A DNA stretch of 64,000 nucleotides from a virus: positions 25,856-89,855 of the IMG/VR virus record IMGVR_UViG_3300010401_000001. One strand, 5' to 3'. The stretch's first letter is position 1; each line of letters begins with the position of its first letter. Made by a program: the position numbers and the translations under genes. The notes beneath the pieces were generated by a model that saw only the letters and a program-made list of their open reading frames with translations, was not told the DNA's origin and did no database searches. Of the stretch, positions 1-64,000 are shown piece by piece.

Positions 1-1
1 C

Positions 2-235
2 CGCGCGCTGCTGCTGGCGATCAAGGCAAAGCTGGAATCCGTCGAGTCTAAGATCGAGACGTTCGAGCAAGCGTTTCTCGCGCACATCGTGCTGCCCGAC
101 AACACGCTCGTCGGCGACCGCGTCAAGGCGCTGGTCGCCGAGGCGTATCGAACCGGGCGCATGGGCAACCTCGCGCTCGCGCCCGGCGACACGACCGGCG
201 ATGCCGACGTTGATGATGCGGAGCTGGCGCCATGA
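2..235 (+). CDS. 5'-truncated conserved phage hypothetical protein
   Basis: Frame 2 reads RALLLAIKAKLESVESKIETFEQAFLAHIVLPD...; its TGA overlaps the next ATG (ATGA). Confidence 0.7.
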   Translation, partial: RALLLAIKAKLESVESKIETFEQAFLAHIVLPDNTLVGDRVKALVAEAYRTGRMGNLALAPGDTTGDADVDDAELAP

Positions 236-567
236 CCGCGCTCGACGCATTCCTGAGCGTTGCGCCGCTCATCGACGACCATCGCGATGAAGCCGCGCGC
301 GTCTGCGAAGAGACCGCCCGCTATGAGCGCGGCGAGCGCCAGCCGTTGCGGCTCGACCCGAACGATATCTCCAACCACGAGTTCAGCGACGCCGCCGCGG
401 GCATCGCCGCCGAGGTCGCGATGGAGGTCAGCGACGCCTTGAAGGCTGCGCGCGTGCGTTGCCCGCCGGCCGACGTGTGGGCCATGGCCGCGAGGCTCCT
501 CCGCTCGGGCTGGCAGCGCGGTCACCGGCTTCAGCCGATTGTGACCGGACGAGGAGCACCATCATGA
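232..567 (+). CDS. hypothetical protein
   Basis: ORF coupled by ATGA overlaps at both ends. Confidence 0.6.
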   Translation: MTALDAFLSVAPLIDDHRDEAARVCEETARYERGERQPLRLDPNDISNHEFSDAAAGIAAEVAMEVSDALKAARVRCPPADVWAMAARLLRSGWQRGHRLQPIVTGRGAPS

Positions 568-941
568 GCGATCTTGTTGCCCACATCAACCGCATCCACC
601 GAGACCTCCGCGACGGCGCCTTCTATACGCTCACCGCCGCCGCGCCCGGCTACACGACCATCACCGCACGCGATGCCGATGGCGACACCTCCACGCCATG
701 CCTGGACCGCGCCGACGTTCGCCGGCCGATCGAAGACCTCGAGCAGATCGCCGGACTTGTTCCGAGCGCGCCGGCTGTCGGACGCGCCGCGGCGCTCGCC
801 GGATCGGTGCGGCGCATCTTCGATCTGCTCGGCGAGATCGAGAAGACGGACGGCGCCGCCGCCGATGAGATCGTCGCCGCCATCGCGGCGCACCTGCGTT
901 CGTGGCGCCCGCTGGCGCTTGCTCCCGGAGGCGTGCTGTGA
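564..941 (+). CDS. hypothetical protein
   Basis: GAGGAG RBS, ATG at 564 (MSDLVAHINRIHRD). Confidence 0.6.
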   Translation: MSDLVAHINRIHRDLRDGAFYTLTAAAPGYTTITARDADGDTSTPCLDRADVRRPIEDLEQIAGLVPSAPAVGRAAALAGSVRRIFDLLGEIEKTDGAAADEIVAAIAAHLRSWRPLALAPGGVL

Positions 942-1005
942 TGGCAGTCGTTGCGCTGGCGCTGCTCGGTGCCGTCTACGCGATGCGCCGGGCGTTGAGG
1001 TCGGC

Positions 1006-1443
1006 ATGAGTGGACAGCCGAGCATCAACGTGGCGGCCCGCGCTCATCTCGCCGTCGTGCTGCTCGAGACCACGCCGGCAACGGTCGCAGCTGTCGCTGA
1101 CCTCGTCCGTATTAGCGAGTGCCAAGTGTATCGCGCCTGGCGCGCCGCTCACCCTGAGCGCCCGCCGCGTGGCCGGCGGATCACCGAGGCGATGCGCGCG
1201 GCGCAGATCGAGCCGTTCGCCGCGCTCTGCGACGTGATGGTCGCGCAGCTGACGGATCGCCCGCAGCGAGCCGCGCAGATCTTCGCCGCAACGCGCGCGC
1301 TGCATGGAGATGTCGGAGATCGCCGGCTATGGCGAGCGCTACGCCGGCTGGTCGACACCCTGAGAGTGGCACGCCATGGCATGCGCTGCACCGGAGCAAC
1401 GTACACAAGGATCATAAACGGAGGTGGCATTTGCGAGCGTTGA
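1006..1443 (+). CDS. hypothetical protein, possible HTH DNA-binding
   Basis: TVAAVADLVRISECQVYRAW resembles a helix-turn-helix. Confidence 0.5.
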   Translation: MSGQPSINVAARAHLAVVLLETTPATVAAVADLVRISECQVYRAWRAAHPERPPRGRRITEAMRAAQIEPFAALCDVMVAQLTDRPQRAAQIFAATRALHGDVGDRRLWRALRRLVDTLRVARHGMRCTGATYTRIINGGGICER

Positions 1444-1943
1444 CACTCACTCAGCCATGGGCGGGTCTCGTCGCGTCCGGGATCAAGCGCGTTGAGAACC
1501 GGCCCCGCGCGATGATCAAGCGCACCGACTTTGGAGCGCTGTTCGCGATCCACGCGAGCCGCGAGATCGATTCGGCGGTGTACTCACGAATCCGCGACCT
1601 GGCGCCTGAACTTTTCCGCGGGCCAGGTTGCGCTGAGATTCGCACCGAGATGCCGTGGTATGCGCTGTCCAGGGTGACGAGCGCCGTGATCGGCGTGGCA
1701 CGCATCGACAAGGTGCTCGAAGGCGGCTGGAACGCCGAGTCGATTCGGGAGTTCGCGGACACGATCAGCTTCTCGGATGGATCGCTGCTCGGCCATGAAC
1801 AGCTGCGTTGGTTCTTTGGCCCCGTCGGTTACCTGACGCGCGAAGCGGTCGCCATCGCTAAACCGGTCCCGTGTCGCGGCCAGCTCGGGTTCTGGACCTT
1901 GCCGGATGACGTGTGCAATTCGGTAACTGCGCAGCTTGGTTAA
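1431..1943 (+). CDS. ASCH domain protein
   Basis: ALTLTQPWAGLVASGIKRVENR...IHAS...PVPCRGQLGFW; GGAGG RBS before TTG. Confidence 0.85.
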   Translation: MRALTLTQPWAGLVASGIKRVENRPRAMIKRTDFGALFAIHASREIDSAVYSRIRDLAPELFRGPGCAEIRTEMPWYALSRVTSAVIGVARIDKVLEGGWNAESIREFADTISFSDGSLLGHEQLRWFFGPVGYLTREAVAIAKPVPCRGQLGFWTLPDDVCNSVTAQLG

Positions 1944-1945
1944 GT

Positions 1946-2197
1946 ATGAACTATATGAACCATATTAAACACATCACTCTGCCAGACGGTTGGTCCATCG
2001 AAAGCGAAGATGCGTCCACTGTCGTGATCAAGGCTACAAAACTCCTTTTAGTTACGGTTGACTTGAATATGCGGGTGTATCGAGCAGATTTCGCAACCAC
2101 CGGGCGACCTCTCATCCCGAAGTCGTACGGAGGAAGAGGATGGAGAGACGAACTGATCGCCGACGCCATTACGTGGCTGAAAGGCATTGCCAAGTGA
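1946..2197 (+). CDS. hypothetical protein (lower GC)
   Basis: ORF in operon context. Confidence 0.55.
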   Translation: MNYMNHIKHITLPDGWSIESEDASTVVIKATKLLLVTVDLNMRVYRADFATTGRPLIPKSYGGRGWRDELIADAITWLKGIAK

Positions 2198-2520
2198 CTC
2201 CAACGCAATCCCAGACCTTCGCGATGCTCGCGCTCGACCGCGGGGCATCACCGGAACACCTGCCGCCGCGCACGCGCAGGTCGCTTCTGCAGTGCGGGTG
2301 GATCGACCGCGTATCGCGGATCCTGAACGACGCTGGCCGCGACGCGATGCTCAGGTCGTCGCACTTCTCGGCCGCGCTCAAGGAACTCGACGCCGCCGGC
2401 GACCCCGACAAGGCTCTCGCGCTCCGGGTCATCGTCACCGGAAGTTCGCTGGAGACGCGGCAGCGGAACCGGCGCCGGGCCGCGATCGCCAGCGCGGCGA
2501 TGCGGATGGCGGCGCGATGA
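2194..2520 (+). CDS. hypothetical protein
   Basis: GTGA coupling. Confidence 0.5.
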   Translation: MTPTQSQTFAMLALDRGASPEHLPPRTRRSLLQCGWIDRVSRILNDAGRDAMLRSSHFSAALKELDAAGDPDKALALRVIVTGSSLETRQRNRRRAAIASAAMRMAAR

Positions 2521-2795
2521 TCCTGGCCTGGCTCCTGGTCCGCGCGTCCGCCCGGCTGCTGGTCGCGATCGCTGATGACCTGCTGGTGATCGCCCGCCTG
2601 AAGTGGCGAGACTCTATGGGAGGCGCGAAGTGGCGATGGTCGCGAGAGCGGATCGCCTGGTGGGCGGTATGCATTGTTCCGCATGCTGTCGCTCGATGGT
2701 TGATGTGGGGCGGTGGCGAGCGAATCCCGCTGCCAGCCAGCTGGGTCCCGTACCTGTTCGGGCGCGCGCTCGGCGTCGAAGGGCGCAGGCGATGA
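2517..2795 (+). CDS. hypothetical hydrophobic, Trp-rich protein
   Basis: ATGA coupling. Confidence 0.5.
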   Translation: MILAWLLVRASARLLVAIADDLLVIARLKWRDSMGGAKWRWSRERIAWWAVCIVPHAVARWLMWGGGERIPLPASWVPYLFGRALGVEGRRR

Positions 2796-2956
2796 CCAGA
2801 GAAGAAGCGAAACGCAAGCTACACGAAGCGCTGGCGAGCGATGACCCAGAGAAGAACCACAAGGATGCCGACGATGTGCTGTGCGCGTTGTTGGTTTCGT
2901 TGGGATACGGAGACGTGGTTGAGCTGTACCAGCGATTGGAGAGGTGGTACGCATGA
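2792..2956 (+). CDS. small conserved phage protein
   Basis: HKDADDVLCALLVSLGYGDVVELY...WYA motif. Confidence 0.7.
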   Translation: MTREEAKRKLHEALASDDPEKNHKDADDVLCALLVSLGYGDVVELYQRLERWYA

Positions 2957-3693
2957 CCGCGCCACGCGAGCGAGGGATCATCTTCAGCGCGCCGATGGTG
3001 CGAGCCATATTAGAAGGTCGCAAGATGCAGACTAGGCGCGTGCTGACGCCGCAACCACTTTACACGCCGAGTTCAGGGCTGATTTGGAATGGTGTCGCGT
3101 ACGGTGTGACGACTGACGGTCGACCATTTACAGGAACGATCGTAAATAAGTGCCCGCATGGCAGGCCGGGAGATCGAATGTGGGTCCGCGAGACGTGGAC
3201 CCACGACGCGCCAGACCTCGAGACGTGTCGTGCTGCCTATGAGGATGCGAGTCCTGGTATCGGCTACGGTCCGTACTACCGCGCCACCGAGGTCGCTCAA
3301 GATACGCTGAAATGGCGACCAGCGATCTTCATGCCGCGCTGGGCATCTCGCATTACGCTCGAGATCGCCAAGGTGCGCGTTCAGCGCCTGCAGGAGATCA
3401 GCGATGACGACGCGCGGGCAGAGGGCGTCGATCCGTACACGCCGCCGACCGGTCATATCTCGCCGGACCAGCGCGTCCCAGGGCCGGGATTCGAAAACTG
3501 CCGGCTCGGCGACCAACCGCACCGGCTACCGTTCGCTGACCTATGGGACTCCATCAACGGCAATCCGCGCGCCATGCTCGACGACGACGGCAATCCCGTG
3601 CTCGACGATAACGAGCGCCCGATTATGCACCCACCGAAGTCGTGGGCGAGCAATCCTTGGGTGTTTGCGATCACTTTTCGGAGGATCCAATGA
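2953..3693 (+). CDS. ASCH/PUA-like phage protein
   Basis: IIFSAPMVRAILEGRKMQTRR...MWVRETW...MPRWASRITLEI...NPWV. Confidence 0.85.
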   Translation: MTAPRERGIIFSAPMVRAILEGRKMQTRRVLTPQPLYTPSSGLIWNGVAYGVTTDGRPFTGTIVNKCPHGRPGDRMWVRETWTHDAPDLETCRAAYEDASPGIGYGPYYRATEVAQDTLKWRPAIFMPRWASRITLEIAKVRVQRLQEISDDDARAEGVDPYTPPTGHISPDQRVPGPGFENCRLGDQPHRLPFADLWDSINGNPRAMLDDDGNPVLDDNERPIMHPPKSWASNPWVFAITFRRIQ

Positions 3694-4079
3694 AGCCAGT
3701 CGATCAAAGCACTTTTGGTTTTCCCGGCGGAAACTGCTTCTCAGCGTGCGTAGCGTCGATGCTAGAAATCCCGCTTGCCGACGTTCCATATTTCATGGCC
3801 GATGACCGATGGTTCGAGAAATTCAAGCGCTGGCTTGAGCAGCGGGGATTCTGGGCGGTGTGCTTCAAGCTCGACGGCGACTGGCTGCCTGATGGGTTAC
3901 ACATCCTGTCCGGAAATAGCCCGCGCGATCCAGAAAACCCAGATGCGCTGCACAGCGTGGTGGCGCGCGGAAACGCAATCGTCCACGACCCACATCCGAG
4001 CCGGTCCGGTCTGTTATCGCGCGATGACGTCGTGCTGCTGATCCCGCACGACCCAGCGCAGATCGGAGCACGGTCATGA
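3690..4079 (+). CDS. papain-like (C39-like) peptidase fold phage protein
   Basis: Q...GNCFSACVASML...HSVV...HDP gives a Q/C/H/D order. Confidence 0.55.
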   Translation: MKPVDQSTFGFPGGNCFSACVASMLEIPLADVPYFMADDRWFEKFKRWLEQRGFWAVCFKLDGDWLPDGLHILSGNSPRDPENPDALHSVVARGNAIVHDPHPSRSGLLSRDDVVLLIPHDPAQIGARS

Positions 4080-4441
4080 CCATCGCCTGCTCAACGTCAC
4101 GCCTTCCACATGTACAGAGTATTCCTCGAACTTTGTCCGTCACACGCACTGCCACATCCGACATCCGACCCCACGTCACCGACGGCATCCCGCGAGCAAC
4201 CGGCGGGTGACACGTCACACACGCCATCGAGGTTCAGAGATGACGAACTGTCATTACGCCGCTACGACGCTCGGCTTCCTGGCCGCGCTTTACCTGGCAA
4301 CCGGCCACCCCGAGCACAGCGAGCTCGTCTACGTCCGGCTGCTCACGCACATCGTGCTGCACGAAGGTACCGGCGCGGAATGGAGCTACGCGTCGTGAAC
4401 GGTCAGCGAAGCATCTGACACTGGTTCGGTACGATGCTGCA

Positions 4442-4882
4442 ATGACCCCGTCAACTCAAGTGAGCCGCTTCCTCGACACCGCCGCCGCCGCGGTCTACCT
4501 CGGGTTCCGCACCCGGGCAGGGATCCGCTCGCTGGTCTACTCGGGCGAGCTCGTACCCGACGGTCGCGGCTACCGAGGCGGCTACGTGTTCCTACCCGAG
4601 ACGCTTGACGCGTGGACCCGCTCCCGCATGGAGTCGATGCATGGACGACGAGGGCATCAAGCAGCTCGGCAAGAACCTGTGGGCGGTCCGCGTCAAGCGG
4701 ATCAGCGCGGCGACGGGCAAGACGGTGAACCGCAAGGCGACGGTGAGCGGGAGCAAGGCCGACGCGCGGCGCAAGCGCGACGAGCTTCGCGCGGAGCTCG
4801 CCTCAACGCAGGCGGCGCGACCGCGGACGCAGCTCAGGTCATACGCGACATCGTGGCTCGGGCGCAGAGCCGACGACCCTGA
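4442..4882 (+). CDS. xis: excisionase-like HTH protein (3' part overlaps int)
   Basis: LDTAAAAVYLG...IRSLVYSGEL...LDAW MerR/Xis-like HTH directly upstream of the integrase. Confidence 0.7.
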   Translation: MTPSTQVSRFLDTAAAAVYLGFRTRAGIRSLVYSGELVPDGRGYRGGYVFLPETLDAWTRSRMESMHGRRGHQAARQEPVGGPRQADQRGDGQDGEPQGDGEREQGRRAAQARRASRGARLNAGGATADAAQVIRDIVARAQSRRP

Positions 4883-5747
4883 GACGAAGGCGACCACGGT
4901 CCGCAAGTATGGCTACGGGCTCCAGCACATCCTACCCGTGCTCGGCGACCTGTACCTGGACGCGATCGCGCCGGCGGACATCGAGCGCTACGTCGCGTTC
5001 CGCATGCGCCAGGTCGGCCTCAAGGGCGGCAACACCGTGCTCAACGAGCTGCGGCTGCTGCGCACGCTCGCGCATGATGCGCACCGCAACGGCTACTGCG
5101 ACCGGGTCTGGACCGACGGCGTGCGCCAGCCCAGAGTCCGCGAGTACGACGAGACCAGGCCGAACCTGCTGACCGGCGAGCAGTGCGACCGGCTCCTCGC
5201 CGCGATCCCGACGCAGTGGCGCGCGCTGGTTCTGTTCCTGGTCACCACCGGCCTGCGGTTCGGCGAGGCGTCGGCGCTGCACTGGGAGGACGTCTCGGGC
5301 GGGCAGGCGACGATCCGGTACACCAACGACCGTGGCAGGCTGACGACCGTCAAGACGCACAAGAGCCTGCGCCGCGTGCCGATGCTGCCCGTGGTGATGG
5401 AGCTGCTCACCGTCAAGTCGAGCGGGCTGGTGTTCCCGTCGCGGAAAGGGACGCTGCACAAAGGGTCGCCGCTGAAGAAGGTGCTCGACGCGGCGTGCGC
5501 GGCGGTGTTCGGGCCGGGCGGGCTGCGCGTTACGGCGCACGGGATGCGCAGGACGTTCAATAACGAGGGCCGCTTGGTTGCGAGCACGCTGGTGCTGCAG
5601 TCGATCACCGGCCACGCCACGGACGCGATGACCGCGCACTACTCGATGGTCGGCGCCGAGGAGAAGGCGGCGGTGAGTCGGGCGGTCGCGGAGCGGGTCG
5701 GGGCGGTGGAAGGCGCGGCGAGGAAGGGGCCAGAGCAGGTGAACTGA
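4641..5747 (+). CDS. int: tyrosine integrase
   Basis: TGLRFGEASALHWEDV, HGMRRT, GH...MTAHY catalytic R-HxxR-H-Y. Confidence 0.95.
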   Translation: MDDEGIKQLGKNLWAVRVKRISAATGKTVNRKATVSGSKADARRKRDELRAELASTQAARPRTQLRSYATSWLGRRADDPETKATTVRKYGYGLQHILPVLGDLYLDAIAPADIERYVAFRMRQVGLKGGNTVLNELRLLRTLAHDAHRNGYCDRVWTDGVRQPRVREYDETRPNLLTGEQCDRLLAAIPTQWRALVLFLVTTGLRFGEASALHWEDVSGGQATIRYTNDRGRLTTVKTHKSLRRVPMLPVVMELLTVKSSGLVFPSRKGTLHKGSPLKKVLDAACAAVFGPGGLRVTAHGMRRTFNNEGRLVASTLVLQSITGHATDAMTAHYSMVGAEEKAAVSRAVAERVGAVEGAARKGPEQVN

Positions 5748-5751
5748 GCGC

Positions 5752-5787
5752 TTGACGGCGCGGCCGAGTATGTACATAGTATGGACA
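5752..5787 (+). promoter_or_regulatory. sigma70-like promoter with overlapping tandem operator
   Basis: TTGACG-N17-CATAGT-N7-ATG; AGTATGTACA/AGTATGGACA tandem repeat. Confidence 0.6.
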
Positions 5788-5994
5788 ATGAAGGCTGAGC
5801 CCGCAGAGATGGCGACCGCGGACAACCTGACCGACGCGCAGATCGACGAGTTCCGGTATTCACTACCGCGAGGTCATTTCGCGCTGCAGTGGACCATCGA
5901 TTCGATCGTCGATCCGCCTGGCAACCGCCGCAATAATGCGCGGCGAGAAGTCGCTGCGCTCATCAACGCCCGCGCGAAGGCGGTGCGGAGATGA
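5788..5994 (+). CDS. small protein, paralog of the 9659-9985 C-terminus
   Basis: ATADNLTDAQIDEFR...ARAKAVR. Confidence 0.7.
   Translation: MKAEPAEMATADNLTDAQIDEFRYSLPRGHFALQWTIDSIVDPPGNRRNNARREVAALINARAKAVRR
5810..5988 (+). repeat. 179-bp imperfect direct repeat, copy 1
   Basis: Colinear with 9804-9982; differences mostly synonymous. Confidence 0.9.
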
Positions 5995-6209
5995 CCGGCC
6001 GACCTCGATCCACCGCGCCCAAGCGCGACCAGCTCATCAAGATCCTCGTGACGCCCGAGCTCTGCGCGCTGGTCACCGCTGCCGCAAAGCGCGAAGGGCG
6101 CTCAGTCAGCGACTGGGGTCAGCGGCTGTTCGAGCGCGAGGTGACCGCGATGGCGGATCGGGATACCGCGCGCGCGGCGCCCGGCAGGGCGCGGCGAGGT
6201 GGACGATGA
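5991..6209 (+). CDS. ribbon-helix-helix DNA-binding protein
   Basis: GRPR...LIKILVTPELCALVTAAAKREGRSVSDW. Confidence 0.75.
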   Translation: MTGRPRSTAPKRDQLIKILVTPELCALVTAAAKREGRSVSDWGQRLFEREVTAMADRDTARAAPGRARRGGR

Positions 6210-6448
6210 GCACACCGTGGGACGACTGCAAGATCGCGATCGGCGTCGACAACGACGAACCGTTCAACGACAGCCAGATCTTCGACAACCTTTGCGCCGG
6301 TCGCGGCCTTCCGCGTGGCTGGGTACTCGATGAGGTAGACGGTCGCGGCGCGCGCTGGGTTGCCGTGTTCCGCGTTGCGGGCTTCCCGACCGCGTACGCC
6401 GGCAAGCGCGTACGCTCCACGCTGCGCGCGATCGGAGCGCTCACGTGA
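6206..6448 (+). CDS. hypothetical protein
   Basis: ATGA-coupled ORF MSTPWDDCK. Confidence 0.55.
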   Translation: MSTPWDDCKIAIGVDNDEPFNDSQIFDNLCAGRGLPRGWVLDEVDGRGARWVAVFRVAGFPTAYAGKRVRSTLRAIGALT

Positions 6449-6711
6449 ACGCTGCGCCTTCTACGTCAGCAGCGAATACGCTGCGCGCCGTGAAGCTCAA
6501 GAGCACCGAGCTGCGCGCCCATCTACGCAACCTGACCGCAGTCGTCACGCGTGCGATCGCGGATATCGACGCCGAGATGCGGACCCCGTCGACCGCTGAT
6601 CGTGGCAAGCGAATCGCGCAGATCTGCAATAGGATGCAGCTCGCCAACGATATGGCCAAGCGGTTCGGGCTGTCGCGGCGTCGGCCGGCGAAGCCGAGGG
6701 GCTCGCGATGA
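6445..6711 (+). CDS. hypothetical protein
   Basis: Coupled ORF. Confidence 0.55.
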   Translation: MNAAPSTSAANTLRAVKLKSTELRAHLRNLTAVVTRAIADIDAEMRTPSTADRGKRIAQICNRMQLANDMAKRFGLSRRRPAKPRGSR

Positions 6712-7136
6712 AGACGGCGTCCAAGTACGAGCGAGGCGATCGCGTGGTCAGCATCGCTAGCTGGAACCGCCGGACGGCAGGTACCGTTTCGCGCGCTGGA
6801 CGCGGCGTATCCGTCACGGTCCGCTGGGACGGCGGAAATAATGACGAGCGCGTTTTTCTGGACAACATCCGCATTGAGACACCTGATGATGTCGCCAAGC
6901 GCGAGCACGAAGCAGCGCTGCGCGCGTGGCGAGATCGCCGGCCGCAGACCACGGTCGCGCGCGTAGACCTCGATGGTAGATGGGGCAGGGGCGGCAACGA
7001 AGAGATCGGCGCTACGGCGGTCACGCGGACGCCAGCCGAGATGCGCACTGCAGCCGAAGAGCTCCGCGCGCTCGCGGACTGGTTTGAAGCGCGACCCGCG
7101 GTGGTTGTTGTCGCGCAAGGAGGCAAAGGACGATGA
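6708..7136 (+). CDS. hypothetical protein, SH3/KOW-like N-terminus
   Basis: YERGDRVV...GTV...VTVRWD. Confidence 0.55.
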   Translation: MKTASKYERGDRVVSIASWNRRTAGTVSRAGRGVSVTVRWDGGNNDERVFLDNIRIETPDDVAKREHEAALRAWRDRRPQTTVARVDLDGRWGRGGNEEIGATAVTRTPAEMRTAAEELRALADWFEARPAVVVVAQGGKGR

Positions 7137-7363
7137 GCGACTGGAAGGAACCCAAGCGCGGCGAGATGGTCACCTGCGAGACCGTCGCGGCGATCGTGCT
7201 TCACGCGCGCCTCATCACGGACCGCGAAGTCCGTCTCAGCGGCCACCGAACGCCAAAACCGCTAGCCTTGTGCGGATCACCGGTCGACTGGGACACGCAG
7301 CGTCCAGTTAGCGCGGTGCATTGCCGGTCGTGCCTCGCAGCCCTGGCAGGGAGCAGCCGATGA
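7133..7363 (+). CDS. small Zn-binding protein
   Basis: H...LCG...CRSC. Confidence 0.55.
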   Translation: MSDWKEPKRGEMVTCETVAAIVLHARLITDREVRLSGHRTPKPLALCGSPVDWDTQRPVSAVHCRSCLAALAGSSR

Positions 7364-7563
7364 CTACTGATCACGAAGCAACTGAGGCAACTGAGGACGT
7401 AGCAACGCCAGAGGACCAACGTGTCTGCGACTGCGGCGCCACGCCCGACCCATCGGAGTCGCCGACCGCCGGCGACTACACCGAGAATGGCATCGAGAAG
7501 TACATCTGTCTGCGTTGCTGGGCACGCGAGAATGGCAGCGATGGCGGAGTGATACCATCATGA
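7360..7563 (+). CDS. small Zn-finger protein
   Basis: CDCG...CLRC. Confidence 0.5.
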   Translation: MTTDHEATEATEDVATPEDQRVCDCGATPDPSESPTAGDYTENGIEKYICLRCWARENGSDGGVIPS

Positions 7564-7952
7564 CCGTCACCAGACCAACCGCCGAGGAGACCGGCGCCAC
7601 CGCGCGCCGTTACCTCGATAGCGCGAACCGCGAGGTCGCCCGCATGGCGGCTGGCGTGCTGCTGCTGGCCGAGCGCTGTCTCTGCCGGGGTTCGTTCCGC
7701 TGCACGCCGTGCCTGGAGGAGATGGAGGCCGACGGGATGCACGATCTCGACATCGAGGCCGCGCGCGGCGACATGCTGCTCACGCTCGAGCTGCTGCGGC
7801 TGCTCCCACCGGGCACGCTCATCACCTGCCACAAGTGCGGAGATTCGTCACCGGCTCCAGGTGACGCAGAGTTCTGCGGGTGCGGCGGAAAGCAGACCGT
7901 GAGCGAGGCGATTCGCTGGTACGAGAGCCAGCTGAAGGTTCTGAGCAAATGA
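7560..7952 (+). CDS. Cys-rich hypothetical protein
   Basis: CLC..CTPC..CHKC..CGC. Confidence 0.55.
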   Translation: MTVTRPTAEETGATARRYLDSANREVARMAAGVLLLAERCLCRGSFRCTPCLEEMEADGMHDLDIEAARGDMLLTLELLRLLPPGTLITCHKCGDSSPAPGDAEFCGCGGKQTVSEAIRWYESQLKVLSK

Positions 7953-8019
7953 GCGTCGACACCGCTGAACGCGATCGGCTCGTAGCTGCGATCCTCGCGA
8001 TCGTCGAGGATTGCGTGCC

Positions 8020-8553
8020 ATGAAGCTGTCCGTTCCGCATCCCGGCGAAGGGTCGCCGGCCATCGGAGACGAGATCGCGTGGCGCCGCGAGCTGAAGCAA
8101 CTGCGGGTTCGCGTTGCCCAGCTTGAGGCAGAGCAAGGAGTCCGCCAGGCGCCATCGATCGAGGTCAGGCGCGGCGAGGTTCACGGCCCACGATGTGGGA
8201 TTCCATGCGGAGTGGTCGTCAGCGAGGAACAGCCGCGCGTTGAATGCGCGGCGTGTGGCACGAAGCTCGACCCGATCGAGGTGCTGCGCGACTACGCCAG
8301 GCATGAGCGGAACTTCTGCTACTCGCTTGAGCACCTCCGCAAGGAGCAGCGTGACCTGACGTCCAAGATCGAAAAGCTCAAGGCATTGTGGCTTCGTCTA
8401 CGCGGCAAGGTACGGATGCAGATGCCGGAGCTTCCTGATCGCGAGGGCTCCCGGAAATGGGACCGCGACCAGTGGATGAACTGGCTCGTTGAGCGGGTCC
8501 TCGCGTATGCGACCGCGGATGATGTGACCAGCGAAGTAGGTGGCGAGCTATGA
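8020..8553 (+). CDS. Zn-ribbon + coiled-coil phage protein
   Basis: VECAACGTKLDPIEVL followed by a coiled coil. Confidence 0.6.
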   Translation: MKLSVPHPGEGSPAIGDEIAWRRELKQLRVRVAQLEAEQGVRQAPSIEVRRGEVHGPRCGIPCGVVVSEEQPRVECAACGTKLDPIEVLRDYARHERNFCYSLEHLRKEQRDLTSKIEKLKALWLRLRGKVRMQMPELPDREGSRKWDRDQWMNWLVERVLAYATADDVTSEVGGEL

Positions 8554-8584
8554 AGGGCCACCGGGGCGATGTCCGGCCAAGTAG

Positions 8585-8809
8585 GTGTCCTGAATGTGTC
8601 CCGATGATGCTCGTCATGTTCGAGTCAACTTAGCAAGGTATCATAATCTTTGAGGAGCCACCCAGATTTGAACTGGGGAATGGTGGTTTTGCAGACCACT
8701 ATATTACTGAACTAAGTACTGAACAACACAACCTAACCTATGAACATCACGCAAGCACGGGAACGACAGGGCAACATCGGAATGGGCCGGATGTGTCCTT
8801 GAGGTGTCC
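8585..8809. repeat. putative integrase arm-type sites flanking the att core
   Basis: GTGTCC pairs 11 bp apart at 8585/8596 and 8793/8804. Confidence 0.65.
8653..8699 (-). other. attP core: 3' half of tRNA-Cys(GCA)
   Basis: Reverse complement GTGGT-CTGCAAA-ACCAC-CATTC-CCCAG-TTCAAAT-CTGGG-TGGCTCC-T gives anticodon arm, T arm, acceptor 3' strand and U73; no 5' half upstream; AT-rich intergenic region. Confidence 0.85.
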
Positions 8810-8832
8810 CGTGCGGCGCGAGGAGAACGCCC

Positions 8833-9465
8833 ATGACCAAGAAGATCACGAACACGACCCAAGAACTCGTCGATCGCCCCGAGATGATGCTGGTGGATAT
8901 GCTCGCCGGCGGACCAGGGGCGATCGAGCGCTCAGAGGCGCGCGGACAGCGCGAGCTTGTCTGCGCCGCCGTCCTGCCGACCGATGGGCTCGGTCTTCAG
9001 TACCCGCCACAGCGCGCCGTCTGGGAGGCGATGGGCATCAAGCTCGGCGACCAGGTCGCAGGTGACGAGATGTTCACCAACGTCTCGCTGCCGGTTGATT
9101 GGCTGAAGCGACCGACCGACCACTCGATGTGGTCGGAACTGATCGACGATCGCGGACGGGTGAGGGGCCGCATATTCTACAATGCCGCGTTCTACGATCG
9201 ATCGGCCAGCATCACGCCGGTAACGCGGTTCACGGTCAGACGGGACTTCGACCGCGTCGACTACAGCAAGGTCATGCAGTACCGGGTGCTCGACTGCGGC
9301 AAGGTGGCGTTTGCCAGCTCGGAGCATCCGATCCCTATCGTCAACGGCAAGCAGGACTGGGAAGCGACAGATCGTCTCGAAGAGCAAGCGGTGGCCGAGT
9401 GCAAGGCGTGGCTCGAACAGCACGGGTACCCGGACTTCGCGAACCCCGCGGCGTACTGGGCGTGA
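8833..9465 (+). CDS. conserved phage hypothetical protein
   Basis: GAGGAG RBS; IERSEARGQRELV...TDHSMWS...IFYNAAFYDR. Confidence 0.75.
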   Translation: MTKKITNTTQELVDRPEMMLVDMLAGGPGAIERSEARGQRELVCAAVLPTDGLGLQYPPQRAVWEAMGIKLGDQVAGDEMFTNVSLPVDWLKRPTDHSMWSELIDDRGRVRGRIFYNAAFYDRSASITPVTRFTVRRDFDRVDYSKVMQYRVLDCGKVAFASSEHPIPIVNGKQDWEATDRLEEQAVAECKAWLEQHGYPDFANPAAYWA

Positions 9466-9658
9466 TTCTGTCCCAGCATCGCAACAACGAGCCGCGACGA
9501 AAGCGCGGCGCATGAAAGGACGACGAAAGTGAACATCACAAAAACCGAGGTAACTGGCGAACGGTTGAGATCGAGGTGTCATTCTCTGCCGCGCTCGTCT
9601 TTCCGCGCTCGACGAGCGCGAAGCTAGCGGAACCTCCACAGCAAGCGGAGCCAGTACC

Positions 9659-9985
9659 ATGACGACGACCCACGCCAGGCCACGTCACCTCTATCGCCTT
9701 CCCGACGGTCGCGAAGTAGCGATCATCTTCGACCATGGCGAAGTCCCGCCGCAGACGTCGGCGTTACAGATCGAGAGCGGTGAGGTCGTCCCGATGACGC
9801 TCGTGGCGACCGCTGACAACCTTACCGACGCACAGATCGACGAGTTTCGCGAGTCGCTACCGCGAGGTCATTTCGCGCTGCAGTGGACCATCGATGCGGT
9901 CGTCGATCCACCGGGAAACCGCCGCAACAACGCGCGACGCGAAGTCGCCGCGCTCATCAACGCCCGCGCGAAGGCGGTGCGGTGA
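9659..9985 (+). CDS. hypothetical protein carrying the duplicated domain
   Basis: C-terminus paralogous to 5788-5994. Confidence 0.65.
   Translation: MTTTHARPRHLYRLPDGREVAIIFDHGEVPPQTSALQIESGEVVPMTLVATADNLTDAQIDEFRESLPRGHFALQWTIDAVVDPPGNRRNNARREVAALINARAKAVR
9804..9982 (+). repeat. 179-bp imperfect direct repeat, copy 2
   Basis: See 5810-5988. Confidence 0.9.
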
Positions 9986-10338
9986 TGCTGCAGGACGACT
10001 CGGTTTCACTCGCCGCACAGCCGACCACCATGACCGAGCAAGACTGGCGCGCCCTTGGCGAGCGCCTCTTCGGCGCGAGCATGGACCAGTGGCGCTTCAA
10101 ATGCCCGACCTGTGGGCACGTCATGTCGATGGAGAAGGCCCGCGCCATGCCAGAGGAGGCCAAGGCCAAGCTGCGCAATCGCTGGTCAATCGAACAGGAA
10201 TGCGTCGGTCGCTACCTCACCGATCAGGGCTGCGATTGGTGCGCGTACGGCCTGTTCAGCGGCCCGTTTTTCGTCACGCGTGGCGATAAAACGACGCCAG
10301 TGTTTGGGTTCGACACCTCACCTGCAGAGGCCCCATGA
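9985..10338 (+). CDS. VVA0879-like phage protein
   Basis: WRFKCPTCGHV...CVGR...GCDWCAYGLF. Confidence 0.7.
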   Translation: MLQDDSVSLAAQPTTMTEQDWRALGERLFGASMDQWRFKCPTCGHVMSMEKARAMPEEAKAKLRNRWSIEQECVGRYLTDQGCDWCAYGLFSGPFFVTRGDKTTPVFGFDTSPAEAP

Positions 10339-10607
10339 AGATCGAAGACGGCATGACCACCGAACAACGTGCGGTGCAGGATAGCCTGGAGGCCAAGGCG
10401 CGCGACCTTGCCAGGACGCTCGACAGGTCGCTCAACCCGGCGATGCGGAATCCTCGCGACAAGGAGAAGCGCACCGTCGGGTTCGCGCTATTGATCTTCG
10501 CGTTCGGCGACGCGCCGCAGCCGGCGACCTGGATCAGCAACGCGGATCGCGGTGACATGATCCATGCGGTCGAGGAGTGGCTCGAGCGCGCGAAGGCGCG
10601 GACGTGA
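10335..10607 (+). CDS. conserved phage hypothetical protein
   Basis: VGFALLIFAFGD...WISNADRGDM. Confidence 0.7.
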   Translation: MKIEDGMTTEQRAVQDSLEAKARDLARTLDRSLNPAMRNPRDKEKRTVGFALLIFAFGDAPQPATWISNADRGDMIHAVEEWLERAKART

Positions 10608-10843
10608 GCGCCGCCTTCCACCGCGCGGTAGCGCTCGACACCCGCATCAGCGTTGCGGTCGCCGAGCTCAGCGTCGGGATGCTGATCGACCCGCGGCTGT
10701 GCGCGCGGCTCGGCATCGGCGCCGAGCTCGACCAGGTCGTGGCGACGCTGCAGCGTAACCTCGACACGCTGCGGGCCGAGCTGCGCCGCATGACCGACGA
10801 CCCGTATCCGCAGCAACCAGGCGAGAGAGGACCGACGACATGA
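10604..10843 (+). CDS. hypothetical protein
   Basis: GTGA coupling. Confidence 0.5.
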   Translation: MSAAFHRAVALDTRISVAVAELSVGMLIDPRLCARLGIGAELDQVVATLQRNLDTLRAELRRMTDDPYPQQPGERGPTT

Positions 10844-11262
10844 GCGACGATAGACCGAGCATCGCGGAGCTGAAAGCGAGCATGGACGCCGCAGACCCGG
10901 CGCCATGGTACTCGAGCACAAGCCGATACCAGTCAGACTGCGTGTTCACCGGCGGACCCGATGCGGCAGTCAACGGAGATGCCCGCGTTGTGGTTCAGGC
11001 CAACCCAAACTTCCCGTATCGCGGCAACCTGGATGGCATCGTGGCAATGCGGAACGCCGCGCCGGTGCTGCTCGAGATCGCAGCGGCTGCGCTGGCGTTG
11101 AAGCAGGCTGGTATCGAAGGTGACGAGGTGATTCGTCTGATGAACGCCGCAACCACGGCGGATGAATATAGTGCAGCCTGCGCGTTGGCTCCGCGCGTCG
11201 AAGAGAAAAGACGTGACGCGCTGCGCGCTCTTGATGTTGCACTGTCCAAGGTGCGACCGTGA
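10840..11262 (+). CDS. Ead/Ea22-like protein
   Basis: APW...IVAMRNAAPVLLE. Confidence 0.5.
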   Translation: MSDDRPSIAELKASMDAADPAPWYSSTSRYQSDCVFTGGPDAAVNGDARVVVQANPNFPYRGNLDGIVAMRNAAPVLLEIAAAALALKQAGIEGDEVIRLMNAATTADEYSAACALAPRVEEKRRDALRALDVALSKVRP

Positions 11263-11483
11263 ACTCGGCGCCGCTCACCAAGTCGTCGGCCGAGACCGTT
11301 CAGACGGTTGAGCACCATCACCTGAGCCACCGGCGCAACGTGGCCGCCGAGCCGTGCGATTTCTGCGGCGCAGAGGTAGGCCGTTCATGCCGACGGAGGC
11401 AATGGAACGCAGCCACCCGTAGCTACAAGCCGGTGATTGGCAGCCGGGTGCGCGCGCCGCACATGACGAGGTCGGCCCAGTGA
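11259..11483 (+). CDS. small Zn-finger protein
   Basis: CDFCGA..G..C...H. Confidence 0.55.
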   Translation: MNSAPLTKSSAETVQTVEHHHLSHRRNVAAEPCDFCGAEVGRSCRRRQWNAATRSYKPVIGSRVRAPHMTRSAQ

Positions 11484-11709
11484 AGGTCGACCTCGACGAC
11501 CTCGAGCACAAGGCTCGATTGCAGAACCACGGCGTGCTGTGCGCTGAGCCGCCTTGTTGTTGCTGCGCGCCAGTAACTATTGCGCTGATCGCTCGCATCC
11601 GCGAGCTCGAGGCCGCTGCGCGCGAGGTCGCAGATGCTCCTCACCGACATGCTCAGGCCGGCCGCATCGGAATCATGCGGTCGGTGCTCGACAAAGGCGT
11701 GGTGTTGCC

Positions 11710-11713
<4 letters not shown>
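11480..11713 (+). CDS. Ead/Ea22-like small protein
   Basis: DLDDLE...PVTIALIARIRELE. Confidence 0.55.
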
Positions 11714-15117
<3,404 letters not shown>

Positions 15118-15127
15118 GGTAGGGTAA

Positions 15128-15301
15128 ATGATGAAGCAAAAACCGAAACAAAAACTAGCACTTCGACACGAAACCATCCGCCAGCTGGAGGCGCTCGACC
15201 TGCGCCGCGCCGTCGGTGGTGACGGCGCGCCGCTGGCGTTCGACACCGGGCAGATCCACTGTGGGACGAGCGTCGCGGCAGCGACGGCCGGCGGAGGGTG
15301 A
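15128..15301 (+). CDS. 57-aa double-glycine leader peptide precursor (below ORF-track cutoff)
   Basis: MMKQKPKQKLALRHETIRQLEALDLRRAVGG|DGAPLAFDTGQIHCGTSVAAATAGGG. Confidence 0.75.
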   Translation: MMKQKPKQKLALRHETIRQLEALDLRRAVGGDGAPLAFDTGQIHCGTSVAAATAGGG

Positions 15302-15312
15302 GGCATCGACCG

Positions 15313-15364
15313 ATCTAAATTCGCCATGCGAAACTTGTTGACATTTCGCATGGCGAATTTAGAT
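15313..15364. repeat. perfect 21-bp inverted repeat with 10-nt loop
   Basis: ATCTAAATTCGCCATGCGAAA-CTTGTTGACA-TTTCGCATGGCGAATTTAGAT. Confidence 0.95.
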
Positions 15365-15365
15365 T
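15338..15365 (+). promoter_or_regulatory. sigma70-type promoter embedded in the inverted repeat
   Basis: TTGACA-N16-TAGATT-N6-ATG(15372). Confidence 0.7.
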
Positions 15366-15371
15366 AAGGGA

Positions 15372-15830
15372 ATGACGAACACGAACGCCGGTACCACCGT
15401 AAATGAGTCCACGATTGCCCGCGTAGCGAAGTACATCGCCCAACCGTACGGCGCCCTTTGGGCGTCCATCGCCCACGATCTCGTCGGGGCCCGTCTCTCC
15501 GAGGTCGCAGCCGAGCTTATGGATTCCGCCGAGGGCGATCCCGACCCCGATGTCAGCGCGACCTGGCGCGCCTGCGCGTTCGTGTTAGCCGAGGATGCGC
15601 GTCAGGCGGCTCCGACGCAACCCGTGGCGCGCGGGCTGGCTGACGTTGCGCAGATCGTCGGCGAGGTCAGCGTGGTCGCCGGCGCGGCACGCTGGGCCGC
15701 CGGTGCAGTCGCACTCCACGTCCGCCGCGCCCTCGACCGGCGCCGCCAGGAGCAACTCGCCGGTATCGAGCCGAGCTCGCTGATCGAGCTTGACGAAGTT
15801 CCCACGGCTGGCAAGCAGGTGTCGCGATGA
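15372..15830 (+). CDS. hypothetical protein
   Basis: ORF right after the promoter. Confidence 0.6.
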   Translation: MTNTNAGTTVNESTIARVAKYIAQPYGALWASIAHDLVGARLSEVAAELMDSAEGDPDPDVSATWRACAFVLAEDARQAAPTQPVARGLADVAQIVGEVSVVAGAARWAAGAVALHVRRALDRRRQEQLAGIEPSSLIELDEVPTAGKQVSR

Positions 15831-17044
15831 TCGCCGTCGACGCCGCGCGTGGCATGCACGTCGGAGAATTGCGCCGTCTCCGCGATGACCCGGTCGCGCG
15901 CCGACAGGTCGAGCTCCGTGATGCCGGAACGGACATCGTGCTCGGCGTGCTCGACGGACTTGGCTACCGCTACAGTGGCACCGGCGGCTGGCACATCACC
16001 GCGTACGCCACGCCCGAGCATATGCTCGGGCTCGTGAATATCGCCAAGGGGATCGCGGTGCTCACGTCCGTGCCACTTGATTCGCACATCGTCGAGGCGT
16101 TGACCGTACCGGCTCAGGCCACCGGACCGCAGGTGAGTGGCGCCGCGGCGTGGACATCGCCCGACGCCGGCGAGGGGCACCGGGCGAGCGCTCCCGAGGG
16201 ATGGGTGCAGCTGTTCGTCGACGTGAGAGCCTCAGCTCGTGGGGAGCCCTACACCGCCGCGCGGCGAACGCCGGCGCCGCGGATCACCTGCCGGGCTCGC
16301 GTCGTGCGATGGGGGCTGGCCACGTGCTACGAGGGCCGGCCCGGCGACCCTGGGCCGCGGTCCCTTGCGCCGCGGGAAGGCGACGAGCTGGAGCCATTCG
16401 CCGACTGGCCACTGGACCGCGAGATCCGCCGGCGAATGGCCGCCGTAGCCGATGACCGCCTCCGCGCGCTGGCTAGGCGACTCGCCGTCGTCGCTGGAGT
16501 TGATCTGGAGCCGTACCTCGCGCGGCCGCACTCGCCGGGTCTGTCCAGTGCCTGGCGCGCGGCTGCGCTCCCATACCACCCGTTAGGATACGCCGGGGCG
16601 CGCGACGTCGCGACCTCGGTCACGTCCGCCGCGCCACATCGCCTGCTCCGCGAGCACGGCGTCACGTGGTGCGCAGCCTGGGAGACGAACCATGTGGCCG
16701 GGGCGAGCTACCACAGCCTGCTCGAGCAGCTACTGCGGCGCATCCTCGTGCAGCGCCTCGAGCCGATCGCCGCGGCGATCCGCGAACAGCTCGAACCGCT
16801 CAGCGACATGACGCCGGCGCCCGGCCAGCAGGAGCACATGCCGCTGCATGCGCTGCACGCCGCGATGGAGCCTGCGGTCGCCGCGTCGATCGATCCGATC
16901 GCCAAGCGGCTGCTCGGCTACTTCGACTTAGATACTAGGAAAATGACCAGGCCGGTGCGCGCCGAGCTGCTGGCGATCTACTACTCAGCCGGGCCGGTCG
17001 TTGTCGACATCCCGCACGACCAGTCCGGCCGGAGGGATTCGTGA
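15827..17044 (+). CDS. hypothetical protein (405 aa)
   Basis: ATGA-coupled long ORF. Confidence 0.6.
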   Translation: MIAVDAARGMHVGELRRLRDDPVARRQVELRDAGTDIVLGVLDGLGYRYSGTGGWHITAYATPEHMLGLVNIAKGIAVLTSVPLDSHIVEALTVPAQATGPQVSGAAAWTSPDAGEGHRASAPEGWVQLFVDVRASARGEPYTAARRTPAPRITCRARVVRWGLATCYEGRPGDPGPRSLAPREGDELEPFADWPLDREIRRRMAAVADDRLRALARRLAVVAGVDLEPYLARPHSPGLSSAWRAAALPYHPLGYAGARDVATSVTSAAPHRLLREHGVTWCAAWETNHVAGASYHSLLEQLLRRILVQRLEPIAAAIREQLEPLSDMTPAPGQQEHMPLHALHAAMEPAVAASIDPIAKRLLGYFDLDTRKMTRPVRAELLAIYYSAGPVVVDIPHDQSGRRDS

Positions 17045-17382
17045 GCTACGGGGCCCGCGTCGACGCGTTGCTTGACCGCCTCGGCGGCGACCTCACCGAG
17101 GCGGACTTTCGCGCGCTCGCGCTGGCCTGCATCGACCAGGCTGGCGTAGGCACGCGAGACCAGGATGCAATCCGTGGGATCCTGCAGGCGGATGCCTTCG
17201 CGCGGGATGCGATCGCCGCTCGGATCGCCGACCTCGATACTATTGATCCGGCGCCGGGCTGGGAGGACCGCGCGGTCGCCCGGGCGCGTCGCGAGGGCGT
17301 GCTGCGACCGGTCGCCACATGCGCGCTCTGCAGCCGCGATGACGGCCGCCACGAGCCGGGCTGCGAGGCGCCGCTGGTATGA
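17041..17382 (+). CDS. hypothetical protein, C-terminal CxxC..H..C
   Basis: Coupled ORF. Confidence 0.55.
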   Translation: MSYGARVDALLDRLGGDLTEADFRALALACIDQAGVGTRDQDAIRGILQADAFARDAIAARIADLDTIDPAPGWEDRAVARARREGVLRPVATCALCSRDDGRHEPGCEAPLV

Positions 17383-17753
17383 CTCGCCGAATCACACCAT
17401 GGACGCTCTACGCGAGCGTCGAGCTCCCATCTCACTGGATCGGCACGGATAAGTCCAAAGCGCTCTATCAGTGGCCGCGGTCTGGCAAGTGGTCGCAGCG
17501 CGAGCTGTACTCCGGACACCTGCCCGACCTGTATCCGGTCGCCGCCGCACTCGCCCGCGGCACAGGGTGGCCAGGGGCCGGCGTTGGCCGGCGCCGATCG
17601 GCCGGCGATGTCTCCGGCACGAACCGCACGATCCGCATCCCTGACCGCGACTGGAAGGCGATCGGCGACATCGCCGAGCGGCAAGGACAGCAGACCAGCG
17701 AGACCGTGCGCGAGGCCATCAAGCTGGCGATCGCCCGCGGCAGTACGCGGTAA
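17379..17753 (+). CDS. protein with C-terminal ribbon-helix-helix
   Basis: NRTIRIPDRDWKAIGDIAERQGQQTSETVREAI. Confidence 0.7.
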   Translation: MTRRITPWTLYASVELPSHWIGTDKSKALYQWPRSGKWSQRELYSGHLPDLYPVAAALARGTGWPGAGVGRRRSAGDVSGTNRTIRIPDRDWKAIGDIAERQGQQTSETVREAIKLAIARGSTR

Positions 17754-18605
17754 TCACCGGGCCGGAACGTCGCGCCACCGCGCTATGCCGAGCAGCCGGG
17801 CACGAGCCAGCGAGGCCGGGCCCACGAAGCCATCGGTGACGAGCGGCGAGTTCGTCAGCCCGCGCCGGCTCGCCTCGGCGTTCAGCCATGTTTGCCGCGC
17901 GCGACCAATGTGAAGGTCCTCGTCGGCCGAGTAGTCGAGCGCCTCGGCCCCGCGCGCGTGGAGCGCTCCGTAGATGGCATCTCCCGGATCGCCGCGGCCG
18001 CGCGCGCTGGTATTGTCGCGATGGCCGAACACGCCGACGCAGTCCGGGCCCCCGAGGTTGTGCCGATGCCCGCCGTCGCTCACCTCCATGCGGAGCAGCG
18101 GCGCGTTGCGGTACGGCGCGCAATGGAACTGGAACGGGATGCCGATGGCGTCGCAGAGCCCGGCGGCGATGAGCGCCGTGGCGTCGATCGTCGCCTGGCG
18201 GATCGCGCCGTCCTTGGCCACGAACATCTCGATCCCGACGCTCCAATCGTTGCTGCCCTCGGCGTGGTAGGCGCACGTGTACGCCAGGTCGCATAGGCAC
18301 ACGACCGTGCCGGCGCTGTCGACGAGGGCCTGCGCCGCGCTCGAGGTCGGATCCGTGCGCCAGATGTCGGCGTATCGCGCCGCTTCGCCGCCGGGCCCCG
18401 CGCCGGGTACGACGTGCTGATCATCGCCGGTGACGCTGTGGATGATGACCTGGCGTACCCACAGCGTCTTGCGCGGCCGGTAGTCGCGGATGTCGAGGTA
18501 CGCCCAGTCCGGACCGTTGCCGGGCGGCAGCCGCGGCGGGATCACGGTGACACCGGTGACGGGAACGATCAGGCCGGCAATGAGCAGGCCGCCGGAGGTC
18601 GTCAT
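17754..18605 (-). CDS. endolysin, N-acetylmuramoyl-L-alanine amidase
   Basis: IIHSVTG, YHAEGSNDWSVGIE, GHRD...DPG; C-terminal DGFVGP peptidoglycan-binding-like motif. Confidence 0.85.
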   Translation of the reverse strand: MTTSGGLLIAGLIVPVTGVTVIPPRLPPGNGPDWAYLDIRDYRPRKTLWVRQVIIHSVTGDDQHVVPGAGPGGEAARYADIWRTDPTSSAAQALVDSAGTVVCLCDLAYTCAYHAEGSNDWSVGIEMFVAKDGAIRQATIDATALIAAGLCDAIGIPFQFHCAPYRNAPLLRMEVSDGGHRHNLGGPDCVGVFGHRDNTSARGRGDPGDAIYGALHARGAEALDYSADEDLHIGRARQTWLNAEASRRGLTNSPLVTDGFVGPASLARARLLGIARWRDVPAR

Positions 18606-18997
18606 TTGCTGTCTCCGCAGAACACGATCTGCCCGTTCTGGATGAAGCCGTGAAACGCGCAGAAATGGCTCTCGTTGAGGTACTCGGGTAGCGCGCCGGC
18701 GGCGAGCGCGGCTTCGCGGCTCGCGTAGGTCGGGATCCTCCGGATGCTCGGCGACAGCGTCAGCGTCTCGAACGTGTCTCCGGTGCGCTGCCAGACCGCG
18801 CCGTTCTGCTGCCACCCCGGGGTCGGCGAGCCGTCGAACGCCGGGGAGAACGGGATCACGTGCGAGCAGCCCTCGTGTCCCTCAGGGCAGTCGAAGTGCA
18901 CGCCGCGCGGTACGTCGTCACCTGCCGGCTGGCCGGCATACCGCCCGGTCACCCACCGCGGGTGGCAGTCGACCAGCCGCGTTAGGCGCTCGCTCAC
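18602..18997 (-). CDS. DUF6527-like Cys/His protein
   Basis: FDCP...C...TLSPSI...CAFHGFIQNG. Confidence 0.6.
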   Translation of the reverse strand: MSERLTRLVDCHPRWVTGRYAGQPAGDDVPRGVHFDCPEGHEGCSHVIPFSPAFDGSPTPGWQQNGAVWQRTGDTFETLTLSPSIRRIPTYASREAALAAGALPEYLNESHFCAFHGFIQNGQIVFCGDSK

Positions 18998-19233
18998 GGC
19001 TTGGCCAGCGCTGCGCGGACCGCGGCGTCCTTGGCCTCGAGCAGCTTCCTCAGCGCGACCGTGCGCTCCGGGTTGCGCGGCAACGGGAACTGCACGGGCG
19101 TTCCGGCCGGCATCTCACCGGCCGCAACGATGATCCGGGCGAGGTCGCCGAACGGCTTCGACACGGCCTGCAGCGCCGGCGGCAAGTGCTCGTAGGCGAA
19201 GAACTGGATGATGTGCTCGACGGGCTCCATCAC
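18994..19233 (-). CDS. conserved helical-hairpin phage protein (Acb2/Tad1-like?)
   Basis: FFAYEHLPPALQAVSKPF...ERTVALRKLLEAKDAAVRA. Confidence 0.7.
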   Translation of the reverse strand: MMEPVEHIIQFFAYEHLPPALQAVSKPFGDLARIIVAAGEMPAGTPVQFPLPRNPERTVALRKLLEAKDAAVRAALAKP

Positions 19234-19526
19234 GCCGCTCCGTCCGCCGGGTACTTCGCCAGCTCGGCCGCGTTCGCTGCCGCGGCCGCGGCATCGTCAG
19301 CCGCTTCGCCCGGGGCCAGCTTGTCGAGCTCGGCGATGATGTCGGCCGGCGAGAGCTGCGACGAAACACCGGCCTCGAGCGTGCGCAGGATGGCGTCGAC
19401 GGTCTGCAGCGCGGTGGCCGCGCCGGCTCCGCCCACGCCGGTGAGCGACTGGACGAGCTCGAGCGCGCGAAGCACGGGCTCGCCGTACTTCGCGAGGTCA
19501 GCCTTGATGGTGTTGGTGAGGCTCAT
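19230..19526 (-). CDS. hypothetical lysis-module protein
   Basis: Coupled ORF in the lysis cluster. Confidence 0.55.
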   Translation of the reverse strand: MSLTNTIKADLAKYGEPVLRALELVQSLTGVGGAGAATALQTVDAILRTLEAGVSSQLSPADIIAELDKLAPGEAADDAAAAAANAAELAKYPADGAA

Positions 19527-19527
19527 G

Positions 19528-20361
19528 TTACTTGCCCCCGGCGATGAAGGGCTTGACGCCGGCGATCAGCTGGCCGAGCGCGGCCTGCATGCTCGCGAGC
19601 GACTGGTCGTCTTTGGCGATCCATGCCGCGGCGATGGCGCGATACACGAGCGCGAACAGCGGATCGATCTTCGCCCGCTGGGCCTGGTACGACGCAAGCG
19701 CGGCGCCGGACGCGGCGACCTTCGCGGCACACTGGTCCTTCGTCTCAGCCGCGGGGTCGCAATGCGCGGTCAGGCCGAGCTCGTGGGCACGGTCATAGGC
19801 CAGGAAGCCATCGCGCGCGGAATCGGCAGCGATGAGCGCGGACCTGATCGTGGTCTCGCGCTGCGAAGCGCCGCACCCCATCACGGAGAACAGCGCGACG
19901 CCGGCGGCGGCCAGCATGAGCATCACCTGGGGGCGAGTGTACCCGGCCTGGCTGGACCTCGGCGGCGTGACCTGGGCGTCGGCGATGTGGAGCAGGCCGA
20001 GTACAGCCGTCGCGACCACGCCGCTCAGCGGCGTGCCGCCTATGTAGGCTTGCAGCGTCGTTCCGGCCACGCCGACGCCGGCCGTGATCCACGCGAGCCG
20101 CTTGCCTTGGGCGATCCAGTGCGTCGAGGCGTTGAGGCGCAGCAAGTAGCCGACCAGCACGTACATCAGCGTCAGGATGCCGACGAATGGCCCGTGGACG
20201 GCCAGGTAGCTGGCGATCGCGTCTGGCGTCGGCGGCGGAACGGCCGGGGCCTCACCGGTGGCGGCGCGCGCCACGCCGAGCATCCATGGGACGGTGATGA
20301 GCACCAGGGCGCCTGCGATGCAGTGCATGGCGAGTCGGATTGCAAATCGTATCGATTTCAT
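19528..20361 (-). CDS. multi-TM holin-like protein with internal lipoprotein-like segment
   Basis: Signal peptide, several hydrophobic segments, LFSVMGC lipobox-like motif. Confidence 0.6.
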   Translation of the reverse strand: MKSIRFAIRLAMHCIAGALVLITVPWMLGVARAATGEAPAVPPPTPDAIASYLAVHGPFVGILTLMYVLVGYLLRLNASTHWIAQGKRLAWITAGVGVAGTTLQAYIGGTPLSGVVATAVLGLLHIADAQVTPPRSSQAGYTRPQVMLMLAAAGVALFSVMGCGASQRETTIRSALIAADSARDGFLAYDRAHELGLTAHCDPAAETKDQCAAKVAASGAALASYQAQRAKIDPLFALVYRAIAAAWIAKDDQSLASMQAALGQLIAGVKPFIAGGK

Positions 20362-20936
20362 GGTCTTTCCTTGAGCTGGTTCGGTGTCCTGAGCTGGTCG
20401 AGCTGGCCTTGGAGGCGATCGACCTGACGGCTAAGGGTCTGGATCTCGTCGGTGACGTGCTGCTCGTCGCCGCCGCGGTGGTAGAGGAAGGCAGCGGCCG
20501 CGAGCACTGCCACGACGGTGCCGCGCAGGGCCCAGCTGGCGGCCTGGCGCGCGGGGCCCACGACCTGGGCGTGAGCCGCGACGGTCTCACCGATCTGGCC
20601 GACCGTGCCTCCGAGTAGCTGGACCGTGGTCCCGAGCTCGCGGTGCTGCTTGAGCAGGCGCCGCTCGAGACGTCGGATCACCGCGCTGAGCTCCATCGGC
20701 ATGACCGGAGCGCTCGGGTCCCGGTCGCTGCGATGGATCGCGTCCCAGTCCCGTCGGGTCGCGACGAGTGGCTCGTCATAGGGCGACGCCGTGTCGTCGC
20801 CGTCGTCGGCTTCAGGCAGTTCGTTCTGGGCCGCGACCACGGGGATGCCGCGGGGCCAGGTCCGCATGTGCCTCCGACGCTCCGCGTCGGTCGGCAGCCG
20901 CCTGGTCGGGTGGTCTGGGTCATCCGGATCGTCCAC
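20358..20936 (-). CDS. single-TM coiled-coil protein (holin/i-spanin-like)
   Basis: TM WALRGTVVAVLAAAAFLY plus coiled coil; late promoter motif upstream. Confidence 0.6.
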   Translation of the reverse strand: MDDPDDPDHPTRRLPTDAERRRHMRTWPRGIPVVAAQNELPEADDGDDTASPYDEPLVATRRDWDAIHRSDRDPSAPVMPMELSAVIRRLERRLLKQHRELGTTVQLLGGTVGQIGETVAAHAQVVGPARQAASWALRGTVVAVLAAAAFLYHRGGDEQHVTDEIQTLSRQVDRLQGQLDQLRTPNQLKERP

Positions 20937-20943
20937 TCCGGAC

Positions 20944-20972
20944 AGGTTCGCCGGGGCTGATGAAACGGTCGA
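20944..20972 (-). promoter_or_regulatory. late-class promoter motif
   Basis: TCGACC-N17-GAACCT-N7-GTG. Confidence 0.6.
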
Positions 20973-21681
20973 GTCGGCGGACTTGCTCCGCAGCCCGGCG
21001 CTATCATGTCTCGGAGGTGCCTGCCCTGCGGTGCAGGAGCGCGATGCGGTCGATCACGTTTGGCGACCCCGGTCACCGGTCCGAACCGATCCGGAGCACT
21101 CCGGATACGCCGGGCGGTCTCGCCACGCGCGCCGGCGCCCGCCCTGGTTACATCCAGCCCACCCCCGTCACGAGACGCGCCGGCCGCGCCGCTCGCCATC
21201 GGCCGCAGCGATCGCGGCGTCGAGCGCATCCTGCTCGATGAGCAGCGCCCTGACGTGCGCCCGGCCCGAGGTCAAGCACAGAAACCGCGGCAGCAACCGG
21301 CGCGTCTCCGCGCACGCTCGGCAGTGCTCCGCCTCGACGTCTATGATCTCAGCAGCGCAATCCTTGCACCGGCGGGTGAGCGGTCGCGACCTTGCAGTGG
21401 CCAGTCAGTCGTCCTGCTCCATGGCCCGCTGATCGTACAGCTGTCGGGAGCGGCGCGGTTCCCTATTGCGTAGGTGAGAGGAATCACGCACCGTCGCACG
21501 CCGCGCCGCCCTCCCGACCTTTGCATCGTGGCATTACGGCTCGGGGTGTCCACTCCGGAAGATCTGTCTCACCGCGCGCATTGCGTGAGGTCACAGATTT
21601 TGTTGTAGTGCGCTACGGCGCTATGTCGCCTTACAACATGACGGTCTTCCCTGGCCGTCCTCACAAGAAAGGTATCGATAG

Positions 21682-22635
21682 ATGAGGAATCAGTATTTTG
21701 CGTTGTTGATGTGCTGTGCCGTGACGTCTGCGTGCGAGCTATCGGACCGCCCGGACGATCGGTCGTCGCAGGCGCAAGCGGTCCTGGCCGCGCCGACCAC
21801 GATCGCGCCCACGAGCGGGTATGGTGACCCCGGTTCCGTCACGACGGTCGACGCCGCGGGCAACGTGAACTGGGTCGGCGGCAACTGGCACGTCCCGCTT
21901 CCGGTGTCCGTCGGCGACGTGATCGGTTCGGTCTCGGCGATCGTCCGTGACAACGGCGCAGCGAACGGCCACACCGCGGACGGCAACGTCATCGTGATGC
22001 AGCTGATCTCGCACACGTCGTTAGGCGACAACGCCCGGGCTACGATCATCAGTTCGGGCAGCGGGTCGCAGCAGACGTTGACGCTCGCTCCGAGCGGAGG
22101 ATACCGCGTGCAGAGCGGTGAGGATATGCTCGTGATGTTAGTTGGCTTCCGGGCCCTCGTGCCGTCAATGGCCGGCCTCGTCACCGTGTCACCGCTCGCA
22201 CCGAGTGGCACAGCGACAATCGGGACGTTAATCCTGTCATCGGGTGGCGTAGCCCTGAAGCCGGCGGGCGTTACATTCGTCGGGGATGCAGCAGGTTCGG
22301 TGTCCTGGACTGGAGGCGCGTGGAGCGTCCAGATCCCGTGCAACTTCGGTGACACGATCGATCAGCTTACGACCATCGTAATAGATGGTATCAGTAGCCC
22401 GATCACTGCGAGCGTTGTGGTGGTAGGTCAGAGCGGAGGTCCAGTAGCCCCTGGAGGCGTTCCTCCGTTGAGAACGATCGCGACCCTCACGACGGCTGGG
22501 GACGGTAAGTCCCATCCAGTCGTATTCACGCCGGGTTATGTCGTGCAACCCGGTGAAGGCATAATAGAAACATTCACCCCTACCGCGCCATCTATACAGT
22601 CTTCTGTAGGCCAAATACTGATGACCAAGAACTAG
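21682..22635 (+). CDS. lipoprotein moron with two tandem beta-rich repeats
   Basis: AAGAAAGG RBS; LLMCCAVTSA-C lipobox; repeat GNVNWVGGNWHVPLPVSVGDVI / GSVSWTGGAWSVQIPCNFGDTI. Confidence 0.75.
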   Translation: MRNQYFALLMCCAVTSACELSDRPDDRSSQAQAVLAAPTTIAPTSGYGDPGSVTTVDAAGNVNWVGGNWHVPLPVSVGDVIGSVSAIVRDNGAANGHTADGNVIVMQLISHTSLGDNARATIISSGSGSQQTLTLAPSGGYRVQSGEDMLVMLVGFRALVPSMAGLVTVSPLAPSGTATIGTLILSSGGVALKPAGVTFVGDAAGSVSWTGGAWSVQIPCNFGDTIDQLTTIVIDGISSPITASVVVVGQSGGPVAPGGVPPLRTIATLTTAGDGKSHPVVFTPGYVVQPGEGIIETFTPTAPSIQSSVGQILMTKN

Positions 22636-22640
22636 ATCGA

Positions 22641-23678
22641 TCAGTTATTCTTTGCGATTAGCCTCCATAGGCTTGAGGTACCGTCATATAAGAACGTAAA
22701 GGCAACGTGGGTAATCATTGTCAGCGAAGCTAGTGAAGGGTTAAATAAGCGGTTAGCTGCCAAGCTATTAGAGTCGTTGTGCGTAAACGTGACCGTATCC
22801 CCGGTCTCGTTGTAAATGATTAGAATCCTCCCGTCGGATGGCGCGCTGGGTGCTGCAATACCGGTCACTACTGGTGCACCGCCGGAAGCATTTGTGAACC
22901 GAATGATCACAGATGTCGAAAGTCCTGTAGGGTTGTAATTATTATTGTTTCCGGTGGATAGCGCGGCCGGAGATATACTTGTGTACGATAGAGCACCGCC
23001 TACACCACCGCTAAATGTAGCGCGACCGCTAACGGCAAGTGTACCGCTGACGATTTCATTTCCTCCGACGGTCAGGTTTCGCGTTACCGTAGCATCGCTA
23101 CTCCGTTTTGTAGTTGCTTGGTGATTCAGCGTCTGCGTACCAGTGCCATTACTCGTGATGTCAATGGCAATTCCAGCGAATGCATTTGAATCCGATGATA
23201 TCGCCAACTTTAAGTTGTTCGCGTCGACCTTGATTACCCAGTAGTCCGTACCGGCTGTCAGCCCTCCGGGCAGCGCTCCGCCGCTATTCGAGGTCCGCAC
23301 GGGACCGTCGCCGGTCTCGAGACCGTGCGCCGTCTTCGTCAGCTGGTCGGTCGTACTGTCAGCCGTGAAGGTGAAGTCGGTGAATGCGAGGAGCTGCCCG
23401 CCGATCGTGATCGCCCCAGCTACTACGGCCGCTGCATCGCAGGTCAGCGTGTTTGCGACCTCCAGCGTACCCGCGATGCTGTGGTTGCCCGATAGCGCGC
23501 CATCGTTTAGGTACTGAGCCCATAGGAAGTTCTCGTGAAATAACGAGTTGACCCGGCCAGCGCTCGCTGGCGTTCCGGATTGGAAGCCTCCGTCGCGCTC
23601 TCCACTGGTGGGTACGACAAGATTCGCCCCTCCGACATCGGCCCAGCGCACGTTCGCAATTGTCGGCTTAGTGCTCAT
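22641..23678 (-). CDS. tail fibre / receptor-binding protein
   Basis: Follows baseplate genes; N-terminal RWAD..P...GF..G.P..A...N motif; low-GC C-terminus. Confidence 0.8.
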   Translation of the reverse strand: MSTKPTIANVRWADVGGANLVVPTSGERDGGFQSGTPASAGRVNSLFHENFLWAQYLNDGALSGNHSIAGTLEVANTLTCDAAAVVAGAITIGGQLLAFTDFTFTADSTTDQLTKTAHGLETGDGPVRTSNSGGALPGGLTAGTDYWVIKVDANNLKLAISSDSNAFAGIAIDITSNGTGTQTLNHQATTKRSSDATVTRNLTVGGNEIVSGTLAVSGRATFSGGVGGALSYTSISPAALSTGNNNNYNPTGLSTSVIIRFTNASGGAPVVTGIAAPSAPSDGRILIIYNETGDTVTFTHNDSNSLAANRLFNPSLASLTMITHVAFTFLYDGTSSLWRLIAKNN

Positions 23679-23682
23679 ATCC

Positions 23683-24393
23683 TCAAAGCTCCTGATCTGC
23701 GGCGTTGAACCACACCGCGGTGTCCCAGACGCCCGCCGTGTCCCAGTACAACGTTCTCGCCGGGTCTTGCCCGGTCCACTCGACGATGCGGCGCACACCG
23801 TCGCTGGTCGCGCGCAGCACGAGCTCGACGAGCACGGCCGCGACCGCATCGGACAGCGCGATGCCGTCGACACGCAGCACGGATGCCGCGACGCCGGTGA
23901 TCACCGTGGTGATGGTGCCGGCGTCTCCGATGACGAGCCGGGCGACCTTCTGCACGTCGTTGACCGATCCGTTGCTCTTGTTCGCCGAGATCTGCGCGCG
24001 CACGTATCGGCGGTAGATCTCGTCATCGCTCACGCCATCGCGCGCGCGGCCCACGATGACCCCGATCACGTCGAGCTGCACCCCGACCGCCGTGTCCACG
24101 TTGCGCTGCGTCAGCACGGCGAGCATCGCCGCCGCGAGGTCGTTGGCCGGCGCGAGTAGCGCCGTGATCGCCTTCTCGGTGTTCGTCAGGTGCGCGGGGT
24201 CGGTGCTCCGGTACATGCTCGGCAGCCGCGACAGGGCCCGCGCCACGTAGTCGCGCGGGGGTAGCGTGCTCGTGATGGCCACGGCCGCGGTCGGCAACAC
24301 CACCACCGGGGCGCTGTCGGCCGGCGCCGCCCAGCGCAGGGCCGCGGCCGAGCCGGCGATCGCGGGCGCGCTCGGCTGTTGCTCCTCGATCAC
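23683..24393 (-). CDS. baseplate wedge protein (DUF2612-like)
   Basis: DTAVGVQLDVIGVIVGRAR..SDDEIYRRY. Confidence 0.8.
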   Translation of the reverse strand: MIEEQQPSAPAIAGSAAALRWAAPADSAPVVVLPTAAVAITSTLPPRDYVARALSRLPSMYRSTDPAHLTNTEKAITALLAPANDLAAAMLAVLTQRNVDTAVGVQLDVIGVIVGRARDGVSDDEIYRRYVRAQISANKSNGSVNDVQKVARLVIGDAGTITTVITGVAASVLRVDGIALSDAVAAVLVELVLRATSDGVRRIVEWTGQDPARTLYWDTAGVWDTAVWFNAADQEL

Positions 24394-25760
24394 GGGACCC
24401 CGGTGCTCGTCGCCACGGCCACGCGGCTTGTGTCGTACACGGCACGCTCGAACAACGAGATGGGGATCGTCGTCGACAACGACGGCGATGCCGTGGTGCC
24501 GATCAGCGGCAGCGCGACGTCGAGCACGCCGGAAACCGTGAAGACCTGCGCCGATACCCGCGCCGCCACCACGTTGGTGCCGTCATCGAGCGCGTTGCCG
24601 CTCGTGGCGATCGCCGCGGCGATCTGCGCTGCGCCGTCGACCGGAAACGCGCTCGGATCCACTACGACGGTTACCGAGACCCAGACCGGGATCTCCGTCA
24701 CCCGCGAGAATGCCATGGTCTGCGGCGTTCCCTCGCTGTCAAGCGCCGTGCCGATCACCGTCCCGAACGTCCTGATCCCGTCCGCGACGTTGTCGAGCAG
24801 CGCGTCCCAGATGTCCTGGTCCGCGCCGCCTTTCACCATCGCCAGCACGGAGTGCGGCGGGATCCCGTTCGCGTCGGTGCCGTCGGTGACGTTGCTGAAC
24901 ACGGTGCAGCTCGTGACCGGCGTCGGGCCGTCGGTCAGCCCGAGCAGCGCCGCGCGGATCGCTCCCTTCGTGGACGTGCCGGGCTGCTCGAGCTCGATCT
25001 CGCGTAGGGCGCGCAGCTGGGCATTGGTCATCACCGGCGAGCCGACCGCGGCGTCCAGGATGTTGATGACCCCCGACCACCCGCCGACCGGTGTGTCGAT
25101 GCTGACGATGTCGCCGCTCACCGCGACGATCGGTCCGGACACCGTAGCGCGCGTCAGCACGTCGACGAAGCCGGTCCCGGCTCCGAGGAAGCGCCACGTC
25201 GCGCCGCCGTCGGTGATGTCCACGCCGCGCGTCGTACCGCTCGGCCCCCCGCTCGGCGCCGACGGCCCGCCGACGGTGCAGAGGTAGATGTTGCCGGCGT
25301 TGGTGCGCTTATCACCGGCCACGTAGACCGTCGAGCCGAGCCAGGCCGTGGCCGCGGCGATGACCTGGTCGCCGGCGTCCTGGGTCGTGAACTGCTGCCC
25401 GGTGCTCGAGGTCGACGCCAGGGAGCCGGCCGTGATTGGCGTGGTCGGCGTGCCGGTGAGCGTCAGCGTGACGCTGCTGAACGTCGCCGCGCGGCGCTTC
25501 GTGCCGGTCAGCGCGCAGATCGCATCGAGCGCGGCGTCGAGCGCCTTGTTCGGGTCCTGGCTCGAGACGATCGCCTCGAGGAGCTCGTTCAACAGCGCGA
25601 ACAGCTCCGCCACGATGCCGATCTGCTGGCCGTCCGGGGAGCGGTCCGAGACGTCCATCGAAGCCCCGAAGAAGCCCCGCCACTTCGCGTTGATCTGGTC
25701 GCGGACGTCTGCGAGCGTGGCGATCTGCAGTCCCTGGGTAGTCAGCGCCGGTATGGGCAC
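24390..25760 (-). CDS. baseplate J-like protein
   Basis: SPDGQQIG...LDAICALTGTKRRAAT...GIPPHS...GG. Confidence 0.9.
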   Translation of the reverse strand: MPIPALTTQGLQIATLADVRDQINAKWRGFFGASMDVSDRSPDGQQIGIVAELFALLNELLEAIVSSQDPNKALDAALDAICALTGTKRRAATFSSVTLTLTGTPTTPITAGSLASTSSTGQQFTTQDAGDQVIAAATAWLGSTVYVAGDKRTNAGNIYLCTVGGPSAPSGGPSGTTRGVDITDGGATWRFLGAGTGFVDVLTRATVSGPIVAVSGDIVSIDTPVGGWSGVINILDAAVGSPVMTNAQLRALREIELEQPGTSTKGAIRAALLGLTDGPTPVTSCTVFSNVTDGTDANGIPPHSVLAMVKGGADQDIWDALLDNVADGIRTFGTVIGTALDSEGTPQTMAFSRVTEIPVWVSVTVVVDPSAFPVDGAAQIAAAIATSGNALDDGTNVVAARVSAQVFTVSGVLDVALPLIGTTASPSLSTTIPISLFERAVYDTSRVAVATSTGVP

Positions 25761-25766
25761 CACATC

Positions 25767-25795
25767 ATCGTCGGTGTCGCGACGGTAACGGTCGA
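25767..25795 (-). promoter_or_regulatory. late-class promoter motif
   Basis: TCGACC-N17-GACGAT-N6-GTG. Confidence 0.6.
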
Positions 25796-25856
25796 ATCGG
25801 TGCTGGCCGCCGGCCGATGTCAGGATCGTCAGGGCCTCGGATTATGGTGGGCGTAC

Positions 25857-26054
25857 ATGAGCACGCGCTGGCACATCCACTGCCTCCGCTGCGCTGAGTC
25901 GCGCACGATCACTGGCGCCGGCAACGCGGCCCTGACCCGGCCACGTATCAGCGAGCTCGCCGCCGCCGGCAACGGCGATGCGGTGTGGCTGGCGCAACAC
26001 GCGGCGCATCGGCTCGTGCCGGTCACCGAGTACGGGGCGGTTGTCGCCTGCTGA
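25857..26054 (+). CDS. small Zn-binding moron protein
   Basis: IHCLRC...WLAQHAAH..EYG. Confidence 0.55.
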   Translation: MSTRWHIHCLRCAESRTITGAGNAALTRPRISELAAAGNGDAVWLAQHAAHRLVPVTEYGAVVAC

Positions 26055-26437
26055 TCGGCTGCTCACGCTGCGCCGCTGGTCACCCGATCGGCGTGTTCGC
26101 GGTAGGCGACCAGGTGGTTCTCGTCTCGAGCCGGCCCCGAGCCGACGGCCTTCAGCCCGGCACAAAAGGCACCGTGGTATCGTGGTCAATCCTGGCCGGC
26201 GCACAACACCAGGAGGTGCGCGTGCGGCGCAAGCGCGGCCAGGTTGCCGCGTTCGCCCCGTGCGAGCTCGCGCCAGCTGCCGCGCCAGCGACCAAGTCGA
26301 TGTCGGACTACCGCGCGATGTCGCGCGAGGAGTTCAGGGCGCGGTTGCGCGAGCGCCGCGTGGTCGTGCATGTGCTGTCCGATGCAGAAGCCGCTCTCGC
26401 CGAGCGCAGCGCCCGGCGGATCCAGGCACGCCGATAG
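26051..26437 (+). CDS. SH3/KOW-like hypothetical protein (start uncertain)
   Basis: FAVGDQVVLV...PGTKGTVV. Confidence 0.45.
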   Translation: MIGCSRCAAGHPIGVFAVGDQVVLVSSRPRADGLQPGTKGTVVSWSILAGAQHQEVRVRRKRGQVAAFAPCELAPAAAPATKSMSDYRAMSREEFRARLRERRVVVHVLSDAEAALAERSARRIQARR

Positions 26438-26680
26438 CCACCCTTGCGGGCCCCTCTTACCGCCCGGACATCGCTGCAGCGCGCCGGGTTGACGGTCTCG
26501 TAGGCCAGGTTCGATCGGCAGCCCACACGCTCTGGGTGGACCGTCTTGCTGGCGAGGGCTACGACGTTGGCCTTGCGGCCCAATATGGCGTACCCCGCCG
26601 CGTCGGGGTCAGAGAGGCTCATGAAGCTTGCAAGTCGGCATTGAACCGAGGTGGTGCGGCCACCGAGTCATGAGTATCCG

Positions 26681-26754
26681 TTGCGCGGGCAGGATTTGAA
26701 CCTGCGACCTCCGGGTTATGAGCCCGGTGAGCTACCTGGCTGCTCCACCGCACG
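26681..26754 (-). tRNA. initiator tRNA-fMet(CAT), CCA not encoded
   Basis: CGTGCGGTGGAGCAGCCAGGTAGCTCACCGGGCTCATAACCCGGAGGTCGCAGGTTCAAATCCTGCCCGCGCAA: C1:A72 mismatch, GGG/CCC anticodon stem. Confidence 0.93.
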
Positions 26755-26759
26755 CAGCA

Positions 26760-26788
26760 ACCATGCCCTACGGGGATTCGCGCGTCAA
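26760..26788 (-). promoter_or_regulatory. tRNA promoter
   Basis: TTGACG-N17-CATGGT, 5 nt upstream of the tRNA. Confidence 0.6.
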
Positions 26789-27246
26789 GGATCGCCTCGC
26801 CCGGCTCTCAGCATCGATAACGGCACAGCATCGAGCCTCAGGCGCGGGCGATCGTCCTGGATCGGCAGGCCGGTCCCGTCGCTGAATAGCGCGCTCTGAA
26901 ACTGGAAGTCGATCCGCCGCGCTACCTTCGCGCCGCGCCGCCAGCGCCGGGTCATGCGTCTGCTCTGCTTGAGCTCCTCGCGGCACTTCGCGAACGCGGC
27001 CGGCGACCAGTCCGAGCCGATACCGTCCCAGTCCGGACCGAACCAGAGATCGAGATCCTCGCGCTCAACCAGCACACGGATGTCGAGGTCGCCGGGCTCA
27101 TCGGCAGTCAGGTACGAGCCGACCAGGTAGACCGGGCCGCCGTACGCGAAGGCGATGTGGTTGGCCTGGCCACGAAACGCGGCCGCGAACGACTCGGCGC
27201 GCTCACGCGGCGTCGGAGCTGCCGGCGAAGCGTCGGTACCGATCAT
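26785..27246 (-). CDS. minimal Pol-beta-type nucleotidyltransferase
   Basis: VYLVGSYL....GDLDIRV...IDFQFQ (GS...DxD...D). Confidence 0.7.
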   Translation of the reverse strand: MIGTDASPAAPTPRERAESFAAAFRGQANHIAFAYGGPVYLVGSYLTADEPGDLDIRVLVEREDLDLWFGPDWDGIGSDWSPAAFAKCREELKQSRRMTRRWRRGAKVARRIDFQFQSALFSDGTGLPIQDDRPRLRLDAVPLSMLRAGRGDP

Positions 27247-27653
27247 GTTCCGGGCACGATCTGCACCTGGCCGTCGCCGAACCTGGTGATGATCGTCGCG
27301 CTCACGGTCAGGTTGCGTGTCGTGCCGTCAAAGCTTGACTTGAACTCCGCGACGTCGAGCACGCCGGGCACCGCGAGCGCCTCGCCGCGCAGGACCCGGG
27401 CGATCTTCGCGGCGTCGTAGGGCTGCCCGAGGATGGCGTCCTGCTCGGTAACCACGCCGTCCTCGGTCTCGAGCCACGGCGTGCCCAGGTCGCGATTGAG
27501 GAACCACTCGTCGCGCCACAGGAGCCACGCCGTGCGCACCAAGATGAGCACGGCCTCGAGGCCGCTGGCCTTGCGCAGCGGCACGATGAGGTCGTTGTTC
27601 TGGTCGCGCGCGAACACGACCGGATCGGTTGATAGCGCGGTGGTCGCGGGCAT
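27243..27653 (-). CDS. baseplate wedge / gp25-like protein
   Basis: WRDEWFLNRDLGTPW...VPGVLDV...TRFG. Confidence 0.8.
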   Translation of the reverse strand: MPATTALSTDPVVFARDQNNDLIVPLRKASGLEAVLILVRTAWLLWRDEWFLNRDLGTPWLETEDGVVTEQDAILGQPYDAAKIARVLRGEALAVPGVLDVAEFKSSFDGTTRNLTVSATIITRFGDGQVQIVPGT

Positions 27654-28309
27654 CAGAGAACCTTGACCTTCTGCGAGGTGTAGCTGGCGACCGCGGCGTT
27701 GAAGCTGTTGAGCGCCGCGGTGATCGCGCTGCCCGCCGCCGTCCCTCCGGTCGGGATGCCGCTGACCGCTGACGCGATGGCGGTTACAAGTGTGGTCAGC
27801 TGCGATAGGAAAGCGTTGCCGAGCAACACGGGTTCCGTGGCCGGCGAGCCGCCTAGGTTGAGCACGTCTTGGTCGTCGACCTCGGCGAACGTGCCAGCGG
27901 GGTCGTCGCCATCGAAGAACAGCCCGGTGATCGCGATCCCGTCAGCCTCGTGGTGGTGCCGGTCATCGTCCGGGTCAACCACGTCGTCAACCGACTTCAG
28001 CTTCGCGATGCTCGACGACGAGAACACGACGAGGCAGCGGTCGCCGACGCGCACCGGGTACTTGAACCGCTCGATGCCGCTGCCGATCCGCATTACCGGG
28101 ACGTCGGTCAGCGGCGCGATCACCGTGGTCTGGCGCTCGCCGTCGCCGTCGACGTGCGCATCCATGACCAGGAGCTACACCGTAGCGCGCCGGGTCGCCT
28201 TGTCGTAGGACTCGATCCGGCCGGGCAGAGCGGCGCGGAGCCCATCGAGCCGGTCATCGAGCGCGGCGTCGATTACCTCGTTGAGTAGCGGCGTCAGCGA
28301 GTCGCTCAT
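27653..28309 (-). pseudogene. baseplate spike (gp138/gpV-like) with in-frame TAG at codon 45
   Basis: MSDS...ALPGRIESYDKATRRATV*LLV...DVPV...GDRCLVVFS...RHHHEADG. Confidence 0.75.
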
Positions 28310-29232
28310 ACCGATCTTCCTTCGATGTGAGTGGTCCACTCCGCTCCCCAGAAGTCTCCCTCGTGGGTCACGGCATCAATACGAAACGTGCCGTTGATGG
28401 ATTGGGTCCGCACTTCGATGCGCTCGCCTGGCGTGAGCTCGGGGAATAATGTGTGCTTGATCTTGAGCTTCGGGACCTTGAGCTCACGGCCCTTGCCAGT
28501 TCGGCGGCCTCGCTTGCGCGGCGCGCGGATCTTCGGCGGGTCAATCGTCGGAGCGCCGATGATGCCGCCATCGGGCGGCGACGACAGCACGCGCCGCACG
28601 CCCGGAACGACGTCGTCGTAGCGCATGATCTGCATGCGGCCGTCCTGAAACGACCAGTCCATGCCGAACTGCGCCAAGATGCGCGTCAGCTCGTCGGCGA
28701 CCCAGCCCGTGACGACCTCGCCCGTGGAGAGGCGCGTCTGCAGCTCGGACAGCCCGCTGAGGTCAGGAAGCGCTGTGCCGAACTTTTTGCACAGGTCGCT
28801 GACGATCGTCGTGACCGGGATGCCCTTGGCGTAGCTGCGGTTATGCCGGGCCTCGGCATAGGCCCGCGCCCCATCGCCGAGCTGGAGCTTGGTCTCCCAT
28901 TCGGTGCCGGTGTGCTCGTTACTGGCGAAGCGGCAATCGCCGATGAACAGCAGCCGAGGCGTGTTGTCGTATCCGGCCTCGATCCGCACCTTCGACGGCC
29001 CCCCCACGATGTTCTCGCGTGATACCTGGTTCAGGTTGATGAGCGTGAGCTCGGCCTGGTTCGGGGTCTTCTGCAGGTGCTTCTCGATCTTGAACTTGAT
29101 GCCCTGCGGCTGCGTGATCTCGTCGATGGTCTCGAGCTCCTCGAAAAACGACCGGTTGAGGCCTTCGATGTCGATGAGCTCGGGCGCGCGGATCACGGTG
29201 AGCTTGTAGACCCGGTCGAGCTCGACGCTCAT
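28306..29232 (-). CDS. baseplate hub protein
   Basis: FKIEK..PNQAELTLINL...IEAGY...LFIG...WSFQDG. Confidence 0.85.
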   Translation of the reverse strand: MSVELDRVYKLTVIRAPELIDIEGLNRSFFEELETIDEITQPQGIKFKIEKHLQKTPNQAELTLINLNQVSRENIVGGPSKVRIEAGYDNTPRLLFIGDCRFASNEHTGTEWETKLQLGDGARAYAEARHNRSYAKGIPVTTIVSDLCKKFGTALPDLSGLSELQTRLSTGEVVTGWVADELTRILAQFGMDWSFQDGRMQIMRYDDVVPGVRRVLSSPPDGGIIGAPTIDPPKIRAPRKRGRRTGKGRELKVPKLKIKHTLFPELTPGERIEVRTQSINGTFRIDAVTHEGDFWGAEWTTHIEGRSV

Positions 29233-29570
29233 GGTTGCTCCATGATGATCGCGTCGGCCGCTGTGAGGTGCACCATGACGACCCGGCCCCCCAGGTCGTT
29301 GAGGCCGGCCTCGACGCCGCTGCTGTCGTTGTCGATCAGGAACAGCCCAGCGGTGAACAGCGGGTTCAGGTACGTCGAGCCGAGCCGCACGCCCAACACG
29401 AGCTTGATTCCGAAGGCGATCGGTGTCGTCCCGTCCCGCTCCCACACGTCGAGGTACCACGCCAGGTCGTCGCTGTTCCAGCGCGCGCGCATCACATACG
29501 GCTCGGTGTCGAGCGTGATCGCGATCAGCTGCAGCGGGTCGCCGGGGACGAATGGGACGATGGTCGGCAT
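29229..29570 (-). CDS. baseplate plug-type protein
   Basis: ITLDTEPYVMRARWN...WYLDV. Confidence 0.75.
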   Translation of the reverse strand: MPTIVPFVPGDPLQLIAITLDTEPYVMRARWNSDDLAWYLDVWERDGTTPIAFGIKLVLGVRLGSTYLNPLFTAGLFLIDNDSSGVEAGLNDLGGRVVMVHLTAADAIIMEQP

Positions 29571-29573
29571 CGT

Positions 29574-30554
29574 TTATTGCCCTGGAAACGTCGGCGGGAA
29601 GTTGCGCTGGAAGCGCTGTAGGTCCTCGTTGCTGATCGAGTTGTCGATTGTGTCAGGTAGCGACTGCTGGAAGCGTTTTAGGTTGAGCCCGGCCGGCAAG
29701 TTGTTCACCTCCGACGTCGGGATCGGCGCGCCGACTCGTGCCTGGCGCGCCTGCTCGCGCAGGTCGTCGGTCATCTCTGTGCGGCGTTGTCCGGTAAACT
29801 TTTCGCCGGTTGTCAGGTCGGTGTACTCTGTCCATGGCATGGCCGGGTCCTTCTTGCCAAGAACGATGGCCTCGTCCTTGGACAACCCTGGTGGCCGGTT
29901 GTATCTGACCTCAACCTGAGTAACTACTCCAACAAATCTCCCCTTGGCGATGTCGTGTTTCCATTCGACGACGGCATCGGCGACGGCGGCCTTACCGATC
30001 GCCGCCTTCGCCTTCGCTTGTCCGCCGGCTCCGGCCATCGAGGTCCGGACGCGGACCTTGGTGCGCGTGTTCGTGATGACCACGACCTTGCGGAACTTCG
30101 CGGTAAAAAACAGCGCGCCTGGTCGCTGCTTCTTGGGATCTGGGTCGCTGCGGCCGGGGGACTTGTCCTTGTTCACCGGTACGGTCAGGTCGATGAAGGC
30201 CATCGAAGTGAACGTCCCCAGGGTCGTCTCGATGCGCACGGGCCGCCGGGCCGCCTTGAGCTCGCGGAGCCGCTGTAGAGCTTCGGCGGAGGGAAGCGCC
30301 GTGCTGGTCGTGCCGTCCGGTCCCGTCTCGGGCTGCCGCGTCGGATCGGTGGCAACGTCGCCGATCGGCGTGTCCGAGACGATGCACTCGAGCGTGACCT
30401 CGTCGGGAAGCTCGCGGATGTGGTCGGTGAAGTCGACGCCTTTCTCGACGGGGAACTTCGTGGCTTCTCCGGGAAAGCTGAACTCCTCGGACAAGGCGAG
30501 GTCCATCAGGTAGCTCGGCAGTGGCGGAGGCCCGCCGATGCGTACGAGGCTCAT
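29574..30554 (-). CDS. Dit-like tail tube initiator
   Basis: ATKFPVEKGVDFTDHI...P..VTL. Confidence 0.75.
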   Translation of the reverse strand: MSLVRIGGPPPLPSYLMDLALSEEFSFPGEATKFPVEKGVDFTDHIRELPDEVTLECIVSDTPIGDVATDPTRQPETGPDGTTSTALPSAEALQRLRELKAARRPVRIETTLGTFTSMAFIDLTVPVNKDKSPGRSDPDPKKQRPGALFFTAKFRKVVVITNTRTKVRVRTSMAGAGGQAKAKAAIGKAAVADAVVEWKHDIAKGRFVGVVTQVEVRYNRPPGLSKDEAIVLGKKDPAMPWTEYTDLTTGEKFTGQRRTEMTDDLREQARQARVGAPIPTSEVNNLPAGLNLKRFQQSLPDTIDNSISNEDLQRFQRNFPPTFPGQ

Positions 30555-32239
30555 CCGTACACGTCCATGGTCTGGCGCAACACGCCGCCGAGCTCCTCGT
30601 GGAAGACCTTGCGTACCTGGTCGCCGACCGCCACCGGGTCGGCGTTCGGGCTGTGCACGTTGATGTCGCCGACGTTGATGTTCATGGCGGTCGGTCCGCG
30701 TTGTCCGCCGCCGATGCTGCCTTGCGGAAGCCGCGGAGCATCGAGGTCGTCGGGCAGGTTGTACTTCTTGTTGAACTCCTCGGGAGGTAGCTCAGTCGAG
30801 TCCTGGAGCATCTCGGCGTGCTCGCCGGATGGCAGCACGGCGGCGCCGGTTATTACCTTGCCCGCCACACCAGGTAGGTCGGCGACTGCCTTCACCAGAG
30901 CGATCAGGCCATGAATCACTGGCAGGTTGGCTACGAAATCAAACGCCGCCGAGAACCCGCTTTTGATCGCCTCCCATGCCGTTCGCGCAGCTCCGGCGAT
31001 CGCATCGAAGGCATCGTGAAACGCCTTCTTCACCTTCTCGGGGTGCTGCATCACCCAGCGAATGGCATAGACGAGCGCGGTCAGCGCCAGCACGATGAGC
31101 GTGATCGGATTTGTCGCGAAGGCGATCGCCGACTGGATCGCGAACACGCCGAGCACGATGCCGAGCGCGATGAGCAGCGACTTCACGAGCTCGCCGCCGT
31201 CCACGAACTGGCTCATCCAGTCGAGTAGCTCGCCGCCTTGCTCGACGACGAAGTCGATCGCTATGGCAAGGCCATCGAACGCATCGCCAAGCCATTCACC
31301 GATGGCCTTGCCGACACGCTCGATCGTCTCCTGGTTTTTGTCGAGCCACTCGTTGAAGCGCCCGACGGCCTCGGTGATGCGCTCGAACAGCGGCACGCCG
31401 ACCTTGCCGAGCGCGATCTGCAGCTTGTCCTTGAGCGTCGAGGTGACTCCCGAGAAGCTCTGCCCGAACGCCTGGGCGGCGTCCTTGAACGCCTCGCTGC
31501 CGAGGGCTTTCTTCACGACGGCCAGGCGCCCCTTGGCGTCGAGTTCGCGGAACTGATCCTCGGTCATGTGCACCATGCCGAGGAGCTGCTTCACGAACAT
31601 CATCCGGTTCGAGACGTTGCCCTGCAGCATCTCGGAGATCTCGAGGGCTGCGTAGCCGGCGCCGCGACCGCCCGCGAGCACCTTGGCGGCGATCACGCCT
31701 TGCTCGGTGATCTGCTTCAGGTCCTCGAGCTTGCCGCCGGTGTTGAACGTGGCCGCCGCGAGGCCCTTGCCGAACTCGAGGATCTCCGCGGTAGTGACCG
31801 GCGTCTGCGTCGAGAACTTCTGCCACTCAGCGTAGAGCTCCTTGGCCTGACCTGTCGCATGTTCGAAGCTTCCGCCGAGCTGGCCCTCGATCATCGCCGC
31901 AAGCGAGATCGTCGAGTCTTGGACCTCCTGGTTGAACTTGACGAGGTGCTCGTAGCCGAAGTCGGCAGCGAGGTAGGTCAGGTACCCCTTGATGGCGGCG
32001 CCTGCGGCGTCGAAGGAATGCGCGGCCTGGTCGCCGGCGCGCGCCGCGGCGTTGCCAGCTCCCGCCGCGGCTGGTGCGACCCCGCCGAGCAGCTTGCTCA
32101 GGGTCCCGGCCCCCGCGCTGAGCTGGCCGAGCGCGGCCTGCGCCTGGCCCATCTGTCCCGTGCCCTGCGCCCACTGCGCCGTGTTGACCCGGAGCCCAAG
32201 CGTCGCGAACAGCGCTGCGATTTCTCCGCCGTCAGCCAC
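30551..32239 (-). CDS. tape measure protein
   Basis: Long Ala/Gly-rich helical ORF with TM stretch after the chaperone. Confidence 0.88.
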   Translation of the reverse strand: MADGGEIAALFATLGLRVNTAQWAQGTGQMGQAQAALGQLSAGAGTLSKLLGGVAPAAAGAGNAAARAGDQAAHSFDAAGAAIKGYLTYLAADFGYEHLVKFNQEVQDSTISLAAMIEGQLGGSFEHATGQAKELYAEWQKFSTQTPVTTAEILEFGKGLAAATFNTGGKLEDLKQITEQGVIAAKVLAGGRGAGYAALEISEMLQGNVSNRMMFVKQLLGMVHMTEDQFRELDAKGRLAVVKKALGSEAFKDAAQAFGQSFSGVTSTLKDKLQIALGKVGVPLFERITEAVGRFNEWLDKNQETIERVGKAIGEWLGDAFDGLAIAIDFVVEQGGELLDWMSQFVDGGELVKSLLIALGIVLGVFAIQSAIAFATNPITLIVLALTALVYAIRWVMQHPEKVKKAFHDAFDAIAGAARTAWEAIKSGFSAAFDFVANLPVIHGLIALVKAVADLPGVAGKVITGAAVLPSGEHAEMLQDSTELPPEEFNKKYNLPDDLDAPRLPQGSIGGGQRGPTAMNINVGDINVHSPNADPVAVGDQVRKVFHEELGGVLRQTMDVYG

Positions 32240-32890
32240 CGCTGCGCTCCTTGCGCCGCTTCTCGGCGCGCTCACGGGTCTCGTCGCGCGCGTCGAGCAG
32301 GAGGTTCAAGAGGTCGACCTCGTTGAGCGACATGGCCTTGACGTTGGTCCATGCCTGCGCCGGGTCATCCGACTCCAGCACGAGGCGGTACCCTAGCCAG
32401 TAGCGCTCGTGCTCTGGCTGGAGTCCTCGGAGGGCGAGATCTTCGCCATCAGCGCCTTGGGGTCGAACCCGATCAGGCCGAGTCCGTCCAAAAAACCCGA
32501 GAACGACACCTCCAGCGCGAGCGTGACGGCGGGGAAGATGTACTTCTGCCGACCCGTGAACGCGTTGTTCAGCGCGTCCTTGCCCTTCAGGTCGTACGTC
32601 CCGGCGCCATCGCCACGCGCGATGAGCGTCGTCCTCTTGAGGAGCCGCTCGAGGTACGACGTGAGCTTGCCGCTCATCAGCTCGCGCGCGAACATCGCCA
32701 GCGCGTCGCCGACCATGACGCGGCCGCGCTGAGCCGCCCCGCCCGCCGGTGCGACGATTGCCGTCATGTCGGCGAGCAGGTCGGTTGCGTCGCAGAACAG
32801 CAGCTCGGTGGAGATGATTTCCACGGAGCCGTCGTCGGAGCGCCAGGTTTTCTGGCCGGCGGTCGTTCCCATGTTCTTCGCCGCGCTCAC
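32232..32890 (-). CDS. tail assembly chaperone G (32393-32890) with -1 frameshift extension GT
   Basis: Slippery G GGT TTT (32498-32492); -1 frame open to 32232 (...MSLNEVDLLNLLLDA). Confidence 0.8.
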
Positions 32891-33291
32891 TGGTCACCTC
32901 CGGCCTGCATCACCATCTGGTCGGTGATGAAGGTCCATTCCATACCGATGATCTTGTTGCCGCGCTTGACGGGCGCGTGCTTCTGGATCGCCGTGTTCAC
33001 GCCAATGACGAGCGTGCCGTCGTTGAGATCCTCGAGCTGAAACGGCGCGATGACGCGTGCGTTGTGCGCGATGGATAGCTCGCGGTTTGTCGGCGACTCC
33101 TGCGATAGCGTGATCTTGAACGTCCCGCTCTCGTTGGCGTTGAACACGAACGTCGCGAAGCCCTGACTTCCGACGTGCAGATCCACTGCGTTCTCTTGGC
33201 GCTCGGCGCCCGCGAACTCGCCATCCATCACGCCCTGCATGCGGATCGGCCCCCAGCTCGAGGCCGTCTGCTTTGGATCGAAGGTTGGCAT
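32887..33291 (-). CDS. tail tube protein (DUF3277-like)
   Basis: TFDPK...G..DG...SGTFKITLSQESPTNRELS...EWT. Confidence 0.85.
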   Translation of the reverse strand: MPTFDPKQTASSWGPIRMQGVMDGEFAGAERQENAVDLHVGSQGFATFVFNANESGTFKITLSQESPTNRELSIAHNARVIAPFQLEDLNDGTLVIGVNTAIQKHAPVKRGNKIIGMEWTFITDQMVMQAGGDQ

Positions 33292-33303
33292 CTGCGGGCG
33301 CTC

Positions 33304-34947
33304 CTAGAAGGTGAGGTTGACGTCGACGGGAATGACTGTGTGGATCGCACCCGCAAAGGACCCGCTCACCACGAGGCCGGGCAGGTTTCGGTTGTCGAGG
33401 TCGGCCTGCGGAATGTCGTCGAAGGCCGGCACTGTCACCGTTGCCCCGGCGCGCAGCACGCCCTGCGTGATGGACTGCGCCACGAATCCGCGCGCGGCCT
33501 GCGCTAGCTGCGAGGCCCCCTCCGGCGTCTGGGGCACGATGTCATTGCCGACCAGCACGCCGAGGAGTGCCTTCTGCAGCCCGTCCGACAGGAAGTCGGC
33601 GTTGCGGCGGATGTCGATGAACTTGTAGACCGCCGAGAAGACGAACGACTCCCAGAAGAACGGCCGGTCCGTCGCGACCTGCTCGTAGCTGTTCATGCGC
33701 CGGCCGCCGGGCGTACCAGGGATGCCGCGTAGCCTGACCTTATGCGAATCGGTCAGCGTGACGGGCGTGACGAGCTCGAGCGTCTTGAACTTCGCGGTCG
33801 CCTTGCCAGGGTCGGTCGGTAGCCAGCGCCCCATGATGCCGGCGGCTAGGAAGTTCGCCGGCGATGGGTGGTAGCATCCCATGCTCGCCGCGTACCCGGC
33901 CGACAGGCTCTGCGCGCCGACATCGGTGCCGCCGCTCACATCGGTCGTTACGCATGCCGAATCGCACGTGTCCCACGCGTAGGTGCGCCCGTTCACCTCC
34001 ACCCACGCCTCAGCATCCTGAACATACGCCGAGCTATTGTAGTTCGTGAGCAGCGTGTACCAGCCCTGGTCGGCCTTGAGGATCGCGTCGAGGTCGGCGG
34101 TTAGCAGCACGTTGCTCGGCGATGCGTGGGTCTGCGCGATGCTCATGACGTCTGGGTCGTCGATGGAGAGCGATGCCCACGACGTTCCGGCCGTCGCCAC
34201 CGCGCGGAGCTTGTCGGTCTGCCCGGCCCCAGCGATCTGCGACACCGTGAAGTTCGAGCCCAGCACCGTGGCGAGTCCGGCCACGAGCTGCGCGATGATG
34301 ACGTCGTTGACGCCGCGCTGGAGCGTGTGGGTTCCCGAGCCGGCCGCGGTGATGTCGATCGCGGTGTTCGCGAGCGCGTTGGCCTTCGAGGTCGCTAGCT
34401 TATAGCTGTTGACGTCGACGGCGATGATGAAGACGTTGGTGTCGACGGCGATCCCGGTGCCGGTCGGCAACGTGCCAGTGGTTGACAGCCTGAACGGCCC
34501 ATCCCCCGTGGCCATGCCGTGGCCGGGCTCGGAGATGGTATCGGTCGCCGTGTTGACGTCGCCCACCGCGAACGGCAGATCGGCAAGCGCGAGGTAGCTC
34601 GCAACGCCATCGGCGAAGCCGCGGCCCTTGGCCGTGATCTCGTAGAGCTGACCGACCTGTACGGCCGAGATCCCGATGTCGTACTGCTGCAGCACCGTGC
34701 CCGCGGCGCGCCCAATCGCGATCAGTCGCGGGTGCGGCTGTTGCGCGAAGATCACCGCCGCGGCGCGCGCCTCCGGGCCATCGACCGGGAAGTCGGCGAT
34801 GACCGCGGCGAGGGAGCTGTAGTAGCGGATCCGCTGCACGAACGACGCGGTGTGGCTCAGGATGAGCGGGATGCCGAAGCCCTGCCGCGCGAGCCCGGAG
34901 CTCTGGATCGTCAGGTTGATGACTACGTGGTCGGTCGCGGCGCCCAT
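33304..34947 (-). CDS. tail sheath protein (DUF3383-like)
   Basis: GFGIPLIL...KFKTL...FIDIRR..D...AGAIH. Confidence 0.9.
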   Translation of the reverse strand: MGAATDHVVINLTIQSSGLARQGFGIPLILSHTASFVQRIRYYSSLAAVIADFPVDGPEARAAAVIFAQQPHPRLIAIGRAAGTVLQQYDIGISAVQVGQLYEITAKGRGFADGVASYLALADLPFAVGDVNTATDTISEPGHGMATGDGPFRLSTTGTLPTGTGIAVDTNVFIIAVDVNSYKLATSKANALANTAIDITAAGSGTHTLQRGVNDVIIAQLVAGLATVLGSNFTVSQIAGAGQTDKLRAVATAGTSWASLSIDDPDVMSIAQTHASPSNVLLTADLDAILKADQGWYTLLTNYNSSAYVQDAEAWVEVNGRTYAWDTCDSACVTTDVSGGTDVGAQSLSAGYAASMGCYHPSPANFLAAGIMGRWLPTDPGKATAKFKTLELVTPVTLTDSHKVRLRGIPGTPGGRRMNSYEQVATDRPFFWESFVFSAVYKFIDIRRNADFLSDGLQKALLGVLVGNDIVPQTPEGASQLAQAARGFVAQSITQGVLRAGATVTVPAFDDIPQADLDNRNLPGLVVSGSFAGAIHTVIPVDVNLTF

Positions 34948-34953
34948 GAGGAC

Positions 34954-34982
34954 AGGGTCGCCGTGGGGCGCGGGGCGGTCGA
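34954..34982 (-). promoter_or_regulatory. late-class promoter motif
   Basis: TCGACC-GCCCCGCGCCCCACGGC-GACCCT-N6-ATG; near-identical to 50022-50050. Confidence 0.7.
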
Positions 34983-35024
34983 AAAGCGCTCATCGTGTCG
35001 AGGCGGTGCGGTATGGTGGAGCGA

Positions 35025-35249
35025 ATGGATCCCAAGCTCCGTGCACTTCACTACCGAGCGCTCGCGATCGGCGAACGCGTCGACCACTTCGTCAAGATTC
35101 TGCTCGATGACCGAATGCCGAACCGCGTACCCGGCAAGCCGGTACCACAAGAAATCGTGGTCGCCGTCACCGGCCAGGCGCTGCTCATGGCGCTACTAGA
35201 GCGAGAAGATGATCAGCTTAGGCTTGCCATGGAGGCGCATAACCGATAA
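35025..35249 (+). CDS. hypothetical moron protein
   Basis: TATGGT-N7-ATG. Confidence 0.55.
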   Translation: MDPKLRALHYRALAIGERVDHFVKILLDDRMPNRVPGKPVPQEIVVAVTGQALLMALLEREDDQLRLAMEAHNR

Positions 35250-35320
35250 AAGCCAGCCCGATAAAAAAGCCCGGCACGGCGTCAGCGGTCCGGGGTATCG
35301 TGGCTGGAATGCAACCACGT

Positions 35321-35608
35321 ATGCTCGCAAAGCTCCTGGTGACGTCCGGAAATCCTGCGCCGAAGCCCGGCGATCTCGTAGTAGTCGAAGTCCCGGCCAA
35401 CTGCACTATTCACAGCACGGATGCCGCGCGGCTCACTCGCCTGCGTGTCATGGCTCGCGAGCTTCGCGACGCCATCAAGACCGGGCAGAGCGAGGCGGTC
35501 ATCCTCCGTCTCGCCTATGGCGTGTCCGAGTTCGCCGACGTCACCGACGCCGATGCCGGCAGTATCGTCGACGTGCGCATCAGCTCGACTATGGAGGCGT
35601 CCCGATGA
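35321..35608 (+). CDS. hypothetical moron protein
   Basis: ORF coupled to the next gene. Confidence 0.55.
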   Translation: MLAKLLVTSGNPAPKPGDLVVVEVPANCTIHSTDAARLTRLRVMARELRDAIKTGQSEAVILRLAYGVSEFADVTDADAGSIVDVRISSTMEASR

Positions 35609-36210
35609 CGCGCTGCAACTACATCCCGCCCGATGGCCTGTCCGTCATCGCGATCGCCAAGGAGCGCGGCAGCACGACCGACGGAGACATCCAGGCGCTG
35701 GTCGACAGGTTCGGGTGCAAGGCGGAAGCGGCGTACCAGATGACCGCCGAGGAGGATTCCGACCGCGAGCAGTTCTCGTGCATCGACCACGTCGGTCATC
35801 TATGCGGCGACGAGTACTGGCTCGTGGAGCCGGTGTACAGGCCGCCCGGCGATGTTGCGATCTCGATCGTCAACACGCAGGGCATCGCGCGCGCGGGGTT
35901 CGGATCGCCGATGATCCTCGCGCCGGTCCCGACCACTACGCCCATCGTTGATCTCGGCACCAACCCGACCCGCGAACAGATACACGCCGCCGGGTTCAAC
36001 GACGACAGCGATGAGTACCGCAGGGCTCGCGCCGCGAACACGCACCGGCCGCCAAACAGTACAGGATTCGATCCCAATCTCGTCGCCGACGCAACCTCCG
36101 CTGGTGGCTACATCGCGTCATGCCAGTTCTGCGGCAGCCGACAGGCCATCGACGCCCTGGACATCACCATGTGCTGCCCGAGCTGCCGGGCGAAGCATGG
36201 GTTACCGTAG
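35605..36210 (+). CDS. chimeric protein with sheath N-terminus-like segment and Zn ribbon
   Basis: GIARAGFGSPMIL vs sheath GLARQGFGIPLIL; CQFC..CPSC. Confidence 0.65.
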   Translation: MTRCNYIPPDGLSVIAIAKERGSTTDGDIQALVDRFGCKAEAAYQMTAEEDSDREQFSCIDHVGHLCGDEYWLVEPVYRPPGDVAISIVNTQGIARAGFGSPMILAPVPTTTPIVDLGTNPTREQIHAAGFNDDSDEYRRARAANTHRPPNSTGFDPNLVADATSAGGYIASCQFCGSRQAIDALDITMCCPSCRAKHGLP

Positions 36211-36264
36211 ATCGACGCTCTGCTCGATGCTGTCCGGTACGAGCGTCACCTCCTGGAAGCCATC

Positions 36265-36816
36265 ATGCGCGCGCTGACCAGCGACGACCCAACCCGGGCA
36301 GCACCATACGCCGTCGGTGACGAAGTCCGGTGGCGCACCGGTCCGTGCGACTTCGTGTGGCACCTCGGCCGCGTGACCTCCATTGTCGATGACCGACCCA
36401 ACGATGGCATCGACAAGCCGTTCTGGATCGTGCGCGTTGACACCGCGGGCGAGCGGCGCTTCTCCGGTCCGGTCATCCAGACGTGCCTGCGAAGGGAATA
36501 CCCGGCCGACGACAGCCTACGGTCGTCAGCCGCCGCCACGGCATCCGGGCTCTGCAAAGCCGTGATCGCCGTACCCGGCGTCAACGCCGTCACCGTGGTT
36601 GAGTACGACCGCGGCGAGGTCGAAGTCTTCGCTGACGGCGGAGATCCGGACGCGATCGCGCGCTGCATCTACGACAACACGTGGCCCGGGGTCGTGCTCC
36701 GCGGCCAGGAAACCGGCGACATCGGCAACGGTACGCGAGTCGCGTTCTCGCGCGGAGCAGCGAGCCGACACCCGGGCACCGGCGGCATTGTCCGCATCAC
36801 GTTCGTAGAGCGCTGA
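36265..36816 (+). CDS. chimeric protein: SH3-like + baseplate-J-like C-terminal fragment
   Basis: GGDPDAIARCIYDN..PG...G...AFSR vs J GGADQDIWDALLDNVADG...AFSR. Confidence 0.65.
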   Translation: MRALTSDDPTRAAPYAVGDEVRWRTGPCDFVWHLGRVTSIVDDRPNDGIDKPFWIVRVDTAGERRFSGPVIQTCLRREYPADDSLRSSAAATASGLCKAVIAVPGVNAVTVVEYDRGEVEVFADGGDPDAIARCIYDNTWPGVVLRGQETGDIGNGTRVAFSRGAASRHPGTGGIVRITFVER

Positions 36817-36822
36817 TTCGGC

Positions 36823-39800
36823 CTACGGCTTGACGACCGTCTGCTCGCCGCCACCCGGAGTCGTCGCATCCACGCTCACGAACTCTCCGCCCGGCTCGCT
36901 CACGTCGATCTTGATGTGCAATTGTACCTCGACCATCGCCAGCGGATCGAGCATTCCCGAGCGCGTGCCCGGCATGACGCGCACCTTGCCGAACGTCCCG
37001 ACGCCGACATCGCCCTTGCGCAGCACCTTCCCGACGCTCGGCAGCTCCAACGCTGCCGTGACCCTGGCAAGCACGAGCTCGGCGCGGCGCGCGCCAGTCG
37101 CCTCGCCGGCGAAGCACCGCAGTTCGAGCGTGGGGTGACGGGTCCCGCGGGCGTGGCTCACGACGCCGCCGTTCTCGCGCCGCGAGATCAGCCAGTCGTC
37201 GCTGACCGAATCGACGTCCACGATCCGCATCGAGATGTACAGCCCTGCCGGCGCCGGGCCGGCGACAGAGCCGCCAACATTCGCCCAGATCACCTGGCTG
37301 GGCGCGAGCCCGGATCCGATGACCACCCACTGGTAGATCGCATCCTCCCACGCCGTGGTCGGGTCCACCGGTACAACCGGCAGGTCATCATCCGGCGCCA
37401 ACGCGATGACCGGACACGCCGCGCCAGGGACAGCCGGCGCCCACGGCTGATCATCGTCCACCGGCAGCGGCGGAGGCGGTGGGGCGGCGTTCCAGCTCGG
37501 CAGCGCCTCGTCGTCCGGATCGAGCTCATTGGGCCCGCGCGGCGCCCAGCTGATCGCAAAAGACCAGCTCTGTTCCTCTGCCCCCGGCATCAGCGGAAGC
37601 CCGTCTTCGACTGGGACGGCGTACAGGACCGCGCCGATCGGCGCTCCGCTCGCCACGGCAACCTGCGTACCTTCATCGAGCACGGTCACGGCAGGCGGCG
37701 TGAACTCGTCGGCTGGGGTCGCATAGACTACCGCGCCGACTCGGACCACCCCCATCGCGACAGCCGGCATGTCTTCATCGAGCGCGACCACAGCCGTCGT
37801 CGCCAGTTCATCGACCTGGCCGCCAGCCGCAGGCGCCGCACCAAACAGCGGCATGGCGCCCGCGCCGGTGGCAACGTCATCAACGATGCTTGCCGTAAGC
37901 GGTAGCTCATCTACCGCGCCGGTCACTGCGAGCGCGGCGAGCTGCCCAGCCGCCAGTGACCAGCCGGCCGCCGGATCGTCGGATGTGACCACTACCGGCA
38001 GCTCGTCCGCCTGCGCCGCCGGCGACGGAGCCGATGTCGACCAGGACATCAACGCGCCAACGTTGATCGCGCGTACCACGTCGTCGTCCACGCCGATCGA
38101 CGGCGTCGACAGGTCCTCGAAAGCGATCGTGACGAGCTGAGCGCCTTGATCCGTCGGCGTAGCGTTCCAGACCTCGGCGAACGTGCCCGGGTTGGCGAAG
38201 CGCACCGCGACCATATGCTGGACGTAGCCGTTGACCGTAAGCGAAAGCGGCGCGCTGTCGTTCGCCACGAGCACGAGGCCGCCGGCCGGCGTCGCGGTGT
38301 CGGGGGATCCCGCGGACTGGACGGTCCCGTTGCCGAACCAGTACGACACGATTAGGCAGCGCTTCGTCGTCGTGATCGCTGCCGCCGTGACCGTGCCGCC
38401 GGTCGAGCTCGCCCGCTCGACGTGACTGAACGCATGCGGCGCGCCGACAGGCACGCCCTTGAGCTCGAGCCAGCCGATCGACAGCTCATCGCCGGCACCG
38501 CTGGAGCCGCCGAAGAACGCCGACGCGGTAAAGTTCGTCTTGGCGTTTGCCGCCGTGGTACGCCGCCAGACGCCAGCGAACGAGGATGTGAACGTCAGGT
38601 AGGCGTTGTTCGTGATGACGGTGTAGCTGCCGCCGTCGTTGTCCGTGGGGTCGACGTTGCCGCCGGCCTGCGCCTGGTTGCCGCGCATGACGGTTACGAG
38701 GATCTGCGACCCCGCGGTCGTGTTGGTGCCGGCGACAGGGCCGACCACGTACCAGTGCACGCCCGCATCGACCACGGTCGCGCCGGCCGTGGTGCTGGTC
38801 GGCCCGGCGCCGCTCGACGCCGAGGTCCCGCCCTGTGAGCACTGGTACAGCGTGCCGCCGTTCTGCACGCGGTTGATCCCGCCGGCCGTGGGGTCGACGA
38901 CGTATGCCGTCGACGTCGCCCATGCGGGGATGGGGGCGACAGTGGTCAGCGTGCCGCTCTGCGGCGGAGCCTCGAATGAGCGCTGGACGTCGCTGGATCC
39001 GCCTGTGCCGGATGCGACCGGGGGAGGCACGAAGTCGTCGCCGATAGCGCTCAGGAGCGCGGCCGCGCTCGGGATCTGTGCCGCGGCCGACGCAGCCGCG
39101 GTCGGCTCCTCGATCATCGCGGATGGCGCGCCCGCGGGCACGATCTCATCGCCGGACGTCGTGGTCGCGAGCGCGTTTGCCAGCTGCATCGGAGCCGGCG
39201 TCGCTACGATGTCGTCGTCAACGATCGCCGCGGCGGCGCTTCCCGCGATGTCGTCCTGCATCGCCGCCGGCTGAACTGCCGCGGCCGGCGCTGCTCCCGT
39301 CCATGCCGCGGCAGGTACATCCTCGTCCACAAAGCTCGGGGCGGTTACGACGGGTAGATCGTCGGCCGCAGCATGGCCAGTTGCCAGTGCGGACGTGGCT
39401 GGCTGGCTCGGCGCCTGACCGGCCTGATCTTCGATGCCAACCGTCGCGGTGACCGCGAGCTCATCTCCGGCCGATAGTGGCTGTGACGCCGGCGGTGTAG
39501 CGGCCGGCGTCGTTGTGGTCCCAGGCGCGTCATCCGGACCGAATACCTCTGGCAGGCTCGCCAGAATGCGCCCGATCAGCGCCTGCTTGGTCGCGGTGCC
39601 GAACGTCGTGGTCCCGTTGTGCGGGCCCCCGGCGGTTGCATAGCCACCATCGTTACCGGTGAATGCGCAGTGATTGCCGGCCCCGTTGTGCCACCCGTAG
39701 CTCGGCGGAGAGCTGCCAGACGGCCCAGCCGAACCGGTCATCGTCCAGTTGTTGAACGTGGAGTCGTCCTCTGCCGAGGACGCGAGCCCCAGGAACAGGC

Positions 39801-40257
39801 AGTTTGCGAGCGTCGACGTCAGGCTCGGCGACGTCACCGAGGTGGTGGCGGTCAGCTGCGTTCCGGTGACGATCTGGTGATACGGCGTCCCGCTGGTTCG
39901 ACATCCGCTGTACGAGTTCGGCTCGAGGCACCACGACGTCGCACCATTGAATGCGATCGTCGGAGACGGGTCAGTCGCTACCGTGGAGCCGAGCGCGCGC
40001 TTCCAGAAGATGACCGTTGCGGTCTCGTTGGCGCCCGCGGCTCCGCCGTTCGTGCTAACGCTCGCAGCGTTGCCGTTGACGTCGACGGCGAGCTGGAATC
40101 CCTGCGCGCTGGACAGCGTCGGGATCGTGCCGTCCGTCGTTACGACGATCTCGATGATGTCGTTCGCGGCCCACGTGAAGCTGTTGAAATCGACGACCAA
40201 TGTCGCCGATGTGCCGCCCTGGTCGTTTCCCTCAGATCGTAGTTGTGGGATTCCCAT
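36823..40257 (-). CDS. 1144-aa virion protein with C-terminal tail/neck terminator-like domain
   Basis: C-terminus EDAIYQWVVIGSGL..VIWAN...P.P...YISMRI; position upstream of sheath. Confidence 0.7.
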   Translation of the reverse strand: MGIPQLRSEGNDQGGTSATLVVDFNSFTWAANDIIEIVVTTDGTIPTLSSAQGFQLAVDVNGNAASVSTNGGAAGANETATVIFWKRALGSTVATDPSPTIAFNGATSWCLEPNSYSGCRTSGTPYHQIVTGTQLTATTSVTSPSLTSTLANCLFLGLASSAEDDSTFNNWTMTGSAGPSGSSPPSYGWHNGAGNHCAFTGNDGGYATAGGPHNGTTTFGTATKQALIGRILASLPEVFGPDDAPGTTTTPAATPPASQPLSAGDELAVTATVGIEDQAGQAPSQPATSALATGHAAADDLPVVTAPSFVDEDVPAAAWTGAAPAAAVQPAAMQDDIAGSAAAAIVDDDIVATPAPMQLANALATTTSGDEIVPAGAPSAMIEEPTAAASAAAQIPSAAALLSAIGDDFVPPPVASGTGGSSDVQRSFEAPPQSGTLTTVAPIPAWATSTAYVVDPTAGGINRVQNGGTLYQCSQGGTSASSGAGPTSTTAGATVVDAGVHWYVVGPVAGTNTTAGSQILVTVMRGNQAQAGGNVDPTDNDGGSYTVITNNAYLTFTSSFAGVWRRTTAANAKTNFTASAFFGGSSGAGDELSIGWLELKGVPVGAPHAFSHVERASSTGGTVTAAAITTTKRCLIVSYWFGNGTVQSAGSPDTATPAGGLVLVANDSAPLSLTVNGYVQHMVAVRFANPGTFAEVWNATPTDQGAQLVTIAFEDLSTPSIGVDDDVVRAINVGALMSWSTSAPSPAAQADELPVVVTSDDPAAGWSLAAGQLAALAVTGAVDELPLTASIVDDVATGAGAMPLFGAAPAAGGQVDELATTAVVALDEDMPAVAMGVVRVGAVVYATPADEFTPPAVTVLDEGTQVAVASGAPIGAVLYAVPVEDGLPLMPGAEEQSWSFAISWAPRGPNELDPDDEALPSWNAAPPPPPLPVDDDQPWAPAVPGAACPVIALAPDDDLPVVPVDPTTAWEDAIYQWVVIGSGLAPSQVIWANVGGSVAGPAPAGLYISMRIVDVDSVSDDWLISRRENGGVVSHARGTRHPTLELRCFAGEATGARRAELVLARVTAALELPSVGKVLRKGDVGVGTFGKVRVMPGTRSGMLDPLAMVEVQLHIKIDVSEPGGEFVSVDATTPGGGEQTVVKP

Positions 40258-40283
40258 GGGCGGGCCTCAGCGGTAGCTCGGTG

Positions 40284-40637
40284 TTACTCCGGCTCGTACA
40301 GCGAGGTGTCGCCGCGGTCGAACACGTTGGCGATCACGTGGCGCCGGTTGAACTCCGTGGCGCCAGCTGCGATGGCGGCGTCGTGCTGATCCGGGGAGAG
40401 CCCGGCGTAGGTTACGATCGACGGAGAGGCGTCCTGCGGCGTACGGATGTTCGTTGCCGGCTGCACGATGGTGAGCACGTTTGCGGTCAGGAACGTGGTG
40501 AGTTCCAGGAGCGACACGGTGCTGACGATGTGGCTCCCCGTCCAGCTTCCGTCTTCGTTGGGGGTAATGCCAGGCGGTACCGTGCCGTTGCCGGTTCCGG
40601 GTCCGAGTGTCGCGACTGGGTCGAGAATGATTGCCAT
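40284..40637 (-). CDS. hypothetical virion-region protein
   Basis: TCGCCC-N17-GACCAT-N7-ATG upstream. Confidence 0.6.
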   Translation of the reverse strand: MAIILDPVATLGPGTGNGTVPPGITPNEDGSWTGSHIVSTVSLLELTTFLTANVLTIVQPATNIRTPQDASPSIVTYAGLSPDQHDAAIAAGATEFNRRHVIANVFDRGDTSLYEPE

Positions 40638-40701
40638 GCCCGCGATGGTCGCTCAGCGAGCTCCGCCGGGCGAGAAACGGCAGACCCTGACCGCGCCTCG
40701 G

Positions 40702-41181
40702 CTAGTGCTCTTCGTGGCGGAGCGAAAACTCGAACACGAGAGATCCGGTCGCGGCGCCATCGAACAGCGAGATCGATCCGGCGTTGCTCGCGCCGAGGCT
40801 GATCATCTCGTTGGGGTTGGCCGTCTGCCAGAGGTCCCACGACGTGGTGCCGAAGCCGAGGATCGGACCAGCATTCGTCGCGGTGGTTCCCGACGTCGGC
40901 CGGCTCGCGCCGGTGATGGTCGTCGAGGGCACGCTCGCGTCGGTTCCGACGATCGACAGCGCCGTGCCGCCCGTGCTCGCCGTTCCCCACTTTCGCGTGC
41001 GGATGAAGATGCTGTCGAGCTGGGTCTTCGCGGCGTTCTTGCCACTGCCCTTGATGTAACTCAAATACAGCGACCGGGTGGTGCCTGGCTTGAGGAAGCA
41101 CGTCTCGGTCTCGGCGTTGGCCGTCGCGCTGCAGGTCAGGTTGCCGGCCGTCGCCAGCTGATCGTTGTACACGAATGGCAT
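40702..41181 (-). CDS. beta-rich putative virion protein
   Basis: Thr/Gly-rich; late promoter motif upstream. Confidence 0.65.
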   Translation of the reverse strand: MPFVYNDQLATAGNLTCSATANAETETCFLKPGTTRSLYLSYIKGSGKNAAKTQLDSIFIRTRKWGTASTGGTALSIVGTDASVPSTTITGASRPTSGTTATNAGPILGFGTTSWDLWQTANPNEMISLGASNAGSISLFDGAATGSLVFEFSLRHEEH

Positions 41182-41187
41182 GCATCA

Positions 41188-41216
41188 ACGGTCACGCCGC
41201 GAGGCGGATTGGTCGA
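41188..41216 (-). promoter_or_regulatory. late-class promoter motif
   Basis: TCGACC-N17-GACCGT-N6-ATG. Confidence 0.65.
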
Positions 41217-41218
41217 AT

Positions 41219-41578
41219 TCATGCTGCGCGGGGACGGTCGCGTACGAGCTTGGCCAGGCTCGTCGATGGATCGGCGATCGCCTCGGCCTGCTCACGAGGC
41301 GACAGGATCCGACCATACGTCTCGAGCTGCTCCGCAGTAGCCGTCATCGCGAACGCCTCGTCGGGGATGAGCATCGTCCCGACGAGCGGAGACCACTTCT
41401 CAGCGCATGGGTCGCACAGGTACCCCACGTATCCCGACTCCGGGCCGGGCTCGTTGCGATAGCCGTGCTGCTTGTGGCAGTTCATGCAAAACAGCGGGAT
41501 GCACCACACGCCGTCGATCATGATCCGGCCGCGCACCTCGCGCGCCGTGCAGATCGGCAGGATGTCTTGGCTGGGCAT
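41219..41578 (-). CDS. Zn-finger hypothetical protein
   Basis: FCMNC...LCDPC. Confidence 0.65.
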   Translation of the reverse strand: MPSQDILPICTAREVRGRIMIDGVWCIPLFCMNCHKQHGYRNEPGPESGYVGYLCDPCAEKWSPLVGTMLIPDEAFAMTATAEQLETYGRILSPREQAEAIADPSTSLAKLVRDRPRAA

Positions 41579-41799
41579 CAGCGCCTCCAGAAGTAGCCGT
41601 GGGTGATCCGATGCTGCGGGATCGCGGCCGGCAATGGGTTGCTCACGCCGCCGGTGATCTTGCCGTCTTGATCGTATACGGCGAGGCCGATCACCTCGCC
41701 GGTCTCGGGATGCACCTCGGTCACTCTGGCGAGGACCTCGTCGCCCTCGAGGCAGTAGACAACCATGGTGTCCGGTTCATACTTCGTGCTCGCGGCCAT
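41578..41799 (-). CDS. hypothetical protein
   Basis: ARVTEVH..GLAV. Confidence 0.6.
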   Translation of the reverse strand: MAASTKYEPDTMVVYCLEGDEVLARVTEVHPETGEVIGLAVYDQDGKITGGVSNPLPAAIPQHRITHGYFWRR

Positions 41800-41844
41800 G
41801 CCACGGTGATACCCCGCGCGGTGCGGCTCGGGCGAGATCAGGTC

Positions 41845-42138
41845 TCAGCCCGAGCGAGGCATTCCGGGGCCAGGGAGGCGCGTCGGGGCCGGCCTGGGTC
41901 GCTCGCTTCGCATCGGCGCCCATCCGCGTATGCATCCGTGCGAGCACGGCTCCCACGGCCCGCCGCACCACGAACACGCCCCGCGCATCGTCGCCGCCCC
42001 GGACATGAGCCGGTCGCGGAACGTCGGCTCGCGCGACGGCTGCATCAGCAGCGCTAACGCCCGCGGCCGGTGACGGCGTATCCGCGACAAGCGCCCGAGG
42101 ACGACGCCGACCGCGAACCACACGCATAGCGTGATCAC
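41845..42138 (-). CDS. hypothetical protein with N-terminal TM
   Basis: GTGA coupling. Confidence 0.4.
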   Translation of the reverse strand: MITLCVWFAVGVVLGRLSRIRRHRPRALALLMQPSREPTFRDRLMSGAATMRGACSWCGGPWEPCSHGCIRGWAPMRSERPRPAPTRLPGPGMPRSG

Positions 42139-42347
42139 GGGGCTGCTTCCCTACACTCGCCGCGGCAACCGCTTGCTCCGCACGTCCCCGCGGCCTCGCG
42201 CCACCACTTCACTCCATCGCGGCGCGTCACCCAGTGCGTGCGGTTCGCCAGGTAGTCGTCGACCTCGGCATCGGTCATGCGCACGCGCCGCAATCCGCTT
42301 TCGAGCGGCCAGCGGTCGCCGCCGACCGTGCGGTACATTTCGATCAC
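42135..42347 (-). CDS. hypothetical protein
   Basis: GTGA coupling. Confidence 0.45.
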   Translation of the reverse strand: MIEMYRTVGGDRWPLESGLRRVRMTDAEVDDYLANRTHWVTRRDGVKWWREAAGTCGASGCRGECREAAP

Positions 42348-42757
42348 GGCACCGTCCCAGCCGGGCTCGGCGCCCGCGCGATCTGCACCTCGCGGTGCGT
42401 CTCCCCGAACCCCGGCCACGTCTTGACCCTGATCACTGTCCAGAGCTCACCCGGACCCATCATCGCGATGATGTCCGGGTCGGCGCCGAGGTAGGCAACG
42501 ACGTCCGGGCCGATGCCCGGCGTGGCGCGCTCAGCAACGAGGTCGGCGTCCGTGTAGAGCATCAAGATCTCGTCGCCGCGCCGGCCCTCTGGCACATCCA
42601 TGAGCTGGCGTCCGGCAATTGGCTCGACCCCGGCGGTGATGGCGAACGTGGTCTGTGCGCCGGCCACGGGGCGGCCGCGAACAGGCGTGCTCTGCGCGGT
42701 CCGGGTGACCTGGAGGTCGACAGAACCGAGCGAGATGATGGAGGCGTTGAGGCTCAT
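42344..42757 (-). CDS. head closure / head-tail adaptor
   Basis: ITAGVEP..GRQLMDVPEGRR...LYT. Confidence 0.8.
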   Translation of the reverse strand: MSLNASIISLGSVDLQVTRTAQSTPVRGRPVAGAQTTFAITAGVEPIAGRQLMDVPEGRRGDEILMLYTDADLVAERATPGIGPDVVAYLGADPDIIAMMGPGELWTVIRVKTWPGFGETHREVQIARAPSPAGTVP

Positions 42758-42993
42758 GGGGTTGCTCCGAGCGCTCGCATGACGCTTGCCGCGAGGTCCT
42801 CGCGCTCGACCTCGCCGACGTGATGCGCCATCCAGTCGAGCAGAAGGCGCGTCACCTTCGCCGCTTCGGCGCCCTGCACATGATCTAGCGTGCTGCCATC
42901 ATCGACCATGAGGACCCGCGCTGTCGCCGCACGGTGCAGCTTACGGAACGCGGTCGCGTCGCGCGGCTCGATCAGCGCTATCAGGTCTTTCAT
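42754..42993 (-). CDS. hypothetical protein
   Basis: Coupled ORF. Confidence 0.5.
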   Translation of the reverse strand: MKDLIALIEPRDATAFRKLHRAATARVLMVDDGSTLDHVQGAEAAKVTRLLLDWMAHHVGEVEREDLAASVMRALGATP

Positions 42994-43289
42994 CGCCGAC
43001 CTCTTCGTCTCGCCCAGCGCGGCACCGGCGGCGCTGACTTGTTACCCGGGCGTCGCGCTCCGGGGCAATGATCCGGCTCGGCCGGGCTCGGCGCACTCGG
43101 CGTCCGCAGCTTGATCGTGTCGCCGTCGACCACCGCGACCATGTAGTCGACGCGTGGCGCGTCAACCGGTACGTCGAGCCCGATGGCAGCTGCCTGGTCG
43201 GCCGGGATGCAGACGCGGTCTCCGGTGGCCAGGCCGAGCGCCGCCTCCGCGGACCGGCTGCGCCGTAGCGCATCGAGTTCGTCGATCAT
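42990..43289 (-). CDS. hypothetical protein
   Basis: Coupled ORF. Confidence 0.5.
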   Translation of the reverse strand: MIDELDALRRSRSAEAALGLATGDRVCIPADQAAAIGLDVPVDAPRVDYMVAVVDGDTIKLRTPSAPSPAEPDHCPGARRPGNKSAPPVPRWARRRGRR

Positions 43290-43954
43290 CGCGGATCTCC
43301 GGTGTCGGTGATGGGGTCGTAGCCGTTATCGTCGATCGCCTCGACGCGCTTCAGAGCTGCGGCTGCGCGATCGATCCACTGCGCGAGCACTTTGCGCTCG
43401 TCGTTGGCGATCGCATCCTCGCCCCATGCCACATCGACACAGCGCTTTATCTGTTCGGCCTCGTCGCTGGTCTGGCGCTGGTCGATGGTGGCGGCGCCAG
43501 GCGGCTCCAGCTTCGGGCCCCACTCGTGAACGTAGTCCGCACCTCCTCCGACGGTGTTTTCCACCCAGCGTCCGCCTTCTGGCTCCTCGAAGACTCGGAC
43601 GACCGTCCACTCGTCAGGGGTGTCGTTGCTGCACTTCGCCCAATAGAACCCGGCCGGCGGAATCGTCGGGTACTCCGGCTCATGCGGTCGCTGGCCGACC
43701 ACGCCGATGATTTTCGACGGGTCTGGCTGCGCTGGGACGGGGCCGCCGAACGGCGCAAGGCCACCAGCGAACGCCGCGTCAACGTCACGCTGGATCGCGG
43801 CAGATTCCTCCGCCGTGTACTTCCGTGGGCTGAGCTGCTCGAACTCGAGCGCCGTCATGTATCGCACCGGCTCGCCAGGCCGGACGGTCCGCGCGTCACC
43901 GGAAGCAACGCCGGGCTCCGGCATGGCTAACGACGTGAACTTGCCATCACCCAT
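43286..43954 (-). CDS. hypothetical protein
   Basis: GGAGG RBS; AGFYWAK...WTVV...WGPKLEPP. Confidence 0.6.
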   Translation of the reverse strand: MGDGKFTSLAMPEPGVASGDARTVRPGEPVRYMTALEFEQLSPRKYTAEESAAIQRDVDAAFAGGLAPFGGPVPAQPDPSKIIGVVGQRPHEPEYPTIPPAGFYWAKCSNDTPDEWTVVRVFEEPEGGRWVENTVGGGADYVHEWGPKLEPPGAATIDQRQTSDEAEQIKRCVDVAWGEDAIANDERKVLAQWIDRAAAALKRVEAIDDNGYDPITDTGDPR

Positions 43955-44618
43955 TGGTTGGTTCCTCCTGCGTAAACTTTACCGTAACCGCTTCGACGGT
44001 ATCGGCGTCGCGTTCCGCTCGATACCCACGCTGGTATGCCGGCGTCCGCGTCGCCAGCTGCTCATCGGTCAGCGGCTTGGCCTCTTCGTCGCGCACCCCG
44101 GCCCATCGCTTGCGACCGGACTTCTCGTCGAACCGCGCCGGGCACGAGCACTCGCCGCCCGGCGCATGGATCGCGCACTCCCGCTCGTGGCCCGCGGTCC
44201 GGTCGATGCTGCGCTGTAGCTCCGGCGACACGCCATTGGGCTCGCACGAAGTAGCCGCGGCACCCATCGCAACGGCGGCAACCCCCGGCGGAGAGCTTCG
44301 ACGTCCTGACGTCTTGGCGTCCTTACTTTCAGCCAGGAGCGCGCGCAGCTCGTTGGCCTGCAGCTCGCCAAACGAACCTGGACCGTCATCGATGCTGCGG
44401 ATTACCCGCGAGATGGCGTCTCGGAGCGGCCCCACTTGCCGGGCAATGGCATCCAGTCGAATGACCTCGCGAGCTAGCCTGGCGATGTCGCTATCCTCAT
44501 CGGCCTGGTACTGCGCGAGCGTGCGCCGATCGCCCGATGGAACGTGCTCGTGAGCCTCCAGATCGAGGATTATCCCGGCCAGTTCGAGCACAGGGATAGG
44601 CGGGTAGTTCGGCAGCAT
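43947..44618 (-). CDS. hypothetical protein
   Basis: TAGGGT-N7-ATG. Confidence 0.5.
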   Translation of the reverse strand: MLPNYPPIPVLELAGIILDLEAHEHVPSGDRRTLAQYQADEDSDIARLAREVIRLDAIARQVGPLRDAISRVIRSIDDGPGSFGELQANELRALLAESKDAKTSGRRSSPPGVAAVAMGAAATSCEPNGVSPELQRSIDRTAGHERECAIHAPGGECSCPARFDEKSGRKRWAGVRDEEAKPLTDEQLATRTPAYQRGYRAERDADTVEAVTVKFTQEEPTNG

Positions 44619-44701
44619 CCAAACCACCCTACCACGCCGCCCTCGGCTCCTATCGCCTAATCTCGAACCCGATGGCGCCGGCGAGCTGGCCCTGCCTCGT
44701 G

Positions 44702-45145
44702 TCATCTCCGCCGACCAGGCATGAGGTTGATCAGTAGCCTCGGCGGCTTCCGTCTCGCTATCGACATGCGCGCTATGGTGGCTTCTGGGAGCGGCTTTCC
44801 CTTGAGCGCCTCGCGCGTCTCAACGCTACGTACCAGGCCGCGCACACTGCCGCCGGCGGGTGCATGATTGGTGAGATCCCATCCAAGGGCTCGACCGAAC
44901 ATCATCCACCACGTCTCACAGTCGTTCAGCCGGTCGATACTATCCACAGTTTCCAGAACAGCTATCACGTAGCGGAGACCAACCTTCGCGAGCGATTTTA
45001 TCCACGCGGACTTATGCGTTCGCCTCTTCAGGCGGGATGGACACGCATGCTCACGCGGCCGATCCATGCCCGTCGATGACTGCCCGATATACCTGACAAG
45101 CAGCGTGCGCGGATCGACCAGCGCGTACACCAAAAAGCGACTCAC
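44702..45145 (-). CDS. GIY-YIG endonuclease (homing type)
   Basis: VYALVDPRT..VRYIGQS...R..H...E..W...LTN; NUMOD3-like tail. Confidence 0.8.
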   Translation of the reverse strand: MSRFLVYALVDPRTLLVRYIGQSSTGMDRPREHACPSRLKRRTHKSAWIKSLAKVGLRYVIAVLETVDSIDRLNDCETWWMMFGRALGWDLTNHAPAGGSVRGLVRSVETREALKGKPLPEATIARMSIARRKPPRLLINLMPGRRR

Positions 45146-45600
45146 TCGCGGATCTCGAATCCGATACTGGCCACGAGTTGTCCGCTGTCAACGAGAACTT
45201 TGTCGGTACCCTTCCTGGCGATCGTCGCTGGGCTGTCCTCCGGACGCACCTGGTCGTCGACGATCGTGCGCTGGATCTTCCCCGCGGCCCACGCCCCGAG
45301 CAGCCCGAGCGCGCGGTCCCGGTCCATCTTGGCGAGCAGCACCGCGGCGAAGAGCCGAGCTTGCAGCGCCGCCAGCTCGGCTCTGAACGCCGGATCGCGC
45401 AGCGTCCGCCGCACGAATGAGCGCTCCGGGATGCGGCCGTCACGCGAGCCCAGCTCGTGGATCAGCGCGAGCTCGGCGTTCGTCATCCCGGTCCCCTCGT
45501 GGACCGCCCCAGCCTGGTGACCCACCACGCCGGCGCGGACCTCGGCGCGGCCGAGCTCGGCGACTTTGGCGAGGACGGATTCCCAGCGTTCGGTGCTCAT
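45142..45600 (-). CDS. neck / tail completion protein (HK97 gp10-like)
   Basis: NAELALIHELGS..IPERSFVR...ATIARKG..K.LVDSGQL. Confidence 0.85.
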   Translation of the reverse strand: MSTERWESVLAKVAELGRAEVRAGVVGHQAGAVHEGTGMTNAELALIHELGSRDGRIPERSFVRRTLRDPAFRAELAALQARLFAAVLLAKMDRDRALGLLGAWAAGKIQRTIVDDQVRPEDSPATIARKGTDKVLVDSGQLVASIGFEIRE

Positions 45601-45766
45601 CGCCCCACTGCCAGAATCTGCTGTAGCGCCTGCTCTCGGAGCTGCCGCAGCAGCTCGTTGAGGTCGCAGAAAGGCGAGTCGTCTCCGTTGAGGTGGCGGC
45701 CGTCGCGGCGAAGCGGCGTTCGGCAACGAGGGCAGCGATTGACTATGGACATAGGCGCTCAGGCGC

Positions 45767-45943
45767 TCATAACTTGGCCAGCGCCTCGCGGGCTCGTTCG
45801 ATCAGGACCTTCGGTAGCACCGCGCCAACCATGTCGTTCACGCGGCAGGCGCCATCGGTGTAGTCGACGGCGTCAAGGATTGCGAGCAAAACAGCGCGTA
45901 GTTTGTCGTTCTTCGCTGGCAGATCGCTCGTCTCTGGCATCAT
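45767..45943 (-). CDS. small phage protein (58 aa, not in track)
   Basis: LDAVDYTDGACRVNDMVGAVLP; GGAG RBS. Confidence 0.55.
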   Translation of the reverse strand: MMPETSDLPAKNDKLRAVLLAILDAVDYTDGACRVNDMVGAVLPKVLIERAREALAKL

Positions 45944-46121
45944 CGTCTCCGGATCAGGTGCAAGTGCAGGATAGGTCGGCCCCAGGGTAGGACTGCCGCC
46001 GTCCAGTTGGATGCGATTTCAAACTCCCACCGCGCCTTGCGGCGCGCCTGCCTCCGTTCTCAACGGAGAGACGTAGCTCATCTGTAGCGCACCGGACGAG
46101 CGGCGTCCATACCGACCATGG

Positions 46122-46427
46122 TCACCGCTGACACCCCACGGTCCGCGCTTCGCGGTCCTCGAGCACGACGATCGGATGCGCGCCGCCAGTGCACCAGATG
46201 CGGCTCCGGTACCACCCCGGCCGCTCCACGCTGCGATCCGGTAAGCCGCCGGCTCCGTCATACAGCTGGTCTCCGCCCGGCGCGCGTCGGCACTCGTAGA
46301 GCCCGCTCGGCCGCACGCCGTTGACGTACCAGCCTGCTGGGCACTTCGCCGCCGCCGGCCGTGTCACCATCGACCAGCACAGCAGCGCCACGCTCAGCAG
46401 CGCGCAGGCGACGTCGACCAGCATCAC
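46122..46427 (-). CDS. small exported Cys-containing protein
   Basis: Signal-like N-terminus then CPAGWYVNG..C..C..C. Confidence 0.55.
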   Translation of the reverse strand: MMLVDVACALLSVALLCWSMVTRPAAAKCPAGWYVNGVRPSGLYECRRAPGGDQLYDGAGGLPDRSVERPGWYRSRIWCTGGAHPIVVLEDREARTVGCQR

Positions 46428-46813
46428 ACCGTGATCGGGAACCTCGCCCGGCTGGTCCGCACCAACGTGGCGTAGTTCTGCCCGTACGTGGTCTGGCCGA
46501 ATAGCCCGGACGCCATGCTCATCTGCGTCAGGTTCGCATAGCTGCGCGACAGGCCGCCCCGGCTCTCGCTGACCACCGGGCCGGCGATTGACGTGCCGCG
46601 GAGCTTGTCGAGCGTGGCGAAGTGCGCGGCGATGTAGACGCGCGCTAGTTTGGTGCGCGGCCCGTCCTCGCCGTCGAACATCGCCACGTTGACGAAGTCG
46701 TTAGCGAGGTTCAGGTAGAGCTCCTGTGCGGCAGCGCCAACGCTCGCCAGCTCAGGCGCCGGCCCCGGGTTCCCGGGCACTCCGACGACGTCTACCCAGG
46801 CGATGGCCGCCAT
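46424..46813 (-). CDS. head-tail connector (DUF4054-like)
   Basis: PEL...YIAAHF...SESRGGLSRSY...TTYGQ. Confidence 0.85.
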   Translation of the reverse strand: MAAIAWVDVVGVPGNPGPAPELASVGAAAQELYLNLANDFVNVAMFDGEDGPRTKLARVYIAAHFATLDKLRGTSIAGPVVSESRGGLSRSYANLTQMSMASGLFGQTTYGQNYATLVRTSRARFPITV

Positions 46814-46819
46814 GCCCGG

Positions 46820-46945
46820 CTACTTCTTGCCGGGATTGCCCGACTGCTTCGTGTCCGGCGCGGTCGGCGTCTGCTTCGCATCGGTCGTCGGCTTGGCCTT
46901 TGCCTTCTGCGACTCGATGTGTTTCTTGCGTGCGTCGAACGTCAT
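46820..46945 (-). CDS. small Lys-rich protein
   Basis: MTFDARKKHIESQKAKAK... directly after the capsid gene. Confidence 0.45.
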   Translation of the reverse strand: MTFDARKKHIESQKAKAKPTTDAKQTPTAPDTKQSGNPGKK

Positions 46946-46950
46946 GGCGC

Positions 46951-47883
46951 TCACAGGCCGGTAAGGTAGCGAAATGCAACGGGATATGGGCAGGCGAACC
47001 CGCCGCACTTGCCGGCGCACGGTACATCGACGGTCCGGCCCCGGTACTGCTCGGGCAGCCGCTCGAAGTCGAGCGGCAGTAGCGCGCCGCCGGCGAGCGG
47101 GTTCATCACGCCGTTGTCGAGCGCCGGGACGAGCACCGCCTTCGGCGAGCCCGCGATGCTGTCGAGCCGCCACCACGGGATGACGGCCTTGAGCGCCGAG
47201 AACTTCTTGATGAACTCGAGGATGGTCGTGTCGTTGACCGACCCGCGCGGCGTCATGTCGATCTTGCCGTAGCGCACGAGCGGCAAGTACAGACTGAACT
47301 GCGTGAACATCACGTCGTTCTGGCCGGGCACCTGCGCCTGCTTCAGCGCGTCCTGCGCCTCTGTGATCAGCTTCGCCACGTCGGCGATGATCGCGTCGGC
47401 CGACGCCGATGCCCAGGTGCCAGCCGCGGCGGTCGCCTGGATGTTGGCGTTGTTCATCAGCCCGCCGACGCTGGTGCCGGGCACGCCGATCGCCAACGCG
47501 GAGTCGATGTCCTGCTCGATCGACGTCATCGCGCCGACCATGGTGTCCATCTGCAGATCGCTGCCGGACTCGCGCGCGGCGCGCACCGCGTCGATAGTCC
47601 AGCTCGCGTTGTGCTCGAAGGTCTGGATGGTATGAACCACCTCTTCCTTCGTCACGCTGCCGATCGGGATGTCGCGACCGCGGCCCCGCGAGCGCCGCGT
47701 GGATACCTGGAGCTTGGTGGTGGTGTACTTGTAGCTCGGGAGGTTCGGGCTCACGCCCTCCACCCTCGCCATGATCTTGCGCCCGACCACGCCCGGCACG
47801 AGCTGGTAACGGGTCTTGGGGTCGAACTGCGTCAGCTGCTGCTGGACGAAGTACGAATCCGCTGCGTCGACTCGCGATTCCAT
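46951..47883 (-). CDS. major capsid protein (DUF2184-like)
   Basis: QQLTQFD...DIP...VPC..KCGG....YP.A..Y..G; GGAG RBS. Confidence 0.88.
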   Translation of the reverse strand: MESRVDAADSYFVQQQLTQFDPKTRYQLVPGVVGRKIMARVEGVSPNLPSYKYTTTKLQVSTRRSRGRGRDIPIGSVTKEEVVHTIQTFEHNASWTIDAVRAARESGSDLQMDTMVGAMTSIEQDIDSALAIGVPGTSVGGLMNNANIQATAAAGTWASASADAIIADVAKLITEAQDALKQAQVPGQNDVMFTQFSLYLPLVRYGKIDMTPRGSVNDTTILEFIKKFSALKAVIPWWRLDSIAGSPKAVLVPALDNGVMNPLAGGALLPLDFERLPEQYRGRTVDVPCAGKCGGFACPYPVAFRYLTGL

Positions 47884-47885
47884 GG

Positions 47886-48392
47886 TCAGGCTCCGATCAG
47901 GTTGATCTCGAGGATCCCGAGGTTTCCGCCCGTGGTCGTGGTGCGCCACTTCGCGAACGCCGAGACGTCGATGGTGTTGGTCCCGTCCGCCGTGCCCCGG
48001 AACGCGCCGATCTTCGTGTTGCCGCCATTGGCGATGGCGCGCACGAACACGCCCTTGGTCGGATCGACGTTGTCCTCGGGGATCACCTTGATGCGCCCGA
48101 AGCGCAGCACGCGCATCGTGACGCCGGGCAGGATGCCGACCGTCCCGAGCTCGTATGGGGACGGGTGGTCGGCCTCGTACACGGTGATCCCGTCGAGCGC
48201 GTCGGTGTTCGCGGTCAGGAGCAGGATCGTGTCATCGGCCGTGCCGCGCTTGACGCCGACACCGAACTGGATCGAGGCCGTGGCCTCGGACTGGAGCACG
48301 GTGTCGATGGCGCCCACGGCGGACGTCCACTGATCGGCGATGTCGCCCTCGACGCCGAGGGCGAGCGGGGAAGTGACTGCGGTCTGCGGCAT
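47886..48392 (-). CDS. capsid cement/decoration protein
   Basis: IQFGVGV...VLRFGRIKV...VFVR; directly upstream of the capsid gene. Confidence 0.8.
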   Translation of the reverse strand: MPQTAVTSPLALGVEGDIADQWTSAVGAIDTVLQSEATASIQFGVGVKRGTADDTILLLTANTDALDGITVYEADHPSPYELGTVGILPGVTMRVLRFGRIKVIPEDNVDPTKGVFVRAIANGGNTKIGAFRGTADGTNTIDVSAFAKWRTTTTGGNLGILEINLIGA

Positions 48393-48395
48393 GGC

Positions 48396-49064
48396 TCAGT
48401 GCCCCTTGCTGTGGCTGGTTGCGTACTCGCCGACGCCGGCCTTCCACTGGTCGGACCAGGGCAGCTGGTCGGCGCGCTGCTGGTGTTCCGGCGCGCGGTT
48501 CGCCGGGGCGCTGTCGTGCCGCACCGCGAGCGTCTGCGAGGCGCGCGCGAGCGAGGCGCCGTACGCGGCGCGGTCATCGACGAGGGCGTCGAAGCGCCGG
48601 CGCAGATAGTCGTCGCTCACCTCGGGACCCATCGGCTCCTTGGGCACGAGGTGGCGGATCGCCTGGGTCAAGATCTCCCGATCCGTCAGGCTGTCGGCGC
48701 GGAGCGTGGGCAGCACGGCGGTCGCCTTTGCGACGAGCCCGGCGCGCTGGCGCACGAGCACCGGCATTTCGTTGCGGGCGTTGGCGAGGTCGCGCTCGGC
48801 CGCGTCGGCACGCTTGCGCAGCTCGAGCACGGCCGCGGTTTCCACGGCCGACGTGCCGGCGGCGATCTTGGCCTCGGTGGCCGCGAGGCGCTCCTTGACG
48901 GTCGTGAGCTCGGCCCGCAAACCGTCGCGGTCCGCGGCCAGGGAGTCGGCACGACTCCGCTGCTCCGTGGCCACTCGATCGGCCTCGTCCGCGCGCACGG
49001 TCAGGAGCCGAATCTGCTCTGCCGCATCCGGCGGCGGAGCGTGTCCGGTCTGGGTGGTGGTCAT
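48396..49064 (-). CDS. nested in-frame scaffold protein
   Basis: Internal ATG 6 nt after a late promoter motif; coiled coil. Confidence 0.65.
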   Translation of the reverse strand: MTTTQTGHAPPPDAAEQIRLLTVRADEADRVATEQRSRADSLAADRDGLRAELTTVKERLAATEAKIAAGTSAVETAAVLELRKRADAAERDLANARNEMPVLVRQRAGLVAKATAVLPTLRADSLTDREILTQAIRHLVPKEPMGPEVSDDYLRRRFDALVDDRAAYGASLARASQTLAVRHDSAPANRAPEHQQRADQLPWSDQWKAGVGEYATSHSKGH

Positions 49065-50015
49065 GGGTCCACGATGAGACCGGCTACCGGTTTGGTCGAA
49101 ATGACCATCACCCCGTCCCACTCCAGCTGCCGATACCGTCGGTGCGGTATGCGTGTGCCCGTCGGACATGCCGATGGTGATCGAGCCGTCTGGGTTGCGA
49201 ACCCAGTCGTGACTGTGGCTGATCGTTTCGCCCGCAGCGATTGCCCAGCTCGTGCTTCCGCTGTCCATCGCCGACGTGCCGGATACGCTCGACGGAACGC
49301 CGTACAAGTCTGACCCCATCGACTGCGCGCCGCTCACCATGTGCTGGTGCCCGCGCTCGATCGACGTCAACACGTCGTCGAGATCCTGCGAGCCCGCCCC
49401 CGTGATCGGCATCCCGACGTCGTCGCCGCGGAGCACGAGCTCGGCGTCGTCCATGCGGAGCTGGATCGACTGGCCGCCGCGCGCCGCAGACACGAGCGCC
49501 TGGTGGTTAACGCGGATCTCGCGCTGCACGCCGTCGTAGCGACCGGTCGGATTGTCCGGAGTCGCGTACTGCGGAGCGAACCCCGGAGTCTCGTCGTACC
49601 TGATCCGGTACCCGGGCGACAGCTCGCGCATGCCGCCCTCGACGCGCTTGATCGCCGCCGCATCCTTGATCAACGACGTCGTGGCGACGAGGTCTCCGTC
49701 ACGGCGCGCCGCACCGCTGACCGTGCCCACCTCGTGCCGGCGGACGTTGTCCGCGGTGACGTCTTCCAGCTCGCCATCGGCGCGCCGGGGGTGGCCGACC
49801 GTGATCGGCGCCCCATCATAGCTCGCCAACGAGTCAGGGTGGAACACCTCCTCGGGTGGCCGCAGCTCGTAGCGGAACGAGCCGTCGGCGCGGCGGTACT
49901 TGTAGATGCCGACGCGCGCCGCATGGCCGTCCGCGCGCAGGAAGCCCTGCGCTGTGCGGACCGGCGATCGCAGCGAGCCCGCGCGCTCATCGTAGCGGAA
50001 TACCGTCTTGCTCAC
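48396..50015 (-). CDS. DUF2213 prohead protease + scaffold
   Basis: RPPEEVF..SLAS...PITVGHP...ELSPGY...NHQALV..ARGG. Confidence 0.88.
   Translation of the reverse strand: MSKTVFRYDERAGSLRSPVRTAQGFLRADGHAARVGIYKYRRADGSFRYELRPPEEVFHPDSLASYDGAPITVGHPRRADGELEDVTADNVRRHEVGTVSGAARRDGDLVATTSLIKDAAAIKRVEGGMRELSPGYRIRYDETPGFAPQYATPDNPTGRYDGVQREIRVNHQALVSAARGGQSIQLRMDDAELVLRGDDVGMPITGAGSQDLDDVLTSIERGHQHMVSGAQSMGSDLYGVPSSVSGTSAMDSGSTSWAIAAGETISHSHDWVRNPDGSITIGMSDGHTHTAPTVSAAGVGRGDGHFDQTGSRSHRGPMTTTQTGHAPPPDAAEQIRLLTVRADEADRVATEQRSRADSLAADRDGLRAELTTVKERLAATEAKIAAGTSAVETAAVLELRKRADAAERDLANARNEMPVLVRQRAGLVAKATAVLPTLRADSLTDREILTQAIRHLVPKEPMGPEVSDDYLRRRFDALVDDRAAYGASLARASQTLAVRHDSAPANRAPEHQQRADQLPWSDQWKAGVGEYATSHSKGH
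49071..49099 (-). promoter_or_regulatory. intragenic late-class promoter
   Basis: TCGACC-N17-CATCGT-N6-ATG. Confidence 0.65.
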
Positions 50016-50021
50016 CCGGCC

Positions 50022-50050
50022 AGGGTCGCCGCGGGGCGCGGGGCGGTCGA
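50022..50050 (-). promoter_or_regulatory. late-class promoter motif
   Basis: TCGACC-GCCCCGCGCCCCGCGGC-GACCCT-N6-GTG. Confidence 0.7.
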
Positions 50051-50082
50051 TTCTGTGAGCGGCGGCGTGCTACCGTGGCTCG

Positions 50083-50484
50083 ATGAGCGAGCAGGCGAGC
50101 GGGATCACATATCACCCGATGGTCGCATCTACGGCAACAACTACCGTAACGGAGACCTTCCATGACCGACTGCTCAACCCCGATGTCGTCGACGAACTCC
50201 GCCGCGTCGAGCGCAAGCCGACGCCGAGCATGCTATGCGAGGTGTGCGACCGGCCGCCGCTCTGGTCGGTGAATCGCGGCAAGGGATGGAGCGTGCGGTA
50301 CTGGCCGCACCGCGAACGCATCGCCCTGATCCCGGTCGCCGAGTTCCGGTCGTCGAACTTCGTGGGGTACACCGTGTTCACGTGCGGTGACGAGATCTGC
50401 GTCTGGCGCGCGGTCCACCACGGGTACCCTGGGATGCTAACGTCGATTCGCGTCGCGCCCGATACGGTCAGCGTTGCACGCTGA
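50083..50484 (+). CDS. hypothetical moron protein
   Basis: TACCGT-N6-ATG; CEVC..C..C. Confidence 0.55.
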   Translation: MSEQASGITYHPMVASTATTTVTETFHDRLLNPDVVDELRRVERKPTPSMLCEVCDRPPLWSVNRGKGWSVRYWPHRERIALIPVAEFRSSNFVGYTVFTCGDEICVWRAVHHGYPGMLTSIRVAPDTVSVAR

Positions 50485-50878
50485 CCACGCCGGCGTACCA
50501 CTGCTGGAAGGTCAGCCCTTGCGCGTCAAGATGACCGCGGTCACCGGTCAGGTCGAAGACCTCGAACCCATGACGCGCTCGCACGCCGTGCTCCATCTCT
50601 CGGCGCATGCCGTCCGACAGCCGCGCGCCCCAGAGCACGATGCCGTCGCAGCGCTCGACCACCGCGCAGTCATCGACGAGGCCGGCATCGCGCTGAGCCG
50701 GGTCCCGGTCGTCCGCGCCGGATAGGACGGCCGCGATCCACGGCGCGATGAAGGTGGTCTCCGGGAAGGAACGGCGGAGCGCCGCGAAGCCTTCCTTGGC
50801 GCGGTACAGGTTGGCGCGGAGCGCTTCCTTCATCGCATCGCGACGCGCCACATCGTTTGATCCGGCCAGCCGAGTCAC
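50468..50878 (-). CDS. nucleoside deoxyribosyltransferase-like (DUF4406/DUF7768-like) protein
   Basis: IAPW...RDAGL..CDGIVLWGARLSDGMRRE. Confidence 0.65.
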   Translation of the reverse strand: MTRLAGSNDVARRDAMKEALRANLYRAKEGFAALRRSFPETTFIAPWIAAVLSGADDRDPAQRDAGLVDDCAVVERCDGIVLWGARLSDGMRREMEHGVRARHGFEVFDLTGDRGHLDAQGLTFQQWYAGVVSVQR

Positions 50879-51063
50879 GACTTCTTGCTCGGTAGGCCGC
50901 AGCGGGGCCGCGAAGTGGTGGTCAGCTCCCTAGCTGCACTGGATGCCGCTTGGTCGATCATCTCGTAGCGGTTTGCATTGTAACCGTGGTCGTATGCTTC
51001 GAACGCTTGCGACACGGCTGACCGCACCACCTCGCGCACCTGTTCATCGGTGAATGACATCAT
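50875..51063 (-). CDS. hypothetical protein (possibly N-terminus of the downstream ORF)
   Basis: MMSFTDEQVREVV. Confidence 0.4.
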   Translation of the reverse strand: MMSFTDEQVREVVRSAVSQAFEAYDHGYNANRYEMIDQAASSAARELTTTSRPRCGLPSKKS

Positions 51064-51094
51064 CCTCACCACCGTACCACCGCCGCCTGACACC

Positions 51095-51949
51095 TCACAC
51101 GCCGAGTCGGTCGAGCTCCGCGTAGATGTCATCGAAATTAGCCTGCTGCAAGCAGTGGCACATGATGGCCCATCCCGCGTGGCCATCGGCCGGCGGCGCG
51201 TCGTAGCGAAACACCTTGCCGTGCCGCGCCTCGTGGTGAGGCCGCGGATGCAGGTTCGGCACGTGGATCCAGATGTAGCTCCCGATCCCGAGCTCGGCGT
51301 TTCGTGCCTGCGTCACCCGGCTCGTCAGCTTTTGAACCTGGTCGTGAGAGATCAGCCGCGCATGCCGCTCGGCGATGCCGAACCTGTCCTCGATCTGCCG
51401 CTGCATCGACTCGGCGCGCTCGCCGGCCGCCGCGGCGCGCGTGATGATCGCCTCGACGTGCCCGAGCACGTCGCCCTGCAGCCGCTTGATCAGCGACACG
51501 TTCTCGTGGACGAACCCGGCGATCAGATCCGGAACGGCGCCGTCCGTCACCACGACGTCGGTCCCCAGGGCAGCCTCGGCCTGGCGTGCGAGCTCGCCGC
51601 GCTGCTGCGCCGCGACCCGGCCGCCGAAGTCGGCCGCGACCACCTCCAGCTGCTTCTCAGCGATGTCGTGGTCGACCACGGCGCGCACGCGCTTCATACG
51701 CCGGCGCCCCTCCGCGCCCTGGTGCTCCTGGTGATCGTCGGCGCGATGCATCCACGCCCAGGTCGATAGCTCGTGCCGCACGACCTCGCGGAGCTGGTCC
51801 ACGACGCCGACAAGGCGGTGCGCGTAGTCGCTCTCGACAAGCGTCGGTGGCCGCGGCGCAGGTACCGCGCGCCGGACCACGCCGGGACCAAACCGCCGCG
51901 CCATGGCGACGCGTTGCGCGGTCTGGCGGAGAGCGAGCGAGGCGCTCAC
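51095..51949 (-). CDS. MuF/SPP1 gp7-like minor head protein
   Basis: ARLISHDQ..K...LGI..YIW...RPHH..RHGKVF...CHC. Confidence 0.88.
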   Translation of the reverse strand: MSASLALRQTAQRVAMARRFGPGVVRRAVPAPRPPTLVESDYAHRLVGVVDQLREVVRHELSTWAWMHRADDHQEHQGAEGRRRMKRVRAVVDHDIAEKQLEVVAADFGGRVAAQQRGELARQAEAALGTDVVVTDGAVPDLIAGFVHENVSLIKRLQGDVLGHVEAIITRAAAAGERAESMQRQIEDRFGIAERHARLISHDQVQKLTSRVTQARNAELGIGSYIWIHVPNLHPRPHHEARHGKVFRYDAPPADGHAGWAIMCHCLQQANFDDIYAELDRLGV

Positions 51950-53208
51950 TTACCGGCCAGCTGCGGCGCCCGGCCGGTGATGGTGGCGAGCTCGCGGACC
52001 GCCCTCGCCGTGCCGCGCGTCGCTTCTCGGAGCGACGCATGCGCGTCCTCGAGCCGCGTGCGCATCTCCGACGCGATGTCGCCGCGCCGGTCCGCCTCGT
52101 GGGCGCTCATGCTCTCCGCGGCCGCGCTGGCCGCGGCGTGCTCTGGATGTCCATCGGCAAGACGGACGCCGCGGTCCGCGTGAAGCTCAGCCTCGCGCTG
52201 CATCGCAGCGGCCGCGCGCTCGTGCTCCCGGTCGGCCTGCTTGAGCTCGGCCGCCGCGCGCGTCTGGTGACCGTGCAGCGCCTCGAGCGCGGTCTGCGCC
52301 ATCGCGGCATGCTCGCGGTACGTCCCGGTCGAGGACGCCGGCTCGTGCGCGTAGCTGGTCTCTCCGACGTGGCCAGCGACGTGCCCGATCTGGGTCGATG
52401 CCTGCTCGTGTGCATCGGTCGGGTCATGGGCGTCGCCATGCTCGGGATGGGCATGGAGCGTCGCCAGCGCGCGCGCAGCGGCGCCCTGGTGCTCGTCGAG
52501 CGTGGCCTTTACTTGAGCAGCGCGCTCCTGCACCGACGCGTGCACGGCGTCGTACGCCGCCAGCTTGGCGGTCGGAACCGGCGCGACGTGGCCGACCGCG
52601 ACCGCCCGGTGCTCGTTGGCGATGGCCTCGCGCTCATTGGCAGCCTCGTGCTCTCCGCGCGCGGCATGGTCGGCGTGCCCGCTCGCCTTGGCGATCGCGG
52701 TTGCGTCGGCGCGCACCCGCGCCACGCGGCTCTCGTCGTGCGCCGTGCCGTGGTCGGCGGCGAAGCGGCCGTTGTAGGCATCGGGGGCTCGCGGTGCTTG
52801 ATGGCGAGCGCTGTGCGGCCCCGGCGCAAACTGCCCATCCCCGCCGCGGTACGGGTTGTATCCCGCGTCGGTGCGCGGTTCACCGAGCGATTCCGGGCCG
52901 TCCTCAACGATGCTAGCTAGCCGATCCTTGAGATCGTTCGCGGCGGCATCGATTCGATCGGCATCATCGCTCATTCGTTGCCGCTCGTCGGCATCCTGCG
53001 ACGTGTCGGCTGCTCGGCGCACCAACCGAGCTGCGAGCACGCACTGGCGAAACGCGGACCTGGTACGATCCTCGTCAGGGGTGGCGCGTGCTTCTTTCCA
53101 CGCCGCTCTAGCATCGAGCGTCGCCGTTGCTGCTGCTCGACGCTGGATCTCCGCGTTGGGAGGATCGATCATCTCGGTTACTGTATCAGAACGGAACATC
53201 ATCGTCAT
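51946..53208 (-). CDS. Ala/His-rich helical head-region protein
   Basis: YNPYRGGDGQFAPG motif; long helical repeats. Confidence 0.65.
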   Translation of the reverse strand: MTMMFRSDTVTEMIDPPNAEIQRRAAATATLDARAAWKEARATPDEDRTRSAFRQCVLAARLVRRAADTSQDADERQRMSDDADRIDAAANDLKDRLASIVEDGPESLGEPRTDAGYNPYRGGDGQFAPGPHSARHQAPRAPDAYNGRFAADHGTAHDESRVARVRADATAIAKASGHADHAARGEHEAANEREAIANEHRAVAVGHVAPVPTAKLAAYDAVHASVQERAAQVKATLDEHQGAAARALATLHAHPEHGDAHDPTDAHEQASTQIGHVAGHVGETSYAHEPASSTGTYREHAAMAQTALEALHGHQTRAAAELKQADREHERAAAAMQREAELHADRGVRLADGHPEHAAASAAAESMSAHEADRRGDIASEMRTRLEDAHASLREATRGTARAVRELATITGRAPQLAGK

Positions 53209-54187
53209 TCGCCGGCTGGTGATGTCGCTCGGCGTGCATCGCCGCCGCGTAGTACTTGCGCTCCTGTTCATCCGCCCATGCTTCGGCGTGCTTGGCTTCG
53301 ATCTCCGCGCGCCGATGATACCGGTCTCCCTCGTATCCGCGTGTGGTCTCGCTGCCAGCTCCGTACTGCTCGACGAACGCCTCGGAGATCTTGGACGCCG
53401 CGTTGATGCGGTCTTTCTCGCCGCGGATCCGGGTCGCCTCCTGCTGCATGAACTTGTGGCCCTCCTTGTCCCACGTCGACTGCAGTTCATGCGGCAGGTT
53501 GCTGGCAACGGCCGAATGGATCTCGCGGCGGCGTTCCACGGATGCCGCCGCCGCCTTTTTCGCCGCCTCTATACGCTTGGGGTTCTTCTTCTTCTCCCAG
53601 ATGACCGGTGGTGTCTCCGCATGCGCAGCCTTGGCCTCAGCATGCGCCGCTTTCGCTGCCACGTGCGCGTCGGTGAGCTTTGCCACCGCAGCCCCGTGCT
53701 TCGTAACCGCCGCTTCGTACTTGCCGACCGTAGCTTCGGCGCGGGTCGCCTTGTTAGTCGTGATCCGGGCAGCGTTTACGTTCTTGGCCGTGGGGTTTGC
53801 TCGTGCGACTTCAGCCGCCGCTCGAGCGTTACCGATCGCCGCGCGCGCAGCGGTGACCGCAGCTGCATGCGCCACCTTCGCAGCCGTGTGTTTCTCTGTG
53901 GCCTTGTCGACGCGATCCTTGGTCTTGGCGACCTGGGCGCCGGCCCTTTCGACGGCAGCAGCCCGATCCGCCGACCGCGCCGATCTGTGTATACCCGGGG
54001 CGAACTTCCCACCCTTGTCGCGATACGGATTGTAGCCTTGCTCGCTCGTCGCCGCTCCGACATCGTCGTGCCGCACGACGGTAGCGAGCGCGACCAGGAC
54101 CGCCTTCCGGTTTGCTTCGGTCGGCTCGCTGCGTGCGAGCGTCGCCGCCGAGCGAGCCGCCTCGAGAGCTGCGCGAGCCCCGGTCAC
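53186..54187 (-). CDS. Ala/Lys-rich head-region protein
   Basis: YNPYRDKGGKFAPG motif; ends in DDDVPF. Confidence 0.65.
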   Translation of the reverse strand: MTGARAALEAARSAATLARSEPTEANRKAVLVALATVVRHDDVGAATSEQGYNPYRDKGGKFAPGIHRSARSADRAAAVERAGAQVAKTKDRVDKATEKHTAAKVAHAAAVTAARAAIGNARAAAEVARANPTAKNVNAARITTNKATRAEATVGKYEAAVTKHGAAVAKLTDAHVAAKAAHAEAKAAHAETPPVIWEKKKNPKRIEAAKKAAAASVERRREIHSAVASNLPHELQSTWDKEGHKFMQQEATRIRGEKDRINAASKISEAFVEQYGAGSETTRGYEGDRYHRRAEIEAKHAEAWADEQERKYYAAAMHAERHHQPANDDDVPF

Positions 54188-55814
54188 GCCTCGTCCTCGG
54201 TATCGATCTCATCTCCTTCACCGTCCGCGCCGTCATCGCTGCCGAACTCTTCACGCAGCGCGGCCAGCTCTGCGCGCTCGTCGTCGCTCAGATCTTCCTG
54301 GTCCTCGCTGTCCCGTCCCATCGCCGCGCGATCTTCATCGCTCAGCTGCTCGGGCGCCTGCGCCGCGATCGCCGCCTGCGCCTTCCTGCGCTTCCAGTCG
54401 ACCTTGATCTCGCCGTGCTGCGGGTACTTGTCGGCGCCGTACCAGGACTCCGCGACGTCGTCGGCACTCACGATGTTCGCGTTCACCTGCGCAACGGCCC
54501 TGTCCGTGTCGGTCTTGCGCGTCTCGGCCACCTCCTTGTCCGACGGCGACCACATCGACGGGTACTCGATGCTCCACACGTCCGGCACCGTTCCGCCCGT
54601 CGGCCCCTGGCCGGCGGCGAGCAGGAACCGCATCAGGTGCGTGTGCCGCGGCTTGATGCGCGTGCGGCGCCGCTTCTCGACGTTGCCGTACCACACGGCG
54701 GTGTCCTCGTCTCCGGTGCGGAGCCCGCTCTGGCTCTGCCCCATGAGCACGCTGACCGGCATGCCGTCGGAGGCCGCGCTCATCAGCACCTTGAACTCGC
54801 CGAGCACCTCGGCGAGGCCAGAGAGCGACGACGGGATCTTCGTGAACTTGTCCTTCACGTCGCCGACCACGGCTCGGATCGACGACTTCGCCATCGCCAT
54901 CGACCTGATCCGCTCGTAGGCGATTTCCTGGCCGTCCTTCGTCGCCATGAGCTCGCCGAACTCGTCCATACCGAGGAATCCCATGTCGTGCTCGTGGAGC
55001 AGCGTCGCCGCAGACGCCCAGGCCAGCCCGAAGTCGGCGAGGACCTGCTTGGGCCTGGTCAGCCTACTCACGCCCCACCCCAGCAGCTGCCCGGCGCGGT
55101 TCTGCCGCGATACCCGCAGCCCGGGGAACACGATGAGCCGCGAGGCGTGTATCACCTGACCGCCGAAGCTTGCCGTGAAGCCGTCAACGATCGGCGTGAA
55201 CATGTACATCGACGGCGTCGACCACCCGCGGTTGCCGAGGTCGCTCTCGAAGGCAATCGGCATGAGCTCGCGCGGCTCAAGCACGTGCAGCGCCTTGACG
55301 TCGCTGACCGCCTCCCAGCGTAGTGGCGTCGACAGGTCGCCCTGCGCGCCATCCACGATTGGAAAGATCGCCGAGCCGCCGAGTGCGTTTCTTTCTCCCA
55401 CGCATCGACGATGGCGTGCTCGACGCCGAGCTCCTCGGCCCATTGCTCGATCGCCTCGCCGAGCTCCTCATCCTGCAGCTTCAGGCTCCAGCCGCGCCGG
55501 TAGCCTTCCTCGGGCATGGCCTCGACGATGCGCGCGGCGAGGAACTCGGTCTCCCAGAGGTCGAGCGCTTCCAGGTCGGTGACGATGTCGCCGCGGAAGT
55601 GCGTGAAGATGCGCCGGTCGCGATGCGTGCCGTGGCCGGTGTAGTGGTTCGTGTAGGCGTCGGCTCGACGCTGGATGCTAGGCGCGGCCGGCGACGGCAG
55701 TAGATCGGCCGCGTCATAGCGCGCGGCCGTCGCGGACTTCGATGGCCTGCCGCGCGGGTTGCCGCTGACGCCGGGCCGGAACCGGCCGGAGGAGGTGCGG
55801 GTCGAGCGGCTCAT
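54184..55814 (-). pseudogene. portal protein (DUF1073-like), frameshifted near 55390
   Basis: LAARIVEAMPEE..R.GW in one frame; ALGGSAIF...IHASRLI...GMPVSVLMGQS..GL in another. Confidence 0.82.
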
Positions 55815-56140
55815 CGGAGCAGCCACGTCATCGCGCTGATGCACAGCGCTGCAGCGACCGCGGTCGGCAGCACAACCATGATCGCCATGGTCCATGTGCG
55901 CGTCCACCACGATAGCCTGGCCTCACCCCGGTGTTCCTCCGGCCCCATCCACAGCCATCGCCGCTGGCCGCGCACACGCCAGCGCGTTAGGCGCAGCGCG
56001 ACGCGCGTGGCTATCCTCATCGCCCGCTGCTCGCCGATGACGACACCAACAAGGCGAAGCAACGCGACGGGCACGCGCGCGAGCGATGTATTCACTTCGA
56101 CGATCGCCGTCGGATGGCCACCTTGGTCTACCTGTTCCAT
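55811..56140 (-). CDS. hypothetical membrane protein
   Basis: C-terminal hydrophobic helix; ATGA coupling to portal. Confidence 0.45.
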   Translation of the reverse strand: MEQVDQGGHPTAIVEVNTSLARVPVALLRLVGVVIGEQRAMRIATRVALRLTRWRVRGQRRWLWMGPEEHRGEARLSWWTRTWTMAIMVVLPTAVAAALCISAMTWLLR

Positions 56141-56202
56141 GCGTTACAGGCTCGGCGAGGATTCCTGTTCGGTCGAGATCAGGCCGTGCTACGGTGCACC
56201 CG

Positions 56203-56385
56203 ATGCACACCGTCGACGAACTCCTCCACATGCACGGCTACCACGAGGGGACCGAGCAAGAGCGGCTGCTGCTCGTATTCAAGGACCCGTCTCGAGCGCG
56301 AGCCGAGAGCGCCGCGTACAGCGTTGCGCTGCCGCCGCACATGCGGACACTGGCCGATGCCTTTCTCGGAGACCTCGAGCAATGA
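56203..56385 (+). CDS. hypothetical moron protein
   Basis: TACGGT-N7-ATG. Confidence 0.5.
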   Translation: MHTVDELLHMHGYHEGTEQERLLLVFKDPSRARAESAAYSVALPPHMRTLADAFLGDLEQ

Positions 56386-56681
56386 CGCCTCACCGTCGCT
56401 CTCCCTACCTCCGCGACCGCATCGCCGACATGCCAGCGTTCCGCGGCCGCGAGCGGCCGTTGCCGATGTCACCAAGCGCGATGTGCAGCCGGGCGACCGC
56501 TTCGTCGCTTCCCGCCGTTGCCAATGGCACCGACACCGCAGCGCTGCCACACCTCGCATACCTGCCAAAGATCGGGTCGATCGACATCTGCTTCGACGAC
56601 TCGATCCCGCTCGGTATCGTCGAGATCGACGGTACGCGGCTCACGATCGACGAGCTGCGCGCGGCCGTGGATGGCACGTGA
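56382..56681 (+). CDS. hypothetical moron protein
   Basis: ATGA coupling. Confidence 0.45.
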   Translation: MTPHRRSPYLRDRIADMPAFRGRERPLPMSPSAMCSRATASSLPAVANGTDTAALPHLAYLPKIGSIDICFDDSIPLGIVEIDGTRLTIDELRAAVDGT

Positions 56682-57133
56682 GCGAACGCGACCGCGATGA
56701 CGCGTTGCTCGTGGCCCTTGATGCCGAGCAAGAAGGCCGGTGGGAGATCGCGATGCAGATCCGCGCCACCGTGTTCGAGAATCGGCTGGCTGACGTCGTT
56801 GAGCGCTGGCCGATGCCGTGGTCGCGCGGAGAGTGGCATGGCGAGTTCGTGTCGCTCGACGGAGCCCCAACCGGTGATTTCAACTCCGACGACGTCTCCG
56901 CTGTCCTTGCCTTCGGCGAGGCAGTCGACGAGTGGCAGGACGGATCGCAGGCAGGAATCGCGCGCCTCAAGGACGGTCGCTTCGTGTCCTGGGAGTCGTT
57001 CAGCGACGTTTCGGGTAGCGGGTTCTCGGCCGATGGTACCGGCGGTGGCGCGGATATCTGGCTATCGACGACGGCAGGAGCCGCCCTTGAGAAGATCAGC
57101 GAGATCGGGCGCGAAATGCTGAGGTTTGCATAA
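56678..57133 (+). CDS. hypothetical moron protein
   Basis: ARLKDGRFVSWE..D.SG...GGG. Confidence 0.6.
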   Translation: MSERDRDDALLVALDAEQEGRWEIAMQIRATVFENRLADVVERWPMPWSRGEWHGEFVSLDGAPTGDFNSDDVSAVLAFGEAVDEWQDGSQAGIARLKDGRFVSWESFSDVSGSGFSADGTGGGADIWLSTTAGAALEKISEIGREMLRFA

Positions 57134-57137
57134 TCCT

Positions 57138-57506
57138 ATGAAACGACATGATCTATCGCCGCTCGCTGAAGCACAGGACCGCATTCGCAAAACGCTCGCC
57201 AGCCTGCCGCCGACTGCTGATACTTGGATGGCGGCAGAGCTGAAGGCCGTGCTCGCGCTCCTGGACCGCATCGGCCAGCATGAGGTGGCTGCGATAACCG
57301 CCACCGCACGCAAGCACACGCGAACCGGCAGCAAGCGCCGATGCAAGCATTGCAACCAGTTGCTTCGCGTGCTCGCTAACGGTGAACTGGAGCCGCACAT
57401 GCTCGCGCCTACGCCACATGGACAGCCTGGACTGCAATGCATCACGACTTCCACGCCTGTGCGCGAGCATCGATCTTCACATCCCTACCGACGACGCCTC
57501 CGGTGA
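57138..57506 (+). CDS. hypothetical protein with Zn ribbon
   Basis: CKHC...H...C. Confidence 0.55.
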   Translation: MKRHDLSPLAEAQDRIRKTLASLPPTADTWMAAELKAVLALLDRIGQHEVAAITATARKHTRTGSKRRCKHCNQLLRVLANGELEPHMLAPTPHGQPGLQCITTSTPVREHRSSHPYRRRLR

Positions 57507-57514
57507 TGCCGCGC

Positions 57515-58333
57515 CTACCGCGCGGTCATCGCCCTGCCGAGTGACAACACGCCGTTGGTGCGGTCGTCGACGAGGGCATCGAAGCGGCGGCGCAGGTAGT
57601 CGTCGCTCACCTCGGGACCCATCGGCTCGGCCGGCGCCAGCTGCCTGATACCAGCCGCGAGGATCTCGCGGTCTGTGAGCGAATCTCCGCGAAAGGCAGG
57701 TCCAAGCACCGCCTCGACCTTGCGGACAAGGCCGACGCGCTCCCTGACCAAACGCTGGACATCCGCGTCGGCGCGCTTCGCCTTGCCCTGCGCCGTCATC
57801 GGAACGACCTCGGCACCGTTGACAGCGCAGCATGCCGTTGGGAACACCCGGGCGTCGATCTCGCGGCAGTACAGCTCTCGCCCAACGCTGTCTGGCGCCT
57901 TGGCCGCGACGGCCTTCGGGCATCGCGCACAGGACCATCCAACCCCGTTGGCGGCGATGCCGTACGCGGCGAGCTCGATGCTCGAGTACAACATCCACGC
58001 CTCCGGATCGCCGGCGCACTGATTCTCCCAGTACCGGCACGAGCCGGCATCGGCGTTGATCTTGAGCGCGACGCGAGGCCCGGTAGGATCGCCGACGTAG
58101 ATCTGCAGGCATTTCTCGTCCTGCTCCTTGTTGCACCGGCCGCAGTTGTACCGGCCCTGATAGTCGACGGTGCGCGGATTACCCGTGTACTTGTCCGCAT
58201 AGTCGAGCTCGTTGGCGGCCCGCAGCCGCTGGTGGTTCTCGTAGATCTCCCGGTCCGGGCTGACGTCGTCCGGCTCGACGCACAGCCCATCCGGGGCACG
58301 GGTCGGCGTCGTCACCTTGCGCTGTAGGTCCAT
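57515..58333 (-). CDS. Cys-rich protein fused to a copy of the scaffold C-terminus
   Basis: CGRC..C..C..C..CARC..C..CC then DSLTDREIL...EPMGPEVSDDYLRRRFDALVDDR. Confidence 0.75.
   Translation of the reverse strand: MDLQRKVTTPTRAPDGLCVEPDDVSPDREIYENHQRLRAANELDYADKYTGNPRTVDYQGRYNCGRCNKEQDEKCLQIYVGDPTGPRVALKINADAGSCRYWENQCAGDPEAWMLYSSIELAAYGIAANGVGWSCARCPKAVAAKAPDSVGRELYCREIDARVFPTACCAVNGAEVVPMTAQGKAKRADADVQRLVRERVGLVRKVEAVLGPAFRGDSLTDREILAAGIRQLAPAEPMGPEVSDDYLRRRFDALVDDRTNGVLSLGRAMTAR
57567..57628. repeat. 62-bp repeat shared with the scaffold gene (48577-48638)
   Basis: 59/62 identical by eye. Confidence 0.9.
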
Positions 58334-58338
58334 GGCGA

Positions 58339-58689
58339 TCACTCCACCGGAGCGCCCTGCGGGATCTCCCACACGTCCACGAGCGTAACGGTCCCAGCCC
58401 CGCTCGCCACGAGCTTGACGTTGTCGCCGGGCGCGGTCTCCCACACCATCTGTAGCACGATGGTGCCGACGATGTTGTGCGACAGTTTGGTGCGCTCGAT
58501 CGTCGGCGGAGAGGCGCTGTCGCTGAGCAGCTGAAGCGTCGCGGTCTGGCCCGCGGTGCACACGAACTGCGCCGTGATGAAGTGCATCACATACGCTGAC
58601 GAGCTCGGAGAGTAAGGCGTACCGATCACGCGCGTGGTGTGGGTGTCGACGGGCGCCCCAGGGTTCTTGTAACGGCCAAGCCAGCTCAT
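58339..58689 (-). CDS. beta-rich putative virion protein
   Basis: TCGTCC-N17-TACGCT-N6-ATG upstream. Confidence 0.6.
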   Translation of the reverse strand: MSWLGRYKNPGAPVDTHTTRVIGTPYSPSSSAYVMHFITAQFVCTAGQTATLQLLSDSASPPTIERTKLSHNIVGTIVLQMVWETAPGDNVKLVASGAGTVTLVDVWEIPQGAPVE

Positions 58690-58725
58690 GAGGTGAGCGT
58701 AACGGGGCCGGGCAAGACGGACGAT

Positions 58726-59319
58726 TCACTTCGCGCTGAGCTTTCGAGGGCTACCCGCCGCCGATTGCATAAGGGCGTGCCCTGCAAGTTGATCCATCTC
58801 TTCGTCAATTGGGAGTTCACGTACGACAACCTCAGCGAATGATAGCGCTTCCCCTAACTCGCGTGCCGCTCCGAATGTGTCCGCCAGAGACGCGACAGTC
58901 CTGCGCTCCGCGAGGATGTCCGCGCACCTCTGCCGCGCGCGCTCCTGCCGAGCTCCGTCGCCACTCTCGAGCGCGACCCGGGCCACTTCTGCGAGCGTCG
59001 GCTGGCCGTTCGCCTGCCACTCTGCGGCAAGCTCCTCGATTTCGTCGTCGGTGATTTCCGATGGAGCTCCGACCTCCAACGCCCGTTCGAGCGCGCGCGG
59101 CAACGTGGCGGCGTACACGATATGGAACCCGATCGGCGTGTCCGGGTACCACTGGATGACCCAGACCTCGTCAGTCGCTAGCATGGCGGCGCGATCGTCC
59201 GGGTTCACCTTGTCTGGATCGTCGTGACATTCAGCGACGAGCCACTGCTCCACGTTTTGGTAGACCGCCTTGTGCGGGTTGTGCTCGATCGTCAGGTTGA
59301 TGTGCTTCGGAAGGTTCAC
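58726..59319 (-). CDS. hypothetical phage protein
   Basis: LTIEHNPHK..Y...WVIQWYPDTPIGF. Confidence 0.65.
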   Translation of the reverse strand: MNLPKHINLTIEHNPHKAVYQNVEQWLVAECHDDPDKVNPDDRAAMLATDEVWVIQWYPDTPIGFHIVYAATLPRALERALEVGAPSEITDDEIEELAAEWQANGQPTLAEVARVALESGDGARQERARQRCADILAERRTVASLADTFGAARELGEALSFAEVVVRELPIDEEMDQLAGHALMQSAAGSPRKLSAK

Positions 59320-59328
59320 GGCTCCATC

Positions 59329-59547
59329 CTACCGAGATATTTTGATAAATTCCGGGTTAGCCTGGTCAGACTGGAACAATATCGACTCTGCATCGATCGT
59401 CACTGCTGTGCCGTCGTCAAGTGTGAGCATGAAGACCGCAGGAAATGGCTTCGTCGGGTCGGCATCTCTTCGTACGATCGTGCACTGAGTTACAGCACGT
59501 CCCTTCTTTGAAGCGAGCAAGCTGCAAATGTATTCGAGTTGGGTCAT
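59329..59547 (-). CDS. hypothetical protein (lower GC)
   Basis: ORF between coupled genes. Confidence 0.45.
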   Translation of the reverse strand: MTQLEYICSLLASKKGRAVTQCTIVRRDADPTKPFPAVFMLTLDDGTAVTIDAESILFQSDQANPEFIKISR

Positions 59548-59593
59548 CAGGGATCCATCCTACTGCCACCGGTTCACCACTTCCAGTGTGGCC

Positions 59594-59872
59594 TCAAAGA
59601 CCTCGCGGGATTTGGCAGCTGCTCCAATCTATGGAGCGTCCCGGATGAGCTGCCATCCAACGACGCGCACGCTCTGCAAGCAGTTGGTCATCGAAGTCCA
59701 TGCCGAGCTCGCAATCCAACACGTCCACCTCGACGGCGCGCTCGCTGCCCTGCATAACCAACGCTACCCATCGATCGTTGATTCGAGCGACACTAAGCAA
59801 CGCACCGGCGCGCGGATGTCCTTGCGCATCGATCCAACCGATCCTGTTATCCATGTTCCCGATTAGTTCCAT
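59594..59872 (-). CDS. hypothetical protein
   Basis: TAGGAT-N6-ATG. Confidence 0.45.
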   Translation of the reverse strand: MELIGNMDNRIGWIDAQGHPRAGALLSVARINDRWVALVMQGSERAVEVDVLDCELGMDFDDQLLAERARRWMAAHPGRSIDWSSCQIPRGL

Positions 59873-59881
59873 CCCGCCATC

Positions 59882-61858
59882 CTACCGCCGCCCGCCGACC
59901 GCCGCCAGCCGCGACATCGCCCGCCACTTCTCGCGGGGGTCCACCGCGCCGCGGTACCGCGCCACGAACTGCGACCACGCGTCGACCCGGTCCTTGCGCC
60001 GGCTACCCGGGAACGAGCACATCTCGCCGAGGAACCCTTCGTCGAGCGTCTTGCGGCTCTCGAGCTCGACCTGCGGGTAGAGCCACGACGCGCCGTCGCG
60101 CACGTAGGTCCGACACTCCGACCAGGTCGGCAAGGCGCCATGCGCGCGCTGCACCTTGTCCTCGTTCGGCGGCGGCTTCCAGGGCTCGACCTCGCAGCGC
60201 GCGCGCGTCCCGTCTGGCCACAGCAGCTCAACCTTGCGGTCGTGCTCGTCGAGGTACCAGCCGCGCTTGATGCTCCGCTCGACCTCCGCGCAGACGCCGG
60301 CGCCGAGCGCCTTGAGCTCGACCAGCACGCGCTCGATCATCCACGCGCCGATCAGCTCGTAGATGGCCCGGTACGTGCCGTCCACGCCGAGCACGCGCGT
60401 CCGGTCGTCCACCGCGAACCGCTCATCGCCGCGACATCCGCCGACGATCAGCCCGACCGCGGAGATCTTCGCGCCGGGTTTCGGATCGAGGCTGTTCGCG
60501 GCGTCGACGCTCAGCGTGAGCCGCTCGAGCTCGCCCGGCTTGATGACGATCGGCGACAGCTCGGCCCGCGGCACGCATCCGTCCGGCCGGCGCCTGAGCG
60601 CGGCGACGTTCTCGCCATCGAAGACGAAGAACCGCGCATGTGCGCGCTTGAAGATTCCATCGACGACGCGCTGCGCGTTCTGGTTGTACTGCCCCTCGTA
60701 TCCGGGCAGCTTGAGCCGCTTGTCGGCGAGTACGCCGGCGGAGAGCCGCGGGTGCATCGTCTCGCCCTTGGCGGTCCGCCAGTCTCGCCATCCGAACGGG
60801 GTCATCTCGGGCGCGTCGGCCGGCCCGTAGCCGTACTCTGCCGGGATGCAGAGGTGCGCCCAGCCCTTCGGGGTCCGCGGCGACCAGCGCGCAATCGACA
60901 GCAGATAGGCACTCACGCCTTCGACGTGGACGACCTGCTGCATGACGAGCCGGATGCTCCGGTGCTCGTCGTTGACGCGGGTCTCCATGGCGTTGGTCCA
61001 CTTGTTCTGGGCAGCGAGCCGCGTGCTCTCGTTGTGGACCCGGTCCGCGTCGTCCGGGTCGTCTCCGAACAGGCCGTCGACGTGCAGCCCGGTGAAGCCG
61101 CGCTGCCAGGTGCGCGAGTAGCGGACACCGCCCGCGCTGGTCGCCCAGTGGCTCACGCTGTCGACGTCGGGCCGGAGCACGATGTCGCGCGGCGCCGCGG
61201 GGTCGGGCTCGTCAGCCGGGTCTTCGACGTCGTAGGTGTCCCAGCTGATATCGAAGGTCTCTCGGTACCAGGCCGAGCGGATGATGTCGCGGGTCGCGTT
61301 GCTGTCGCGCGTGACGTTGGCGTCGATGCCCGAGGCGGCGCCGAACGCGAACGTCGGCGCGTGCAGCCAGATCCAGGCGCAGGCGCAGATCATCACGATC
61401 GTCGACTTCAACGTTCCTGGCGGCAAATTCTTGATCAGGTTTTGCACCAGCACGTAGCGAAACCACGGCTCCGGATCGCCGTCCTCCCATACCGCGCGCT
61501 CGGTGCGCGGCGGCTCGCCCTCCTGGACCTCCACCGGCCACTCGCGCTCCCAGGCGGCGCGCTGCCGCTCGATCATGTCGGCATGCTGGTCCGCCCATGC
61601 ATCCCAGTCATCGCTGTCCCGGGGCGGACCGTTGGCTACCACCCATCCCTCGAGCTGGAGCTGAGTATGGAGGCAGATTGCGTCGAGGTGCGGCCCCCAG
61701 TCGACACGGGTGCATCCGTTGACGACGCCAGCGGCCACGGCCTGCTGCACGAAGTCGCTCAGCCAGCGACGCGCGAGCTTGGCCCGTGCCCAGCGCGCGA
61801 TCGCGGCGCGATCGACCTCCCGATCCGATTCAGCTGGAGCTGCTACCGCCGTTGCCAT
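59882..61858 (-). CDS. terL: terminase large subunit
   Basis: NLPPGTLKS (Walker A), FGDDP (Walker B), VMQ, SVDAA, VLVELKALG, DRVDAWSQ. Confidence 0.92.
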   Translation of the reverse strand: MATAVAAPAESDREVDRAAIARWARAKLARRWLSDFVQQAVAAGVVNGCTRVDWGPHLDAICLHTQLQLEGWVVANGPPRDSDDWDAWADQHADMIERQRAAWEREWPVEVQEGEPPRTERAVWEDGDPEPWFRYVLVQNLIKNLPPGTLKSTIVMICACAWIWLHAPTFAFGAASGIDANVTRDSNATRDIIRSAWYRETFDISWDTYDVEDPADEPDPAAPRDIVLRPDVDSVSHWATSAGGVRYSRTWQRGFTGLHVDGLFGDDPDDADRVHNESTRLAAQNKWTNAMETRVNDEHRSIRLVMQQVVHVEGVSAYLLSIARWSPRTPKGWAHLCIPAEYGYGPADAPEMTPFGWRDWRTAKGETMHPRLSAGVLADKRLKLPGYEGQYNQNAQRVVDGIFKRAHARFFVFDGENVAALRRRPDGCVPRAELSPIVIKPGELERLTLSVDAANSLDPKPGAKISAVGLIVGGCRGDERFAVDDRTRVLGVDGTYRAIYELIGAWMIERVLVELKALGAGVCAEVERSIKRGWYLDEHDRKVELLWPDGTRARCEVEPWKPPPNEDKVQRAHGALPTWSECRTYVRDGASWLYPQVELESRKTLDEGFLGEMCSFPGSRRKDRVDAWSQFVARYRGAVDPREKWRAMSRLAAVGGRR

Positions 61859-62306
61859 CGCTCGGCGCCTCCACTGCGGTCGCCGGGATGGGCACGAGCG
61901 GAATCACCTTGGCCGGCAGCGCCTGGTCGATCTTCGACAGGATGCGGAGCTCGTCATCGGTGAGCTCGCGGTCGTCCAGCCGGGGCGCGGCCGTCTCTAG
62001 CCCGGACTCGACCTTGAGCGACATGGCCGGCCTGCCAAGGCTCCGGTCGAGCAGCTCGCGGATCGCCCAGAAACGGCTCTTGGCGTCCTCCATGCCCGGC
62101 TCTGCGCCGGCGGCGATTCGCAACAGCATCATCACCAGGTCGGCCCCGCCATGGGTGAGATCGGCGATGAGCGTCGGCACCAGCCGACGCATCTGCATCG
62201 CCGCCTTGGTCTGGCCTCCGGGGTTCGGGCATTGCCCTTTCTGGAACCGAGTCGACTTCCCCTGCTCGGTGGCTCCGTGGAAGTTGTCAGCGCGCCGGCT
62301 GTTCAC
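61830..62306 (-). CDS. terS: terminase small subunit (DUF5681-like)
   Basis: RFQKGQCPNPGG...AIRELLDRSLGRP...LTDDEL; directly upstream of terL. Confidence 0.75.
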   Translation of the reverse strand: MNSRRADNFHGATEQGKSTRFQKGQCPNPGGQTKAAMQMRRLVPTLIADLTHGGADLVMMLLRIAAGAEPGMEDAKSRFWAIRELLDRSLGRPAMSLKVESGLETAAPRLDDRELTDDELRILSKIDQALPAKVIPLVPIPATAVEAPSDGNGGSSSS

Positions 62307-63193
62307 GAGGCACGCTCCACAGCTCGCTCCACCACAAGCCAGTAATACGCCCCCTCGTCGGATAGCCCCAAGCCCCGCGCGGCGAGGGCGGAGCGAAGCG
62401 GCTCGAGGTCCGGCGGCTTGGGCATCTCGGCCGCGCCGGATTTGACCTTGCGCGCGCCGGCGGCGTCGCGCGGCGGCGCGTAGACGTGCATGCCAGCCTT
62501 GGCCGCCGTGGCGAGCTGCGCGGCTTGGCGCGGGCTGGCGTAGTCCAGGGTCTCGTCCTGCGCCGGCTCGGCACGATACGGAGTTGTATTGCGCGCCCCC
62601 GGGGACATTCGGGGCTGTACTGTTGTCCCCCCGGTTGCAGCGTTGCGCTGTACCACCTCGCTCACGGCGCGCCCGACCAGCCCCAGGCGGTCCACGGCTT
62701 CGTCCATCACGGCTCGGCGCTGGATCCGCGGCAGGGCCTGCACCTCGGCGGATCGCGCATAGGCCAGGGCCTGGGTCCCGCGCTCGAGGTGCTTGATGGC
62801 GTCGCGGAGGTCCTGCTCGTCGTTCACGGCCGCGCCAGGGGCGCCGCGCCGACCCTTGCCGCGATAGCGCTTCCAGCCGTCGTTGTCGCGACGGAACGGG
62901 TCGCCGCGATCCTGCGTAAACTTTGCCTTAACCGCCTCGACGGTCAGGCGCTCGGGTCGCCGCGCGGCACAAACCGCGCACCGCTCGCCGTTCTTGGGGT
63001 GCCCACAGCCCCGCCACTGCCCGAGCGCCTCGCGGCGGTCGCGGACCTTACGCATAGTGGCGATGGCCGCCTTGCGAGCCTTCATGCGGTGCTGTTTGCA
63101 GTAGCTGGTTCCGTCCGCCGCAGGACGCTTACAGCTTGTCGAGTAGGTGCACTCGTTGTCGAGTAGTCTTCGATGATACGTGGAGCTGTCCAC
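62303..63193 (-). CDS. Cys-rich basic hypothetical protein
   Basis: C..C...YCKQH...CGH..CAVC; coupled to terS. Confidence 0.55.
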   Translation of the reverse strand: MDSSTYHRRLLDNECTYSTSCKRPAADGTSYCKQHRMKARKAAIATMRKVRDRREALGQWRGCGHPKNGERCAVCAARRPERLTVEAVKAKFTQDRGDPFRRDNDGWKRYRGKGRRGAPGAAVNDEQDLRDAIKHLERGTQALAYARSAEVQALPRIQRRAVMDEAVDRLGLVGRAVSEVVQRNAATGGTTVQPRMSPGARNTTPYRAEPAQDETLDYASPRQAAQLATAAKAGMHVYAPPRDAAGARKVKSGAAEMPKPPDLEPLRSALAARGLGLSDEGAYYWLVVERAVERAS

Positions 63194-63274
63194 CTTAACT
63201 TAGCGTTAACCGCCTCGACGGGTATCGGTCGAATTATGGTGCGCGAGCGGACCGCCACATGCGATAGGGAATCG

Positions 63275-63847
63275 ATGACCACGATCAGATTTCCATCCTA
63301 CCTCGGCACCGTGGCGAACATGATGCCGTTCGTCTTCGGGGATCGCGACACGCTGCCCGGGCCATACGCCAGCTACGCCGAGATCGTCGAGCTCTGCGCC
63401 ATGACTCGCGGATCGACGTGCTACCTGACGGTCCACGAGTCGTGGGTACCTCGCGGTCAGACCCAGCGGCGCGGCGGAGTTCACACCGATGGCACGTCGG
63501 ATGGGCCGTGGGGAGGAGGGTGGGGAAGCGATAGCATCTACTTGGCCTCCACCGACGGAGACACGCTGATTTGGGATACTACCCTTCCGGCTTCGATGGT
63601 CGACTGTCACGGCGCTCCGCTCGTGCGACTCGGTGAGCCATCTGGGTCTCTGTCCGCCGGCGTACTGCACCGCTTCACAGACCGCACCCCACACGCGGCC
63701 AGGCCCGCCGCCACCGATCACCATCGCCAGTTCGTCAGGGTCGTGGGTCCAGACATCCACGGGTGGTACGCTCGGCATAGCACGCCTAACCCAGTGGGCG
63801 TGCTGCCACGCGCGCCCATCATCACGGCCGACAAGTTCACCGCCTGA
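63275..63847 (+). CDS. 2OG-Fe(II) dioxygenase-like protein
   Basis: QRRGGVHTDG...TPH...RQFVR (HxD..H..R). Confidence 0.65.
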   Translation: MTTIRFPSYLGTVANMMPFVFGDRDTLPGPYASYAEIVELCAMTRGSTCYLTVHESWVPRGQTQRRGGVHTDGTSDGPWGGGWGSDSIYLASTDGDTLIWDTTLPASMVDCHGAPLVRLGEPSGSLSAGVLHRFTDRTPHAARPAATDHHRQFVRVVGPDIHGWYARHSTPNPVGVLPRAPIITADKFTA

Positions 63848-64000
63848 CCTGTGCGACTCGTTCACTGCAACGTTCACAGCGATCCCGCGAGTGGCCGACC
63901 GCACGCGATGGCACCGCCGTGCGGCTCTGTCGGATCCGGTCGGCACCGCCCGCGGTGACCGGCCGGCAGCGGGCACAGGTCGGTGCGCGGCATCGGCCGC

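Follow-up and report, generated by a model that had tools for sequence, protein, structure and literature searches.

The small ORF at 15128-15301(+) is a real gene for a lanthipeptide-style precursor peptide, and is the conserved partner of the Ser/Thr kinase gene that lies just upstream of it. This kinase-peptide pair is a module of Kofleriaceae (Myxococcota) genomes, in which it occurs in many copies, and the single copy carried here by a probably temperate soil phage was most likely captured from its host. The sequence analysed, hereafter the window, is a 64,000-nt stretch comprising bases 25856-89855 of a complete 89,855-bp IMG/VR virus record, which has 123-bp direct terminal repeats and a G+C content of 67%.

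What the initial annotation observed in the sequence is confirmed. The ORF is present and encodes 57 aa, or 56 aa if translation starts at the second ATG (15131), with a TGA stop codon at 15299-15301. The leader (15128-15220(+), residues 1-31) consists of a basic N terminus (MMKQKPKQK), a KLALRHETIRQL stretch of the KLxLRxETIRxL type, and then LDLRRAVGG, with AVGG ending at residue 31. The 26-aa core (15221-15298(+), residues 32-57) has one Cys (C45), plus T40, T47, S48 and T53, and displays the family motif D-T-G-Q-I-H-C, in which Thr40 and Cys45 are spaced i to i+5, as well as a Gly-rich C terminus. Two details of the initial description need correcting, however. The gene is not ‘hidden’, since the 56-aa version is already found in public protein catalogues and the ESM Atlas holds the 57-aa sequence. 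Furthermore, the NCBIfam class I lanthipeptide leader model NF038153 (lant_leader_L1a) aligns over its whole 32 positions but matches only below threshold, at 13.9 bits (E 0.045) against a cut-off of 22.

Comparison with a sister phage contig (L003, syntenic and about 93% identical at the nucleotide level) shows that the ORF is kept at 88% amino-acid identity. The leader carries five synonymous and two conservative replacement changes (dN 0.029, dS 0.259, dN/dS about 0.11), while the core has five replaced codons (dN 0.147, dS 0.125) with the Cys retained. A leader under purifying selection joined to a core that changes freely is the usual pattern for RiPP precursors, although with one comparison the numbers are small. 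Stronger evidence comes from homologues. A phmmer search of 1.8 billion representatives gave eight hits at E<=1e-3, and a profile search built from these found 70 clusters, all of them unnamed metagenome proteins of 50-89 aa. They share the leader MKKxxxKLVLRxxTLRxLxxxDLxRAVGG and a core with one or two copies of [DE]-[ST]-G-x3-C. The [DE][ST]...C motif is present in 65 of the 70, the Ser/Thr-to-Cys distance is 5 in 83 of 94 motif copies, and 27 members also have a Cys in the last four residues. The GG motif is kept in nearly all members, and the Cys is invariant in two alignments of the peptide. The phage core has lost the C-terminal Thr-x-x-Cys and the second motif copy that many bacterial members have. 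The absence of a homologous leader family had been named beforehand as grounds for rejecting the precursor interpretation, and this condition is not fulfilled. Pfam and PHROGs gave no hit for the peptide, and an alignment-based scan of genome contigs likewise returned nothing.

The upstream partner gene (11710-15117(+)) encodes a 1135-aa protein whose GTG start overlaps the preceding stop codon (GTGA). It carries a Hanks-type Ser/Thr kinase domain with intact VVVK, HRDIKPAN, DFG and APE motifs (Pfam Pkinase, PHROG 2361), followed by an Arg-rich stretch (RRRRR) and one predicted transmembrane helix (12823-12879(+), residues 371-389 numbered from 11713), which is the highest-scoring 19-aa Kyte-Doolittle window in the protein (2.15). 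About 740 aa of helical region and WD40 repeats (Pfam WD40) follow, and this presumed extracytoplasmic region (12883-15114(+)) contains an invariant Cys pair (C809, C826). An equivalent Arg-rich plus hydrophobic segment is present in 12 of 12 aligned orthologues, although the topology is inferred from hydropathy and the positive-inside rule only. We considered whether the kinase could be a class III/IV lanthipeptide synthetase (LanKC/LanL), which would fuse the kinase to a phospho-Ser/Thr lyase and a LanC-like cyclase domain, and rejected this. NF038150 scores 75 bits against a cut-off of 650 and NF038151 scores 38 against 575, with only the kinase domain matching, no LanC-like match exists anywhere in the phage, and the rest of the protein is a predicted membrane helix and WD40 repeats.

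The peptide gene starts 10 nt after the kinase stop codon TAG, with the spacer GGTAGGGTAA at 15118-15127(+), and the same 10-nt spacing is found in L003. All four metagenome loci found with the peptide family (L004-L007) have an orthologous kinase directly upstream. Searching with the kinase gave colinear orthologues at 41-46% identity only in Kofleriaceae and unclassified ‘Deltaproteobacteria’ MAGs (loci L009-L020), and in all nine of these loci where sequence downstream of the kinase gene is present, the peptide follows on the same strand. The MAG locus that holds P0065, a peptide of the phage-like subfamily (L131), shows the same arrangement, so that together with locus L030 the pair was seen in 15 of 15 bacterial loci first examined. 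In 11 of 13 bacterial loci where both ends could be read, the peptide start overlaps the kinase stop (ATGA, TAATG or TGATG). Bacterial kinase orthologues (L004-L006, L010-L015, L017 and L019) end in a conserved tail, C-x6-C-A-I-V (usually R-C-A-I-V), whose last codons overlap the peptide start, while the two phage kinases lack this tail and have the spacer instead.

The pair is strongly expanded in these bacteria. Five Kofleriaceae MAGs of 9-12.7 Mb have 15-37 matches to the peptide profile each. Of the 30 best loci, 27 have enough upstream sequence to judge, and in 22 of these the C-terminal WD40 part of an orthologous kinase ends within a few hundred bases upstream on the same strand, and within 10 nt in most. 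The five loci without a kinase have Thr/Cys-rich cores of the classical lanthipeptide kind. One kinase is followed by three tandem, closely related peptide genes (about 2182-2731 of contig C604 in MAG G005), whose cores contain AFDTG/ALDTG...C, the variant closest to the phage motif. At another locus (L007, 5790-6106) two further leader-like ORFs follow the first peptide, the last of which has lost both the GG motif and the core motif and looks degenerate. In a sample of 300 other genomes of the same phylum none matched at E<=1e-4, while within the family 23 of 121 matched at E<=1e-6; as these are samples of incomplete genomes, the absence applies to those searched. A scan of IMG/VR with the kinase found no other viral contig with a close orthologue.

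Several features tie the peptide to class I lanthipeptides. Among 46 related peptides, 14 match NF038153 at E<=0.1, with a best E value of 2.1e-6, and the nearest ESM Atlas clusters are class I lanthipeptide leader families at a score of 0.89, which we regard as a lead only. In more distant loci of the same bacterial group, peptides with this leader sit beside full-length LanB (L023, L025, L045), beside LanC-like genes (L021, L042, L046) and beside FHA/sigma-54 activators (nine loci). They also sit beside a second kinase architecture (L021, L024, L030, L033, L036 and others), in which a Ser/Thr kinase is fused to an nSTAND1 NTPase and WD40 repeats (about 1800 aa, no membrane helix noted). In the five MAGs, LanB clusters carry precursors with the same style of leader and Thr/Cys-rich cores (L113, L115). 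The leader is thus the local class I lanthipeptide leader, and the fixed Ser/Thr-to-Cys spacing of the kinase-linked family fits one (methyl)lanthionine ring per motif. The hydrophobic residues at -4, -7, -12 and -15 (A28, L25, L20 and I17) and the acidic residue at -8 (D24) relative to the G30-G31 site also fit the consensus of double-glycine leaders that are cut and exported by C39-peptidase ABC transporters (PCATs).

The complete phage genome has no LanB, LanC-like, C39-peptidase or FHA match, and the LanC-like model used also covers the cyclase domains of LanM, LanKC and LanL. Around 12 bacterial pairs, no biosynthetic or export gene is present within about 6 kb. The only recurrent neighbour is an FHA-domain protein with an AAA+ lid remnant, found in five of the 12 closely related bacterial loci scanned (L006, L007, L009-L017, L019, L020). 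In L006 a 921-aa protein with a formylglycine-generating-enzyme (FGE-sulfatase) domain (268-3030) lies about 3.6 kb upstream of the pair, but was seen only once. Elsewhere in their genomes, the five host-type MAGs each have 2-7 LanB, 3-6 LanC-like and 5-8 C39-peptidase matches. Maturation would therefore have to work in trans, one enzyme set serving many scattered precursors, an arrangement that exists for prochlorosins.

The interpretation offered in the initial annotation is only partly supported. A RiPP-type precursor with a lanthipeptide-type double-glycine leader, on a phage without maturation or export genes, is upheld, and given the enzymes found in host-type genomes, borrowing from the host is the natural reading. 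By contrast, the peptide is not an orphan but the downstream half of a conserved operon, a link to the kinase that had not been drawn. The suggestion of a separate leaderless transcript from TAGGGT-N7-ATG is not supported either. The TAGGGT (15115-15120) does sit 7 nt before the ATG but overlaps the kinase stop codon, and a promoter scan found no sigma-70-like site upstream. The only promoter-like site (near-consensus, sigma-70-like TTGACA-16-TAGATT, 15338-15365) lies after the peptide gene and faces the next gene (15372). It is embedded in a perfect 20-bp inverted repeat (15314-15363) that starts 12 nt after the peptide stop codon, occurs only here in the window and is predicted to form an RNA hairpin of -36.3 kcal/mol (z -7.6). 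The repeat is conserved in L003 apart from one loop base, which weakens the -35 box, and one inserted T. A search for sequencing runs listed six soil or rhizosphere DNA runs and no RNA, and one further contig spans the stretch at about 88% identity with the same inserted T at 15357. The repeat is a likely end of the kinase-peptide transcript, an operator, or both, and co-transcription with the kinase is the simpler reading.

We propose the following explanation, which we hold to be somewhat more likely than not for an exported, kinase-coupled precursor. Our analysis establishes that the gene is real, that it forms a conserved two-gene operon with the kinase, that this module is expanded in Kofleriaceae and was confined to that lineage in our searches, that the phage carries one copy, and that host-type genomes possess the maturation genes that the phage lacks. 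Everything beyond gene and operon conservation, including modification, cleavage, export and binding, is inferred from sequence. Best supported among these inferences is that the leader is cut after Gly31 and the core exported by a host peptidase-containing ABC transporter. Next in support is that host LanB and LanC dehydrate Thr40 and link it to Cys45 to give one methyllanthionine ring. Least supported is that the mature peptide works together with the kinase, most likely as ligand of its presumed extracytoplasmic WD40 region, so that the pair would be a self-contained signal and receptor. In bacteria the output would pass through the FHA-domain protein that often sits next to the pair, whereas the phage kinase would have to feed into host partners. 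We favour this reading because the pair is inherited and translated as a unit, the peptide keeps export features and the kinase has the build of a receptor, yet we hold the ligand step by itself to be less likely than not. The presumed ectodomain is at least as conserved among paralogues (58-63% identity) as the kinase domain (51%), while the peptide cores vary outside the motif, which is not what a diversifying ligand-receptor pair would show, though the conserved motif could be what is recognised. The more distant STAND-type relatives look like cytoplasmic regulators of lanthipeptide clusters, and this fits a regulator of peptide production as well as it fits a receptor. A predicted complex of the presumed ectodomain (residues 391-1134) with the peptide returned a score of 0.01 and no answer, and weighs neither way. 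A search for sigma-54-type promoters upstream of 11 bacterial kinase genes and the phage kinase found none, and the idea of an FHA-activator feedback loop on the operon promoter was dropped.

Of the alternatives, an antimicrobial lanthipeptide (bacteriocin) that the prophage gives its lysogen as a weapon, with the kinase regulating only production or immunity and not sensing the peptide, survives best but appears unlikely. The leader type is shared with classical Thr/Cys-rich precursors next to LanB and LanC, related STK-STAND-WD40 kinases and FHA/sigma-54 activators sit beside LanB/LanC clusters as apparent regulators, and phages are reported to carry bacteriocin-type genes (bioRxiv 10.1101/2020.10.01.322628). 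However, the core is short, Ala/Gly-rich and has a single possible ring, unlike the multi-ring cores next to LanB, and no immunity or transporter gene accompanies the pair. Moreover, most of the best-scoring leader-family matches in each genome are tied one-to-one to a kinase by overlapping stop and start codons, which is not how bacteriocin structural genes are usually arranged. Slightly less likely still is a peptide that stays in the cytoplasm as a substrate, pseudo-substrate or docking regulator of the kinase domain, with the D-[ST]-G site as phospho-acceptor and the ‘leader’ merely a binding helix. The one-to-one translational coupling, the fixed Asp-x-Gly context of the conserved Ser/Thr and the recurrent FHA neighbour, a domain that binds phospho-threonine, would fit. 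On the other hand, a cytoplasmic substrate would not need the double-glycine motif and export-type leader pattern kept across the family, the invariant Cys at a fixed distance points to a ring rather than a simple phosphosite, and most members have Ser rather than Thr (67 against 19) whereas FHA domains prefer phospho-Thr. The original proposal of an orphan precursor on its own transcript, borrowing host enzymes or mimicking and competing with host peptides, is very unlikely; the host does make many similar peptides with which it could compete and has the enzymes that the phage lacks, but the kinase is adjacent in both phages and in almost all bacterial loci, no upstream promoter-like site was found, and the start is coupled to the kinase stop in bacterial relatives. 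A chance frame, or one belonging to the antisense 94-aa ORF (15067-15351, minus strand), is effectively refuted by the 70 homologous clusters and the coupling to the kinase stop: although the ORF is short and substitution counts by codon position cannot separate two frames whose third positions coincide, the antisense ORF would run through the palindrome and the spacer and no family is known for it.

The peptide displays individual features of several known systems. It shares with class I lanthipeptide precursors (LanA) of the NF038153 type the basic N terminus, the KLxLxxETxRxL helix, the GG end and a Ser/Thr placed a few residues before Cys, but it falls below the model's cut-off, has a kinase rather than LanB or LanC nearby, and its Ala/Gly-rich core has a conserved Asp-Ser/Thr-Gly context with only one possible ring in the phage copy. 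A GG-leader peptide is likewise encoded next to a membrane kinase in the double-glycine pheromone systems ComC/ComD and BlpC/BlpH of streptococci (PMC7595303), in which the exporter can be encoded elsewhere and signal and sensor would be co-expressed; judged by gene order, our pair meets this requirement of co-inheritance and co-expression. Here, however, the kinase is a Hanks-type Ser/Thr kinase with one predicted membrane helix and a large WD40 region rather than a polytopic histidine kinase, the peptide is probably ring-modified, and binding is inferred. In lantibiotic autoinduction a lanthipeptide, nisin, likewise signals to a membrane kinase of the same gene set (NisK/NisR), but through a two-component system, whereas the present pair is separated from the biosynthetic genes and occurs in many copies per genome. 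Mycobacterium tuberculosis PknD, a receptor Ser/Thr kinase with an extracellular β-propeller, has the kinase domain, single membrane helix and propeller sensor that are predicted here, and NCBIfam PRK13184 (PknD) matches the kinase part of the phage protein, although PknD has an NHL propeller instead of WD40 repeats and no dedicated peptide gene. The phage arbitrium system (AimP/AimR) also places a small secreted-peptide gene and a sensor gene on a temperate phage, but AimP has a Sec signal and is sensed inside the cell by a TPR transcription factor; the present peptide has no hydrophobic signal sequence, its partner is a kinase with a predicted membrane helix, and any link to the lysis-lysogeny decision is speculative.

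While lanthipeptide-type precursors and GG peptides next to receptor kinases are both known, in a limited literature search, which is no proof of absence, we found no description of the coupling to a Hanks-type kinase with WD40 repeats, of its expansion in Kofleriaceae or of its presence on a phage. If our reading holds, lanthipeptide-type peptides would be tied to eukaryote-like Ser/Thr receptor kinases rather than to histidine kinases, a large, lineage-specific family of signal-receptor pairs would exist in an uncultured group of myxobacteria, and this would be an example of a phage carrying both halves of such a pair while relying on the host for peptide maturation. It also gives testable material, with cores of about 26 aa, a defined cleavage site, one predicted ring and a defined putative receptor domain. 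In a more speculative model, which the evidence allows but which we consider less likely than not, the pairs would constitute a so far undescribed peptide-signalling system of Kofleriaceae, in which a ring-modified, GG-leader peptide is sensed outside the cell by the WD40 region of its own Hanks-type receptor kinase, expanded to many distinct pairs perhaps for kin or neighbour recognition in these social bacteria. The phage would then use its captured pair as a private communication channel, for example to sense other lysogens or infected cells and to steer host signalling or its own lysis-lysogeny choice.

The phage has a tyrosine integrase (4605-5747) and is hence probably temperate, and the kinase orthologues and peptide family point, by inference, to a Kofleriaceae host. 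The pair ends a plus-strand block of small genes. Beyond the palindrome lie two genes (15372-17044; 152 aa and 405 aa) without any match in Pfam, NCBIfam or PHROGs, followed by an Arc-like repressor candidate (17379-17753) and, on the minus strand, an Amidase_2 endolysin (17754-18815) and a DUF6527 protein (18602-18997).
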